From an uncultured Gemmatimonadales bacterium (GTDB lineage: Bacteria > Gemmatimonadota > Gemmatimonadetes > Gemmatimonadales > Gemmatimonadaceae): a DNA stretch of 64,000 nucleotides. The notes beneath the pieces are model-generated. The model had not been told where the DNA came from, made no database searches, and saw only the letters and a program-made list of their open reading frames with translations. Both the position numbers and the translations under genes were made by a program. The stretch lies in NCBI GenBank assembly GCA_963793305.1, contig CAWBZV010000003.1, positions 160,001 to 224,000 on the forward strand, in the 5' to 3' direction. Below, piece by piece: positions 1-64,000 of this stretch. Position 1 is the first letter of the stretch; the number at the start of each line of letters is the position of its first letter.

Positions 1-399
1 CACGCCGAGCGAACGAGCGCCGGCGCTGATCACGAGGTCGAGCGGCAGACGACGCCGGCGCCGGCCGTCGCGCGCCTGGCCGCGGCGCTCGATGCGGCGA
101 TGAGCGAGGACGACCGCATGTTGGCCACGTGGCTCGCGAATGGCATCGCGCAGCAGCAGATCGCCGATTGGGTCGGCGTGAGCTATCCGGCGCTGTGCAA
201 GCGCGTCAGTCGTCTCCGCGCACGGCTGCGTACCGTCGCCGAGCGTCACGTGAGCGCGTCGAGCACTGACGATCGTCGCGCGCTGGCGCCGTTCCTGAAG
301 CTCGAAGAGCTCGGCGCAGCCGAGCTCAGGCCAACCGACCAGTCGAGCAGCGCGGAACGCGGTGCATCGACGCGCGGCGGAGCCGCGCCTCTGGTATGA
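1..399 (+). CDS. Sigma-70 region 4-like / ECF sigma factor C-terminal HTH (5' truncated by window edge)
   Basis: Frame is open from base 1; DDRMLATWLANGIAQQQIADWVGVSYPALCKRVSRLRARL resembles a sigma region 4 HTH; stop overlaps the next start (ATGA at 396-399). Confidence 0.55.
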   Translation, partial: HAERTSAGADHEVERQTTPAPAVARLAAALDAAMSEDDRMLATWLANGIAQQQIADWVGVSYPALCKRVSRLRARLRTVAERHVSASSTDDRRALAPFLKLEELGAAELRPTDQSSSAERGASTRGGAAPLV

Positions 400-1124
400 G
401 CGACTCTATGAGCGACTCTCAGGGCGAGCTGTTCGAGCGGAGCTCACACGAGCCCGAGCACGACCCGTCGGACGCGCTGATCGACCTCGTCGGCAAGCGC
501 GTTGTTCCGGCATTGGGCTCGCGGCGATTCTGGGATTGGTACACGCGCGCGTGTCGCGCCGGACAAACCGCCGACGAACGGCGTGAGACCGAGTCCGGCG
601 TCACGGCATTTCTCGATCGCGTGGGCGCGCGACTCGCGACGCTCGACGCACCACTCGTTCGCGTTGCGGGCGCGGCGCCGCGACATGCGGCACTCATAGT
701 AGGTCCCGTCTCGCAAGTGTTGACGCCGGCGCTCGCCTCCGGCGCCGCGCCACTCGTCGAGGCCGGCGTGGCCGCGGGCGCCGGCCGCGAATTGTGGGAC
801 GAAGTGACGGACGCGTGGGTGGCGGTGCCGAACGACTTGCCGGCGCGACGCTACGTCGCGATGCGCGTGAGCGGCGATAGCATGACGCCGCTGCTCCACT
901 CCGACGATGTCGTGCTCATCGACCTTGACAACAACGATACAACCGCGGGTTCGATCATCGTCGCGCGCAACAACGACGATGGCTACGTGGTGAAACAGGT
1001 CACCGCCACCGATGGTTTCGACATCGTTCTCGGTTCACTCAACCCCGCGTATGCACCGATGCGCATCACATCTTCGAGTGGAGTAGTACTCGGTCGCGTC
1101 GTGCTGCGATGGTGCGAGCACTGA
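396..1124 (+). CDS. S24 family (LexA/UmuD/CI-like) autopeptidase-domain protein without a recognisable N-terminal HTH
   Basis: Cleavage-site-like GVAAG, catalytic Ser motif RVSGDSM, Lys motif YVVKQ, SLNPAY and C-terminal LGRVV. Confidence 0.85.
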   Translation: MSDSMSDSQGELFERSSHEPEHDPSDALIDLVGKRVVPALGSRRFWDWYTRACRAGQTADERRETESGVTAFLDRVGARLATLDAPLVRVAGAAPRHAALIVGPVSQVLTPALASGAAPLVEAGVAAGAGRELWDEVTDAWVAVPNDLPARRYVAMRVSGDSMTPLLHSDDVVLIDLDNNDTTAGSIIVARNNDDGYVVKQVTATDGFDIVLGSLNPAYAPMRITSSSGVVLGRVVLRWCEH

Positions 1125-1215
1125 GATATTTCTCTTTGGCACCTGCAAACCCTGACACCACGTGCGGCATCTCATCGTACGAACAGCAGGAACCCCAAGA
1201 CAACAGGGAGATGAG

Positions 1216-1600
1216 ATGCGGAAGTGGTATTCGGGCGCTGCCCTCGCGGTGGCGCTCATGGGAGCGGTCGCGTTTACGAACGCCTCGCGCACGAACGAAA
1301 CGGCGCCGATCGAAGGCCGCGTGATGGACTTGGAAGGTCTCATCATTCAGCGCGCCCACGTGCGCGTCACCGATGAGACGACGGGCGCGTCGACCGAGAC
1401 GCTGAGTCAGATGAATGGCCGATTCGTGATCGCGAATCTCGAGCCGTCGCACACGTACGCGGTCGATGTCCGCGCAATTGGCTTCGTGCCGTACCACGCG
1501 TCGGGAATTCACCCGACATCAGCGGGTGCTGCGCTGGCCGACGTTCTCGATGGAGCCGATCCCGCCGCTGTCGTCGACGCTCCGCGTAGCCGCTCGTTAG
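1216..1600 (+). CDS. Small secreted carboxypeptidase-regulatory-like (Cna-B/prealbumin fold) protein; apparent +1 frameshift near 1545
   Basis: Signal peptide MRKWYSGAALAVALMGAVA; IEGRVMD...AHVRVTDETTG...NGRFVIANL...YAVDVRAIGF; removing one base at GACGTTC (1540-1546) gives a stop at 1600 abutting the convergent gene. Confidence 0.7.
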
Positions 1601-2613
1601 ACGAGCGGCATCACTTGCTCGGAGAACCGCTCCATCTCTTCGCGCTGCGGGCTGGATTGGAGCAACAGGAGATCAACGCCGGCGGCCGCGAATGCGCGGA
1701 TCCGCTCGGCCACGATCTCCGGCGTGCCGACGAGCTCGGCCCGCAGGCCGCGGTTGGAGACCGAGTAGTCCTCGAGACTGACGGCTTGCTCGAGCTTCGT
1801 GTTGGCGAGCCAGTCCTGGTAGTTGCCGTAACCAGGAGTGCCGGGCGAGACGTTGGTGATACGTGACTTCTCTCGCTCGGCCTCTTCCAGCGTGTCGCGC
1901 ACGATCGCGTAGGCCGCCATACCGTAGGTCATTGGCACCTTGCCGGTGGCGGCACGACGCTGGCGCATGTCGGCGATCTTTGGCGCGATGCGCTCCGGTG
2001 GGTCGCCGTGCATCACGTAGGCGTCGCACCGTGACGAGATGAGCGTCTTCGCCGCCTCGGATTCGCCGCCGGCGTAAATCACGGGAGCGCGGACCGGCTT
2101 TGGCGCCAAGACGGTCTCGTCGACAGAGTAATACTTGCCCTTGTGCGTGAACGTCTCGTTGCACCACGCGCCCTGAATGACCGCGAGCCACTCGTCGGTG
2201 CGCGCGTAGCGATCGTCGTGCTGCTCGAAGTGCACGCCGTAGCGCCGCGCTTCGTCGGCCCACCAGCTGGAGACGACGTTGAGCGACAGGCGCCCGTTCG
2301 AAATGCGATCGATATTCGCGGCCTGCTTGGCGAGAATCGCCGGATTGTGGAACGTCGGCCGCACCGCGACCATGAGCTCGAGCTTCTCGGTGACGGCCGC
2401 GAGCGCGGCAGCCGTGGACCACGCATCGAGCGCCGGCGCGTAGATGCCCTTGATGTCGTTCAGAAACAACTCGGCGATCAGCGTCAGATCGTAGCCGATC
2501 TGCTCGCTGCGCCGCGCCAAGTCGCGCGAGTACTCCCACGTGGCGGCCATCTGTTCGTCGGGGACATTGCGAAGCCAGCCCCCGAACACGGGCATCCAAT
2601 AGCCGTAGCGCAT
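1597..2613 (-). CDS. LLM-class flavin-dependent monooxygenase (SfnG/SsuD-like)
   Basis: YGYWMPVFGGWL, LIAELFLNDIKG, AKQAANIDRISNGRLSLNVVSSWW, IYAGGES, LVGTPEIVAERI. Confidence 0.85.
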   Translation of the reverse strand: MRYGYWMPVFGGWLRNVPDEQMAATWEYSRDLARRSEQIGYDLTLIAELFLNDIKGIYAPALDAWSTAAALAAVTEKLELMVAVRPTFHNPAILAKQAANIDRISNGRLSLNVVSSWWADEARRYGVHFEQHDDRYARTDEWLAVIQGAWCNETFTHKGKYYSVDETVLAPKPVRAPVIYAGGESEAAKTLISSRCDAYVMHGDPPERIAPKIADMRQRRAATGKVPMTYGMAAYAIVRDTLEEAEREKSRITNVSPGTPGYGNYQDWLANTKLEQAVSLEDYSVSNRGLRAELVGTPEIVAERIRAFAAAGVDLLLLQSSPQREEMERFSEQVMPLV

Positions 2614-3560
2614 CAGTCGAGGCGAGTGAGGAGATAGTCGACGAGCCGCTCGTGCGGATCAAACCCGACCACGTTCCGCGCATTGGCCACGAAATTGGAC
2701 AGCGCGTTCACATCGTAGAAGTAGTACTCGCCATCGCGATCGTCGACGAGGACTTCGATGCCACCGACGTCCAAGTCGACATGCCGCGCGATATTCTCGA
2801 CGGCCCGGATGATCTCGGCCGGCGGATTGGCCTTCTCGACGCGCATGCCGTTCTTCGGCGCATCGAGCGCACACGCCGATCGGGTCAGCGCCTTCCCGTC
2901 CGTGGTCTGACACACATCGGCCGGGCACAGGTTGTACGAGTCCTCGGCCGGGAACACGTTGATCGCGTACAAGAATTCCCCGCCCAGCGTTTCGAGGCGG
3001 GTGATATGACCATTACGGAGCGGGGCGAGCTCCTGGACGAGCGCGACGCCGTCCACGCCAAAGTCGAGCGACCCCTGCTCGGCCGCCGTGATCAGGCCGG
3101 CCTCATCGTCGAACCGCGTGATCCCGGCACCGCTCCCACCCACGTTCGCCTTGACCAGAATCGGGTACCGGAGCCCCTGCGCCGCCTCGACCGCGGTGGC
3201 GCCAGAGTTTGCGACACCGGTACGGGGATAGGGCAGCCCGAGGGCCGCCAAAGCGTCGAGCTGTATGGCCTTGGACGTGTCCATGGCATACGCCGATGCC
3301 CCGTTGACGACGGGGACGCCGACGCGGGCCAAGTGCCGCAGCCACTGGAGCGTATAGAACGTCGACTGGCTGTGCCCCCGAAGGTAGGCCGAGGGCGAGG
3401 CGCGGTTGAACACGAGGCTATAGGGAACCTCGGTCTCGGACGGATTGTAACGATGCGCGGCGGCATCGAGGCGGACATATGGAACGCGACGCCGGTCGAG
3501 CTCCGTGAACAGCGGGCGAAACCAGTCGGGGTGCTCGTGGTAGATCGCGATGGGTTTCAT
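2613..3560 (-). CDS. ATP-grasp ligase (RimK / glutathione synthetase-like)
   Basis: Start MKPIAIYHEHPDWF; YPILVKANVGGSGAGI, ALVQE, DVGGIEVLVD, YFYDVNALSNF; 1-bp overlap with the LLM gene. Confidence 0.8.
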   Translation of the reverse strand: MKPIAIYHEHPDWFRPLFTELDRRRVPYVRLDAAAHRYNPSETEVPYSLVFNRASPSAYLRGHSQSTFYTLQWLRHLARVGVPVVNGASAYAMDTSKAIQLDALAALGLPYPRTGVANSGATAVEAAQGLRYPILVKANVGGSGAGITRFDDEAGLITAAEQGSLDFGVDGVALVQELAPLRNGHITRLETLGGEFLYAINVFPAEDSYNLCPADVCQTTDGKALTRSACALDAPKNGMRVEKANPPAEIIRAVENIARHVDLDVGGIEVLVDDRDGEYYFYDVNALSNFVANARNVVGFDPHERLVDYLLTRLD

Positions 3561-3587
3561 ATTGTATAATCTACATGTGCGAACAAC

Positions 3588-4679
3588 TTGGCGATGACGA
3601 CTCCTCCGACTCCCCCTCCCAGCGGCGCCCCGGAGGCGAAGGGCGGTATCCGCACGTTGGTTACGCGTGGCGTGATCATCGTGTTGGTCATTATAGGACT
3701 CATTTGGGGCGTCAAGAAATTCCTCTACGCCCAGACGCACGAGACCACCGACGACGCACAACTCGCGGGGCACGTCGTCCCGGTCATCCCCAAGGTTGCG
3801 GGCTACGTCCAGCGCGTGCTCGTGGCCGACAATCAGCCGATCAACGTCGGCGATACCCTGGTCGTGCTCGACCCGCGCGACTATACGGTGGCCTTGGACC
3901 AGGCGCAGGCGAACCTCCGGGGCGGCAACGCATCGGGCCGGGCCGGCACCGCCGCCCAGGCGATCAAGGCCGCCCAAGCCCAGCACGCGGCGCTGACCGC
4001 TGATATCGCCGTCGCGCAAGCGAACTTCGATCGCGCCGAGCGTGACGTCGCGAGGTATCGCGATCTCGCGGCGAAGAAGATCGTCTCGGACCAGCAGCTC
4101 GACCAAGCGATCGCGGCGGACAAGGCCGCGGCCGCCCAACTCGCCGCGGCCGAAGCCCAGGCCGCGAGCGGTGGTGCCAACGTCGCGGGCGCGGGGTTCG
4201 AGGAAGCGAACGCCGACTTCCGCGTGTCGAGTCTCCAGGCCGCGGTCGCGAACGCGCGGCTGCAGCTCGCCTACACCATCCTGACGGCGCCGGTCAAAGG
4301 GTACATCTCGAAGAAGTCGGTCGAGATCGGCCAGTACGTGCAGGCGGGCCAGCAGGTCATGGCCATCGTCGAGAGCGACACCGCCTGGGTGATCGCGAAC
4401 GTGAAAGAGACGCAGCTGCGCGACATCAAGGTCGGTCAGCGCGCCGAGGTGTCCGTCGACGCGTTCCGCGGGAAGCCGCTCACCGGCACCGTCCAGTCTA
4501 TCCAGGACGCGACCGGCGCCACTTTCGCGCTGCTTCCGCCCGACAACGCGACCGGCAACTTCACGAAGATCGTGCAGCGCGTGCCGGTCAAGATCGCGCT
4601 CGACTCGACGCACTGGAACGGCCGCCCGCTGTCGCCCGGGCTTTCGGTCGAAGTCTCGATCGATACCAAGTCACACTGA
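3588..4679 (+). CDS. HlyD/EmrA-family membrane fusion (efflux adaptor) protein
   Basis: N-terminal TM, ETTDDAQ, PKVAGYV, coiled coil, FALLPPDNATGNFTKIVQRVPVKI. Confidence 0.92.
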   Translation: MAMTTPPTPPPSGAPEAKGGIRTLVTRGVIIVLVIIGLIWGVKKFLYAQTHETTDDAQLAGHVVPVIPKVAGYVQRVLVADNQPINVGDTLVVLDPRDYTVALDQAQANLRGGNASGRAGTAAQAIKAAQAQHAALTADIAVAQANFDRAERDVARYRDLAAKKIVSDQQLDQAIAADKAAAAQLAAAEAQAASGGANVAGAGFEEANADFRVSSLQAAVANARLQLAYTILTAPVKGYISKKSVEIGQYVQAGQQVMAIVESDTAWVIANVKETQLRDIKVGQRAEVSVDAFRGKPLTGTVQSIQDATGATFALLPPDNATGNFTKIVQRVPVKIALDSTHWNGRPLSPGLSVEVSIDTKSH

Positions 4680-4686
4680 ACGGCCT

Positions 4687-5793
4687 GTGGCCAGTGTCAC
4701 GTTGGAAGGCGTGCGAAAAGTCTATGACAGCGCGCCCACGAACATCGTGGTGCGCGACGTCAGCTTGCGCGTCGACGATGGAGAGTTCGTCGTGCTCGTC
4801 GGGCCGTCAGGCTGTGGGAAAACGACCACGCTCAGAATGATCGCGGGGCTGGAGTCGGTGACCGGGGGGCGGTTGCTCATCGACGATCGGGTCGTGAACG
4901 ACGTGGCGCCGAAGGACCGCGATATCGCGATGGTGTTTCAGAACTACGCGCTCTACCCGCACATGACCGTGCGCGAGAACATGGCCTTCGCGCTCGTGCT
5001 CCGGAAGCTCGCTCCATCCGACATCGCCGCGCGCGTCGCGCAAGCCGCCGAGGTCCTCGGGCTCACCGACGTGCTGGATCGCACGCCGAAAGAGCTCTCC
5101 GGCGGCCAGCGCCAACGGGTCGCTATCGGGCGCGCGATCGTGCGACAGCCGCGCGTATTTCTCTTCGACGAGCCGCTATCGAACCTCGACGCGAAACTCC
5201 GCCTCGAGATGCGCCGCGAGATCGCGCGCCTGCATCGCGAGCTCGGCGCGACCATGATCTACGTCACGCACGATCAGGTCGAGGCCATGACCCTCGGCGA
5301 TCGCATCGCCGTCATGAACCGCGGCGCGGTGCAACAAGTCGACGCACCGCGCGCACTCTACGACCGCCCCGCGAACCGCTTCGTCGCGACGTTTATCGGC
5401 AGCCCCGCCATGAACATGATCGACGGAACGATCGCGAGCGTTGACGGGCGCTTCGCGTTCCGCACGGCGACCGGCGCGCTGGCGTTCGAGGGCGTACCCG
5501 CGCTGAGCACCTACGTGGGCCGCACCCTGACACTCGGCGTGCGCCCGGAGCATCTCGTGCCGCTGGCCAACGGTCGCGCGCCAACGCGTGCCGCAATCAT
5601 ACGAACGCGTGTCGAGCTCATCGAACCGCTCGGCAGCGAAGTCCTCCTCCACGTACGCTCGGCCGACGGCGAGCTCACGGCCCGCGTCGCGCCCGACGTT
5701 ACACCGCCGGTCGGCACCGAGATCGATCTCGCGCTCGATCTCGCCCACGTACACTATTTCGACCCGGCGACAGAGCAGCGCATTCCGACATGA
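4687..5793 (+). CDS. Carbohydrate ABC transporter ATP-binding protein (MalK/UgpC/MsmX type)
   Basis: GPSGCGKT, VFQNYALYPHM, LSGGQRQRVA, LFDEPLSNLDA, C-terminal TOBE region. Confidence 0.95.
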   Translation: MASVTLEGVRKVYDSAPTNIVVRDVSLRVDDGEFVVLVGPSGCGKTTTLRMIAGLESVTGGRLLIDDRVVNDVAPKDRDIAMVFQNYALYPHMTVRENMAFALVLRKLAPSDIAARVAQAAEVLGLTDVLDRTPKELSGGQRQRVAIGRAIVRQPRVFLFDEPLSNLDAKLRLEMRREIARLHRELGATMIYVTHDQVEAMTLGDRIAVMNRGAVQQVDAPRALYDRPANRFVATFIGSPAMNMIDGTIASVDGRFAFRTATGALAFEGVPALSTYVGRTLTLGVRPEHLVPLANGRAPTRAAIIRTRVELIEPLGSEVLLHVRSADGELTARVAPDVTPPVGTEIDLALDLAHVHYFDPATEQRIPT

Positions 5794-6053
5794 TCACGAT
5801 TGTCGGCGTCATTGGCGGCCTTCTGTTCCTATTCTGCCTCACATTCGGCGTTCGTAAACGCCAACCGCTGGCCATTATCGCCGCTTTCCTCCTGCTGGCG
5901 ACATTCTACTGTTGGTGGGAATTCCTGACGGCGGCGATGCTCACCGGCAGCCGACTCGCCGCGGAAATCTGGTTCGCGGCCGGCACGCTGAGCCTCGTGC
6001 TGGCCGGCGTCCTGGCGTTCATCGCATGGCGACGTTCATCCGGTTCGCGGTAG
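5790..6053 (+). CDS. Small hypothetical membrane protein (3 TM)
   Basis: ATGA overlap with the upstream gene; three hydrophobic stretches in 87 aa. Confidence 0.6.
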   Translation: MITIVGVIGGLLFLFCLTFGVRKRQPLAIIAAFLLLATFYCWWEFLTAAMLTGSRLAAEIWFAAGTLSLVLAGVLAFIAWRRSSGSR

Positions 6054-6241
6054 CTAACCGCGACACGTTCTCCGACCAGCAACAGGGCGTGTTCACCGCT
6101 CTGTACGCGCTCAAACGCGCCGGCGCGCTCCTGACGCACGCGCGCCACGGAGGTGGGGCGCCGAGATCGACCTCGCCGTCGATATCGCGAAGGTTCGCTT
6201 CTTCGACCCGTCGGATCAGCGCCTCGGCCAACCGCGGCTGA
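6026..6241 (+). pseudogene. Possible truncated hypothetical gene remnant
   Basis: MATFIRFAVANRDTFSDQQQGVFTALYALKRAGAL looks protein-like, then the frame turns into low-complexity sequence. Confidence 0.3.
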
Positions 6242-6267
6242 CTGACGCATTGGGCATTTGCACGATT

Positions 6268-6305
6268 TGCGCGGCCACCGCGCAAATTTGCACGCCATTC
6301 GCGCA
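6268..6305. promoter_or_regulatory. Tandem NtrC-like enhancer-binding-protein sites
   Basis: TGCGC-N7-GCGCA (6268-6284, inside a perfect 10-bp inverted repeat 6265-6287) and TGCAC-N7-GCGCA (6289-6305), 21 bp apart. Confidence 0.5.
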
Positions 6306-6380
6306 AATGGCGCATACGTACCATGCGGGATCAGCAGCACAATGATCTACGCTGCAACGTGTTGCGCGAAACTGGCGGCA

Positions 6381-6396
6381 TGGCACCCGGGATGCA
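6381..6396 (+). promoter_or_regulatory. Sigma54 (RpoN) -24/-12 promoter upstream of the RHS gene
   Basis: TGGCACCCGGGATGCA has GG-N10-GC and resembles the TGGCAC-N5-TTGCA consensus; 40 bp before the ATG, with a GGAGG SD downstream. Confidence 0.65.
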
Positions 6397-6435
6397 AATC
6401 CCTTACGGCCGACTCTTGCACTCGGAGGCCGGCTC

Positions 6436-9400
6436 ATGTCCCCCCGTCGATGGCTGTGCGCGCTACTCACGCTCGTCGCGTCAATCAGCGCCATAGCCAC
6501 ACTCGCTCCACGAGCGTCTGCTCAACAAGAAGGAGTGATTGGCAAACCCAGGCCATTCATCTGCACGCCGGGGCAACCCGGATGCCACACGTACCCGCCG
6601 TCGGTGACAATCAGCCCGGGCACCAGCTCGTACTTCTCGCCGACGCTCGCGGTGACCGTGACGTTCTGCGACAGCGTCTCCTTCAGCGCCGACACGATCT
6701 ACCTGAACAACGTGAATAAAACGAGCACGTTGACCGAGACGACGCCGTCGGGAACGGGTCAGTGCGCCGTGCAACGCAAGTACACGGGCAACATCACGCT
6801 GGTCGCGGGTTCGAACACGCTCAGAGCGGTCGCCTACAATGACTTCTCGGGGAACCTCACGAGCACCAGTGGCTCAGTGACGTATACGTATACCGTCCCG
6901 ACTTATAGCGTGACCGTCACGCCGACGGTGACCCAGGAGAACGTGTCGCCCGGACAAAACGGGACGCTGACGTTCACCGTGAAGAATACCGGGAACGTGA
7001 CCAATTCATTCACGTTTACGCCGGATTGCTCAGGGGTCGTCGTCGCATCGTGCGGCACGCCATCGCCCGCGTCCGCATCGAATCTCGCATCCGGCGGCAC
7101 GGTCAGCGTCACGGAGCCCTTCACGGTGAGCAACGCCGCCGGTTCATCCGGATCGGTTGGCATCTCGGCGGCCGGGAGCGGCGGCGCGAACGGAGCGGGC
7201 ACCACCACGATCACGACCCTCCCCGCGGCCGGCCTCGACGTCGTCGACGCGAATCCCGGTGCCAGCTTCAATCGCACGAACTGTCTCACCGTGCGTGTCG
7301 CCCCGCGCTCGGCGTTCGAGTGCGGCGATTTGCGCATCACGCACCCAATGGGCTCCATACGCACCTACGGCAAGCTGCGGACGCCGACGCTGATCTACAA
7401 TTGGCGATTCGCGACGCCCGCGCCGAACATTGGCGCGCTGCTGACGATCCCCGCGGGCTCGTCGTCGCTCGACAGCGTCAACGGCACGCTCTACATCTGG
7501 CCGCATAACCAACCATCCATGTCGCAAGTCGCGATGACGGGCTGGTGGTCCGGGGCCGAGTGGAACCACGCGTTGACGCAAGTGACGCGGCGCATTCAGC
7601 TGTCGTGGGGCGGGTACATTTCGGCCAGCGGCTACTACGATTTTGCTTTTGCGACGAAGCGCCACTACGGCACCGTGCTCGCCCAGGACTCCTCAGTCGG
7701 CCATTTCGTATTCGTGAACCGGTGGACGAGCCCGTTCGGCGCCGGCTGGTGGCTCGCCGGCTACGAGTCGATCCAGTTCTACTCCGACGGGATCTCGTGG
7801 ATCGGCGGTGACGGCAGCACGCAATGGTACACACGGCCCGGCAACACCGGGTCCGTCTGGTACCCCCAGACGTATGTGGGCGAGCGCGATTCGATCACGC
7901 AGAACGGCAGCCAGTACGTGCGCTCCGCCGCGCACGGCGCCCAAGTCGTCTTCAACTCGCTCGGCCAGCACGTACAGACGATCGATCGCCTGGGGCACGC
8001 GACCACCTTCGCCGTGCATACGGGTGCCAGCCGCCTCGACACGCTGACCGTGCCGACGCCGACGGGGAAAGTCTCCTACTACTTCTTCTACAGGGGCGAC
8101 GCTGGCGTCGCCGACACGACACTCGTAGAAGTGGAAGCGCCAGCCGGACTGACCATATTCGCCGACACGCTAGAAGCGACCGGCGCGACGAAAAGCTTCT
8201 CGAGCATCGCCGACATTGACGGCTTCCATACGTACTTCTCCTACGATCCGGACGGCGGGGGCCAGACGCGCATCCTGACGCGCATCGACCGGCTGGGCAC
8301 CACGACGTTGTTCAGCTTCGGGATGGGTGGTGAAAATCTCGGATTCACGACCATCCAGATGCAGCAAGGGGCTGGACACGATATCGAGCACACGTTCTCG
8401 ACAGAGAACGGGTTCGGGCAGGCGGCGCCGTGGATCCCCGAGTCGCAAACGCACTCGGCGAACCCCGACTCCGTCTCCGTACAAATCAACGGTCCGCGCT
8501 TCAACGCTATGGATGGCGATTCGACAGACTACACGATCGTCTGGATCGACCGATGGTGGCAGCCGGATTCCATCCAAGACGCGCACAGGAACATGACGCG
8601 CCTGACGCGAGCCAACGCCACCTACCCGGCGGCCGTGACGCGCACGCAGTACCCGGACGGCCGGATCGTCGGCGCCACGTATGACGCACGCGGGAACCCC
8701 GCGAGTGTCACGGATTCGAGCATGCAGGTCGCCGGCGCCTACCCGACGACGACCTACCAGTTCGATGGCCGCTGGGACTTCGACACGCTGACCACCTTAC
8801 CACTCGGCGAGACCATTCATGACAGCCTGGATGCGCTCGGGAATGTCGCCTGGCATCAGCTGGGCATGTCCACCGCGCATCGTACGGTGTTCAACTACGC
8901 GGACCCATGCGGACTGGTGCAGCACGTGACCGAGCCGGGCAGCACGCAACCATGGGCGTACCAGTACGATGGCACTCTCTGCAATCTGTCCATCCGGACC
9001 ACGCCCAACGTCTACTACACCGACATTGCCACCGATGCGCTGGGACGTGTCACGAGCGTTCGGACTGCCATCGACTCCAACGATAAGAACCAGCCTCCGA
9101 ACAATCCCTCGGTGGAATCCCATTACTACGATTTAATGGATCGTGACACGCTGACCACCACGACGGGTCCGGCGGAGGCGACGATCCCGGGATCCACCGC
9201 CCAGACGATCTCGGTCGAACGCAAGTACGACTATGAGGGGAATGTGGTCGCGGTGAACCGGACCGCGAGTCCGGACAGCAATCAGATCGGGACACTCCAC
9301 ACGGCGACCGTCTACGACCGCGCGTACCGGCCCATCGCCGACACGGCCGTGAACGGGGCCGTGACAACGCGAAAGTTCGATCCGGCGGGCAACCTCGATA

Positions 9401-11883
9401 CGCTGATTACGCGACGCGGATTCACGACCGTGAGCGTCTACGACGCGCTCAACCGGCTGGCGAGCAAGATCGTGCAGAGCTACACCGCGGCGAAGGACAG
9501 CATTGGCATTCCGGCCGATGTCGTGGAGGGAGCCGGCTTCGATATGCCGGCTCACCAGGCGACGTCGTACGGCGTGAACGGATACACGCCATACATCTCG
9601 CTCCCGTATGGCGGTCAAACGGTGCACGGCGATACCGTGACGTTCCAATACGATCCCGTCGGGCGGATCATCGAAGCCGACAATGTCAACGCGAAGATCA
9701 CCCGGCAGTATTACCCAAACGGCACCCTGCAGTCAGAGACGCAACGCGTCCGCACGCTGCCGGACTCCGGCGCGGTCGGCAGCTTTACCAAACACGTCTA
9801 CACGATCGGCTATCACTACGATCGCGATGGTCGCCGCGACTCGCTGTACTACCCCACGCAACTCGCCACCGCGAGTCAGAACGGTCCCGTTGGCACCACG
9901 CAATCGTACGCGTACAACGACACAACGGGATGGCTGGCATCGACCACCGACGCGGCGGGGCTGACGGCCACATTCACGTATACGGGGCGAGGCGATCTCG
10001 CGCTGGTCCAATACCCGTTGTGGCAATACCAGCAGGCCCGGAAATATGACAACGACGGGAACATCACGTCGGACACGGTCGACCAGTATGGGTCCTCCCA
10101 CACAGCCTATCGGGCGGCCACGTTCGCCTACGACGGGCGCGATAAGCTGCTGTACAGCGCCAACGCGGTCAATCTCCGGGATACGCTGCGGGCGTACTAC
10201 ACGGGTCTCGGGTACGTCGCGCGTGACACCTCGCGCGATTACCACACGGGGACACTCGCCATCGTTGGCGAAGACTTCCGGTACGACGCGCTCGGCAACC
10301 GGATGGTCGACACGACGTTCAGCAGCTCGGTCGAGCAGCTCGGTTCCGATAGCGGCTACACCATCAAAGCCTGGGATTATCAGGCTGGTACCGGTTGGTT
10401 GACGAGCGCCGGCGACTACGCGAATTCGGCCGTCGAGACGTACCAATACGACCAATCGGGCAATACGACGTTCGACTACGTCAGTGGATATAATCTCGTC
10501 GGGAATGTCACGCCGCAGATCCACGACCGCGCATCGTTTTATGATGCCGAGGAGCGTCTGGTCGAAGCCGACTATCGAACGATCACGGACGCGTACGACC
10601 CGATCTTCTCACTGACGCGGGCGGATGAAGTGTCCCGCTACGACGCGCTCGGCCGCCGCGTCCTGGTGCACGCCAGTCGCACCTGCGGTCCGTACCAGGC
10701 CATCGGCGTGCAACCGTTGTACCGGCCGGACGACTGCCGACGCAGCTTCGTGCGCCGAACCGTGTATGACGGGAACCAGGAGCTCGCGGAGTTCATGGCG
10801 CGCGACTCGATTCCGTTGACTGCGGAAATGGATTCCGGCGTCGTGCGGGACAGCGTCGACCGGAATGGTGGAGAGGCGACGGTTGACAACAACCCGTTTT
10901 TTGGTCAGGTCATATACACCCACGCCCTCGGCGTCGACCAGCCGATCGATGTGATCCGCCTCAACTGGGCGAATCGGACCGACAGCATAGGAAACAGCCT
11001 GGCGTACTACGTCTTTCCACCGCTGGTCTTCGCACCACTCTGGAACGTCCACGGTCGCAACGATTACAACTTGGGCGGATCAGTCGTCAGCGGCGCGATC
11101 TCCACCAACTACTGCTTCACGGTGCAGAGCCAGAATCGGTGTCCCAACTTCCCCATCGAGCCGGGGTTCGCGGCGTACAACAACGTTCCGACCGGCGCCG
11201 CCGTCGAGTGGTTCGGCACGTTGCTCGAAGACAAATTCGACCAAACGCTCACGCAATACCGGCGCGCGCGGGCCTACGATCCGGTGACGGGACGATTCAC
11301 TCAGCCCGATCCCATCGGTCTCGCCGGTGGCATTAACGACTATGGGTTCGCGAGTGGCGATCCGGTCAACTACTCGGACCCGTTTGGGCTGTGCCCGCCC
11401 GCAGACAAGAATTACAGCACGTGTAAACACGGATCCCCGGAGTGGGCGGAGGGGGCAAATCGCACACAGACCAATGTTGCCCACACCTCCGTGAATCCCG
11501 TAGTATTCGTGGGCGTTTCGGCGGCACTAAGTCCGGGCGCCGGTGTTGTCGCCTCGGCCGGGATCTACGCGGATCGATATGGTTCCGGTTTTTATTTCAC
11601 GCTCGGCTTCAGCGTCGGGCTCAACATTGGACTAGGTGGCGAGGTGGGTGGGTCTACGTCGGCGACGGCGATGGGCGGCGATTCGGAGGGAGGATGCGCC
11701 GGTCGTCTCATTTCAGGGTGTGCAACTGAAAACAGCGCCGGTCACACGTACTCAGCCAGCGCGGGTTTGGGCTTCCCATACACAGGCGCTGCGGTGTCGA
11801 CGACCACATTTCTTTCGCCCACGGCGCCGCCGGTCTGCGCGGGCTCGTCCAAGCCACAATGCCAACGGATGCCCGGACCGTGA
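6436..11883 (+). CDS. Secreted RHS/YD-repeat polymorphic toxin with N-terminal Ig-like domains
   Basis: Sec signal peptide; Thr-rich Ig-like region (FTVKNTGN); many YD repeats; RHS core RARAYDPVTGRFTQPDPIGLAGG...GDPVNYSDPFGL; 163-aa C-terminal extension. Confidence 0.93.
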   Translation: MSPRRWLCALLTLVASISAIATLAPRASAQQEGVIGKPRPFICTPGQPGCHTYPPSVTISPGTSSYFSPTLAVTVTFCDSVSFSADTIYLNNVNKTSTLTETTPSGTGQCAVQRKYTGNITLVAGSNTLRAVAYNDFSGNLTSTSGSVTYTYTVPTYSVTVTPTVTQENVSPGQNGTLTFTVKNTGNVTNSFTFTPDCSGVVVASCGTPSPASASNLASGGTVSVTEPFTVSNAAGSSGSVGISAAGSGGANGAGTTTITTLPAAGLDVVDANPGASFNRTNCLTVRVAPRSAFECGDLRITHPMGSIRTYGKLRTPTLIYNWRFATPAPNIGALLTIPAGSSSLDSVNGTLYIWPHNQPSMSQVAMTGWWSGAEWNHALTQVTRRIQLSWGGYISASGYYDFAFATKRHYGTVLAQDSSVGHFVFVNRWTSPFGAGWWLAGYESIQFYSDGISWIGGDGSTQWYTRPGNTGSVWYPQTYVGERDSITQNGSQYVRSAAHGAQVVFNSLGQHVQTIDRLGHATTFAVHTGASRLDTLTVPTPTGKVSYYFFYRGDAGVADTTLVEVEAPAGLTIFADTLEATGATKSFSSIADIDGFHTYFSYDPDGGGQTRILTRIDRLGTTTLFSFGMGGENLGFTTIQMQQGAGHDIEHTFSTENGFGQAAPWIPESQTHSANPDSVSVQINGPRFNAMDGDSTDYTIVWIDRWWQPDSIQDAHRNMTRLTRANATYPAAVTRTQYPDGRIVGATYDARGNPASVTDSSMQVAGAYPTTTYQFDGRWDFDTLTTLPLGETIHDSLDALGNVAWHQLGMSTAHRTVFNYADPCGLVQHVTEPGSTQPWAYQYDGTLCNLSIRTTPNVYYTDIATDALGRVTSVRTAIDSNDKNQPPNNPSVESHYYDLMDRDTLTTTTGPAEATIPGSTAQTISVERKYDYEGNVVAVNRTASPDSNQIGTLHTATVYDRAYRPIADTAVNGAVTTRKFDPAGNLDTLITRRGFTTVSVYDALNRLASKIVQSYTAAKDSIGIPADVVEGAGFDMPAHQATSYGVNGYTPYISLPYGGQTVHGDTVTFQYDPVGRIIEADNVNAKITRQYYPNGTLQSETQRVRTLPDSGAVGSFTKHVYTIGYHYDRDGRRDSLYYPTQLATASQNGPVGTTQSYAYNDTTGWLASTTDAAGLTATFTYTGRGDLALVQYPLWQYQQARKYDNDGNITSDTVDQYGSSHTAYRAATFAYDGRDKLLYSANAVNLRDTLRAYYTGLGYVARDTSRDYHTGTLAIVGEDFRYDALGNRMVDTTFSSSVEQLGSDSGYTIKAWDYQAGTGWLTSAGDYANSAVETYQYDQSGNTTFDYVSGYNLVGNVTPQIHDRASFYDAEERLVEADYRTITDAYDPIFSLTRADEVSRYDALGRRVLVHASRTCGPYQAIGVQPLYRPDDCRRSFVRRTVYDGNQELAEFMARDSIPLTAEMDSGVVRDSVDRNGGEATVDNNPFFGQVIYTHALGVDQPIDVIRLNWANRTDSIGNSLAYYVFPPLVFAPLWNVHGRNDYNLGGSVVSGAISTNYCFTVQSQNRCPNFPIEPGFAAYNNVPTGAAVEWFGTLLEDKFDQTLTQYRRARAYDPVTGRFTQPDPIGLAGGINDYGFASGDPVNYSDPFGLCPPADKNYSTCKHGSPEWAEGANRTQTNVAHTSVNPVVFVGVSAALSPGAGVVASAGIYADRYGSGFYFTLGFSVGLNIGLGGEVGGSTSATAMGGDSEGGCAGRLISGCATENSAGHTYSASAGLGFPYTGAAVSTTTFLSPTAPPVCAGSSKPQCQRMPGP

Positions 11884-12143
11884 CGGCTCGCGTCATCGCA
11901 GGGTGGGCCGTCGTCGGGTTGGCGTTCATGAACTCGATATTCTGGCAGGACCGCCTCGCGGCCTTCCGCAAAGATCGCCGTTGGGAGCGCAGTACGTTCG
12001 GCGAATCATTCGATCTCAATTGGGAGGTGCTCAATCGGTCGAACTATTCTGCCGAAGGCCGGACGACGTACCTCATCTTCGTGATTTCCATAGTCGTATT
12101 CTGGGCAGCGCTCGCCGTCGCGGCATACTGGACGTGGAGGTGA
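11880..12143 (+). CDS. Putative RHS immunity protein (2 TM)
   Basis: GTGA overlap with the RHS stop; 87 aa with hydrophobic helices at both ends. Confidence 0.6.
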   Translation: MTARVIAGWAVVGLAFMNSIFWQDRLAAFRKDRRWERSTFGESFDLNWEVLNRSNYSAEGRTTYLIFVISIVVFWAALAVAAYWTWR

Positions 12144-13076
12144 TCAGCCCTCGAGCCGCAGGAGCGGCTCGAGGGCTAGCTCGGCAACACGAGCGAGTCC
12201 TGTCGAACCCCGTTCAAAAACGCCGTGACGACGTTCGATGAAATCGTCGGGACACTCGTCGTGCGGCAGATCGCCGGCGGCCTCGATGACGGCCGCGTCG
12301 GTTGAGGGACGCGCGGCGCGGAAGGCGCGCAGGTCGGCGAGGGCGGTGAGGTACGGGTGCGCGCCCCAGATCAGGAGCGTGGGCTGGGAGAGCGTCGGCC
12401 AGATGCGCTTCACGTCGAGCGAGAGCTGCCGCGCGAGGAACGCCGAGGGCGCGCGGTGGGCGCCGGGCTGGTGCGCGCTCCGGTGGAAGTGCTCGATCGT
12501 GTCGTCGCTCGCGCGCGTGGCGTAGGCATAGGACTGCGTGAGATCGCGACGGAGCGCGGCGCGCGAGGTGACGAGGCTATACGCGGCCCTCATCGGCAAT
12601 CGGAGGAGCGCACCCCACCGTCCCGAGTTGCGCGCCGAGCGCGTGTAGCCCGTGGGCTGGATGAGCGCGAGTGCGGCGACGCGCTCGGGGTGTCGCGCCG
12701 CGACAGCCATCGCGTAGGTGGCGCCGAGGGCGTTGCCAATGACGGTGCACGGCGCGGCGACGTTGCGGAGGAAGTCGCTCAGCAGGTCGACGTAGAGGTC
12801 AGGTGAATAGCGCACCGCCGGACGATCGGACCGGCCGAAGCCGAGCAAGTCGATCGTGTACACGGTGTGCCGCGCGGCGAGCGCGTCGACGACGCGCCGC
12901 CACTCATACGCCGATGCGGCGGCATAGATGCCGTGGACGAGGAGGAGCGCCGGGCCGTTGCCCCGGGCCGTGTACGACACCCGGTAGCCGCGCCACGGAT
13001 ACCACCGCTCGGAGCCACCGACCAGGTTCCCGAGCGGGCTCACTCTCCGCCGCAACCACCGAGAAACGACTCCCAT
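12144..13076 (-). CDS. Alpha/beta fold hydrolase (apparent +1 frameshift near 12233; corrected stop about 12176)
   Basis: LLLVHG, IDLLGFGRSDRP, GNALGA at the nucleophile elbow, PTLLIWG, LPHDE. Confidence 0.85.
   Translation of the reverse strand: MGVVSRWLRRRVSPLGNLVGGSERWYPWRGYRVSYTARGNGPALLLVHGIYAAASAYEWRRVVDALAARHTVYTIDLLGFGRSDRPAVRYSPDLYVDLLSDFLRNVAAPCTVIGNALGATYAMAVAARHPERVAALALIQPTGYTRSARNSGRWGALLRLPMRAAYSLVTSRAALRRDLTQSYAYATRASDDTIEHFHRSAHQPGAHRAPSAFLARQLSLDVKRIWPTLSQPTLLIWGAHPYLTALADLRAFRAARPSTDAAVIEAAGDLPHDECPDDFIERRHGVFERGSTGLARVAELALEPLLRLEG
12146..12177. terminator. Bidirectional terminator-like hairpin
   Basis: Perfect 14-bp stem AGCCCTCGAGCCGC-AGGA-GCGGCTCGAGGGCT between convergent genes; no clear U-tract. 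Confidence 0.65.
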
Positions 13077-13088
13077 ACTCCCCGTACA

Positions 13089-13421
13089 CTACCCGATTCT
13101 TGTCCCGTTCGCGACCGGCTGATCGACGGCCAAGAGCACGACTTCGGTCGGGCTCGGCATCGCGCCGAGCACGAGTACTTCACTGGCGAATCCGGCGATG
13201 CGACGGGGCGGAAAATTCACAACGGCCACGACTTGGCGGCCGACGAGCGTCGCCGGCTCGTAGTGGACGGTGAGCTGGGCGCTCGACCGCCGAACGCCGA
13301 GGTCGGGCCCGAAGTCTATGACCATCTTGATCGATGGCTTGCGCGCCTCCGGAAATGGCGCAGCTTCGAGGACGGTGCCGACCCGAATATCGATTGCTCC
13401 AAATTCTTCGATCGTAGCCAT
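13089..13421 (-). CDS. csaA: tRNA-binding / export chaperone CsaA
   Basis: DIRVGTV, FPEARKP, SSAQLT, VVNFPPRRIAGFASEVLVLG. Confidence 0.92.
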   Translation of the reverse strand: MATIEEFGAIDIRVGTVLEAAPFPEARKPSIKMVIDFGPDLGVRRSSAQLTVHYEPATLVGRQVVAVVNFPPRRIAGFASEVLVLGAMPSPTEVVLLAVDQPVANGTRIG

Positions 13422-13479
13422 GGGGCAACGTTGGGAGAATCTCGTGCGTACCGAGTCTTAACCTACTCGAAAAGAGCTG

Positions 13480-15087
13480 ATGACAGACCGTCGAGCGTTC
13501 CTCAAGCAGAGTGCCGCACTCGCCGCCCTGACCGCAACTGGCGGCCGGACCTCGCGGGCCGTAGACGCCGCGCTCCGCGTCTTCTACGACCCGCCAGAAG
13601 TGAAGGCCTTGCTCATGACGGCACTGAACGCCGCCAAGACAGCGGGAGCCGGTTACGCCGACGTGCGCGTCGGCCGCTGGCGCACGAATTTCGTGTTCAC
13701 GCGCGAACATCAGATCCTGAACGTCGTCGACAACGACACGATCGGCTGCGGCGTCCGCGTGCTCGTCGACGGCACGTGGGGATTCGCGGCAACGCACGAT
13801 CTCACGCAGGATGGCGTCGCGGCAGCCGCGAAAAAGGCCGTCGCCACGGCGCGTTCTCTTCGGGTCGCGCGCGACCAGCCCGTCGAATTGGCGCCGACGC
13901 CGGCATACACCGATGTCAACTGGACGAACGGATTCGCCACCGACCCCTTCGACATCCCGGTCGAGCAGAAAGTCGACGTCCTGCTCAAGGCGAACGCCGA
14001 GGCGCTCAAAGTCCCGGACGTCAAGTTCGTGAACAGCGGCCTGCAATTCGTGAAGGAAGAACGACACTTCGCGTCGACCGAGGGCTCGGTGATCACGCAG
14101 ACGGTCGTGCGGACCGGTCCGACGATGACCATCACGGCGATCTCGAGCGATCGCACCGACTTCCAAAATCGCGGCAACGTCGCGGCGCCGATGGGCAAGG
14201 GCTGGGAGTACGTCCTCGAGACCGACATGGTCGGCCACGCGCAAAAGTGGGCGGAGGAAGCGGCCGAGAAGCTCAAGGCCAAGCCAGTGGAAGTCGGACG
14301 CTACGACCTCGTGCTGCACCCCTCGACGCTCTGGCTCCCGATCCACGAGTCGATCGGTCATCCGACCGAGCTCGACCGAGCCGACGGCTACGAGGCCGAC
14401 TTCGCCGGCACCAGCTTCGTGTCGCCGCCCGAGAAAGTGCTTGGCCAGCTCAAGTACGGCTCTGATCTCATGAACATTCAGGGCGACCGGTCGCAGCAGG
14501 GCGGCCTGTCGACGATCGGGTACGACGACGAGGGCGTCAAGCCCGACACGTTCATGATCATCAAGAAGGGCGTGTTCTCCGACTACCAAACCACCCGCGA
14601 GCAGGCCAACTGGCTCAAATGGTGGTACGACAAGACCGGTCGCCCGACGCGCTCGCACGGGTGCTCGTACGCGCAGGGGTGGCAGAACGTGCAGTTCCAG
14701 CGCATGCCCAACGTGTCGCTCCTCCCAGGAGAGAAGGACAACACGTGGGAGGATCTCATCGCCGCCACGGACCGCGGCATCGCGATCATGGGCGATGGGT
14801 CGTTCTCTATCGACCAGCAGCGCTACAACGCCCAGTTCAGCGGCCAGGTCTTCTACGAGATCAAGGGCGGGAAGCTCAACGGAATGCTCAAGGATGTCGC
14901 GTACCAATTCCGCACACCGGACTTCTGGAACTCGATGAACATGATCGGCGGCAAACGCAGCTATGAGTTAGGCGGCGCGTTTACGGACGGCAAAGGACAG
15001 CCACCGCAGGCCAACGCGGTGAGTCATGGGTGCGTGCCCGCGCGGTTCGCCCAAGTCAACGTCATCAACACCGGGAGAAAATCGTGA
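13480..15087 (+). CDS. tldD: TldD-family metalloprotease with twin-arginine signal peptide
   Basis: MTDRRAFLK Tat motif; HESIGH zinc motif; YDDEGV; RMPNVSL; DGKGQP...SHGC. Confidence 0.88.
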   Translation: MTDRRAFLKQSAALAALTATGGRTSRAVDAALRVFYDPPEVKALLMTALNAAKTAGAGYADVRVGRWRTNFVFTREHQILNVVDNDTIGCGVRVLVDGTWGFAATHDLTQDGVAAAAKKAVATARSLRVARDQPVELAPTPAYTDVNWTNGFATDPFDIPVEQKVDVLLKANAEALKVPDVKFVNSGLQFVKEERHFASTEGSVITQTVVRTGPTMTITAISSDRTDFQNRGNVAAPMGKGWEYVLETDMVGHAQKWAEEAAEKLKAKPVEVGRYDLVLHPSTLWLPIHESIGHPTELDRADGYEADFAGTSFVSPPEKVLGQLKYGSDLMNIQGDRSQQGGLSTIGYDDEGVKPDTFMIIKKGVFSDYQTTREQANWLKWWYDKTGRPTRSHGCSYAQGWQNVQFQRMPNVSLLPGEKDNTWEDLIAATDRGIAIMGDGSFSIDQQRYNAQFSGQVFYEIKGGKLNGMLKDVAYQFRTPDFWNSMNMIGGKRSYELGGAFTDGKGQPPQANAVSHGCVPARFAQVNVINTGRKS

Positions 15088-15137
15088 GCGACGCCGCTCC
15101 GCGGCGCGTCGAGCATCGCTCCGCGCTGCACGACTGG

Positions 15138-15188
15138 TCGGTTCTCCTCCGGGGGGCAAACCCCAAGAGCGCCCCCCGGACCCCCCCA
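15138..15188. repeat. REP-like GC-rich palindromic element between tldD and tldE
   Basis: TCCGGGGGGC-N13-GCCCCCCGGA perfect 10-bp inverted repeat (15148-15180) followed by a C run. Confidence 0.45.
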
Positions 15189-15199
15189 TCTAGGTAATT

Positions 15200-16576
15200 A
15201 TGAGCGACTCTTTTGCGGTCCTCTCGCGCGATGAGATGCAGTCGATCGTCGACAAGACGATCGCGGCGTCCAAAGCGGACTCGATCAGCGTCGTCGTCAC
15301 GTCGAGCGTCACCGGCAACACCCGCTTCGCGGCGAACCAGCTCTCGACCTCCGGCGAGATCAGCGACACGACGGTCGCGATCGAAAGCCACTTCGGCCCC
15401 AAGCACGCCGTCGTGACGACGAATGATCTCACGAACGAAGGCCTCACCGCCGCCGTCTCCAAGTCCGAGGTCATCGCCAAGCTCGCGCCCGACGATCCGG
15501 AGAACATGCCGTCGCTCGGCACGCAGCAGTACACGCCGGTGGGCGCCTACTTCGATGACACGTCGGCCTTGACCGCGGGCGACCGCGCGAAAGCCGCGCT
15601 GACGGCGCTGGAGATGACCCGCAAGGAGAAGGGCATCACGTCCGCGGGATTCATTAACACCGGATCCCACGCTCGTCTCCACGGCAACAAGTCAGGTCTC
15701 GCGGCGTATCACCGCAACACGACCGCGAACTACACGTTGACCGTGCGGACCACTGACGGCACGGGATCGGGTTGGGCTGGTGGCGACAACGATGACTGGA
15801 GCAAGATCGATTTTGCGGCGATCGCTACGCGCGCGGCCGAGAAAGCACGCGCGAGCCGGAACCCGGTCGCCATCGAGCCTGGTCGCTACACCGTTATCCT
15901 GGAGCCCCAAGCCGTCGGCGATCTCGTCCAGCTGACCGCGTTTGGACTCCAAGCGCGGACCGCGGACGAAGGCCGGAGTCCGTTCGCCAAGGCAGGCGGC
16001 GGGAACAAAGTCGGCGACAAGGTGGCCCACGAGAGCGTCACGTTGTTCTCGGATCCCACGGACTCGCAGCTGCTCTCCCAGCCGTTCGACAACGACGGCT
16101 ACCCACTCAGCCGTCAGGTATGGATCGAGAACGGCGTCCTCAAGCAGCTCGCCTACACCCGATTCTGGGCGCAGAAACAAGGGAAGCCGTTCAACGGGAA
16201 TCCGTTCGGTGGAGGCGGGTTCGGGGGTAATGCGCCCCTGAAACTGACCGGCGGAACGACCTCGCTCGAGGACATGATCAAAGGCACCGATCGCGGCGTG
16301 CTCGTCACCCGATTCTGGTATCTGCGAATGGTTGATCCCAGAGTCTTGTTGATCACGGGGCTGACCCGCGACGGGACATTCTTGATCGAGCAGGGCAAGA
16401 TCTCAAAGGCAGTCAAGAACTTCCGGTTCAACGACTCGCCGCTGTTCCTCATGGCCAACGCCGACGCCATTGGCCCCGCGGTTCGGCTCGCTGGGACCGA
16501 GATCGGCGGCGACATCGTCATGCCGCCGGTTAAGGCGCATGATTTCAACTTTACTTCGCTATCGGACGCAGTCTAA
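15200..16576 (+). CDS. TldE/PmbA-family non-catalytic partner
   Basis: NTRFAAN, EPGRYTVILEPQAVGDL, GVLVTRFWY, TGLTRDGTFLIE, NFRFNDSP; no HExxxH motif and no signal peptide. Confidence 0.85.
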   Translation: MSDSFAVLSRDEMQSIVDKTIAASKADSISVVVTSSVTGNTRFAANQLSTSGEISDTTVAIESHFGPKHAVVTTNDLTNEGLTAAVSKSEVIAKLAPDDPENMPSLGTQQYTPVGAYFDDTSALTAGDRAKAALTALEMTRKEKGITSAGFINTGSHARLHGNKSGLAAYHRNTTANYTLTVRTTDGTGSGWAGGDNDDWSKIDFAAIATRAAEKARASRNPVAIEPGRYTVILEPQAVGDLVQLTAFGLQARTADEGRSPFAKAGGGNKVGDKVAHESVTLFSDPTDSQLLSQPFDNDGYPLSRQVWIENGVLKQLAYTRFWAQKQGKPFNGNPFGGGGFGGNAPLKLTGGTTSLEDMIKGTDRGVLVTRFWYLRMVDPRVLLITGLTRDGTFLIEQGKISKAVKNFRFNDSPLFLMANADAIGPAVRLAGTEIGGDIVMPPVKAHDFNFTSLSDAV

Positions 16577-16599
16577 ATCCTATCCGAATGGGCAATAGC

Positions 16600-16641
16600 A
16601 GGCGCCGGGGGAACTGCGTACCGTTTCCGGCGCCTTCTCTT
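16600..16641 (+). terminator. Putative intrinsic terminator after tldE
   Basis: AGGCGCCGG...CCGGCGCCT stem followed by TCTCTT. Confidence 0.5.
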
Positions 16642-16660
16642 ATACGGTTAGGTTTAAACT

Positions 16661-18331
16661 GTGGCGAAACCCATTCTCCTATCGGTCGACGACGACCCGG
16701 AAGTCTCACGGGCCGTCGAGCGTGATCTCCGGCGAAAGTTCGGCGGCGACTATCGCGTAATGCGCGCCGAGTCGGGTCCAGCAGCCCTGGACGCGCTCGA
16801 AAAGCTGACGCTTCGCGGTGATCAGGTCGCCTTGCTGCTCGTGGATCAGCGTATGCCGGTCATGACCGGCGTCGAGTTCCTGGAGCGGGCCCTCAAGATT
16901 TACCCGAAGGCCAAGCGGGTGCTGCTGACCGCCTACGCCGATACCGACGCGGCGATCCGAGCGATCAATAGCGTCCGCATCGACTACTACCTCATCAAGC
17001 CGTGGGACCCGCCCGAGCAGAACCTCTATCCGTTTCTGACGGATCTGCTCGAGGATTGGAAGGGCGCGAACCGCCCGCCGTTCGACGGCATCCGCGTCAT
17101 CGGACACCGGTGGTCTCCGCAGTCTCATGCGTTGCGCGAGTTCCTGGGGCGCAACCTGATCCCCTACCAGTGGATCGACCTCGACGCGTCCAGCGAGGGC
17201 GCGTCGCTCGTCGAGCGCGCGGCCCAAGCTGCCGGCGGTGAACGGCCGAAGCTGCCGCTCGTGCTCTTCGCCGACGGCGTTCAGCTCGGTGATCCGGACC
17301 CCACGGCGGTCGCCGAGAAAGTCGGCCTCAAAACGCGCGCCGAGAAGCCCTTTTATGATCTCGCCGTTGTCGGCGCCGGCCCCGCGGGCCTGGCGGCCGC
17401 GGTCTATGGCGCGTCTGAAGGCCTCAAAACGATCATCGTGGAACGCGAGGCGCCCGGTGGCCAAGCGGGCACCAGCTCGCGGATCGAGAACTATCTGGGG
17501 TTCCCCGCCGGGCTCTCGGGAGCAGATCTGACCCGGCGCGGCGTGGCACAGGCCAGAAAATTCGGCGCCGAGATTCTCAACCCGCAAGAAGTCCGAAAAG
17601 TCCGGATCGAGGGGCAGTATCGCGTTCTGACACTTGGCGACGGTAGCGAGATCAGCGCGCGCGTGGTCGTCGTCGCCACGGGCGTTTCGTACCGGATGCT
17701 CGATATCCCGGGCGCCGAGGCGTTGACTGGCGCCGGGATGTACTACGGCGCCTCGACGGCCGAGGCGATCAACTGTCGCGATGAAGACGTCTACATCGTG
17801 GGCGGCGGGAATTCGGCCGGCCAGGCGGCCATGTTCTTCGCCCAGTTCGCGCGCCAGGTCACGATCCTCGTGCGCGGCTCTGGACTCGGCGCGACGATGT
17901 CCCAATACCTGGTAGACCAGATCGCGGCCACCCCGAACATTCGGGTGGAACCGCGCACACAGGTCGTCTCCGTCACCGGCAATGATCACCTGGAGTGCAT
18001 CACCGTCGAGTGCGCGGACCAGCAACGACAAGTGCGTCAGACCAACTCTTTGTTCGTGTTCATTGGCGCGGCGCCGCGCACCGATTTCCTCGGTGACACG
18101 GTGATGCGCGACAAGAATGGATTCATCATGACGGGTCCCGATCTCATCGTAGACGGCAAACGCCCGCCCGGATGGCCGCTCGATCGCGATCCATTCTTAC
18201 TCGAAGCGAGCGTCCCCGGCATCTTCTGCGCCGGTGACGTGCGACACCAGTCGATCAAGCGCGTGGCATCGGCGGTCGGCGAGGGATCGATCGCCGTGCA
18301 GTTCACGCATCAGTATTTAGCGCAGGCATAA
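16661..18331 (+). CDS. Response-regulator receiver - glutaredoxin-like - thioredoxin reductase-like FAD oxidoreductase fusion
   Basis: REC (SVDDD, DQRMP, LLTAY, KPW); Grx-like WSPQSHALREFLGRN; GAGPAGLAAAVY, SSRIENYLGFP, GGGNSAGQAA, AGDVR...VGEG. Confidence 0.9.
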   Translation: MAKPILLSVDDDPEVSRAVERDLRRKFGGDYRVMRAESGPAALDALEKLTLRGDQVALLLVDQRMPVMTGVEFLERALKIYPKAKRVLLTAYADTDAAIRAINSVRIDYYLIKPWDPPEQNLYPFLTDLLEDWKGANRPPFDGIRVIGHRWSPQSHALREFLGRNLIPYQWIDLDASSEGASLVERAAQAAGGERPKLPLVLFADGVQLGDPDPTAVAEKVGLKTRAEKPFYDLAVVGAGPAGLAAAVYGASEGLKTIIVEREAPGGQAGTSSRIENYLGFPAGLSGADLTRRGVAQARKFGAEILNPQEVRKVRIEGQYRVLTLGDGSEISARVVVVATGVSYRMLDIPGAEALTGAGMYYGASTAEAINCRDEDVYIVGGGNSAGQAAMFFAQFARQVTILVRGSGLGATMSQYLVDQIAATPNIRVEPRTQVVSVTGNDHLECITVECADQQRQVRQTNSLFVFIGAAPRTDFLGDTVMRDKNGFIMTGPDLIVDGKRPPGWPLDRDPFLLEASVPGIFCAGDVRHQSIKRVASAVGEGSIAVQFTHQYLAQA

Positions 18332-19783
18332 TGGAAACCAGCACGGAATCAGTGCTCACGGAAGCGGTGCTCCGCCGGTCGCCCTTGCTCGCCTCGTGCA
18401 GCAAGGTCGAGATCGACGCCGTCTTGTCGACGGCCACCGAACAACGGTTGGATGCCGATCAGGTCCTGTTCGAGGAGCAAGACGCCATCGACTCGGTTTG
18501 GATCATCGCCGAGGGTGAGCTCGAAGTCATAAAGCGGTTCAACGATGAAGACATTCTCGCGCGCGAGGAGGCCGGCGCGTTTTTCGGCGAGATCCCGGTC
18601 CTGACACACGAGCGGGCTTGGGTCAAGGTCCGCGCCATCGCCCCTTCGCGACTCGTCCGGATCCCGGAGCCGACATTCCGCTCGCTCATGGCGTCGTGCC
18701 CAACAGTCGCCGCGGCCGTCATGCGGGCGCTCGTCGACCGCGTCCGACGCTATACGATCCTGCTCCAAGAGCGCGAAAAACTGGCGGGACTCGGCACGCT
18801 CGCCGCCGGGCTCGCGCACGAGCTCAATAACCCTGCGTCCGCCGCGACCCGCGCCGTCACGCAGGCCGAAGAGATCATGGACACGTACCGGAACCTGGGC
18901 CGCCGTCTCGTGCAGCGCACCTGGACCGAGGCGGGACTCAACCTGGTCCAGGAGCTCGACGACGACGCGGCACTGCAGCCGGATACCAAAGAAGAGCTCG
19001 CGACCCTCGACCCCGTCGCGCGCAGCGACCGCGAAGACGCGCTCGCCAACTGGCTCTCGGAGCATGGCATCGACGACGCCTGGGAGTGCTCCCCGTCGCT
19101 CGTCGAGGCGGGATTCACGCCGAAACGACTGAGCGAGCTGGCCGAGGGCGTGAGCCCGGGCGAGCTGCAAGCCGCGCTCGAATGGGCCGAGGCGAACGCG
19201 CGACTCCGGCAACTGTTCGGCGAGATTCGCCAGAGCACCGGGCGGATCTCGGAGCTCGTCGCCGCCGTCAAGGGCTACTCGCACGCCGACCGCGTGACCC
19301 CGAAAGTCGCCAACGTCCACATGGCGATCGAGAACACCCTCACGATGCTCGGCTACAAACTCCGCGCGGCCAACATCCATGTGCAGCGCGAGTACGACCG
19401 GACGCTGCCCAAGATCAAGACGTTCGGCGCCGAGCTCCACCAGGTCTGGACCAATTTGATCGACAACGCCATCGACGCCATCGGCAGCGATGCGTCCAGA
19501 GCGAAACCTGGCGGCACGATTACCGTACGGAACGTCACGGAGCGGTGCCTGCGCCCAAGTCGACGTGATCGACGATGGCCCGGGGATTCCACCCTCGGCG
19601 CTGCCCCGATTGTTCGAAGCGTTCTTCACGACCAAGGAGGTCGGCAAAGGGACAGGCCTCGGTCTAGAAATTGTGCGGCGGATCGTGACGCGGCACGATG
19701 GCACCGTGTCGGTCTCGCCGGAACCGGGTGCCACCACGTTCACCGTTCGACTCCCGTTTGCCAGCGACGAGGCGAAATCATGA
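18331..19783 (+). CDS. cNMP-binding-domain sensor histidine kinase 1 (apparent +1 frameshift near 19532)
   Basis: cNMP fold (LFEE...GELEV...FFGEI); H-box AHELNNP; N-box QVWTNLIDNAIDA; G boxes DDGPGIP, FFTTKEVGKGTGLGL in the +1 frame. Confidence 0.88.
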
Positions 19784-20046
19784 CGACCACGTGCACCCAT
19801 CGCGATCAGATCCGCAACGTCGCGCCCCGCACCCCAAAGGGTTGCGAAGAGTGCCTCAAGACCGGCGATACCTGGGTTCACCTGCGCCTCTGCCGGACCT
19901 GCGGGCACGTGGGTTGCTGCGATTCGTCCAAGAACAAGCACGCCACCAAGCATTTCCATTCCTCCCACCACCCTATCATGAAGTCGTTCGAGCGCGGTGA
20001 AGATTGGGGGTGGTGTTACATCGACAACATGGAAGTCGACGCGTGA
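19780..20046 (+). CDS. UBP-type zinc finger protein
   Basis: CTH...GCEECLKTGDTWVHLRLCRTCGHVGCCDSSKNKHATKHF...WGWCY; ATGA overlap with the kinase stop. Confidence 0.9.
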   Translation: MTTTCTHRDQIRNVAPRTPKGCEECLKTGDTWVHLRLCRTCGHVGCCDSSKNKHATKHFHSSHHPIMKSFERGEDWGWCYIDNMEVDA

Positions 20047-21443
20047 ATACAACCACTGGCATCACCGCAGACGATCTCAAGATCATCACCATCCTCGCTG
20101 ACCTGCCGGACGAGGATCGCGAGTGGATCGCCGAGCACTCGACGGAGCGCACCGCCGTCAGGGGTGAGACCGTGTTCACTCCCGGCCAGCCGGCCGATTA
20201 CATGTACTTCATCATCTCGGGCGCGCTCGAGTTCCGGCGTACGGACCGCGAAGCCGATGCGCCCAATTTCATCGCGCGCGCTGGTGATACGAGTGGTCGT
20301 ATCCCGTTTTCGCGGATGAAGACCATGCAGGGGAGCGGACGGGCCATACTGGACACGCGCGCCGCGGTGTTCCCGGCGACGCTGTTTCCCGACCTGCTCA
20401 AGCGCATCCCGGTGCTGGAGCCGCGGCTCGTCGCGATCCTCACCGATCGCGTCCGCGAGACCGAGCGCAAAGACCACGAGTACGAGCGCTTCCGCCTCCT
20501 CGGCCGCATCTCGGCCGGCATGGCCCACGAGCTCAATAATCCCGTGGCCGCGGCGCGCCAAGCGTCGACCGAGCTGCGCGACCGCATCGACGCGATACAC
20601 CGGTTCACCATTGAGATGGTGGAGGCCGGTGTCGACGCGGCCTCACTCAAGGGTCTCAACGAGGAGCGCATCGAGGTCGCCCGACGCCATCCGCCGGTGC
20701 TCGATCCCATCGAGCGCAGCGAGCGCGAAGAAGCGATGACCGCCAGGCTCGCGGATGTGGGGATTCCCGATCCGTGGGTGAGCGCGGCGACGTTCGTGGC
20801 CGCCGGTATGACGTGCGAGGAGCTCCGGGCCGCGAGCGACTGCATCCCGGCTGAGAAACTCAAGCCCGTCATCTGCTGGATGGCGGCCGCCGTCTCGGCC
20901 GACACGCTGCTGCGCGAGGTCGCCCAATCCACCGTCCGCGTGTCCGATCTCGTCAACGCGGTCAAAGCGTACACGCAGATGGACCGGCCCAGCGCCAAAG
21001 AGTATGTCGATATCCGGAAGGGCATCGATGCGACGCTGGGACTGTTCTCCTCGCGGCTCGAAGAGAAGCACATCACGATATCGCACCAATTCGCCGATCT
21101 GCCGAAGGTCTCGGTGTACGTCAGCGACATCAATCAGGTATGGGCGAACCTCCTGTCGAACGCGATCGACGCGGTCGAGGTCGGCGGGCATATTACGCTC
21201 ATGGGCTGTCGCGAGGGCGAGACCCACGTGCGCATCGACATCATGGACGATGGCGTGGGTATCCCTGACGACCTGCAGGAGCGCGTCTGGGAGCCGTTCT
21301 TCACGACGAAGGAAGTCGGCCAGGGCACCGGCCTCGGGCTCGACATCGTGCGCCGCATCGTCGTGCGGCGGCACGAAGGGACCGTGTCACTCCGGTCGTC
21401 TCCGGGCGACACGGCGTTCACCGTCATTCTTCCCGTGAACTAA
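20043..21443 (+). CDS. cNMP-binding-domain sensor histidine kinase 2
   Basis: GTGA overlap; cNMP fold; AHELNNP; QVWANLLSNAIDA; DDGVGIP, FFTTKEVGQGTGLGL. Confidence 0.9.
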   Translation: MNTTTGITADDLKIITILADLPDEDREWIAEHSTERTAVRGETVFTPGQPADYMYFIISGALEFRRTDREADAPNFIARAGDTSGRIPFSRMKTMQGSGRAILDTRAAVFPATLFPDLLKRIPVLEPRLVAILTDRVRETERKDHEYERFRLLGRISAGMAHELNNPVAAARQASTELRDRIDAIHRFTIEMVEAGVDAASLKGLNEERIEVARRHPPVLDPIERSEREEAMTARLADVGIPDPWVSAATFVAAGMTCEELRAASDCIPAEKLKPVICWMAAAVSADTLLREVAQSTVRVSDLVNAVKAYTQMDRPSAKEYVDIRKGIDATLGLFSSRLEEKHITISHQFADLPKVSVYVSDINQVWANLLSNAIDAVEVGGHITLMGCREGETHVRIDIMDDGVGIPDDLQERVWEPFFTTKEVGQGTGLGLDIVRRIVVRRHEGTVSLRSSPGDTAFTVILPVN

Positions 21444-21826
21444 TGCGAACGCGACGAGGCGTCACGGCGATCGAGATTGTGTTAATCGTCGCCATCATCT
21501 GCCTCCTCGTCGCGATCGCGTTTCCCTGGTTCACGCGCGCGGGCCGCCAGCAGGGGGCCTACGACGCTCGGCAAACGCTGGAGCACCTGCGCGACGCCGA
21601 GGACGCGTACTTCGCGAAGCACCACAAGTACGGGACGCTCACCGACAGCATCGACTATCACGTGCCGCCCAATGTGCACGTCGCGATCGGTGGCGATGGC
21701 ATAGCGTCTGGCAAAGGCTGGAACGCAACGGCCGTAGCCAACTCGGCCACGTGCTACCTCGGCGTGGGCGCCGACACGGTCATCGCGGACGTGCATCTGA
21801 GCGACGGCCACGTCCTCTGCCCGTAG
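21443..21826 (+). CDS. Type IV pilin-like protein
   Basis: Class III signal RRG/VTAIE with Glu at +5, hydrophobic helix, C-terminal Cys pair. Confidence 0.8.
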   Translation: MRTRRGVTAIEIVLIVAIICLLVAIAFPWFTRAGRQQGAYDARQTLEHLRDAEDAYFAKHHKYGTLTDSIDYHVPPNVHVAIGGDGIASGKGWNATAVANSATCYLGVGADTVIADVHLSDGHVLCP

Positions 21827-23325
21827 TCACTGCCCGTTCAGTCACGGCCAGCGCGCCGTCGACCGCCAGCGCCAGTAACGCCGCGGGGATCGCGCCCGAC
21901 AGAATCATTCGCGTGTCTGACAGCGCGAGCCCGGACACGATCGGGTCGCCAAGGCCTCCAGCGCCAATAAACGCCGCCAGCGTCGCCGTACCGACATTGA
22001 TCACGGCAGCAGTTCGGATCCCGGCCATGATCACCGGCGCGGCAAGCGGGAGCCTCACGTAGAGCAGTACCTGGCGTCCGGTCATGCCGAGCGCCTCGGC
22101 CGCGTCGGCCGCGCCGGGATCGGCGTCTCTCAGGCCAGTATACGTATTTCTGATAATGGGATAGAGCGAGTAGAGAAAGAGCGCGACGAGCGCCGGGAAG
22201 ACGCCGATCCCGAATAAGGGGATCATGAACGCGACAAGCGCGATCCCTGGGACCGTCTGCAACACTCCGACCGCGCGAATCACCGTCTCGGCCCGCGTGG
22301 GTATGGCCGTGAGCAGCAACGCGAGCGGAATCGCGAACAGGATCGCCGCGCCGAGTGAGATGGCCACCAATTCCAAATGCCGTCCGGTCAGCGCGGCCAG
22401 ATGTTCTTCCCGAACGTACTCCAGTAACGTCGCGCGTCGCGCTTGTGGCCCGAATGTCCCGGCCGTGTCGCCAACCAGAATGCAGCGAGACGAGCGTGCT
22501 GTGGGCAATGACGGAGACGGGCACGCCTTCGACTTCGAGCTGTCGATTGAGCGCCCGCATGCGCGCGACGTTGATGCGATCCGACAACTCGCTCAACGCC
22601 AACACCGCGCGCGGTGCATCGCGGAGCAGCGCCGGCCCAACCACCGCGACCGCCTCGTACGGCGGGAACGCGTGTCGATCGTCGCTGAGCACCACGACTT
22701 GGTACCGCTCGATCGACCCGTCGGTCTCGTACCCGTCGATGACATCGACGGCACCCTGGACCAGCGCCTGATACTTCACCGCCGGCAGCAGCGCCTTGAC
22801 CTCGGCGAGGTGCAGGCCATACACCCTGCCGAGCGCGGGCAGTCCATCGGGCCGTCCGATAAAATCCGCGGTGAGACCGCCGCGCAGGCGTGAGCTCACG
22901 CGGGCGAGATCGCTCAGAGTCGTCAGGTGCAACGAATCCGCGGTCGATTTTCGTACGGCCATCGCGTACGTGTTCTCGAAGCCGAGCGGCGGCAGCCAGC
23001 GCACCCCGTCCCGGCGGCCGAGCGCGGTTGCCACGCGTGAATAGACCGCCCTCGGGTCGCCACTCGCCATGCTATCGCCCAAGATCGCCAGGAGTCCCGT
23101 GCCCGTGTACTCGGGGTACACGTCGATCGCGCCCTTGACCAACGCGGGGTACGCGATCAACGTCTGGCCGAGCCCAGGTCGCCGTTCGACCTGGAACCCG
23201 CGGGCCTCGAGGAGTTGCGCGAACATCTCGGCCAGGATGTACGACTCGCCGAATGGCTTCGATCCCACGATGACGGGCCGTGTCCCACCAATGATGAACG
23301 CCGCGACGATCAGATAGCGCGTCAT
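21780..23325 (-). CDS. Fused substrate-binding + permease subunit of an Opu/OsmF-type ABC importer (EgtU-like; apparent +1 frameshift near 22480)
   Basis: VGSKPFGESYILAE, DVYPEYTGT, NTYA (OpuAC domain), then QTVPGIAL, YSLYPIIRNTYTG, LAAFIGAGGLG (permease). Confidence 0.85.
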
Positions 23326-24053
23326 TGAACGTGCGCCCGCTCGAAAAGAGTCGAGACATACTCGGTGGCCGGTGTCGCGAGCAGCTCGCCGGGCGGCGCG
23401 TACTGCTCGACGTGCCCCTGATGCATCACGGCGATCCGATCGGCGAGCTCAATGGCCTCGCGCAGATCGTGCGTGACCAGAATCGCCGTCGTGCCGAGGC
23501 GCCGGCGCAGATCCCGGAAGGCGTCCTGCAACTCCGTCCGCGTGATGGCATCGAGCGCGCCGAACGGCTCGTCGAGCAACAATACCGTGGGATCCGCCGC
23601 GAGCGCCCGCGCGATCGCCACCCGCTGCCGCTGACCTCCTGACAATTCACTCGGCCACCGCGCCGCGAATGTCGCCGGCTCGAGGCCGACGAGGTCTAAC
23701 GCGCGATCGGCAAGGTCGCTCCCGTTTTTGCCGAGGAGCCACGGCACCAACGCCACGTTGCGGCGCACGCGCCAGTGGGGCAGCAGTCCGCCATCTTGCG
23801 GCACGTAGCCCATCTGGCGACGGAGTGTGACCGGATCCAGCTCGGCGGTCTGGCGATCATTGAACCAGATGACGCCGGAATCCGGCTCGACCATCCGGTT
23901 GATCGTACGGAGCAGCGTGGTCTTGCCGGACCCGCTCTCGCCAATGAGCGCCACGCATTCGCCCGACTTGATGTCGAGCGACACGTTGTCGAGTGCGGTT
24001 ATCGTGGATGACCAGCGCTTCGTGAGATTCTCGATGCGAAGCGCCGCGGTCAT
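23322..24053 (-). CDS. Opu-type ABC transporter ATP-binding protein
   Basis: GESGSGKT, LRRQMGYVPQ, LSGGQRQRVA, LLDEPFGALD. Confidence 0.92.
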   Translation of the reverse strand: MTAALRIENLTKRWSSTITALDNVSLDIKSGECVALIGESGSGKTTLLRTINRMVEPDSGVIWFNDRQTAELDPVTLRRQMGYVPQDGGLLPHWRVRRNVALVPWLLGKNGSDLADRALDLVGLEPATFAARWPSELSGGQRQRVAIARALAADPTVLLLDEPFGALDAITRTELQDAFRDLRRRLGTTAILVTHDLREAIELADRIAVMHQGHVEQYAPPGELLATPATEYVSTLFERAHVQ

Positions 24054-24056
24054 GTG

Positions 24057-25178
24057 TTACCCTGGCTGGAATGCCTCCACGAGCTCCACGTCCGCGGGAT
24101 CCAGAAACTCGGGACCGAGCCGACGACAACCCTGGAGCGCGATGTCGAGCAGATCGCGCGTCGCATGCTCGCGACTCGCGCGCGCGAGACGATCGGGATC
24201 CGGGGCGCCGAGCAGGTCGAGCGCCGCGGCGCGGGCTCCGGGATCGTACGCGAGACCGCCGAGCAGCGCGGGCGGCACGATGTAGTGCTCCGCGGGTACC
24301 GCGTCAGCCGACCGCACCTCGAAGGTCCCACGCGCGCGTACCTCCGGGAAGAGGGTCGTCAGATGCACCGCCCAATCGTGCTCGTTCACGAGACCCGCCG
24401 CAAGCAGCTCACCGAATGGCCGATATATACCATCGTCGTCCGCATGCATCATAGCCGGCGCACCCAGCGCAAACGCCTCATACTCGGCCACCGGGTCGTC
24501 GCCGCCCGGCAAGATGCCAGTCCGCTTGGGATCGAGCATCCGCCAGACGTGCGCTCGGTAGCTCCGGTACCCAGTTGGCTGTCCCTCGTAGATCGCGGAG
24601 TTGGCGAACATACTGACGACCACGGGGGCGGCCGCATTCAAGAGGCGCCAGAGGGCGGAGGGGTTCTCGCTCGTATCCAGACTCACCTGGAACGACGCGG
24701 TCTGCCGCATCATGCGCGCGCCAAACGGCCCGATGGTGCTGAAATACGCGTCCATCTTGGGGTACCGCGCGCCGCCGATTTGCAGTGTCGTGCTTTCGAC
24801 GGCGTTGCAGGGATCGATGCCGAGCGCCACGAGGTCAACGCCCTCGACCTCCGCGCCCTCGCGCATGATCGCCTCTACCTCGCGGAGCTTGGCCGCCAGC
24901 AGAGACGCCGACCGATAGGGCGGCGCGCTGTATTCGATCTGGCCGCCGGGCTCGAACGTGATCGCGCCCTGGTCATCGGCCGAGAAATTCGGAATGCAAT
25001 ACGGTCCGCCAAATTCTTCCAGACCGAGGCGCATGGCGGTTCGCCGGGCGACGCGCAACGAGCGGGCGATCGGGACCGGCCGTCGCGTCACCCCATCGAC
25101 CGGGATGAACTCGATCTCGGCCCCGATGAGCCGATTCGTGTTCGGAACGAAGAGACTACTCAGCGACGACCAGTGCAT
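24057..25178 (-). CDS. egtA: Glutamate--cysteine ligase (GCS2 family, EgtA-like)
   Basis: IGAEIE, TFEPGGQIEYS, MMRQTASFQVSLD, MFANS, HLTTLFPEVR...EVRSAD; lies within the egt operon. Confidence 0.82.
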   Translation of the reverse strand: MHWSSLSSLFVPNTNRLIGAEIEFIPVDGVTRRPVPIARSLRVARRTAMRLGLEEFGGPYCIPNFSADDQGAITFEPGGQIEYSAPPYRSASLLAAKLREVEAIMREGAEVEGVDLVALGIDPCNAVESTTLQIGGARYPKMDAYFSTIGPFGARMMRQTASFQVSLDTSENPSALWRLLNAAAPVVVSMFANSAIYEGQPTGYRSYRAHVWRMLDPKRTGILPGGDDPVAEYEAFALGAPAMMHADDDGIYRPFGELLAAGLVNEHDWAVHLTTLFPEVRARGTFEVRSADAVPAEHYIVPPALLGGLAYDPGARAAALDLLGAPDPDRLARASREHATRDLLDIALQGCRRLGPEFLDPADVELVEAFQPG

Positions 25179-26073
25179 AGCCGTGCCGTTCGTCCACGTT
25201 CCACATCGTGACCCGGAGTCCCGCGGCGCCGAGGATGGCGGTCAGCCGCCGGCGATCGTACTTGTTGCTGATCTCCGTGCGAATGGACTCGCCGTGACGG
25301 ATGTAAACGGATCCCGCGTCGGGAATCGAAATACACAGGTCGCGCGTCGCCATGAGGTGCATCTCGATCCGCCCGGCCTCGGCGTTATAGAACGCCAGGT
25401 GCTCGAAGAGCTCCGGGTGGAAGTCGACGCCAAGCTCGCGGCCGACGACGTACAGGATGTTGCGATTGAACTCGGCGGTGACGCCGCGAGAATCGTTGTA
25501 CGCGGCATCGAGCGTCGCGTGATCCTTCACGAGATCGGCGCCGAGGAGCAGGCGATCTCCCCCTTTCATGCGGGCCCGAATCCGCGAGAGCAGGCCGACC
25601 GCGTCGTCATCGCTGAAATTGCCGATCGTACTGCCCAAAAAGGCGTACAACGCCGGCCGGGCAGGCGCAGCGGGGGCATTACGTGTCATGTCAGCAACGA
25701 TCGGAACAACGCGCAGCCGTGGATACTCGGCGCGCAGTTGCAGAGCGGTATCGGCCAGAAACGCCGCGCTCACATCGACGGGGACATACGTCGTGAGCCC
25801 GGACATCGCGTCGAGCAGAATCCGCGTCTTCTCGGCGTTCCCCGCGCCAAGCTCCACGAGCGTCGTCGCGACGAGCGTCGGCGCAACAGCGTGCAGCAGC
25901 CCGCGCTCGGCGCGCGTGAGATAATACTCGGGGAGCCTCGTGATCTCCTCGAACAGCTCCGAGCCGCGCTGATCGTAGAAATACTTCGGCGAGAGCTCCT
26001 TGGGCTCCCGATGCAGGCTCTCCCACACCTCGGCGATGACGCCGGAGTCGGTCCGATGAATAGTCTCAGTCAT
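25156..26073 (-). CDS. egtD: L-histidine N-alpha-methyltransferase
   Basis: PKELSPKYFYDQRGSELFEEITRLPEYYLTRAE, FLGSTIGN, AAYND..GVTAEFN, RTEISNKY. Confidence 0.95.
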   Translation of the reverse strand: MTETIHRTDSGVIAEVWESLHREPKELSPKYFYDQRGSELFEEITRLPEYYLTRAERGLLHAVAPTLVATTLVELGAGNAEKTRILLDAMSGLTTYVPVDVSAAFLADTALQLRAEYPRLRVVPIVADMTRNAPAAPARPALYAFLGSTIGNFSDDDAVGLLSRIRARMKGGDRLLLGADLVKDHATLDAAYNDSRGVTAEFNRNILYVVGRELGVDFHPELFEHLAFYNAEAGRIEMHLMATRDLCISIPDAGSVYIRHGESIRTEISNKYDRRRLTAILGAAGLRVTMWNVDERHGYALVVAE

Positions 26074-27370
26074 TGGTTGCGCACCGGAAGCCGCTGAAGA
26101 TCTGCCGCCGCACCGGATAGTCCCAGTTGCGGAACGTGGTTCTCGCGACCATGGGCCGCGTCGCCCACGATCCGCCACGGAGCACCTTGTACTCGTCGCC
26201 GAAAAATACTTCGGAGTACTCGCGATACGGGAATGTCTCGTAACCGGGATACGGGCCGAAGTCGCTCGACGTCCACTCCCACGTGTCGCCGATCATCCCA
26301 TAACACCCCATCGGGGAGATATTCCGCGGATACGCACCAACAGGCGCGGTGCCGAATCCGAGCTGGTCGACATTGGCGAGCGCCGTCGTCGGAGGCTCAT
26401 CGCCCCATGGGAACGCCAGCGCGCGACCAGTTGTGGGATCCCACGTCGCGGCGACTTCCCACTCGGCCTCGGTTGGCAATCGTTTGCCGGCCCACCGCGC
26501 GAACGCCTTGGCCTCGTAGTACGACACATGACACACGGGGCGCGTCGGGTCAACCTGCTCGGCGCGATCCATCGACCGCGAGTACCATCCGGTGTCCGAG
26601 AGCGACCAATAGAGGGGCGCGACCGCGCGAGACTGGTCCAGCCACTGGAGCCCCGCGGGAGACCAGAGCTCGGGCCTGGTGTATCCGCCGTCAGCGATGA
26701 ATGCCAGATACTCGCCGTTGGTGACCGGCGTACGGTCGATGCGAAATGCCTTGAGCGTCACGCGATGCTGCGAGCGTTCGTTGTCGTAGGCCGCGCTCCG
26801 ATCGTTGGTGCCGAGCGTGTACTCGCCGGCTGGAACGCGAACCATGCTCTGCTTGATCTCACCGCCGGCGGGAAGCTCGTGTCGCCGCGCGGGATGATAC
26901 GGCCCACCCAATTTCAGTTGCAGCGTCTGCAGCATCGTCTCGTTGTGCTGATGCTCGTGCTGCGCGACCATGCGATAGACGTAGCCCTCGTGCAGCAGCG
27001 GCGATGCATCGAAGTCCACGGTCTCCAGTCGCCGCAGGACTTCCTCTCGCACGCGCTCCAAGTGCCCGAGCACTTCGGAACGCCGCGGTAACGGCAATGC
27101 ACCCCGCTCGCGGCGCGGATGCTCGAACGGGTTGTACACGCCCGGCATCTCGCCAAACTCGACCGGCCCGTCGAGGTGTTTGAGGAGCCACAGCTCCTCG
27201 AAGCTCGCGATGTGCCCGAGGTCCCAAATAATCGGGCTCATGAGCACGTCGTGCTGCTCCTCGAGATCGCGGTCGCTCAGAGTACTAATGAGCAGGAGCG
27301 TTCGCGCACGGGCATCCTGCAGCTCGGCCTCTAATTCAGCCGCCAGAGGACGCGTGAGGGTCGTTGACAC
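26066..27370 (-). CDS. egtB: Ergothioneine sulfoxide synthase (DinB + FGE-sulfatase domains)
   Basis: LMSPIIWDLGH, QHEHQHNETMLQ iron motif, AYDNER, RLPTEAEWE, FRNWDYPVRRQIFSGFRCA. Confidence 0.93.
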   Translation of the reverse strand: MSTTLTRPLAAELEAELQDARARTLLLISTLSDRDLEEQHDVLMSPIIWDLGHIASFEELWLLKHLDGPVEFGEMPGVYNPFEHPRRERGALPLPRRSEVLGHLERVREEVLRRLETVDFDASPLLHEGYVYRMVAQHEHQHNETMLQTLQLKLGGPYHPARRHELPAGGEIKQSMVRVPAGEYTLGTNDRSAAYDNERSQHRVTLKAFRIDRTPVTNGEYLAFIADGGYTRPELWSPAGLQWLDQSRAVAPLYWSLSDTGWYSRSMDRAEQVDPTRPVCHVSYYEAKAFARWAGKRLPTEAEWEVAATWDPTTGRALAFPWGDEPPTTALANVDQLGFGTAPVGAYPRNISPMGCYGMIGDTWEWTSSDFGPYPGYETFPYREYSEVFFGDEYKVLRGGSWATRPMVARTTFRNWDYPVRRQIFSGFRCATND

Positions 27371-27409
27371 CTATGAGTTCTCCTACTCTTGGGACTAGAC
27401 CACTGAAAG

Positions 27410-28480
27410 ATGCACGGGTGCCCGGGGGAGCACGAACCATGCTCGTACGGTGACGATGATGGAGGTTCGGTTACTCGGTACGAGCGTATCTGTATGGAGG
27501 ACCAGCCGTTTGGCGAGTTGCTCTCGGCACGACGGTGCTGGGCGTGTTGCTCGGACGATCTGACCGAATTGACATGGGCGATCATCGATCAGCGACTCAT
27601 TTGCGGCGTGTGCATTCGGGGACGTGACATCCCCCGAACCGTCGCGTGCTATCGGGGCCGCAGCGGCTCGCCCCGGCGGTCCCTTCGCGCTGCATATGAG
27701 GCGATCGTTGCATTCAAAGAGTGCCGCCCCGGTGGTGATGCCCTCGGGCCGGTTCTCGCCGGCGCGCTGGCCTCGGCCGTCACGACAGTAGCCGCCGTTC
27801 ATGGGCTACCTAATGACACGGTACTCGTTCCGGTTCCCTCGTATCAGGACCAGCGCCCACACGTAGCGCGCCTCTGCTCGCTCATCTCTCTTCCCGGCAT
27901 TCGCACTCGGTCGGTGCTCCGTAAGATCCGCGATTTCCGTCAAGCGCGATTGGGCGCGGCCGCCCGAAGGGTGGCGAGCGCCGATGCATATCGCGTGACC
28001 GCCCGCGTGAAAAATCGCTCGGTGATCATCGCCGACGACATCATGACAACTGGTGCGACACTGGCGGCATGCGCCAACGCCCTCTATGACAAAGGCGCGC
28101 ACGAGGTATACGGCGCAGCCATCGTGCGCGCCATACAACGTCCGCGCAGCGGTCTCGTTGTGCTCGGCTCTCGGCAGGTTCGCGTGCGATGGACCGAGCT
28201 CGATGCTCGAGGGCGCACGGGGATTTCGCCTGGAAAGACGGCAATCTGGGTGCGATTTGGCTGCAGAAAACGTTGCCTACACATCCTTACCGCGGGACCA
28301 TTTCTCGCCCCGGCAATAGGTACTGAGTCGTTACACGCTTGGTCCTGCGAATGCGGCGAGAAGCACGCGATTGGGCTACGACGCGAGTGGCGTAGCGATG
28401 CCGAGGGCATCATCGAGCTCACACTGGCTCAGCGCCAGCCTTCCGAGCTTCTGATCGGTTTGCGACATTTCCGCCCATGA
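27410..28480 (+). CDS. ComF-like phosphoribosyltransferase with Cys-rich N- and C-terminal regions
   Basis: CWAC...CGVC zinc ribbon, VLVPVPS, PRPP loop IIADDIMTTGATL, C-terminal CRKRC...CECGEKH. Confidence 0.75.
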   Translation: MHGCPGEHEPCSYGDDDGGSVTRYERICMEDQPFGELLSARRCWACCSDDLTELTWAIIDQRLICGVCIRGRDIPRTVACYRGRSGSPRRSLRAAYEAIVAFKECRPGGDALGPVLAGALASAVTTVAAVHGLPNDTVLVPVPSYQDQRPHVARLCSLISLPGIRTRSVLRKIRDFRQARLGAAARRVASADAYRVTARVKNRSVIIADDIMTTGATLAACANALYDKGAHEVYGAAIVRAIQRPRSGLVVLGSRQVRVRWTELDARGRTGISPGKTAIWVRFGCRKRCLHILTAGPFLAPAIGTESLHAWSCECGEKHAIGLRREWRSDAEGIIELTLAQRQPSELLIGLRHFRP

Positions 28481-29973
28481 ATCTGCCCGTTCTCGTTCTC
28501 GCACTCCTCGGCCACTGGGGCGAGGTTGGCCACCGTCTGATCGGCGCCGCCGCGGCCGCGGCCCTACCGGCCGAGATGCCAGCGTTCTTCCGCACCGCGG
28601 CAGATCAGCTCTCGTACTTGAACCCGGAGCCGGATCGCTGGAGGAGTCGAGCCGAGCGTTCGCTCGACCCGGCGGAGGACGATGCGTTCGCGCCGGATCA
28701 CTACATAGACCTGGAACGCGTACCCGCGGGCGCGCTCGACGCCCGCGATCGCTTCGCATACCTGGACACGCTCCGCGCCCATGGCGTCGACGCCGCCGGC
28801 GCCGGCCTGTTGCCGTTTCGCATTCTGGAGCTCTCGCAACGCCTGCGCGAAGAATTCCGGTTGTGGCGCGCGGCGACCGATGCGCGCACGAAGACGTGGA
28901 TCGAAGCGCGCATCATCAACGATGCCGGCATACTCGGCCACTACGTCGCGGATGGCTCGAACCCGCACCACACGACGATCCATTTCGACGGCTGGGTCGG
29001 CGACAATCCCAACGGATATACAGCGGCGCGCGGATTCCACGCGCGATTCGAATCGCTCTTTGTCCAAACCCACTTCGCGCCCGGTGACCTGCGCGTCGAC
29101 GAGAGCGCGCGAGTGTTCTCATCGCTGCGTCCGGCGATTCTCACCTACCTGCACGAGTCGAACGCATTAGTCCCCCGACTCTACGATCTCGACAAGCACG
29201 CGGCGTTCGACTCGGCGACGACTGATGCCGATGACAGGAAATTTGCGGTCGAGCGGCTCGTGGCGGGTGCACGGATGTTACGAGATATCTGGTGGACGGC
29301 GTGGATCACGAGTGGCCAGACCGTCGAGACCGTCGAGTCGGTGATCGCGCATGATATCACCGCGCGTGGAGGGATGGATCGGATTCACGCGTTGCGGACG
29401 GTCAAGCAAATCGGGCTCTTGATCAACGGCAAGGACACGTCGCGCCTGGTGATCGAGAACAAGCTGCCCGATGCGATGCGCATGGAGATCACGTCGGCGG
29501 GGAAGACGCTGCTGCGAGCGTATGATGGTCGGACCGGCTGGCAGAAGGCGCCCGACGCGAAGACGGCGAATCTCATGACGCCGGCCGAGCAAAAGAACAT
29601 CTCGCACGAGGCGGACATCATGAGCGCCCTCGTCGATTATGCCGCCAAGGGGAACCGGGTCGCGTTGCTCGGAACCGAGTCAGTCGAGGGGCGCGACGCC
29701 TACAAGGTCCAGGTGACGCTCAAGGACAGTACCGTGTTCGCGTACTTCATCGACCGCGAGACGTGGCTCCCGGTCAAGTGGCAAGGGGGTCCGTGGCAGA
29801 CCATGTACCGGGCGTTCACCGAGGCCGGTGGGGTGAAATTCCCATCGCGGTTCGAGACGACCGAGCGCGAGGCCACCGTGGCGGCGCCGCCCGTCGTTCT
29901 CGTCATCACGTCGATGGTCGCCAACCCGTCACTTCCGGACGCGCGATTCGCGCCGCCCGCTGACGCGCGCTGA
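28477..29973 (+). CDS. Secreted S1/P1 nuclease (Zn phospholipase C superfamily) fused to a LolA-like domain
   Basis: WGEVGH after a signal peptide, PDRWR, HYID, GHYVADGSNPHH, FHARFE; then ARGGMDRI...YDGRTGW...GTESVEGRDAYKV...FIDRET. Confidence 0.78.
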   Translation: MNLPVLVLALLGHWGEVGHRLIGAAAAAALPAEMPAFFRTAADQLSYLNPEPDRWRSRAERSLDPAEDDAFAPDHYIDLERVPAGALDARDRFAYLDTLRAHGVDAAGAGLLPFRILELSQRLREEFRLWRAATDARTKTWIEARIINDAGILGHYVADGSNPHHTTIHFDGWVGDNPNGYTAARGFHARFESLFVQTHFAPGDLRVDESARVFSSLRPAILTYLHESNALVPRLYDLDKHAAFDSATTDADDRKFAVERLVAGARMLRDIWWTAWITSGQTVETVESVIAHDITARGGMDRIHALRTVKQIGLLINGKDTSRLVIENKLPDAMRMEITSAGKTLLRAYDGRTGWQKAPDAKTANLMTPAEQKNISHEADIMSALVDYAAKGNRVALLGTESVEGRDAYKVQVTLKDSTVFAYFIDRETWLPVKWQGGPWQTMYRAFTEAGGVKFPSRFETTEREATVAAPPVVLVITSMVANPSLPDARFAPPADAR

Positions 29974-30195
29974 CTATTTATTAATGCGACGATACTGGGG
30001 CGTGCCGTCGGGAGTGGCGCGCGACTCGACGTAACCCTTCCGGGCCAACGTCTCCAAATACAGGTACGCCCATTCCGCCATCCGGTCCACGTCGGCGAGT
30101 TTTGACAGATTCGGCGCCGCCTGGCTCGGTGTCGTCCAGTCGGTGAGCGGTACGCTCCTCAGAATCCATTGCTCGGCCGGCGTCAGCAATGCCAT
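29974..30195 (-). CDS. Small winged-helix-like hypothetical protein
   Basis: GGAGGAG SD; LETLARKGYVE...PQYR wing pattern. Confidence 0.6.
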   Translation of the reverse strand: MALLTPAEQWILRSVPLTDWTTPSQAAPNLSKLADVDRMAEWAYLYLETLARKGYVESRATPDGTPQYRRINK

Positions 30196-30222
30196 GATCC
30201 ACTCCTCCTATTATTCTGACGC

Positions 30223-31395
30223 GTGATGTCATCACTTATAACGTGGCGGTCGGACACGCCTGGCTGTAAAAATCGGATTCACCTGAATAACGCCGGCGCC
30301 GCGCTCATGCCCACCGCGGTCTCCGATGCGATTCAGCGCCATATCCACTTGGAGTCCGAGATCGGTGGATACGAGGCCCACGAAGCCGCTGAGACCGAGA
30401 TTCGAGGGGTCTACGCGGATCTGGCGCGCTACATAGGGGCGTCGGCCGGCGAGATCGCCGTCGTGGAGAACGCGACGGTGGCGTTCGCGCAGGCGCTGTC
30501 GGCGTTCGACCTCCGATCCGGGGATGCCATTATCACGAGCCGGGCCGACTATCCGTCGAACCAGCTCATGTACCTGTCGCTCGCCCGCCGACTCGGCGTC
30601 GAGATCCGCCGGGCGGCGGACCTGCCGGACGGTGGCGTCGATCCCGACAGCGTGCGCGCCCTCGCCCGGGACGGACGGTGTCGTGTGATCGCCATCACCT
30701 GGGTCCCGACGAACTCGGGACTGATCCAAAACGTCGAAGCCATCGGAGCGATCGCCGAGGAGCTCGAGATCCCGTACATCATCGACGCGTGTCAGAGCGT
30801 CGGCCAGATCCCGATCGACGTCGGGCGACTCAAATGCGACTTTCTCGCCGCGGCGGCGCGCAAGTTTCTGCGCGGGCCTCGCGGGGTCGGATTCCTCTAT
30901 GTCTCGAACAAGATCGCGGGGCGCGGGGCGTATCCACTCTACGTCGACATGCGCGGCGCTGATTGGACGAGCCCCGATACGTACGCGCTGGCGTCGGGCG
31001 GGCGGCGATTCGAAAATTGGGAATTTGCGTATGCGCTCGTCCTGGGCATGGGAGCGGCGGTACGGTACTCCCGGGATGTGGGCAACGTCACATTCACGCG
31101 TCCGGCGGAATTGGCGGCGCGATTGAGGACACTGCTCGCCGACGTGCCCGGCGTTCGGGTGACGGATCTCGGCCGCCATCGGGCCGCGATCGTGACCGCC
31201 GCGGTATCCGGTCACGATCCCGAGATGGTCAAGCTCAAGATGCGGGCGCGTGGCGTGAACGTGTGGACCTCGGAGCCACAGGAAGGCGCGAACGATGCCA
31301 GAGGCGAGCCGCTGCTCCGGCTCTCGCCACATTACTACAACACGGAGGAGGAGTTGGAGACCGCCGTCGCAACGTTGAGAAAGGTGCTATCATGA
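30223..31395 (+). CDS. Class V PLP-dependent aminotransferase / C-S lyase (EgtE-like)
   Basis: IHLNNAGA, ESEIGGYEA, IIDACQSVGQ, RKFLRGPRG, RLSPHYYN. Confidence 0.85.
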   Translation: MMSSLITWRSDTPGCKNRIHLNNAGAALMPTAVSDAIQRHIHLESEIGGYEAHEAAETEIRGVYADLARYIGASAGEIAVVENATVAFAQALSAFDLRSGDAIITSRADYPSNQLMYLSLARRLGVEIRRAADLPDGGVDPDSVRALARDGRCRVIAITWVPTNSGLIQNVEAIGAIAEELEIPYIIDACQSVGQIPIDVGRLKCDFLAAAARKFLRGPRGVGFLYVSNKIAGRGAYPLYVDMRGADWTSPDTYALASGGRRFENWEFAYALVLGMGAAVRYSRDVGNVTFTRPAELAARLRTLLADVPGVRVTDLGRHRAAIVTAAVSGHDPEMVKLKMRARGVNVWTSEPQEGANDARGEPLLRLSPHYYNTEEELETAVATLRKVLS

Positions 31396-31958
31396 CGCGA
31401 GACGAAGCACTCGCGCTCGTGCAGGAGTACACGGCCAGCGAATCGCTCCGCAAGCACATGCTGTCCGTCGAAGCCGCCATGCGGGCGTACGCCGAGCGCT
31501 GGGACGAGGACCAGGCGCGCTGGGGGCTCGCCGGATTGCTCCATGACTTCGACTACGAGCGCTTTCCAAACGCCGAGCACTCGCCGACCGAGGGGCACCC
31601 ATCCGAGGGCGTCCGCATCCTGCGCGAGCGTGGATGTCCCGACAACGTCCTCGAGGCCATCCTCGGCCATGCCCAATACACCGGCGTCGCCCGCAGCTCC
31701 CGGATGGCGCGCACGTTGTTCGCCGTCGATGAGCTCACGGGCCTCATCACCGCGACTGCGCTCGTCAAGCCGTCGAAGAAGGTCGCGGACGTCGAAGCGT
31801 CATCCGTGCGCAAGAAGATGAAGGACAAAGCCTTCGCGCGCGGCGTGAGTCGCGAGGATGTCGTGCAAGGTGCCGCGGAGCTCGGCGTCGATCTCGACGA
31901 GCATATTCAGTTTGTCATCGAGGCCATGAAACGCCACTCGGAGGCGCTAGGCCTGTAG
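31392..31958 (+). CDS. HD-domain (HDIG) phosphohydrolase
   Basis: SLRKHMLSVE, GLLHDFDYE, AILGH, LFAVDELTG, KMKDKAFARGV. Confidence 0.88.
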   Translation: MTRDEALALVQEYTASESLRKHMLSVEAAMRAYAERWDEDQARWGLAGLLHDFDYERFPNAEHSPTEGHPSEGVRILRERGCPDNVLEAILGHAQYTGVARSSRMARTLFAVDELTGLITATALVKPSKKVADVEASSVRKKMKDKAFARGVSREDVVQGAAELGVDLDEHIQFVIEAMKRHSEALGL

Positions 31959-31959
31959 C

Positions 31960-34707
31960 TCAGTGAAATGATACGTCCGCCGGCAACGCGCGCACGATGA
32001 TGCGATCATCGCCGGCGCCGACCGGCGGACGAATGACGATGCCGCCAGGCGGCGGCGAAAGACCGCCGTCCACGTGCACGCGCAGCGTGCCATGATCATC
32101 CCATTCGTGGAACGACAGCACGCCAAATGGCGTATGGAGACCGGCAATGCGCACACCGGGTGTCAGCCACGCGCGCTGCACCCCGGCCCCGAGCACCAAC
32201 GTGGAATCGTGATTCGACTCGTACGCGAACAGGTCGAGCACAGCCCGCACGAACTCGGCCGCCACCCACCCGTGCGGCCGATCCCCGATGACGTTCGGTG
32301 CCGCCGTATCCCGAAAGACCACCTCTGGCCACGCATACCACGCGGCCGGGTGCAGATCGCGCATGCCGGCCGCGATCACCGGCCATGCATGCTCGCGATC
32401 TCCGAGCCGTAAGAGCGCACCCGCATTACGGAACTCGTACGGCGTGTACGCCGGGATGCGACCGGCGAGCCGCAGCGCGAAGAGACTGTCGTACATAGTA
32501 AAGGTCCGGCGAAGCTGCTCGTCGGGCAGGCCGCACTCGGTCGGAGACACACCGATCGCCGTCGATGTCGGATCGTAGTCATCGATGTCGACCGCCCCGG
32601 GGACGAATGCGCCCGATCGCGCAATCGCGGCGTCTAAGTGCGCCGACAGCGTGTCCCGCTGTGCTATATAGCCGGCGTCCGTGTAGCCCTTGATCGCCCA
32701 GCAATCATCCCACACCGAGTGCTCGGGTTTGGCTGAGTAGCCCTCGTGACTGATGGAGGGTGGGATGAGGCCGAGGGTGTCGTGATGCCGGAGCGAGTCC
32801 ATATCGGCCACGGCCGCGAGGACATGCGGCCACACGGCCCGCAGCAGCGCCGAGTCACCGGTAGAGCGCGTATACTCGGAGACGAGCGCGATGAACTCGC
32901 CGTCCGAGTCGAGCTCGGGCACGGGGTCGGCCCCGTGCGAGTCCACGCAACACGGGATGCGACCCGACGCATACTGATACGGCGCGAAATATTGGATGAA
33001 CTGACGCACGGTCGCGGTGTCGCCGACACGGAGGAGCGCGTCCGACATGAGCGCGCCGTCGCGAATCCATGTGCGATCGTAGGATCGCGGCCCAGGCTTC
33101 AAATGGTCGATCAGGATGTACCCGATGCTGGTCCGAATCGCCCGCGCGAGGTCGTCGACCGGCGGCGGGCCGTCGATCACGAGATCGCTCGACCACCGGT
33201 CACTCTTTCGTGTGCCCAGATGGACATCATGCGACTCGCCGGGAGCCAGATGCAGCGCGAACGTCATCGCGCCGGACGCGTACCCGTCCGGATCCTCTAC
33301 CACGCTGTTGCGCGGCAGTGAGCCACCAAACAAATACTCGGTGATATCGCCATCGGCGAACGTCGAAGCGCCCACCGCGGTGGGGCGCTCGCTCGGATGC
33401 AGCGAGAGTGGGTCGAGCGTGCGAATGGGCGTCGGCCCGCCAGCGACATTCAACGATTGCCAGGGCGGATCGACCTGAAACGGTCTTACCGCCAGGACTA
33501 GCGTCGGCGTGATGGCGTGTGCGCTCGTGTTCGTCACCCGATACCGAAGCCCTAGCGAGTCGTGCGTGCCATACCCGGTGACCATGAGCGACCAGTCGTT
33601 CGCTCTCCACGTCGCCGATGGAATTGGCCGATCGCCACTGTCCAGGGACGCTTCGGCGTGCACATCGGCCCACGAGATGACATGACCGTGATCGATCACA
33701 AACGGCTCGATGCCCGGCGTGCCGGCGCCGAGGTCCGCGTTGCCGTCGGTGTCCAGCAGCCCGGTGTGCGTGCCGTTTCGTGAGCCGAACACCGTCCAGT
33801 ACGGTTGCTCGCCGTGGAGATACCGCGGATACGCTCCCCTCGGCGCATCCCTCGCGATCATCGCGAAACGCCCGGCGACGGAGTCGGCGAACGCCGGCGG
33901 CTCGTCGTTCAGGTCGCGCACCGCGCCTGATTCCGGCCGCACACGCACGAATCGCGCGATGGCATCATCCAGCACCACGAAATCGTGTCCTCCGTGTCCG
34001 AGTCTCGCGTGCGCGACATGACGAACGACGCGCCACCGATCGCCATCGTCCGACAACTCGACGCGATAGCGCACCGGGCGATGAACGGTCGTGTCCCACG
34101 TGATGTCGAGTCCGCCCAGCTCGCTGTACGTGCGCAGATCGATGGTCCAGTTTTTTGGGTCGACGAACCGCGTGTCCTGAGATGGTGGGATCGTCGTGAT
34201 CGACAGTGCCTTGATCCAGATCGATCCTCGTCCGCCCGTCCCCGCGGCGATGGCGATCTCGATCGCGGCAACGTGATGGATCACTGGGCCGCCCGCGCGC
34301 ATCTCGCTTCCGCCGATTGGCCCAAAGGCAAAGCTCACCCGCCGACGCCGGACCGTGACGGGCGTCCACTCCGGCGTGAAGGTCATACCGGGACGCGCCC
34401 ACCACCAGACGTTGGCGCCGGTGGAGTCGATCATCTTGAATTGCAGCGTGTTCGGCGGCGAGTGGCCTTTAACGGAAAACCTGAACGCGTAGTTCTCCGG
34501 CAGATCGATCGCGAGGCGCCGCCTGGCGATCGCCCACCCGCCATGGCCGTGAAAGTCGAAGTCGATGCGCATGGCGCCCGAGTCGCGCGCCAATCGCATG
34601 CTCACGCCCTCCGCCGGCGCCACTACCCATGGCGCGATGCTCGCGAAATCGTCGAGCATCTTCGGTGGCGGTTGCAGGAATGCGAGCATGGCGAGCACGA
34701 CGATCAT
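31960..34707 (-). CDS. Secreted multidomain glycoside hydrolase: CBM-like + discoidin (F5/8) + six-hairpin (alpha/alpha)6 domain
   Basis: Signal peptide; YRVELSDDGDRW...ARFVRV discoidin; PGPRSYDRTWIRDGA, PCCVD...PELDSDGE, SISHEGY, WPEVV...PHGW. Confidence 0.75.
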   Translation of the reverse strand: MIVVLAMLAFLQPPPKMLDDFASIAPWVVAPAEGVSMRLARDSGAMRIDFDFHGHGGWAIARRRLAIDLPENYAFRFSVKGHSPPNTLQFKMIDSTGANVWWWARPGMTFTPEWTPVTVRRRRVSFAFGPIGGSEMRAGGPVIHHVAAIEIAIAAGTGGRGSIWIKALSITTIPPSQDTRFVDPKNWTIDLRTYSELGGLDITWDTTVHRPVRYRVELSDDGDRWRVVRHVAHARLGHGGHDFVVLDDAIARFVRVRPESGAVRDLNDEPPAFADSVAGRFAMIARDAPRGAYPRYLHGEQPYWTVFGSRNGTHTGLLDTDGNADLGAGTPGIEPFVIDHGHVISWADVHAEASLDSGDRPIPSATWRANDWSLMVTGYGTHDSLGLRYRVTNTSAHAITPTLVLAVRPFQVDPPWQSLNVAGGPTPIRTLDPLSLHPSERPTAVGASTFADGDITEYLFGGSLPRNSVVEDPDGYASGAMTFALHLAPGESHDVHLGTRKSDRWSSDLVIDGPPPVDDLARAIRTSIGYILIDHLKPGPRSYDRTWIRDGALMSDALLRVGDTATVRQFIQYFAPYQYASGRIPCCVDSHGADPVPELDSDGEFIALVSEYTRSTGDSALLRAVWPHVLAAVADMDSLRHHDTLGLIPPSISHEGYSAKPEHSVWDDCWAIKGYTDAGYIAQRDTLSAHLDAAIARSGAFVPGAVDIDDYDPTSTAIGVSPTECGLPDEQLRRTFTMYDSLFALRLAGRIPAYTPYEFRNAGALLRLGDREHAWPVIAAGMRDLHPAAWYAWPEVVFRDTAAPNVIGDRPHGWVAAEFVRAVLDLFAYESNHDSTLVLGAGVQRAWLTPGVRIAGLHTPFGVLSFHEWDDHGTLRVHVDGGLSPPPGGIVIRPPVGAGDDRIIVRALPADVSFH

Positions 34708-35514
34708 CCCTTCACGCTGCCCATGGTAATGCCTTCGATATAGTAGCGTTGCAGGAACACGAAGGCCGCGAGCACGGGAGCGAGCGTGACGACGGCCCCC
34801 GCCATCATAAGCTCCGTGTCCTGCACATGCTCGCCGGTCAGGTTCGCCAGCGCCACCGGCAGGGTGTACTTCGCGTCATCGCTCAGCACGATGAGCGGCC
34901 ACATGAAGTCGTTCCACACGCTCATGAACATGAACACGGCAAACGTGACCAGGATCGGCCGCAGGAGCGGCAGCACAATGCGCCCAAAGATCACCAGCTC
35001 GCTCGCCCCGTCGATACGCGCGGCGTCGAGCAGCTCGTCGGGAATCGACAGCGCGTACTGCCGGACGAGAAAGATCCCGAAGATGCTGGACATCGACGGG
35101 ATGATCACCGCCCAGTAGCTATTCACGAGATGCAGCTGCTTCATGATGACGAAGAGGGGCAGCATGCCGACCTGCGCGGGGATCACGAGCCCGGCGAGCA
35201 TCGTCCGAAACAACGGATCGCGCCCGCGGAACCGGAATTTCGCGAAGGCGTATCCGGCCATCGCGTTGATAACGGTCGAGAGCCCGGTCGCGGCGAACGA
35301 GACGATCACGCTGTTCATGATATTCCGCGCGACGTTCGAGCCGCGTGAAGAGAATCCGATAGTTCTCGAGCGTCGCCGGCCGCGGGATGAAATGCGGCGG
35401 GTACGTCGTTGCCTGGCCGGCGGGCATGAACGATGCCGCCACCATCCAGATGAGGGGCGCGAGCGTGGCGACGGCGCCGGCAATGAGCGCGAGATGCAGC
35501 GCGAGGCGCTTCAT
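34704..35514 (-). CDS. Carbohydrate ABC transporter permease, MalG-like (apparent +1 frameshift near 35335)
   Basis: AGYAFAKFRFRG, IPDELLDAARIDGA (EAA loop), WNDFMWPL, YTLPVAL. Confidence 0.9.
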
Positions 35515-36374
35515 CGTCTGAGCCGGCGCTGGATGAGCGTGCCGCCGAGCACGAGGGCAAACAAGACGAACGCGATCGACGCCGCGTAGCCCAGGTGCCA
35601 CCACCGGAACCCTTCCTCGTACATGTACAGCACGATGCTGTACGTCGCGTGCAGGGGGCCGCCTTGCGTCATGACGTACGGCTCGGAGAAGAGCTGCGTA
35701 TACCCGATCATCGTGGTCACGGACACGAACAAGAACGTGGGCCCGAGCATTGGCAGGGTCACGTACCGAAATCGCTGGATGGCGCTGGCGCCATCGACCA
35801 GCGCGGCATCATAGAGATCTTGCGAGATCGCCTGGAGACCCGCGACGAAGATCAGCATGTTGTAGCCGAAATTCTTCCAGACGGTCATGAGAATGATCGA
35901 CGGCATGGCCCAGTGTCGGTTACCGAGCCAATCGATCGGCCGCACTCCCACAAAATGCAGGAGATAATTCAGCAGGCCGAATCTCGGGTCATAGAGATAC
36001 CGCCAGATGACGGCGACCGCGACGAGGGTGGTCACGACGGGTACGAAGTAGACCGCGCGAAAAAACCCCCTGGCCCTCGTGAGTTTGGAATTGACCAGGA
36101 GCGCTGCGCCGAGCGAGACCGCGACCGACAACGGGCCGCCCACGACCACGAAATACAGTGTGTTGCCGACGGCGGTCCAGAAGAGCGGGTTCTGTAAGAG
36201 CTCGGCGTAATTGCGGAGCCCGACAAATCGCGTATTGGCCGGCGAGGCCACCGCGTAGATATCGAAATCCGTCGCGCTCAACGCCAACGAGGCAAAAATC
36301 GGAACAACAAAAAACGCCGCGATGAGTAGCATCGCCGGCGCTAAAAACCAATATGCCGCTCGACTAGTGTGCAC
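35511..36374 (-). CDS. Carbohydrate ABC transporter permease, MalF-like
   Basis: FVGLRNY, WKNFGYNM, LYDAALVDGA, EPYVMTQGGP. Confidence 0.92.
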   Translation of the reverse strand: MHTSRAAYWFLAPAMLLIAAFFVVPIFASLALSATDFDIYAVASPANTRFVGLRNYAELLQNPLFWTAVGNTLYFVVVGGPLSVAVSLGAALLVNSKLTRARGFFRAVYFVPVVTTLVAVAVIWRYLYDPRFGLLNYLLHFVGVRPIDWLGNRHWAMPSIILMTVWKNFGYNMLIFVAGLQAISQDLYDAALVDGASAIQRFRYVTLPMLGPTFLFVSVTTMIGYTQLFSEPYVMTQGGPLHATYSIVLYMYEEGFRWWHLGYAASIAFVLFALVLGGTLIQRRLRR

Positions 36375-37585
36375 GCGCCAGCCAGCGGCGCTTCTCCAGC
36401 ATCCGATCGAACGTCGCGATCGAGCGCCTCGAGCGCCTGGTCTTCCGTCATATCCCCGCGAACGACCTCCTCGGCGTACCGCGCGACCGCGGTCACGATC
36501 TGCTCCCACTCGGGCACCTGGGGTGTCGGCGCGACGTGCCGCAGCTGCTCGCGAAACGCCGCGGCGTACCGGTTCGTATCGAGCACCGGATCCGACCACG
36601 CGGATTCGCGCGCGGGCAAATCTCCCGTCAGGGTATAAAAGCGAACCTGCACCGCGGGCTCCGAGAGGTATGCGATGAGCGCGCGGGCCGCTCCCTGATG
36701 CGCCGAGCGTCGGAAAATGGCGAGGCTCGAGCCGCCGGCGAGAGACATGCCGGGCGCTGGCGGGTCAGGCGACGGCATCGGCGCGGTCATCCACTTGCCG
36801 GCGAGTGACGCCGGCAGCCGGCGCGAGAACTCGCCGATGTCCCAGGGGCCGGAGAGTATCATCGAGAAATCGCCGGCGGCGAACGACTGATAGCGGTTCG
36901 CGACCTGCGCGTTGTTGACCGCCGGCGCGAGGCCGCCGCGGAAGAGATCGACGTAGAACGCGAACGCCCGACGAAATCGTGGTTCCTGGAATGCGCCATG
37001 CAGCCCGTCCGGCGTCAAGAACGGCGCGCGCGTGCCCATGCCGAGCACGATCGGCCCGGCCCATTCGTTGAGCGCGAGGAGGATGGCCGCGCGATCGCCG
37101 CGCACTTTGACCATGGCCTGGCGCCAGTCGGTCCAGAGCGTCGGGAACGTCTTGTATCCCGCGGCAGCCAAGAGATCCGAGCGATAGAAAATCACGCGGG
37201 TATCGACGTACCACGGAATGCCGTAGAGCGTCCCGCCGATTTCGTTCGTGCGCCAGATGCCCGGGAAGTAGTCTTGGCTGTCGGCGGAGAGCGGCGCGAG
37301 CGCGGCGAGGGCGACGAATTCCGGGAGCCAGGTGTTGCCGATCTGCGCCACGTCCGGTGTCGCATCACCGACGAACGCAGTCAGCAGCTTCTCGTGCGCC
37401 GCGGTCCACGGGATCTGCTGAACGGTGACGCGAATGTCCGGATGCCTGCGCTCGAACTCCGGCAGGAGTTCTTTCAGTACTTCGCCCTCGCGGCCGAGCC
37501 CCCAGACTTTCAACGTGACGGCGCCGCTATCGCGACCGCCGCACGCCGACACGAGGAGCACCAACGCGAAGACCAGCCACCTCAT
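36364..37585 (-). CDS. Sugar ABC transporter substrate-binding lipoprotein (apparent +1 frameshift near 36411)
   Basis: Lipobox VSAC; QQIPWTAAHEKLLTA, PDVAQIGNTW, YGIPWYVDTR, AGGSSL; corrected end DVDRMLEKRRWL. Confidence 0.9.
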
Positions 37586-39090
37586 GGGATCAGCTCGTGC
37601 TCCGCGATCGGTGGCGGCGGAGGTGGCTGAGACGGGAGCTTCGGCGGCTCCGGTACGGGCCCGGCTTGGTCGAGCCACCCGCCGGAGAAGCCCGCGCGCC
37701 GCAATCCACGGATGATATAGGGGCTCTTTTTCATCGTATTCCAGACGAGCCCCGACCGATAGTTCTCGATCATCGAGACAATGGGCCCTTCGTCTATCCC
37801 GAGGTAATCCGAGTCGAACCATCCCTGTGCCGGATCGACGCGACCACCGGCCACGGGGACCGGCGCGACGAACGTCGGATTGAACGCATCGACGAACCCG
37901 TAGGTCGAGAACACGTTGTCCCCGTACTTGTGCCGGAGGCCAAGCAGCGCGGGAATGACGATCTCGGGCGCGAACACGACGGACCCACCGATGGCGGTCG
38001 GCGCGATGGTCCCATCGTCGACGACGCGCACGGTGGACACCCCTCGCGCCCAGTACGTATGAAATCGTCGTCGTTTCCCGTCGAGGACGAGCGTCGTCTC
38101 CGCGGGCCCATCGCACGCGGTAAATCCCCACACGTCGGGCCCATACCCCACGTACCCGAGCGAATCGGCGATCGCGTACGTCCGCTGCGCATACGTCGCT
38201 CGTCGCGAGTTCTCGAAGTAGTCGCTGCCGTGGGCCCTCATGTACTGATCGGCGATGTTGCGGAAGTCGATCCAGACGTGCGAGTACTGGTGCCCGAACA
38301 GCTGCGGGAATTGCAGGAACGATTGCCCGTAGAACGTGCCCCAGCGATACGTCCGTTGATACTCGGGCCACGCGTCCGGCGAGATCGGGTGCGTCGGGGA
38401 GCCGAGCGCGAGCACATAGAGGACGGCGGCCTCGTTGTACCCGCGCCAGTCGTATGGAAAGAACCCGCTGTCGGGCGTCCACCCGAGCGTGAGCAGCGGC
38501 GGAAAGTTCTGCGCCCACCGCCAGTCGACTCTCCAGTACAGCGAGTCCGCATACGCGCGGATCTCGGCTTCGTCGGGAGTCGACGAGTCGAAGTACTCTC
38601 CGGCGAACAGCGCGCCGACGAGCAAGAGCGCGGTATCGATGGTCGACAGCTCGGACGGCACGAACCGCCGGCCGTGCTTCATGTCGAGGAAATGATAGAA
38701 GAAGCCCTTGTATCCGATCGTGCCCGTATCGGCCGGGCCCTGGGGCGCCAGCCACAGATACTTGAGCGTGGTCAGCACGCGCTTGGCGGCCGCCCCTCGC
38801 GTGATATACCCACGGCTCGCGCCGATCGGGTACGCGGTGAGCGCGAACCCGATCGCGGCGACGGACGAGAAGGTCGGCGAGAGCGCCCGGTCAGGCGTCA
38901 GGCCGGTCGTCGAATCGGAGACCTTCCAGAAGAAGTCGAACGACCGGCGCTCGACGGTATCGAGGAACGCCTGGCCGGAGAGGCCACCGGGAATAGGGGT
39001 CGGCGCAATCACCACGGGCCGCACTGGCGCGCCTCCGCAGGCGGCCAGTGCGGTCACGAGTGCGAGCGCGCCAGCTCGTCTCGCAATCAC
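37582..39090 (-). CDS. GH144-like endo-beta-1,2-glucanase (glucoamylase-like domain) lipoprotein
   Basis: Lipobox LAAC; GFFYHF, ELSTIDTALL, GYNEA, LFGHQYSH, YFENSRRAT, WGFTACDGP, YGFVDAFN, YLGIDEGPI..MIENYRSG. Confidence 0.85.
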   Translation of the reverse strand: MIARRAGALALVTALAACGGAPVRPVVIAPTPIPGGLSGQAFLDTVERRSFDFFWKVSDSTTGLTPDRALSPTFSSVAAIGFALTAYPIGASRGYITRGAAAKRVLTTLKYLWLAPQGPADTGTIGYKGFFYHFLDMKHGRRFVPSELSTIDTALLLVGALFAGEYFDSSTPDEAEIRAYADSLYWRVDWRWAQNFPPLLTLGWTPDSGFFPYDWRGYNEAAVLYVLALGSPTHPISPDAWPEYQRTYRWGTFYGQSFLQFPQLFGHQYSHVWIDFRNIADQYMRAHGSDYFENSRRATYAQRTYAIADSLGYVGYGPDVWGFTACDGPAETTLVLDGKRRRFHTYWARGVSTVRVVDDGTIAPTAIGGSVVFAPEIVIPALLGLRHKYGDNVFSTYGFVDAFNPTFVAPVPVAGGRVDPAQGWFDSDYLGIDEGPIVSMIENYRSGLVWNTMKKSPYIIRGLRRAGFSGGWLDQAGPVPEPPKLPSQPPPPPPIAEHELIP

Positions 39091-39104
39091 TCCTGAACAG
39101 TAAG

Positions 39105-42036
39105 CTAGAAATCGTACTTCACACCCGCCTGGAACGTGCGACCCTCATTATTGAACCCGGCGCACTGGAGGACCCCGATCGAGGACGCTCCGGTTTGCGG
39201 GATGAACGCGCTCGGGCAGGCACGGTTCGCCAGGTTGAACACGTTGAACACGTCCATCGTCAACCCGACCTGCTGCGAGCCGACGATGTGGAAGAAGCGT
39301 TGGATGCGGATGTCGTCTTGATAGTACGCGAACGCGTTCGAGACGCCGAGGAAGTCGTGCTTGGGCACGTAGTATGATGAGTACTGGATGTAACAGCCAT
39401 AGATCGGGTTGTTGTACACCTTGCAGTTCGTGATATCGAACGGCGAGCCCGAGCTGAAGGTCACGATGCCGCTGACCAGGAAATTGAGCGGCAGTTTTAC
39501 CACCGCGTTCCCCGAGAGCACGGACCGCTGATCGGATGGCGTGGGGTGGCGCGGATAGCTGCTCGGCTCGGGGCGGTCGAGCGAGTAGACGTTGCCCCCG
39601 CCATCGCCACCGTTGTTATCCGCCCAGCTCAACGTATAGGAGATCCACCCACCCCACGTGGTCCTGGGCGTGAGCGGGCGCTCGACTTTGAGAATCATCG
39701 CGTCATACCAGCTATCGACGCAGCCACACGCCCGGAGGATCTGGCGCGCGCCGCCGCTACACGACCCCGCGTAGCAGAACGTGAATCCCGGTTGGTTGAA
39801 ATCGCGATTCGCCCAAAGGTACGTGAATCCATTGAAGCCCCGCGATCCCTGGTACATCTCCGACAGCGCGAACGTGCCAATCACTTGACGCAGACCGCCG
39901 CTGAAGTTCGTCGACCACGGCGGGCGAATATTGTTAGGCGTCAGGTAGAGCTGACTCGGCGGCGCCTGTCCCGACGCGATGATGCCGAGCAATCCCTGCT
40001 TGCTCTGATAGGACGGGTTCCAGACGATCTGGCCGGGGCCGGGCGTTGTCCCCTGGGGCACGAACTGGAAGTTCGTGTTGTGCCACTGCAGGTTGTACGG
40101 TTCATTCGAGGTATAGTAGTAGTTGTCCCGGTCGTAGAAGATGCCCCAGTTCCCGAAAATGAAGAATTGCCCCTTTCCAGTGAGATCGTACGACGCACTC
40201 GCCCGCGGCTGCCACTCGCCCGTAAACGGAGGGCGTTGACCGCCGTTATTGAAGTAGTTGGACGAGATCATTCTGGTTGCCCTTGGAGTCGCGAATCGCG
40301 AGCAGTGTGTCCTCGAGGGCGCGATTCGGCCAGACGAAATTGTTCTGGAACTCGTTCGACTCGTAGTCCCACCGCAGGCCGACGTTGATCGTGAGGCGGT
40401 CGTTCACCGTCCAGTTGTCCTGCACGAACCAGCCGAACTCGTTGTTGTCGGCGCTCAGGTTCGGATTGCCATACCCGATCGACGCCGAGGCGGGGACCGT
40501 GACGTTGCTGTCCGGATTGATAAAGTTGAAGACCGGGTTCTCGTTCAGCTCTTTAAAGATGTGATAGTGGTCGTACGCGTAGGTCACGCCGACCTTGAAG
40601 ACGTGATCGCCGAGCGCGTGGAATCCCGAGTAGGTGAGATCGTCGTGGAAGCGGTAGGTATTCTGCTCGAAGAGCTGATACGTCGTGCCGCCGCCGAGGG
40701 TCAGTAAGCCTTGGTAGTTCAGCTGCGGCAGGGTGGGATTGATCGGCTGCGGATTCCACTTCGTGAACTGGGCTTCGACCTGTGCCTCGTTGAGCCAGTG
40801 ACCCGGGCTCCAGATGTCGCGCAGGGTGGTCGTGTTCACGTCGTTCAGCAGGTTGGTCCCCGTGCTTTGCACGTCCTGGTTCCCCCCATTGACATTGCCA
40901 TAGCCACCGGGATCGGTCGTATGGTTGAATGTCTGGGTCAGCTCCAGGTGCTGCTCCGGCGTCGCGTCGAACGACAGCTTGCCGAAGATGTTGCTTTGCC
41001 GAAAATCCTGATATTGCGTCGAGATGTACTGCTGGGGATTGAGCGAGCGCGCCGCGCCGAGCGAATCGCTGTTGGGAAAGATGCGCGTGGCGTAGTTCGT
41101 GTACGTGCCTTCGTAGCTGGCGAAGATGTGGAGCTTGTCCTTGATGATCGGGCCGCCGATGCTCACGCCGTCCTGCAAGCGCGCGATATTTGGCGGCGGC
41201 GAGCCGGCGATCGTGCTCGCGTAATCCCGACGGATCATCCACGGCGCCTCGCCGTAGCCGAAGACACTCCCGTGCCACTCATTGCCGCCGGACTGCGTCA
41301 CCGCCTGGATCAGCCCGCTGGTCGCGTACTGATACTCGGCGTTGAAATTGTTCGTGAGCACCTTGAATTCCTGAATGGCATTTTGCGGGAACAGATTGCC
41401 CCGGTTCGTCGTCTGGCCGGCGACGCCACCGTTGAGCACGTCGTTCTTATAGCTCGCGCCATCGATGACGACGTTCACTTGGTCGAAGGTCGCCGCGCCG
41501 TAGCCGAACGTCGCCTGATCGTTGGGCGGCACCGGCTGCTGCGTACCCGGGACCAGCTTCGTCAGGTCGAGGAAGTTGCGGTTGTTCTGCGGCTCGTTGT
41601 TGATTTGGCCGACCGACACCGTCGTTGCGACTTGTGGATCGCGCGCTTCGCTCGCCGTGTTGCGTGATGCGTTGACCTGGACTTCGGCGAGCTGGACGGT
41701 CGTGGCCGACATCTGGAAGTCGACTCGCGGCTGGCTCGCGACGTGGATGCGCAGGGTGTCGGCTTGCGGGCCGTAGCCAATGACCACCACGCGAATCAGG
41801 TACACGCTCGGCACGAGTCCGCCGAGATAATAGAAGCCATCCGAACCGGTATGGGTGGTGCGCACGTTCCCGGCATTGAGATCGCGCACCGTCACGGTGG
41901 CGTTCGGAAGTGGTGCTTGGCCCGTTCCAGTGACGAGCCCTTGGAGGCTTGCGACCTCCGTTTGTGCGAACATGCGCGGTGCGTAGAGCGTCAATGCCAC
42001 GGCGCCGAGCGCCGGAATCCAACGTGAAACGACCAT
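39105..42036 (-). CDS. TonB-dependent receptor (Oar-like, N-terminal carboxypeptidase-regulatory domain; apparent +1 frameshift near 40271)
   Basis: Signal peptide; RNFLDL, AIQEFKV, GGPIIKDKLH, FVQDNW...NVGLRWDYE; C-terminal GRTFQAGVKYDF. Confidence 0.88.
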
Positions 42037-42068
42037 CGCCCTGCCCTCACCACCGGTTGTGAACTCTG

Positions 42069-43070
42069 TTAACCCCCGCCACACGACTGTCGGACCACCA
42101 GCGTCGTTGGCAATACGAGCTGTTGCCGCTCATGGCGATTCTTCTCTTGCACCGCCGCCAGCAACACGCCCATCGCGCGCGCACCGAGCTCGCTGATCTC
42201 GACATGCACTGAGGTCAGGGGCGGGCTCATGTAGCGGGCCATGGGGATGTCATCGAAGCCGGCCACGGCGATGTCACTGGGGACCGAGAGGCCGATCTCG
42301 CGAAATGCGGAGAGCGCGCCGATCGCCATGACATCGTTCGCCGCGAAGACCGCGGTCGGTCGCGGCGACAATGCCGCGATCGCGCGCGCGGCCCGGTAGC
42401 CGCCGGTCTCGGTGAAATCCCCAAGAATCTCCCAGCCCTCCTGCTGTTCGGCGCCAGCGTCGCGGAGTGCCGCTCGATATCCGCGCAACCGTTCGCGCGC
42501 ATCATAGTTGCGCGACGACCCGGTGATGATCGCCACGCGCGTGCCGCCGGTGGAGAGCAAGTGGCGCACCATCGCGTACGCGCCGCCAAAATTGTCGACG
42601 CTGATGGCATCGTACGTCGTGCCCTCGACCGCGCAGTTGAGCAGCACGACCGGGAGACTGTCGGGCAGGTTCGCGGCGAGCGTGGGGCCGTCGATGTCCG
42701 GGGACATGACAATCAGCCCATCGACCCGTCCCCGCATCGCGCGGATCGCGTCCTCGATGCGCGCTTGACTTTCGTGTGAGCTCGACACGAGCACGTGATA
42801 ACCATTGTGCTGAGCGGTCTGGTCGATGCCGCGGATGACTTCCGAGAAGAACTCGCCGTAGAGGTCCGGTAGGAGCACGCCGAGGGTGTTCGACTTGGCG
42901 GTGATGAGACTGCGCGCAGCGCTATTCGGCGAGTAGCGGAGCGCACCGGCGACTTCGCGGACGCGGGCGCGGGTTTCTTCGTGTACCGGGCCGCTGTTGT
43001 TGAACACACGAGAGACGGTCGCCACCGACACGCCCGCCGCGCGGGCAACATCACGGATTGTAGCGGGCAT
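42069..43070 (-). CDS. LacI-family transcriptional regulator
   Basis: [45 protein letters not shown]. Confidence 0.96.
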
Positions 43071-43073
43071 GGG

Positions 43074-43107
43074 TGGAAACGGTTACAGCGATAACTCTCG
43101 TTGTCAA
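43074..43107 (-). promoter_or_regulatory. LacI-type operator overlapping a sigma70 promoter of the lacI-TBDR-GH144 operon
   Basis: Perfect TTGACA on the minus strand (43107-43102); pseudo-palindrome TGTAACCGTTTCCA (43087-43074), 3 nt before the ATG. Confidence 0.7.
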
Positions 43108-43149
43108 GAGTCAATCGCGCAAGCTGAACAATATCAGTACCTTGCCAGC

Positions 43150-43650
43150 ATGACCGCTGCCAAGACCGATGACGAGAAGAGACTCGTCCTACAAGTCATC
43201 CAGCCGGGCCTGCTCGGCCTGATGGATGGGTCGGTCTCGACCCTCGCACCCATCTTCGCCGCCGCCGCACTCACCGGCCGGCCCGCGAGCGCCTTCTTCG
43301 TCGGCCTCGCCGCATCGCTCGGTGCCGGCATCTCCATGGGACTCGCCGAGGCGCTCTCCGACGACGGCACCGTCACCGGTCGCGGCAACCCATGGGCCCG
43401 CGGCGCCATCACCGGATTCGGCACCGCGATCGGCGGCATGTTCCACACGCTGCCGTTCCTCATCCCGAATCTTCAGCGCGCGCTGCAACTCGCGTACGTC
43501 GTCGTCGTACTCGAGCTACTCTCGATCGCGTGGATTCGCTACCACTTCATGAAGGGCGGCCTCGCGTCGACGATCGGTCAAGTGATCGTCGGCGGAGGCC
43601 TCGTCTTCGCCGTCGGCGTGTGGCTCGGCAAGCTCGGCGCGGCGCCGTGA
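43150..43650 (+). CDS. VIT1/CCC1-family membrane protein (resembles the C-terminal domain of MbfA)
   Basis: [47 protein letters not shown]. Confidence 0.82.
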
Positions 43651-43651
43651 C

Positions 43652-43682
43652 AACTTGAGGTCACAGTTTGTGACCTCAAGTT
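43652..43682. repeat. 31-bp palindrome, copy 1 (perfect 14-bp arms), overlapping the ORF6N stop codon
   Basis: AACTTGAGGTCACA-GTT-TGTGACCTCAAGTT. Confidence 0.95.
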
Positions 43683-44218
43683 TCAGGGTCCGAAAATCCG
43701 ACGCGCGGTCGTGAGGCTTCCTCCGGTAACCGCGTGAACTCACGCAGAGCGTCGAATACGACATGGAACTGGCCGTCGTATCGCTGCTCCAATTCATCGA
43801 TCCGCTTCGCCAACTCGGCGTGGCCCCGGAAGAACTGCCGCAGGCGTACAAATGTCCGTATGATCGCAATGTTCACATCGATCGCACGATCGCTGTGCAG
43901 GATGCTTGATAGCATGGCGACGCCCTGCTCGGTGAACGCCAGCACCGTGTAACGACGCCCGCCGTACCCGCCTTTCGAACTTGATGTCGCAAATTGTGAC
44001 CTCAAGTTGCTAACCTCTGGTGCGGTAAGCTCTAACAGGAAATCCGAGGGAAATCGACGACGGTTTCGACGGACCTGCTGGTTTAACGCCTTCGTAGGAA
44101 CGCCGTACAGCGCAGCGAGATCGGTGTCGAGCATGACCTTCACGCCACGAACAACGTAGATCCGTTGTTCGATCCAAGCGGCGTCGAGCGATGGGATGGG
44201 AAGTGTTGGGCTGGGCAT
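43676..44218 (-). CDS. ORF6N-domain DNA-binding protein
   Basis: IYVVRGVKVMLDTDLAALYGVPTKALNQQVRRN..RFP, NLRSQFATSS, GGRRY..LAFTEQGVAMLSSIL.S.RAIDVNIAIIRTFVRLR, C-terminal RVGF. Confidence 0.92.
   Translation of the reverse strand: MPSPTLPIPSLDAAWIEQRIYVVRGVKVMLDTDLAALYGVPTKALNQQVRRNRRRFPSDFLLELTAPEVSNLRSQFATSSSKGGYGGRRYTVLAFTEQGVAMLSSILHSDRAIDVNIAIIRTFVRLRQFFRGHAELAKRIDELEQRYDGQFHVVFDALREFTRLPEEASRPRVGFSDPET
43978..44008. repeat. 31-bp palindrome, copy 2, inside the ORF6N coding sequence
   Basis: AACTTGATGTCGCA-AAT-TGTGACCTCAAGTT (12/14 arm pairs); encodes NLRSQFATSS. Confidence 0.92.
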
Positions 44219-44394
44219 AGATGAGTTGGGAGGAGACGGCAGTATCCGAGAAGCCAGGATACACGGCAGGGGAGCACGCGCGTCATCGGTATGTCGACAT
44301 GCGCGGCAAGAACGAATCGAGCCGAGTCTAACACCGACCGACCCGGCCCGTAACGGTCAGAACCGAACGGGTCAGCGCACGCTATTTTTCCACT

Positions 44395-47300
44395 ATGCCC
44401 CGCCAGCCCGACGCGCTGATGCCGTTCCACCCGCTAGTCCGGCGCTGGTTCGAGGAGACCCTCGGCGAGCCGAGCCCGCCGCAGGAGAAAGGATGGCCGG
44501 CGATCGCGTCAGGCGCGCACACGCTGATCCTGGCGCCGACGGGCACGGGCAAGACACTGGCGGCGTTCTTGTGGGAGCTCAATGCCCTGATCGTGCAGGG
44601 CGCCCAGGCACCGCTGCCGAATGCCGTGCAGATCCTCTACATCTCGCCGCTCAAAGCACTCGGCAATGATGTGCAACGCAACTTGCAGAGACCGCTGGCG
44701 GAGTTGCGGGAGCGGTTCGAAGCGGCAGGCGAGCCGTTCCCCGAGATACGAGTCGATGTGCGGAGCGGCGATACGCCGGCCTCGGCGCGGGCAAGAATGC
44801 TCCGCCGGACGCCACACATCTTGATCACGACGCCAGAATCGCTGGCGATATTTGCTGACGACCGAGCGAGGCCGCACGATCTTTCCTGGCGTCCGCGCGG
44901 TCATCGTCGACGAGATCCACGCGGTCGCCGGCGGCAAACGCGGCGCGCATCTCGCGCTGACACTGGAACGCCTCGATGCGCTGGTGACCGGCGCGGGCTT
45001 TGACGCGCCACAGCGCATTGGCCTCTCCGCCACGCAACGCCCGCTGACGGAGATCGCGCACTACCTCGGCGGCCTCGATCGCGCCGCCGAATTCCGGCCA
45101 GTGACGATCGTCGACTGCGGCCTGGTCAAGCCGATGGATCTCGTCGTGCAGTCGCCCGTGCCCGACCTCGGCAACGTCGGCGGCACCGTCTGGCCCGCGG
45201 TCTACGAGCAACTGGTCGGCCTGATCCGCTCGGCCCGCACCACGCTCGTATTCGTGAACAATCGCGGTCAGGCCGAGCGCATCGCGAACAAGATCAACGC
45301 GCTCGCCAAGGAAGACATCGCCCGACCCTATCACGGATCGATTTCCAAAGAACGCCGCCTCGCACTCGAACGCGCCCTCAAAGCCGGCGAGTTGACCGCA
45401 CTCGTGACAACGAGCGCGCTCGAGCTGGGCATCGACATCGGTTCCGTCGACCTCGTCGTACAGATCCAGAGTCCAAAACGGGTCTCCGCCGCCGTCCAAC
45501 GCGCCGGCCGCGCGGGACACTCGGTCGGCGACGTCAGTCGCGCCGCATTCGTCCCCACGTTTCGCGATGATCTCATCGAGATCCTGGCGATCGTCGATGG
45601 CGCCCGCGCAGGCGAGGTCGAAGCGACGGTCGTCCCCCAAAATGCGCTCAATGTTTTGGCGCAGACGATAGTTGCCGTTGCCTCGACGCCGATCGAGGGT
45701 ACGACTGACACGGCGCTCTACGAGCTCGTACGACGCGCGTACCCATATCACCGACTGCCCCGCCAGGCGTTCGACGAAACGCTCGCGATGCTGAGCGGCA
45801 AGTATCCGGCAAACGTCGCCGTGGAGCTGGAACCACGGCTCACATGGGACCGCACCACCGGCCGCGTCACGGGCTCGCGCGGGAGTCGCATGACAGCTGT
45901 GATCTCCGGCGGCACGATCCCGGATCGCGGGTTGTACACGGTGAATCTGCCGGATCGCACCCGACTCGGTGAGCTCGACGAAGAGTTCGTCCACGAGTCT
46001 CGCATTGGCGATGTGTTCCAACTCGGCTCGGCCACCTGGCGCATCAACGCGATCGAGCACGATCGCGTGATCGTGATCCCAGCACCGGGCGCGCCAGCGC
46101 GGATGCCATTCTGGCACGGCGAGTTCGCGACGCGCGGCCCCGCGGTGAGTAGCCGCGTCGGTGCCATTCGCCGCGAATTAGCTGTCGCAACAGAGGACAC
46201 GGACGCCGAATTCGCGGCCAAGCACGGCTGCGATCTGGCCAGCGCCCGCTCGGGCCGCGAGTACGTCGCCGAGCAGCGCGTCGCACTCGGCGTCGTGCCG
46301 GATGATACGGCGCTCACGATCGAGTACTTCCGCGACGACGTTCGAATCCGTCCGCGTGGTCATCCACTCGACGTTCGGCGGTCGGGTCAACGCGCCATGG
46401 GGCATGGCCCTGGCCCGCCGCGCGCGAGATCTCCTGTCGATCGACGTCGCCGTGCAAACGAGCGACGACGGGATCATGCTCCGCCTGCCCGCGCTCGCCG
46501 CGGCTCCGCCGATACGGTCGCTCCTGGCGCAGACGCCGGCCGAGGTCGAGCGGGCTGTCCTCGACGAGGTCGGGACGACGCCGTTGTTCGGCGCCCGGTT
46601 CCGCATGAACGCCGCGCGCGCATTGCTGCTGCCGCGCGGCCGACCGAACCGCCGCATGCCGCTCTGGCTGCAGCGGCTCAAGGCCGTCGACCTGCTGCAA
46701 GCCGTGCGGCAATACCCGGAGTTTCCCATCCTCGTCGAGACGTACCGCGAGGTGCTGCGCGATGCGTTCGACATGGAGGCGCTCACCGGCGTCCTGCGCG
46801 AGATCGAGTCCGGGCGACTGCCGATTCGCATCGTCGAGACCGACCGGCCGTCTCCGTTCGCCGCCGGCCTCCAGCTCGGCTTCGTCATGGAGTGGCTGTA
46901 CGCCGATGACACGCCGCGCGCCGAGCGCGCCGCGGCAATGCTGTCCGTCGATCGCGGCATGCTCGACGATGTGCTCGGCGTCGACGACGCGCTCGACGAG
47001 GCGACCGCTGCGGCGATCGACGAAGTACTCGCCATCCGGCGCGGGACTGCTACTGGCCGCCAGGCGCGCACGGCCGACGAGCTGGCGCACCGACTGGAGC
47101 GCGCCGGGGACCTGACGCTCGACGAGCTTGCGGCTCGCGAGGCGCCAGACTCGGGCGCGCTGCGCGCGCTCCTCGCGTCTGGACGCGTCGTTGCCCTCGA
47201 CAACGGGCGCTACGTCCTGGGCGAGTATCTCCCGCAATACACCTCACGCGCCGCCCGCCGCGAAATTCTGGCGCGGTACCTCGCGCTCGCCGGACTCGTG

Positions 47301-48716
47301 ACGGTCGACGATGTAGCGACGAGGTACTCGTATTCGAGAAAGTGGATCGAGGCCCGGCTCATCGAGTGGGAACGATCGGGGATGCTGGCCTGCGTCGCGG
47401 GCCGATGGATCTCCCGCAAGGTGCTCGAACGCGCTCGCCGGCGCGCCCTGGCGAAACTCCGCGCACAGATCGAGGCGACCGATCTCCCGACGTTCGCGGC
47501 GTTCCTGCAGCGATGGCAGCATGTCGACCCGCGCGATCGCTTGGACGAAGAGGCAGGCCTCGGGATCATCATGGAGCAACTCGACGGCCTCGCGCGCCCA
47601 GCCGATGCGTGGGAGCGCGACTATCTCCCGGCGCGGATGACGCGCTACGACCCCGCGTGGCTCACGCGGGCGGCCAGTGCCGGTACGCTCGTATGGGCCG
47701 GCGTTCCCTCCACACGTGTACGGTTCTTCGAGCGGGGAGAAGGCGCCCTCTGGCAGCCTGAGTCGGCGGCGCCATCGCTCTCGGAGTCAGCCGACCGAGT
47801 GCGCGAGGCTCTTGTGCGGGGTGGTGCGTCGTGGATGACGGACATCACGGCGGTCACGGGCTTGGGCCCGGTGGCGGCGAGAGATGCGCTGCGCGAGCTC
47901 GCCCAGGCCGGCCTCGTCACCAACGACACGATCGACGCGATGCGCGAGGTGATGCACCAGCGTGCGCTCCCGTCACGCAGTCGGACCGAGCCCGACCCCA
48001 CGCGCTGGCTGCCGAACACGTTCGTGACGTCGCGCCGTCCAAGCGCACACCGCCTGCCGCGTTGGCAACGCCCGGACCGCCCGCAGTCGCAGCGTGCCAG
48101 CGCCGGGCGATGGTCGCTGCTCGACACCCCGGGCACACGAGGACCGGCGCTCGATGAGGACGCCCGAGCAGCCGTGATCGCGCAAAAGTGGCTCGTCCGC
48201 TACGGCGTCGTCACGCGCGATTGGTGGCGGCGCGAGCGCCCGCCGGTCTCGTGGCGCGCGATCTATCGCGAGCTCAAACGTCTCGAACTGCGCGGCGAGG
48301 TTCGCCGCGGCTACTTCGTCGAAGGACTCGCCGGCGCCCAGTTCGCGCTCCCGGAAGCCGTCGAGCGCCTGCGCGCCGCCCGCGAGGATCCGGACGCACC
48401 GCTCATCGCGATCGCCGCGACGGACCCGGCGTATCCAGATCTGTTGCCGCGCCCTCGCGGCGCGAGCGCGTTGCTCATCACGCAACGCGGCAAGCCGGTG
48501 ATCACGGTCGAAGGCAACGGCCGCCGCGTGACGTTCCTGGCCTCGCTCGGCGACAGCGAGTTGAGCGTCGCGGTCGCCCTCATTGCCGCGCGCCGTGGAG
48601 GACGCCGGCGCACGCTCGAGACGATCGACGGCCATCCCGCCGCCACGAGCCCGCACGCCGAGGCCTTCGTGCGCGCGGGGTTTCGTCTATCGGGGTTGAC
48701 CCTCGACTATCCCTAG
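44395..48716 (+). CDS. lhr: Lhr-family ATP-dependent helicase, long form (apparent +1 frameshifts near 44851 and 46341)
   Basis: APTGTGKT, YISPLKAL, ITTPESL, DEIH, GLSAT, ALELGIDIG, QRAGRAGH, GGTIPDRG, PFWHGE, RRGYFVEGLAGAQFA across three frames. Confidence 0.9.
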
Positions 48717-49204
48717 CGGGGTGGGGTCAGATTCCCGCACACGAGCGGCACGGGGTCGATCCCTTGGACCCGGTCGACCCGCACGAAGTACTCCCCGTTC
48801 GATGGAAACCCCAGCGCGAGGGACGCGTAGCCCGCCGCGATGCCGGACGAATCCACGGCCAGATCGCGGTAAGCAGCGGGCGGGCCGAACACGCCCAGGT
48901 CATTGTCGCATTTCCCGAAATGCACGCGCCAGGCATACTTCTGCGCCGGGTCGGCGTGATGCACCGCGATCCGCACGCGGATCGAGTGGTTGTCGGCGCT
49001 CCCTGGCGCCATCCACGCGATACCGTGCGGTCCGGCGCTCGTGTCGCCAGTCGTGTCCGTCGCCTCCCAGAGCGTCGTGTTCCAGCGCGTCGCCGCCGGG
49101 GGATCCGACTTTGGCGCGACCGCGTTGGCCGCGCGGCGCATGACGCCGCACGCGGTGCACGCCGCGAAGCACACCATGAGACCGAGACGAAAGCGACACG
49201 ACAC
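48713..49204 (-). CDS. Putative lipoprotein with a CHRD / Cu-Zn-SOD-like fold
   Basis: Lipobox-like CTAC; AWRVHFGKC, EYFVRV, LVCGNL; start uncertain. Confidence 0.55.
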   Translation of the reverse strand: MSCRFRLGLMVCFAACTACGVMRRAANAVAPKSDPPAATRWNTTLWEATDTTGDTSAGPHGIAWMAPGSADNHSIRVRIAVHHADPAQKYAWRVHFGKCDNDLGVFGPPAAYRDLAVDSSGIAAGYASLALGFPSNGEYFVRVDRVQGIDPVPLVCGNLTPPR

Positions 49205-49215
49205 GGGAGTCAAAT

Positions 49216-49842
49216 ATTACACCGCAGCGTCAGTTTGATCGCGCCTATTTCGACCGGTGGTATAGGCACCCCACGTGCCGCGTAAAATCGAGCGCCGAGC
49301 TCGAGCGGGAGGTCGAGTTCGTCCTCGGCGCGACCGAGTACCTCCTCGGCCGACCCGTCCGCTCGGTCCTCGACGTGGGGTGCGGCGAGGGCAACTGGTA
49401 CCCACCCCTGACCGCCCGCCGCCCTCGCCTCCACTACACAGGCGTCGATCCCAGCGAGTATGCGGTTCGCCGCTGGGGCAAGCGCCGCAATATCCACCAC
49501 GGCTCCGTGGACCATCTCGGCGTCGACGGCCAATTCGATCTCGTTGTCTGCTGCGGCGTTCTCAACTATCTGGCCGCCGACACGCTCACGAAGGGCCTCG
49601 CCGAAATCGCCGAACGCGTGGGCGGAGTCGCTTACCTGGACATGTACACCGCGAGCGACGCGGTCACGGGCGACACGCGGGGCGCGAAGCGGCGAGCGTC
49701 GTCGTGGTATAGAGAACGCCTTCACCGCGCGGGACTCACGGCGTGCGGGCTGCACCTGTACGTCGGTCCCGCTATGGCTGACCAGCTCGCGACGCTGGAG
49801 CGCTTTCCGCGCCAACGACGGCGGCACTCCAGGCCAGGATGA
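49216..49842 (+). CDS. Class I SAM-dependent methyltransferase (start uncertain)
   Basis: Frame is open upstream of the track ORF: FDRAYFDRWYR...VLDVGCGEG, GVDPSEYA, FDLVVCCGVLNY. Confidence 0.8.
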   Translation: MTPQRQFDRAYFDRWYRHPTCRVKSSAELEREVEFVLGATEYLLGRPVRSVLDVGCGEGNWYPPLTARRPRLHYTGVDPSEYAVRRWGKRRNIHHGSVDHLGVDGQFDLVVCCGVLNYLAADTLTKGLAEIAERVGGVAYLDMYTASDAVTGDTRGAKRRASSWYRERLHRAGLTACGLHLYVGPAMADQLATLERFPRQRRRHSRPG

Positions 49843-50116
49843 CGCCCAGCAGCACCGTCACCACCACGAGCACAACCGCCGGCAGGTGCATGACGTCGCC
49901 AAGGGTCCGGGCGAGGCGGCCGGCGGGCCCTCGCATCGCGTCATGCGCCAGAAATCCCATCCACGCGATCCCCGCGCCGAGCGCCGCGCGCGTCGCTGGC
50001 CGGCGGCTCGGCCCAACCATCCATCCCCATGCGAGCGCAATAATCGGCACGGCCCACCACCCCACGAAGAACGTCCCCAGGGAGAAGGCGGCCGCCAGCA
50101 CGACGATGTCGATCAC
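49772..50116 (-). CDS. Hypothetical membrane protein
   Basis: GTGA overlap with the acylase stop; about 4 hydrophobic segments. Confidence 0.6.
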   Translation of the reverse strand: MIDIVVLAAAFSLGTFFVGWWAVPIIALAWGWMVGPSRRPATRAALGAGIAWMGFLAHDAMRGPAGRLARTLGDVMHLPAVVLVVVTVLLGVILAWSAAVVGAESAPASRAGQP

Positions 50117-52512
50117 TTGTGCACCCGTGGGGGAACCGGCTCGAGCTCGAGGATCGCCGCGTCTCCCGACGTCGCGATTTCCGCGGGCGTCCGTGGGATG
50201 GCCAGCGAGTCGAGCTCTCCGGCCATCCATCGCGGAATGCGATCGGCGTACCGACTGCTGATGGGATTCCCGGACTGCCCGCCGGGATAGATCGCCCACG
50301 CCCGCACGGTCGGGCCGAGCTCCACCACCATGCGCCAACTCGGCCCGTGGATGCCACGACCTTCGAGCGGACTGATGGTCGATGTCCCGCCGGCCACTGG
50401 CAGCGCCAGGCGCGAGAACGCCGGAATCCCCAGCAGATGGTAGATGTTCGCGGTCCGCACACGGTCCCAGCGCCACCCTCCGCCGTCGGGAGGCCCATAG
50501 CGCCGGCGCACCGTGTCCAGGGCTGCGCTCAGACTCGCCGTGAGGACGCTGTCGCGCGGCACATCCCACCACGCGCTCGTCGAGTCCGCGACCAGCTCGG
50601 CCAGGATCGTCTCCTCCGGCCACGCATCTCCCAGCCGATGCCACGCGCGCCGCTTGAGCTCCCGCATCGCCGTCTCGAAGAGCACGGCGCGCTCGTTCTC
50701 GCGCGTGTACCGGCGATCCCACTGGCCCAGCAATCGCGCGCCCTCGGTCCCGCGGGCTGCGCTCAGAAAAAATGGCACGAAATAATCGGCGCGCGCGCTA
50801 CCGGGATCAGTCTGCAGCCGGCGCATCGCGTCCGGCGTCATCGCCGAGTCGGCACGGAGCGCGGCGTCAATGCGCATGGCCCGCCACGGCGATGGCCAGC
50901 TGACGCCGAGGTAGCCGGAGAACGTCGCCGGGTCATACGGCTCCTGGTTCGCCGACGCGAGAAACCCCTGCGCGGGATTGGTTGATTGGGGGTACTCGAC
51001 CAACGGACGATCGCCTATCCAGTCGCTCGCGCTCGTCGAGCCGTCGAAGATGCGCGTGCCTTTTCCGTCGCCTGGACGAATCGGGAAGCGGCCGTTGGAC
51101 CGAATGGCGATCGTTCCCGCGCGATCGGCGACGAGCACGTTCTGGGCGGGCGCCCGAAAGCTTTCAAAACCCTTGAGCAGCTCCGCGACCGTCCGTGCCT
51201 TCGCCGCCCCATCAAATGCGGAGAGCGCGTCCGATGGTTCGAGCGCTGTCCATCGCGTCGAGATCCAACGCCCGCCGACGTGCGTGAGCGGTCCCCGATG
51301 CGAATATCGAATCGTATCGGTGGCGATCACCCGTCCATTGGGGTCGCGATACAGCTCGATCCGTTGCGCTAACGCCCGCCATTGCCCATCGACTTTATAT
51401 CGCGTCGGCCGCGCCGAATCATCGACCGTCTCGGTGTATTCGTCGAGAACGTCAGCGCCCGTATTGGTCAGCGTCCACGCGAGATCCCGATTGAACCCGA
51501 TGACGGTCACCGGTGATCCAGGAATCGTGACGCCATAGACATCGCGCTCACCGGGCACGATGATATGCGCCTCGTACCAGATCGACGGCAGCGTCAGATC
51601 GAGATGCGGGTCGCCCGCGAGCAAAGCATAGCCCGCACGAGTGCGACGGGGCGAAACCGCCCAGTTGTTGCTGCCGACATCATCGTTGCGTTCCCCGGCC
51701 GACGCGAACGCCCGTGCGGTCGTGTCCGCGGGACCTGGTGGCGGCAAGTGGCGCGCAATCCAACGGGGCTCGCCCGGCGCGGGAACGATGGGCTCCTGCA
51801 ACGGACTGTGCACCGGCCCGAGCCCATCGGCCGCGGCATCACCGACCGCGGCCGCGAACGCCGCGTGCTCCCGCTCGTCGAGATTGTGCGCGAGCGTGAG
51901 GCTCATGCGATTGAGCAGATGCAGCGTATTGATCGCGTGCCACCGCGCTGGCCGTCGCCCGAGCAGCTTGTACTCGAGTGGGACATCCCACGGCCCCATG
52001 TGCCGGATCCACAAATTGATGCCGTCGGCGTAGGCACGCGCCGCGCGATACGGGATTCCCGTCGTGTCCATCGCGGCGTAGGCCTGCTCCGCCGCCCTCG
52101 GGAGCCCCAGTGCGCGCGCCTCGCGATCGAGCGGCAGCGCCGCGGCGCCGACGAGCTCCGTGAGCGTGCCGTTCGCCGCCCGCGTCTGGATCTCGAGCTG
52201 AAACAGTCGATCGCGCGCGACGACGAAGCCGAGCGCGCGATACGCGTCGAGGGTCGAGTGCGCGAAGATGTGCGGGACGCCGCGACGGTCGTAGAACACG
52301 CGGACCGAGGAGTCGAGTCCCTTGACGTATCGCACGATCTGAAACGACGGGAGCTCGGCGTGGATCGTGGTCGACCAGACGCCGGTGGCCGGGTCGAGGA
52401 ACGGCCCGAGTGGCGGGAGCGGGCCGAGGCGGAACGCGCTGCCAGCGATGCTCGCAAGGCCCAAGATGAGCGCAGCCGCGAGACGCCGCGGTCGTCTCGG
52501 CGGTCGAATCAT
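50113..52512 (-). CDS. Penicillin acylase / AHL-acylase family Ntn hydrolase
   Basis: YDRRGVPHIFA, ARDRLFQ, GSNNWAV, GDPHL...PSIWYE, GPSWRMVV, YPGGQSGNP. Confidence 0.92.
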   Translation of the reverse strand: MIRPPRRPRRLAAALILGLASIAGSAFRLGPLPPLGPFLDPATGVWSTTIHAELPSFQIVRYVKGLDSSVRVFYDRRGVPHIFAHSTLDAYRALGFVVARDRLFQLEIQTRAANGTLTELVGAAALPLDREARALGLPRAAEQAYAAMDTTGIPYRAARAYADGINLWIRHMGPWDVPLEYKLLGRRPARWHAINTLHLLNRMSLTLAHNLDEREHAAFAAAVGDAAADGLGPVHSPLQEPIVPAPGEPRWIARHLPPPGPADTTARAFASAGERNDDVGSNNWAVSPRRTRAGYALLAGDPHLDLTLPSIWYEAHIIVPGERDVYGVTIPGSPVTVIGFNRDLAWTLTNTGADVLDEYTETVDDSARPTRYKVDGQWRALAQRIELYRDPNGRVIATDTIRYSHRGPLTHVGGRWISTRWTALEPSDALSAFDGAAKARTVAELLKGFESFRAPAQNVLVADRAGTIAIRSNGRFPIRPGDGKGTRIFDGSTSASDWIGDRPLVEYPQSTNPAQGFLASANQEPYDPATFSGYLGVSWPSPWRAMRIDAALRADSAMTPDAMRRLQTDPGSARADYFVPFFLSAARGTEGARLLGQWDRRYTRENERAVLFETAMRELKRRAWHRLGDAWPEETILAELVADSTSAWWDVPRDSVLTASLSAALDTVRRRYGPPDGGGWRWDRVRTANIYHLLGIPAFSRLALPVAGGTSTISPLEGRGIHGPSWRMVVELGPTVRAWAIYPGGQSGNPISSRYADRIPRWMAGELDSLAIPRTPAEIATSGDAAILELEPVPPRVHK

Positions 52513-52522
52513 GCCGCGAAGG

Positions 52523-54232
52523 CTATCGCGGCTTACCCAGGGAGTCCACTACGTGGGCGAGCGAGTCCACGCGGCGACGGCGCGCGGCGATCTCGGCGCG
52601 CAACGACGCGGTGGTGTCGCGCATCGAGAGGTCGGGCGTCGACGACATGGATATGGGGCCGCCGCTGCCCGAGGCGCGCGGAATCGGCGCGGCGCCCGAG
52701 CCATACACGGTCGCGGCGGTCGAATCGTTCGCGGTGTTCACATCCGGCTGATTCTTCCGCCGTCGCGATTTCGGTACTTGCGCCGGATCCAAACCCACCG
52801 GCTGTCGCTGCACGGCTGGCAAGGGATCCTGCGGCAGCGGCGCCGTGCTCGTATCGCTGGCCGAGAGCACGACCGAATCGGCCGGCGCCGCCGGCGTTTG
52901 CTGCACGATCGCCGGACGCGACTGCATCGCGTACTTCACGATAGCCAACGCGGCGGCCGACCCGAAGATCACGCTCAAGAGAACCGAGACCACGACGGTA
53001 CGCATGCGATCCCCTGCGGTGCTCGGCACCCGAATGAATGTGTGCGTCTGCCGCTGGGGCATCGTGCGCGGCTCGCGCGGAGGACCAGCGGTGCGTGGCT
53101 CGACCCAACCGGGCGGCTTCCCATTGACCCACGCTCCGCGGCGTTCGACGCCGTCCCACTTTCGGCGCTCGATGCCATCCCAACCACCGGTCTTGCCCTC
53201 GGTCTTGGCTCCCGTCTTCGGCTCGGGCTTCGGCCCGGTCCCTGGCTCGAGGAACACGACCGACGGGCCGCTCTTGCGAGAGAGTGGCTTCGGCTGCGGG
53301 AACGGCACGGGCGACGAGGGTGGCTCGCGTACCGGCGGCGCTTTCGCCGTTGGATCGAAGTTGGCGGCCAGCGTCGAGAGCGATGTCGCCGGAGTGGCGT
53401 CGCCCTCTTCCGCCGTCCCGGTCCACGGATCGAGCATTGCCGCGACATCGACCTGGAGCTCGTGGTCGAGCACCTCGTGCACGGCGCGCTCGGGCTCCAT
53501 GGCCGAGACCAATGCGCGGGCCTCCGACCAGGTCGCGCCGACGACCGCGCCGCTGCAGGCGCAGCCGAGTCGCGGGGCGATGTCGACCACGCAGCGATCG
53601 CGCTTGGCGACGTGGTTGGCGACTTCCGCTATGTAGTCGGCCGACTGCGGCTCCAGCACGGCCTGCCCACGCCGCTCGGCGTAGATCCAGTTCGGCGCCG
53701 GTGCTCCACCGGGGAGCGAATAGAACCGCCGGCCGTCGCGCGCGACCCGCTCGTCCATCGTCGCCGACTGGCTGGCGGGATTGATATTGCGCTTGGCCAG
53801 ACTCCGGAGCAGCGCGGCCGGCGTCGCGTACCGATCGATCGCCGGGTCGGCCGCGCCGGGGCAGTCGCCGACATACGTGATATGCAGGCCCTGCAGCCCG
53901 GCACGCGCGCGCAGGTACCGCGCGGCCGCGACCGGCGGGGACACGAACGGCAGCAGATTCTGCCGCATGCTCCCCATTCTCCGCATCCGCTCGGCCACCC
54001 TCGGGCACGAGCACAGGATGAGCGCCTCATCCCCGCGGGCCGCGATCCGCTTGAGCGCCGCCTCGGCGATCAGCTCGTCCCCCCAGCTCGCCGGGACGGC
54101 CGCGCTATAGCCCGCGGCCAAGCACGCGTTTGCCAGCTGCACTGGTGTGGCGGGCTGTGCAGCCAGAAACGCGTCGGCGCCCAGGATTACGACTGCTGGA
54201 CCGTGGGATTGAGAGCCGTTAGGCGAAGCCAA
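52523..54232 (-). CDS. Membrane-anchored protein with an N-terminal [FeFe]-hydrogenase/Nar1-like domain, Pro-rich linker, TM and C-terminal coiled coil
   Basis: ILCSCP, PFVSPPVAAARYLR, ITYVGDCP, LGCACSG; single TM VVVSVLLSVIFGSAAALAIV. Confidence 0.6.
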   Translation of the reverse strand: MASPNGSQSHGPAVVILGADAFLAAQPATPVQLANACLAAGYSAAVPASWGDELIAEAALKRIAARGDEALILCSCPRVAERMRRMGSMRQNLLPFVSPPVAAARYLRARAGLQGLHITYVGDCPGAADPAIDRYATPAALLRSLAKRNINPASQSATMDERVARDGRRFYSLPGGAPAPNWIYAERRGQAVLEPQSADYIAEVANHVAKRDRCVVDIAPRLGCACSGAVVGATWSEARALVSAMEPERAVHEVLDHELQVDVAAMLDPWTGTAEEGDATPATSLSTLAANFDPTAKAPPVREPPSSPVPFPQPKPLSRKSGPSVVFLEPGTGPKPEPKTGAKTEGKTGGWDGIERRKWDGVERRGAWVNGKPPGWVEPRTAGPPREPRTMPQRQTHTFIRVPSTAGDRMRTVVVSVLLSVIFGSAAALAIVKYAMQSRPAIVQQTPAAPADSVVLSASDTSTAPLPQDPLPAVQRQPVGLDPAQVPKSRRRKNQPDVNTANDSTAATVYGSGAAPIPRASGSGGPISMSSTPDLSMRDTTASLRAEIAARRRRVDSLAHVVDSLGKPR

Positions 54233-54321
54233 ATGGGAACCGTAAACGGTGAAACCAGGAACGTCGGACTATCCTGAGCAATCGACGACCTGCTTTCACC
54301 GAGGGTTACGGCCCCCCGGGT

Positions 54322-55366
54322 CTAGGGCTGCTTGACCAGGGCGATCGTGCCGGAGCCGCTGTCGATAGAGATCTGCCCAGCGCCATCCCCGATGCGCCCG
54401 GCATAGTGGGTGTCATCGTCGTCCCGCCGCCGCTCGAGGGCGAAGTCGCTCCGGACTCCGCCAGACCCGGCGTCAATGTCGACGTCGGCCCCGAACGACT
54501 TCGGGATGTGCAGGGTCACGTCGCCGGAACCCGCGTCGATCTTCACCCGGTGGGCGGGCCCGACAAAGGAGACGTTGACATCGCCACTGCCAGCGTCGAG
54601 CGACAGATCCTCGACCGTCACACCCGACACGGTGGTCTTCCCCGAGCCCAGATCGAGCTTGGCGCGGGCGTACGCGAGCGAGGTGACCTTGATGTCACCC
54701 GACCCCGCATCGACGTTCGAGCCGCTCCCCGCGCACGTTGGACAGCGTGACATCGCCGGACCCCACGTCCAGATTCATGTCACCTTGCGCATCCCGTACG
54801 ATGAGATCGCCGGACCCGGTGTCGAGGTCGAGCGCACCGTGGGTATGATCGATGGTGATCGACGCCTCGTCGACGTCCGCGAGGAGGTCGCCGTCGGTAC
54901 CGGACACGGATGCGTCGCCGGTCGCGAGATAGAGAGCGAGTCGCGCACCCGGAGGCATGTGCACGGTGAGATCCGCATGTGCTTCCAGTCCGTCGCCGCT
55001 CCCAACGATGGTGACGCGGCGCCCACGCCAACGGTGGTTGCCGTCCCACGTGCCGTCGTCATTGACTTCCAGCTCGGTCCGCCAACGGCTGCCGGTATTC
55101 GGCCGCGGATAGACGATGCGGTCACTTGGATACAGCACGCGGAAAGTCTGGCGATCGCCGACCAGGCCGGTGGCGATCGATAGCTTGTCGGCATCGCGTC
55201 CGCCGCGCGCGACGTCGATCGTGATGTCGCTCCCGGTGCCGCGAACGACGCGGATCGTGCCCGCGATATTGTAGATGGCGGCCGGAGACGGCAACGAGCG
55301 ATGGTCGACGCTCTGGGCGCGGAGCGGGAGCGCGACGGCGAGGAGGGCGAGTGATTGTTTGATCAT
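54322..55366 (-). CDS. DUF4097-type beta-strand repeat secreted protein (apparent +1 frameshift near 54716)
   Basis: Signal peptide; repeated D(T/V/A)GSGD(L/V/I) units in two frames. Confidence 0.82.
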
Positions 55367-55381
55367 CGCCCGGTTGGACAC

Positions 55382-55918
55382 CTAGGGCGCGGTTACCGTT
55401 TGAACCCGTTCCAGGGCCGTCAAAATCTCGTCGAGCGTCGTATGCCCGCGGTCGCGGGCGTACCAGGTGCGCAAGGCCTTATAGCGCTCCTCTTTGGGCA
55501 GCGCCACGCCTTCGTTCAATGCCCATTCCTGCAGCGATCCGGGACGCGGACCCCACCACCCGCGCTCCTCGTAGTTGGCGTCGAGGATGATGACGATGGG
55601 GATCGACCGGGACTTCCCGTTCGTCAGGTGCGCGTCCATGAGGTCGAGGTTCTGGTCCCGCGCCAGGATCCGGAGCGTGATGTTCGGCGCGACCTCGGTG
55701 AGCCGCGCGAGCGGGGGCAGTGTGTTCACGGCGTCACCGCACCAGTCCTCGGCCAGGGCGAGCAGGTGCCAGGGACCGCCAAGGGCCGCCGCTCGCGTCA
55801 CGATGTCGGGCGCGACCTCGGCGTGCTCGTAGATCTTTTTCCACAAGTCGGTGTTGGCCTTCGCCGCCGCGCAAAACTCGGCGAACGTCATCCCGTGATC
55901 GTAGCGGTCCTTGAGCAT
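55382..55918 (-). CDS. Thioredoxin-family protein (Thioredoxin_9-like, WCGD)
   Basis: LALAEDWCGDA, RDQNLDLMD, SRSIP, WGPRP. Confidence 0.85.
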   Translation of the reverse strand: MLKDRYDHGMTFAEFCAAAKANTDLWKKIYEHAEVAPDIVTRAAALGGPWHLLALAEDWCGDAVNTLPPLARLTEVAPNITLRILARDQNLDLMDAHLTNGKSRSIPIVIILDANYEERGWWGPRPGSLQEWALNEGVALPKEERYKALRTWYARDRGHTTLDEILTALERVQTVTAP

Positions 55919-55920
55919 GG

Positions 55921-56367
55921 TCAGGTCTTCAAAGCTAATTGGCCCTGCACCTGGCGCCGAAATTCGAGTGGCGCGCCGATGTGGTCGAACGCCTCGTGCG
56001 TGCCGCCACTGCCCATGATGATGACGGTGCCGTAATTGAAGACGCGACCCGGGACCGTCTGCTCGACTTGTATCCCTTCGACTTTGTCGAGCATCAGCTC
56101 GATCGTGCGCCGGCGGACAGCGCCCATCGCGATGATGACCCGTTTGTTCGTCACCGCGAGCTCGGTCGCGGCACGGCGCGCCCAGACGTTCACGAAAATG
56201 AGCCCGGCGACGATAATTGCGGCCAGCACGACGAGCCACACGTGGAACACGGCGGCGACGAATGCGGCGACCGCCGGCACGATGAGCCAGAGGAACGGCA
56301 GCCGATAGAGCGTGGCCCGGTACACGACCTGTTCGCCCGGGATCAGGCTCTTGTCGACGTAGCTCAC
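55921..56367 (-). CDS. Bacterial PH-domain membrane protein
   Basis: SYVDKSLIPGEQVVY, 2 TM, ELAVTNKRVII, GRVFNYGTVII. Confidence 0.82.
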   Translation of the reverse strand: MSYVDKSLIPGEQVVYRATLYRLPFLWLIVPAVAAFVAAVFHVWLVVLAAIIVAGLIFVNVWARRAATELAVTNKRVIIAMGAVRRRTIELMLDKVEGIQVEQTVPGRVFNYGTVIIMGSGGTHEAFDHIGAPLEFRRQVQGQLALKT

Positions 56368-56915
56368 GGTGAAGGGACGACTGAACGCGGGGGTGCGCCA
56401 CGGCGTAGCGTTGCCTGACTCGCCAGCGCCTGCAAGCTGCGATGCGCCTCCTCGCGCTGCTGCGGCCATGCGCTCAATGCGCTCTCCGTCTCAGTCCCGC
56501 CGCGAATACCCGTCACGCGTTCACCGATCCAGCGGAGGGCGGCGACGGCCCGCTCCGCCAACCGGGCATCGACGCCGGGCACTTCCGTCGTGAGCTCGAC
56601 CAACTTGGCGAGTGTCTCGTCGGGCCACACGGTCATCCCGGCAACCTGCGCGCCGGTCGGCGCTTCGCTCGGGAGACCGGCGAGTGTTTTCTGCAGTTGG
56701 CCCACCAGGGCCGCCAGTGCCTCGCGGATGTTTCGCAACCGTTCTTCGCGCTCGATCGCGATCACGTCCGCCTGCTGTTGTGTCGCGGCCGCGATCCGAT
56801 TCGTGAGGCGAACGTAGCGCGTCGTGAGCACGACGAGCGCGACTGTGACACAGGCCTGGATCAGCGCGGCGACCGCGGTGACCGCGCCGGTGTTCGCGTT
56901 CAGCCATCGCAGCAG
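56364..56915 (-). CDS. Hypothetical membrane protein (start uncertain)
   Basis: Frame extends upstream of the track ORF through a TM (WLNANTGAVTAVAALIQACVTVALVVLT). Confidence 0.5.
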   Translation of the reverse strand: MLRWLNANTGAVTAVAALIQACVTVALVVLTTRYVRLTNRIAAATQQQADVIAIEREERLRNIREALAALVGQLQKTLAGLPSEAPTGAQVAGMTVWPDETLAKLVELTTEVPGVDARLAERAVAALRWIGERVTGIRGGTETESALSAWPQQREEAHRSLQALASQATLRRGAPPRSVVPSP

Positions 56916-56917
56916 CC

Positions 56918-58813
56918 CTACGATGCCGCCGCCTCGGGCTCATCCAACATCTCGTCGTGATGGATGAGATCGCGGATGCGCGCGGCTTTGCCCAGGTGGA
57001 ACGGCACGGCCACCACCACGACGTTCGGCCGGAAGAGGAACGCGGTGCGAATGTACAGCGCCGTCTTGTTGTGCAGCAGGTGCTCCCACCAGTGCTTCGG
57101 CACGATCTCCGGGACGACGACACTCACGAGCTCACCCACGGTGTCGCACCGGAGCTCGTCGACGTATTTGACGAGCGGGCGAATGATCGACCGGTACGGC
57201 GACGGGACGACGACGAGATCGACGCCGATGTCCCACTGCTCCCATTCCTTCCGCACGGCCTCGGTAGACTTGGGGTCGACCTCGACATAGACCGCCCTCA
57301 CGTCGGTCGAGATGGTCGTCGCATACACGAGAGCGCCGGCGGTTGCCTTGGAGATGCCGTTGATCGGCACGACGACCACGTGCCGGAGCGGCTGGATCAC
57401 GCTCCGCCCGTCGAACTTGATCGCCTCGGCGAACTTGACGTAGTGTCGGTGGATCGCGATCAGCATGCACACGAGCGCCGGAATGATCAGCACGACGATC
57501 CAGGCGCCGGTCGTGAACTTGGTCCAGACTTGGATGATGCTGACGATACCGGTGGCCGCTGCGCCCAGGCCGTTGAGGCCGGCGCGCCACTGCCAGCCGC
57601 GCTCGCGGCACTTGAACCAGTGGACGACCATGCCCGCTTGGCTCAATGTGAAGCACACGAACACTCCCACTGCATACAATGGGATCAGTGCGTTGGTGTT
57701 CCCGCGGAATATCACGATCAGCATGATCGCCAGTGCCGCCAGCGTGACGATGCCGTTCGAGAATGCGAGCCGATCGCCGCGTGCGGCCAGCTGGCGCGGC
57801 ATGAATCGATCGTTGGCCAGGATGCTGCCCAGTCGCGGGAAGTCGGCGAACGCCGTATTCGCCGCCAGGACCAGGACCGCGAACGTCGAGTACTGCAACG
57901 CGTAGTATCCGAAGCCGTCCCCGAACACGCGATGCCCTAACTGCGACAGTACGGTTTCGCCAAGCGGGGTCACGACAAGGCCATAGTGATGCGCGAGGAC
58001 ACTGGTCCCCATAAAGAACACAGCGAGCAGGCTCACCATCCACACGAGCGTCGTCGCCGCGTTCTTCGGGGCGGGTGCCTTGAACACCATGACGCCGTTC
58101 GAGATCGCCTCGGTGCCGGTCATGGCCGAGCAGCCTTCGGAGAACGCGCGCAGCAGCAGGATCACGAACGCGAACCCGATCGGTGGCGCTACGGCCGGCG
58201 CACTCGGAGCGATCGTGGGGTGCCCGATCGATCGCAGCCCACCGGCGATGATGAGCGCGAACATCATGAAGATGAACGCGTACGTGGGCACCCGAAACGC
58301 GGCGCCGGACTCACGCACGCCGCGCAAGTTCACGACCATGAGCAGGAGCGCCGCGACGATACAGATCATGACGCGGTGCACACCGATCGTCGGGTAGGCC
58401 GAGATGATCGCGTCGACGCCGGACGCGATCGAGACGGAAACCGTGAGGATGTAATCGGTCAGCAGTGCCGCGGCGGCTACGAGGCCCGGCAAGACTCCGA
58501 GATTTTCGCGCGCGACGGTGTAGGATCCACCGCCGCCGGGATAGGCAAAGATCGTCTGCCGATACGAGAGTCCCACGAGCAGCAGCAGGCCGACAATGAC
58601 CCCGGAGATCGGCACGACGTACTGCAGCGACATCGCGCCGAGCACGGCCAGAACGATCAGGATCTGATCCGTCGCGTACGCGACCGAGGAGATCGCGTCC
58701 GACGAGAGGACAGCTAGGGCTGTAACTTTGCCGAGGCGCTCGTGCTCCAGACGTTCACTGGCCAGAGGGCGGCCAAAGAGCAGGCGCTTGAGATATGTCC
58801 CGAACGAAGCCAT
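56918..58813 (-). CDS. APC-family permease (KimA/YdaO-like)
   Basis: LAVLSSDAISSVAYA, AYPGGGGSY, NLRGVRESG, TGTEAISNG, LIPLYAVGVF, WWEHLLHN. Confidence 0.92.
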   Translation of the reverse strand: MASFGTYLKRLLFGRPLASERLEHERLGKVTALAVLSSDAISSVAYATDQILIVLAVLGAMSLQYVVPISGVIVGLLLLVGLSYRQTIFAYPGGGGSYTVARENLGVLPGLVAAAALLTDYILTVSVSIASGVDAIISAYPTIGVHRVMICIVAALLLMVVNLRGVRESGAAFRVPTYAFIFMMFALIIAGGLRSIGHPTIAPSAPAVAPPIGFAFVILLLRAFSEGCSAMTGTEAISNGVMVFKAPAPKNAATTLVWMVSLLAVFFMGTSVLAHHYGLVVTPLGETVLSQLGHRVFGDGFGYYALQYSTFAVLVLAANTAFADFPRLGSILANDRFMPRQLAARGDRLAFSNGIVTLAALAIMLIVIFRGNTNALIPLYAVGVFVCFTLSQAGMVVHWFKCRERGWQWRAGLNGLGAAATGIVSIIQVWTKFTTGAWIVVLIIPALVCMLIAIHRHYVKFAEAIKFDGRSVIQPLRHVVVVPINGISKATAGALVYATTISTDVRAVYVEVDPKSTEAVRKEWEQWDIGVDLVVVPSPYRSIIRPLVKYVDELRCDTVGELVSVVVPEIVPKHWWEHLLHNKTALYIRTAFLFRPNVVVVAVPFHLGKAARIRDLIHHDEMLDEPEAAAS

Positions 58814-58853
58814 CGCTATACTGAAGTATACTCGACCGTATAGACTTCGGTGT

Positions 58854-59412
58854 ATGGCGGCCTTTTATAAGGATGGCGAAAGCTACGCGCTCGATACCGA
58901 GCGCAGCGTCGTGAGGTTCGCCTTACATAACCTCGGCGTCCCGACCCTTAAAGGCACGCTGCGGCCCAAGACCGGCCTGATTATCGTCGACACAACGGCG
59001 CTGGTGCGGACGGCGGATTTCCACATCGACGCCGACAGCATCGAGGTGCATGGCCCCCATGCGGCCGGTGAGATCGTCCGGTGGTTGTTCGGTGACGAGA
59101 CAAACCCCTTGGTGACGTTTACGACCACCTGGGCCCGGCCCGTGGGGCACTCAGCGGTCGAGTTGCAGGGCACGCTGCTCCTGCACGGGCACGAGCATTC
59201 TGATCAGCTTCCGCAGCGATACCGGGAGTTGGGAGCCGCACGACTCCGGCGCGATGTGGCACAAATCGTCCGTTCACGGCGTGCTCGATCGCAACACGTG
59301 GGACGAGCGGAAAGAGATCCAGCGCGAGATCGCCACGTTGTTGCTCGGCCACGATGTGCACATTACGGCCGAGTTCTACGCCGGGCCTAGAACCAGTACC
59401 CCAGTCGGATAA
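58854..59412 (+). CDS. YceI-like protein (apparent +1 frameshift near 59198)
   Basis: YALDTERSVVRF, IDADSI, LQGTLLLHG; corrected tail GVLDR...LGHDVHITAEF. Confidence 0.65.
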
Positions 59413-61432
59413 AGAGGGCGCGCTGGCCGCCGCTCGCGCCGCCGTACTCGAATCGTACCGGACCGAACGGCGTGTCGGCGACGACGCCACCACGCGCGCC
59501 GAGCAGCCATCGTCCATCCGGCACCACACTGCCGCCAAACTGCGAATCGCCGGTCATGAGCTCGACGCACAGGCCGACCGCGCCCCAGATGGGATAACGC
59601 GATTCGATCGCGGCCAAGGCTTCCCGGTCTCCGCGATTGTTATCAAATCGTAGACCCGCAAATCCCTCGCCGAGTCCCAACGGATACGTCAGCTCCAATG
59701 GCAGATGCGTGCCGATCGCGTATTGCAGTCTCGGAGCGAGCGTGAGACGGCCGATTTTCACGGGATCCGTTGCGTCGATGTCGAACGCGCCGTAGCGCGG
59801 CGTGTACGCGAAATTACTCCTCACCAGTGATGCATCACCTGGGCTCTGGTCTCTCACGCTGATCGAGGGCCCGAGTGTGGTGACCGTGGGTTTGCCGGGA
59901 GCCGAGTACAATCGAGTGAGCAGGCCGCCGGCGATGGACCACCCAACGGGCGCATCGTTCTCGATGCCGACAACGACGGAGACATTGTTGGTCTTCGTCT
60001 CCCCGAGCACGCGCTGCGTGGGCGTGTACGACCGGATCTCGTCTTGTTGGTACGTCGCGGTGAACGCGGGCGTGATGATGCCGCCGGCGCCGCGCACGTC
60101 GATCTGCACCATTTCGCGTAGCGCACCAGCTTGTACGAACGCACCGGCGGTGAGGTCGTAGTCGGTCAACGGATGACCGTAGGTACCGAGCCAGATGCGG
60201 CCACCGACATCTTCGTCGTACGCCAAGCCGATCGCCGCCCGTCGTCTGGGCCCACGATCCACTCTGGCGTCGAACGCCACGGAGTCGCTGGTGCCCGAAG
60301 GATTGAGCCACACCGCGTCATAGCGCTCTGATTCGGTCACCCGGGACAACGCATGGGCGAGTGCCTGTTCACTGAACGAATGCCCCGGGTTGAGATCGAG
60401 CGATTGTTCGAGAACTTGCGCTTCACGACCGCGGCTGGCGGTGAGTCGCGTCAGAAAATTCGGCACTGACAGATCGAGCGGAGTGTCGGCGTGCGGGAGA
60501 CACGCCGCAATCGGACCCAGCACCCGGCTCGCGGTCCGACGACCGACCGCGATCGCGCGATCCAGATCCGCGGGCACGAACGCGAGGCTCCCGACGTTGT
60601 CGACCGGCGACAGGATGCGCACGTCGTCAGGCCCAAGCGAGTCGAGTGGTTGCTCGAACAGGAAGTCGATGAGTCGCCCGCTCACGTCGAGCGGTGAGTC
60701 CGGGTTCACCGTCGAGTCGCTGCGCGTCAGATCGGACACGATGACGCGCGTCGCGCCATCGCTCCGAGCGACGCCGACGGGAACGTTGTCCGAGATGCCA
60801 CCGTCGACCAGCACATGGCCTTGCATGTGGACGGGATTGAATACGATCGGCACGGAATAGCTCGCGCGGACCACCTCGGCGAGATCGCCGTGATCGAGCA
60901 CGACGGGTTGTCGATTGTCGAGATCCGTGGCGACGGCGATAAATGGAATCGGCATGGCATCGAAATCCCCGCGCGCGAGCAGGTCGCCTCGCAACAACAG
61001 CGAGGCGAGCAGCGCGTTGATCGTCCCTTGCCGCCGGGCGAGCGTCTCGAGCGTGAAGCCTTTGGGTCCTTGAACGAGCTCGACCACCGGATGAATGCCC
61101 GTCAGCGAAACCGGGATCCGGGGAGGTTGAGATCGTAAGAGTTGTGCGAGGTGCAGCGACCGGGCGATGGAGTCGATCTGCTTGCCGCTATACCCGCTGG
61201 CGTAGAGCGCGCCGACGATCGCGCCCATGCTGGTACCGACCACGAGGTCGGGTCGAACGTTCAGGCTGTCCAGGACCTCGAGGACGCCAATGTGCGCCAG
61301 CGCGCGCGCCCCACCGCCGGATAGCACAAGCGCAACGCGATCGTTGTCGCCCGTCGGCGGACACGACGGTTGCTGCGCCAACGCGGCGCAGGAGACCGAA
61401 AACGACCAGGCAGCGACGAGCCATCGGGCCAC
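59387..61432 (-). CDS. Patatin-like phospholipase with POTRA/Omp85-type C-terminal barrel (PlpD-like)
   Basis: LSGGGARALAHIG, GTSMG, VDGG; C-terminal TPFGPVRFEYG...RLGYWF. Confidence 0.85.
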   Translation of the reverse strand: MARWLVAAWSFSVSCAALAQQPSCPPTGDNDRVALVLSGGGARALAHIGVLEVLDSLNVRPDLVVGTSMGAIVGALYASGYSGKQIDSIARSLHLAQLLRSQPPRIPVSLTGIHPVVELVQGPKGFTLETLARRQGTINALLASLLLRGDLLARGDFDAMPIPFIAVATDLDNRQPVVLDHGDLAEVVRASYSVPIVFNPVHMQGHVLVDGGISDNVPVGVARSDGATRVIVSDLTRSDSTVNPDSPLDVSGRLIDFLFEQPLDSLGPDDVRILSPVDNVGSLAFVPADLDRAIAVGRRTASRVLGPIAACLPHADTPLDLSVPNFLTRLTASRGREAQVLEQSLDLNPGHSFSEQALAHALSRVTESERYDAVWLNPSGTSDSVAFDARVDRGPRRRAAIGLAYDEDVGGRIWLGTYGHPLTDYDLTAGAFVQAGALREMVQIDVRGAGGIITPAFTATYQQDEIRSYTPTQRVLGETKTNNVSVVVGIENDAPVGWSIAGGLLTRLYSAPGKPTVTTLGPSISVRDQSPGDASLVRSNFAYTPRYGAFDIDATDPVKIGRLTLAPRLQYAIGTHLPLELTYPLGLGEGFAGLRFDNNRGDREALAAIESRYPIWGAVGLCVELMTGDSQFGGSVVPDGRWLLGARGGVVADTPFGPVRFEYGGASGGQRALFIRLGYWF

Positions 61433-61441
61433 GCCGCCAAT

Positions 61442-61882
61442 TTAGACCTGTAATCGATATCCGGCTTTGGAAACCGTCAGGATGTGACGCGGCTCCGAGG
61501 GGATTACCTCGAGCCGACGGCGGAGCTCGAACACGTGCGTGTCCACCGTCCGCGTACCGCGCGGATCCTGGCGGTGCCAGACCTCGGCCAGCAATTCCGC
61601 TCGCGACATGACAGCACCGCGCCGCCTGAGCAGCGCGAGCAGCAGGTCGAAGAGCTTCGGACTCAACGCGATCGGCCGATCGCCCCGATAGACGGAGCGC
61701 GTCATCGGGTCCACCACGATCTCCCCAAATTGCTCGCGACTCATAGGCATGGGAGCAATCAGCGGTCGTGTATCGCCAGCCGCGCCGAGCTCTTTGAGAA
61801 TGCGCAGGCCGTCGCGTTCGGGGACGATCACCTGGAGCGCGATCATCCGGTCATCCACGGAGACTTTTTCGGGCATCGTCAC
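61442..61882 (-). CDS. OmpR/PhoB-type winged-helix DNA-binding protein without a receiver domain
   Basis: FGEIVVD, LSPKLFDLL, ELLAEVW, TRTVDTHVFELRRRLE, ILTV..AGYR. Confidence 0.82.
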   Translation of the reverse strand: MTMPEKVSVDDRMIALQVIVPERDGLRILKELGAAGDTRPLIAPMPMSREQFGEIVVDPMTRSVYRGDRPIALSPKLFDLLLALLRRRGAVMSRAELLAEVWHRQDPRGTRTVDTHVFELRRRLEVIPSEPRHILTVSKAGYRLQV

Positions 61883-62132
61883 GATTTGAGTGTACCCCGA
61901 AGTACATGCTAGAGATACGATGTGGGGACGAAGTGTGCTGTGCGCGGGGCGATCAGCGCCGCGGTCGGGACCGATGCGTAACGACCTCCGAACGATGTGC
62001 TTACTTGCATTCCCGACATGACTCTTGACGTTCGCCCCTGCAGAATGGCGATTCATCCCGCGCACTATGCTTGCAGTTGTACCATAGCGTACATTCGCCC
62101 CTCTACTACACCCATAGGAGGAGGTTCGTGCT

Positions 62133-64000
62133 ATGAGACTACGTTTCCGTCTGTCAGTGCTGTCCGCCGTGTTGGTCGCGGCGCCAGTCGGAGCACAGCG
62201 AGGTAGCATTGTCGGGCACGTGACCGACAAGACGAGCGGCTCGCCGGTTCCGGCCGCGGAAGTGTTCATTGCCGGCACCACACGCGGCACAGTCGCGGGG
62301 TCCGACGGCCGGTATCAAATCCTGAGTCTCCCAGCCGGCGCCGCCACCGTGCGCGTGCTCCGCATCGGCTTCGAGGCACAGATCAAGAACGTGACGATCA
62401 CCGACGGCGTGACCGACACGGTGGATTTCGTGCTCGTGCCGTCCGTGGTCACACTCGACCAAGTCATCGTCAGCGCATCCGGTGAGCAACAGCGCCAACG
62501 CGAGACCGGCAACGCCGTGTCAACGATCAGTCCCGACTCGATTGCGCAACCCGCGGTCGCGGACTTCTCGGATCTGCTCAACTCGCGCGCGCCCGGCGTC
62601 TCGATCGTGCAGCAATCGGGCACGACCGGCGGCGCATCCAAGATTCGCATTCGCGGTGCGAACAGCGTCTCGTTGAGCAACGATCCGCTGCTCGTCGTCG
62701 ACGGCAACCGCGTCGACAACAGCACCAACTCGGCGTCGGGCAATCTCTTCACGGGTGGCCAGACACCGTCGCGGTTCGATGACTTGAATCCCGACGAGAT
62801 CGAAGACGTGCAGATCCTGAAAGGCCCCGCGGCCTCGGCGCTCTACGGCACCGCGGGATCGAACGGCGTCATCCTGGTCACGACGAAGCACGGCGTGCCG
62901 GGCCGTACGAGGTGGGAGTCGCACGCCGAGTACGGCTCGGTGCGAAACGCCACGACGTACCCGCCGAACTTTTTCGCCAACGGCCTCGCGCTGGATAACA
63001 GCGGCCAGCCGATCGCGGGCGACACCGTCCAGGGGTGCCAGTTGAACCAACACGGCCAGGCGGGCGGTTGCAACATCATCCCGTCGAGCGTGATCGCGTT
63101 CAGCCCCATGAACTCGCTCTCGCCGTTCATCGCGGGCTATCGCGAGAGTTACGGGATCACCGCGGCCGGCGGCAGCAACAACCTCACGTACTTCCTCGGC
63201 GCCGACGACTATAACGAGCAGGGCATCTACATCAACAACCGTCAGCGGAGAACCAACCTCCGCGGCAACTTCGGCGCGCAACTGTCGCCAGTGCTCAACG
63301 CATCCGTGAATCTGGGGTATCTGCAGAGTCGGCTCTCGCTCCCGCAGAACGACAACTCACTCTATGGCGTCATCGGCCTCGCATTGACCGGCAGCGCGTT
63401 CGACGATCCGATCTGCCACGGCTACTTCGCGTGCGTCACGCCCGCCAAGGCCAACCTGAACGACGCCGAGTCGGACGTTCGATCGCTATACCGGCAGCGG
63501 GACGATCAACTACCACCCGACCAATTGGTTCAGTGGCGTGGCGACCGGTGGCATCGATTACGGCGATCGGCTCGACGGCACCTTCACGCCCGCCGGCGTT
63601 CTTCCAGGCTCGCAGGGCGCAGGGTTGGGCGCCGCGTCGCCGGCGCCATATCAGCTCTACACGTATACCGCGAACCTGAGCGCCATCTTCAAGTTCGATC
63701 TCGGACCGTCCATTCACTCGACCACCACGTTCGGGACGCAGTACGTCGACGAGGCGCGGCGTGGCTTTCTGACCTCCGGCTCCGGCATCGTGCCGGGCAC
63801 GGGGAACCTCAATGGCGCCACCTCGGAATTCACGGCCACCGAGCAGGACACGGACATCGTGACGTTCGGCGGACTCGGCTCCCAGGAGTTCGCCTGGCGC
63901 GACAAGGTCTTCCTGACCTTGGCGGTCCGTGCCGACGAGTCGAGCGCGTTCGGCAAGCCGAATGACCTTATCTGGTACCCGGACTTCAGCGCCTCGTGGG
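62133..64000 (+). CDS. SusC/RagA-family TonB-linked outer membrane protein (3' truncated by window; apparent +1 frameshift near 63478)
   Basis: AGGAGG SD; IRIRGANSVSLSNDPLLVVDG, DLNPDEIEDVQILKGPAASALYG..GSNGVILVTTK. Confidence 0.93.

Follow-up and report, generated by a model that had tools for sequence, protein, structure and literature searches.

The ORF6N gene considered here, located on the minus strand of the 64,000-nt stretch of DNA that was analysed (the window), raises a twofold question: why a segment of its coding sequence also reads as a DNA palindrome, and why a related palindrome lies over its stop codon. The gene (43676..44218, 180 aa) is set among LacI, VIT1 and Lhr genes: a convergent VIT1-family gene, outside the module, on one side (43150..43650, plus strand; Pfam VIT1, E 8.7e-9), and the divergent lhr helicase gene on the other (44395..48716, plus strand). 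Its GC3 is 0.65, compared with 0.80-0.86 for the neighbouring genes. The product passes the cut-off of Pfam PF10543 (ORF6N) with 109.6 bits against 27.8, with profile positions 2-86 of 86 aligned to residues 19-106 (E 9.5e-32). An RNA run mapped to the region covered part of VIT1 only, leaving the ORF6N gene uncovered.

Specifically, the internal palindrome (43978..44008) consists of two 14-nt arms around a 3-nt centre and encodes N71-S80 of the protein (NLRSQFATSS), a peptide that in the structure model comprises the end of a helix (66-75) followed by a loop with pLDDT below 50 (77-86). The downstream palindrome (43652..43682), also of 14-3-14 form, begins 2 nt past the VIT1 stop codon (43648-43650), contains the ORF6N TGA (43676-43678) and is spaced from the internal one by 326 bp; the arms at 43651-43682 and 43978-44009 are 91% complementary across 32 nt (29/32). 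The preliminary description of this DNA had reported these coordinates, this degree of relatedness and the filling of the VIT1-ORF6N gap by the second palindrome, and we confirm all three. It had also taken both copies to be palindromic, which holds in full for the downstream copy (14/14 pairs) and in part for the internal one, in which 12/14 pairs are matched.

By searching the window with the consensus pattern and up to 3 mismatches, these two matches were recovered, against 0.00 in 100 shuffles. As described before, the window holds no third copy, and the same applies to the whole 5.72-Mb source genome (92% complete), in which the next best match shows 6 mismatches in 26 arm positions. A tblastn search of that genome likewise returned one ORF6N gene and no second. 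REP and Rickettsia-type palindromic elements are present as many dispersed genomic copies; here, two copies are found in 5.72 Mb. An independently assembled contig, taken from a public run that is possibly the source run, spans positions 43000-45000 unbroken, with one differing letter and one gap (44851, in lhr), and since it reproduces this region the palindromes are no assembly artefact.

The internal palindrome was then compared across the ORF6N family. The starting set comprised 391 loci, drawn from viral, GTDB and metagenome sequences and from relatives; 42 were dropped for an incomplete domain, and the 349 with a full domain were reduced to 209 genes by removing redundancy above 90% identity. 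At the same place, at least 9 of 12 pairs are formed in 204/209 of these genes, compared with 13/209 for a control window, and 106 genes show 12/12; the five genes with fewer than 9 pairs were excluded from all further counts (n=204). The genes retain 11.4 of the 12 pairs on average, whereas recoding each peptide at random with synonymous codons would leave 4.7, and every one of the 204 genes exceeds its own recoding null (p <0.05). The peptides encoded by the palindrome are of 91 distinct 8-residue types, five genes read the site in another frame, and the changes within the family palindromes are compensatory and alter the protein. A nucleotide-level alignment of homologues, as had been proposed, thus reveals symmetry that is maintained by compensatory changes rather than a peptide that is preserved while symmetry decays, and the earlier suggestion that the peptide is constrained by DNA symmetry is borne out; the protein motif is a by-product of that symmetry. 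The internal copy is the general feature of the family, and the second copy is a local extra.

A palindrome of this kind could in principle act as RNA. In the family, all 100 unique 31-mers retained share a centre of 3 nt (5/143 loci were dropped for a bad ORF or the lack of a centred site), and G-U pairs are not favoured (GT/TG 18 versus AC/CA 58). A constant 3-nt centre and unfavoured G-U pairs are more in keeping with a site read by a protein than with a hairpin in mRNA, and on these grounds the latter role was rejected. A related explanation, which we consider highly improbable, holds that the palindrome is a hairpin kept symmetric by template switching and the second copy a terminator derived from a local duplication, with no protein reader. 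Template switching does perfect quasi-palindromes, the downstream copy lies between convergent genes and has folding energies of -28 and -26 kcal/mol for its two strands (z about -6), and T runs follow several of the stand-alone viral copies described below. Against this explanation, a terminator scan found no intrinsic terminator at 43000-44500, the gene neighbouring the equivalent copy in a sister species is co-oriented and not convergent, and the same arms occur in viral contigs at 60 loci with a 3-nt centre versus 4 with centres of 4-8 nt. A promoter scan returned nothing, and the best Rfam matches (E 0.75 and 1.2) are far below the cut-off.

Among the domain positions outside the palindrome, those most strongly linked to its bases are residues 47 and 44, associated with positions d4-d5, and residue 43, associated with d7, where d is counted from the palindrome centre. 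Q47 is accompanied by TCA in 237/248 half-sites, E47 by TCG in 66/68, R47 mostly by TGC (45/64) and K47 by TTC (20/22), while CG is found with R44 in 72/74 half-sites, and K43 is accompanied by G at d7 in 238/240. These three residues are placed at i, i+1 and i+4 of a predicted helix, a spacing used by helix-turn-helix proteins. Taken as a rule, residues 44 and 47 predict d4 in 199/201 genes and residue 43 predicts d7 in 175/182, after exclusion of genes in which the two arms have different bases at the position in question (3 for d4 and 22 for d7). When derived from loci L001-L160, the rule holds in the later loci (d4 108/110, d7 98/102).

Kinship does not account for this agreement. If the nearest neighbour is chosen by the remainder of the protein, it predicts d4 in 108/201 genes and d7 in 116/182, no better than a majority guess, and if it is chosen by the linked block, in 128/201 and 108/182; inheritance of helix and site as one linked block was therefore rejected, as the residues in between predict the site poorly. 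Among 90 close, disjoint pairs, a base difference is seen in 31/32 of those with a residue-class change and in 1/58 of those without, and helix and site differ between members of pairs with 88-95% identity elsewhere. The bases linked to residue 43 are not those linked to residues 44/47, and the two assort freely. In a tree test confined to well-supported branches, all the independent pairs changed in the predicted direction, and as these number only 4-6 per trait the p values range from 0.06 to 0.125, none reaching 0.05.

In the window protein, the putative recognition helix (residues 42-51, codons 44066..44095, minus strand), so assigned from the model and from the residue-base rule, carries K43 (44090-44092), A44 (44087-44089) and Q47 (44078-44080). 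For these residues the half-site GGTCACA is predicted, and with it the full site GGTCACA-N3-TGTGACC. The downstream copy, whose specificity positions are non-coding, fits in both arms, and the internal copy fits in one arm, the other differing at d4 and d8. Asymmetry of the internal site at d4 was found in 3/204 genes, among them those of the window and of a congener (G005), which indicates that the internal site does not strictly have to be perfect.

Since the helix residues predict the bases of the site and kinship does not, binding of the protein to its own gene is the best reading of these data. On the strength of this covariation, the ORF6N protein very probably contacts the palindrome physically, and we infer that it does so as a dimer. 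The preliminary proposal that the gene carries its own target is thus upheld, as a probable target, by the agreement between helix and site. Conversely, a hairpin without a protein reader cannot yield a base-specific match to residues encoded about 90 nt away. Two close relatives, L248 and L100, share the same upstream copy of the palindrome; the helix of L248 (Q47) fits this upstream copy and not the internal one, and L248 is a possible intermediate of a specificity switch.

The structure model (pLDDT 71.7) depicts a winged helix-turn-helix-type domain at about residues 16-110, a long helix at 110-146 and a C-terminal tail. Its fold matches are weak overall (Z 4-6.9, the range of common arrangements) and comprise the winged-helix folds of pSK1 Par, MerR-type proteins, Xis, Dachshund and Mbp1: Dachshund with Z 6.4 (81 aligned, rmsd 3.0), pSK1 Par, solved on DNA, with Z 5.0 (53 aligned, rmsd 2.2), and Mbp1 with Z 4.2-4.3 (83 aligned, rmsd 3.7), all sharing a helix-turn-helix with a wing. 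Foldseek returned no PDB match to the model at E 0.001, a search for solved sequence relatives gave none (best E 0.056), NCBIfam assigned no family and Pfam no KilA-N match, and no catalytic domain emerged from the Pfam, NCBIfam and PHROG searches. Three PADLOC models of PDC-S05 match the protein (best E 4.2e-52, residues 11-147), and its PHROG match is labelled anti-repressor (E 8.7e-25). In the tail, an (I/V)GF motif (residues 173-175; 43694..43702, minus strand) is conserved, variants of it (IGF, IGY, VGF, MGF or FGF) being present in 177/204 genes, with 20 unaligned there; it is reminiscent of the IGF loop that ClpX uses for docking to ClpP.

The congeners of the source genome (G000) provide a natural before-and-after pair. 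In the sister species G001 (flank identity about 92%), the orthologous protein bears R44, and the two palindromes, internal and downstream, each show the TCGCA type in both arms. The difference extends jointly to the helix, the internal site and the non-coding second site, both copies having switched together with the helix. As the deciding bases of the G001 downstream copy are non-coding, this is covariation free of peptide constraint, in one pair only. Of the G000 internal site, 19 nt are identical to the G001 downstream copy, as are the 17 nt made up of its centre and right arm; this 17-mer is absent from the other internal sites (n=204) and was seen in two other extra copies, and the shared stretch suggests an exchange between copies.

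The position before lhr is occupied by ORF6N in G000, G001 and G005 and not in G002 and G003. The G005 gene occupies the equivalent position, shares the hybrid internal site and lacks a second copy; in G003 a TonB-C gene directly precedes lhr, and in G002 other genes are found there. G001 carries TonB-C, the co-oriented neighbour mentioned above, between VIT1 and the palindrome, and in G000 this gene is missing, the junction coinciding with the edge of the second copy. The ORF6N genes of G001, G002 and G005 are broken by a deletion, stop or frameshift, some of which are possibly assembly errors, and the deletions in G001 and G005 start within about 20 nt of the internal site. As to the empty sites proposed for relatives, G002 and G003 lack the gene before lhr and offer candidates; at 72-79% identity their ends cannot be fixed, and in G003 no full palindrome is left where the gene is missing. 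As side observations, a GTCACA half-site core is present just before lhr in the empty G003 (L434, ~1030-1045) and another just before the second copy in G001 (L213, ~3945-3955), and G003 contains elsewhere two near-identical intact ORF6N genes with the same site, 14 kb apart (L215; G003:C1:3069055 and 3083021).

These comparisons bear on the idea that the palindrome is a mobility or recombination site, with the protein marking its own gene for copying to new places. Several observations point that way: the gene stands before lhr in 3/5 congeners examined and is absent in two, the housekeeping neighbours differ in most of 34 loci with no integrase or transposase family among the 61 neighbours, the G001 and G005 deletions start close to the internal site, the TonB-C loss in G000 extends just up to the second copy, and the copies may have exchanged sequence. 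Nevertheless, we regard this idea as quite improbable. Unlike the sites or inverted repeats that bound a site-specific cassette or MITE-like element, the sites do not lie at the ends of the gene, one copy being mid-gene and a downstream copy being present in 10/204 genes, so that recombination between them would remove or invert only the 3' half. In addition, the empty place of G003 is without a full site, no target duplication was seen in a three-way congener alignment, the protein has no recognisable catalytic domain, and no excision or inversion joint between the two copies was found in the contigs of four runs, small-share runs having been left out of this comparison. One joint in run X3, from 44008 to 43720, was rejected as a rearrangement, as it is a G001-type allele placed on the wrong copy. 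Half-site cores are also barely enriched at the gene flanks family-wide (4.4 and 3.4 versus 3.0-3.1 per kb), and a half-site at the insertion point was rejected on this basis; lone strong half-sites (7 near genes, 0 farther away) are too few to use. The minimal mobile cassette envisaged in the preliminary description is accordingly not sustained by the placement of the copies, by G003 or by the single-copy G005.

Apart from the internal site, extra copies occur within 1.5 kb of the 204 genes: 52 upstream (40 loci), 14 downstream (10 loci) and 10 in in-frame tandem, and a simpler scan gave 47 versus 1-2 in shuffles. Half-sites cognate to the helix make up 16/28 of those in the downstream copies, against 6.6 expected (p 0.007, for loci that are not independent), and 14/20 of those in the tandem copies, against 5.0; in the upstream copies they are at the level of chance (24/104 versus 23). 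The expected co-variation of flanking and internal copies is therefore seen in the G000/G001 pair and in the downstream copies, and not in the upstream ones. An origin as relics of sister genes holds for 9/26 of the far upstream, 3/26 of the near upstream and 4/14 of the downstream copies; such an origin was rejected for the second copy of the window. The non-cognate copies near upstream are unexplained by simple autoregulation. Arrays of 2-3 sites of differing specificity, partly with sister-gene fragments, were noted at L262 (20-375 nt past the stop codon), L256, L464 and L515, and other CA-N3-TG-centred palindromes, in adjoining ORFs without a known family, flank L009, L012, L081 and L130.

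Scans of viral contigs returned 71 unique sites, of which 20 fall within ORF6N genes, 4 lie close to such a gene and 47 have no ORF6N within 1.5 kb, the latter figure not being a count of events because several of these records are related. Reversed patterns gave no matches. The stand-alone sites resemble those of the family beyond the search pattern itself: a family-type centre is present in 45/47 (16% expected), and 70/94 positions outside the pattern follow the family. None of the 19 stand-alone records checked among the 47 contains ORF6N, eight of them being at least 90% complete. Some stand-alone sites are intergenic and others lie within UvsW helicase or primase genes, and a blastn search of the site against annotated phages returned 2 unannotated records. 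By analogy with BstA-aba, discussed below, these sites suggest phage mimicry of a self-immunity site; they may also be read by another protein with the same specificity. Sites inside phage UvsW genes, in two places and frames, were noted in L495, L518 and L533 and in L498 and L524 (~1501-1523), the assignment being based on Pfam for L495 and L498, whose peptides the other three share. L458 and L459 (299 and 363 kb; 30% GC locally) have a perfect cognate site at 1501-1523 between convergent genes, followed by a T run, and no ORF6N gene.

Related arrangements are found in other gene families. RhuM genes carry a different palindrome in a fixed register after the helix-turn-helix, with at least 8/10 pairs in 20/26 genes versus 2/26 controls, and DUF1016 genes show at least 9/10 pairs in 7/12 versus 1/12 controls, partial loci having been dropped (4/30 for RhuM and 2/14 for DUF1016). 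The DUF1016 gene of the source genome itself (L451, G000:C10:28717-29121) has only 7/10 pairs in the stretch searched. PDC-S05, to which the ORF6N protein is matched by HMM, includes RhuM-type members, which carry the equivalent palindrome. One member with a RhuM domain cut T7 and T5 plating about 1,000-fold (10.1101/2024.09.26.614923); this phage-tested member has RhuM and not ORF6N, and the accessible text of the report gives neither a mechanism nor a DNA site. The PADLOC PDC candidates are defined in 10.1101/2024.01.29.577857, the accessible main text of which does not name PDC-S05, and the available text of PMC9881135 mentions RhuM and DUF1016 only as inversion neighbours and does not contain 'palindrom'. 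ORF6N presence is patchy (17/201 family genomes, and 22/301 genomes in another set), and the neighbours are mostly housekeeping genes, restriction or nuclease genes adjoining only 4/34 loci. Patchy presence, the broken copies in G001, G002 and G005 and the 47 stand-alone sites fit a conflict gene, and the PDC-S05 match and its RhuM member, together with patchiness, fast switching and viral sites, suggest a role in defence; the prevalence of housekeeping genes next to ORF6N speaks against it.

On the whole, we consider it probable that the palindrome is the DNA site of the ORF6N protein itself and that its likeliest purpose is the self-restraint of a defence-type, potentially harmful protein. 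Two winged-helix heads would read the two arms of the double-stranded palindrome, with residues 43, 44 and 47 setting the bases 7 and 4-5 positions off the centre. The site, written into a tolerant loop of the gene, would travel with it because it lies within it, and sister proteins would not share sites because specificities switch often. Self-binding would limit expression by a roadblock, or park the protein as aba does for BstA, or both, and ORF6N would act once no longer held in this way, or against DNA that lacks the site. At this locus, the second copy would serve as the full-match site and the internal copy as a half-matched one. Roadblock or parking, as well as anti-phage action, we infer from the features listed above.

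A simpler account accepts the protein's own site and sees in it compact negative feedback of a harmless selfish or regulatory gene, with no defence or immunity. The residue-base rule needs binding only, the PHROG label is anti-repressor and the neighbours are mostly housekeeping genes; moreover, the source genome has no further site, and in 4/5 congeners searched exact sites are found only at ORF6N loci or are absent. A regulon of further sites in the source genome was rejected, none having been found genome-wide. We judge this account unlikely, as it leaves unexplained the frequent switching between close relatives, the non-cognate upstream copies and the family-type viral sites in records without the gene. 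The self-restraint reading can, on the other hand, be extended to a system of DNA passwords, which is possible though doubtful: ORF6N, RhuM and probably DUF1016 genes would each encode the password of their own protein, which would spare DNA bearing it and block or kill on replicating DNA without it. With three helix residues setting the password, variants would diversify like restriction specificities; non-cognate upstream copies would be sister passwords collected as immunity arrays, second copies such as that of the window would bridge a password change, and the 47 stand-alone viral sites, including the two separate UvsW places, would be forgeries by phages.

Cis sites inside the gene of their cognate protein are known from the lambda ori iterons in gene O and from parS within parB, which serve replication and partition. 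The ORF6N site likewise lies within its own protein's coding sequence and travels with the gene; it differs in that there is no replicon context, the sites number only one or two, and the specificities are numerous and interchangeable. Coding palindromes of which both arms encode protein are described in Nematomorpha mitochondrial genes (PMC6649704); as far as the available text goes, those are long, numerous repeats that lie in conserved parts of the proteins and lack a cognate protein, whereas here one short site occupies a variable loop and has a matched protein. The closest functional analogue is BstA, a single gene with a KilA-N-like DNA-binding domain, whose locus also holds the short DNA element aba (Owen et al. 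2021, PMC8585504). BstA variants have cognate aba elements, aba on a phage confers immunity, and the element, of 63 bp with terminal direct repeats, overlaps the start of the prophage-borne gene (PMC8585504). Both systems comprise one gene, a short DNA element in its locus and cognate variants of protein and element, which for ORF6N are known by covariation only. In contrast to aba, the elements here are 31-bp palindromes, mid-gene and over the stop, the internal one dictating a peptide, and they follow a residue-base rule; the gene stands among LacI, VIT1 and Lhr genes, and abortive infection, which aba suppresses, is, in the accessible account, a feature of BstA. The terms 'palindrom' and 'ORF6' are absent from the accessible text of that paper. 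By analogy, the ORF6N system would thus work most like BstA-aba and is set apart from it by the form and place of its element.

A literature search, with most subscription papers outside its scope, retrieved no published account of the ORF6N palindrome or of the residue-base rule. The rule provides a large uncharacterised family with a predicted target readable from each gene; it is compact and inexpensive to test, and it could serve for redirecting small DNA-binding domains to other targets. Should the defence reading be true, it would supply a mechanism for PDC-S05/RhuM-type genes, generalise BstA-aba self-immunity and point to a phage counter-defence made of DNA only.

Finally, the lhr gene next to ORF6N is interrupted in the window by a frameshift at 44851, which is missing from the contigs of runs X1 and X2; as the lhr of G001 is also intact, in one frame of 1,444 codons, this frameshift is probably an assembly error. 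A second break in lhr was observed near 46300-46900.
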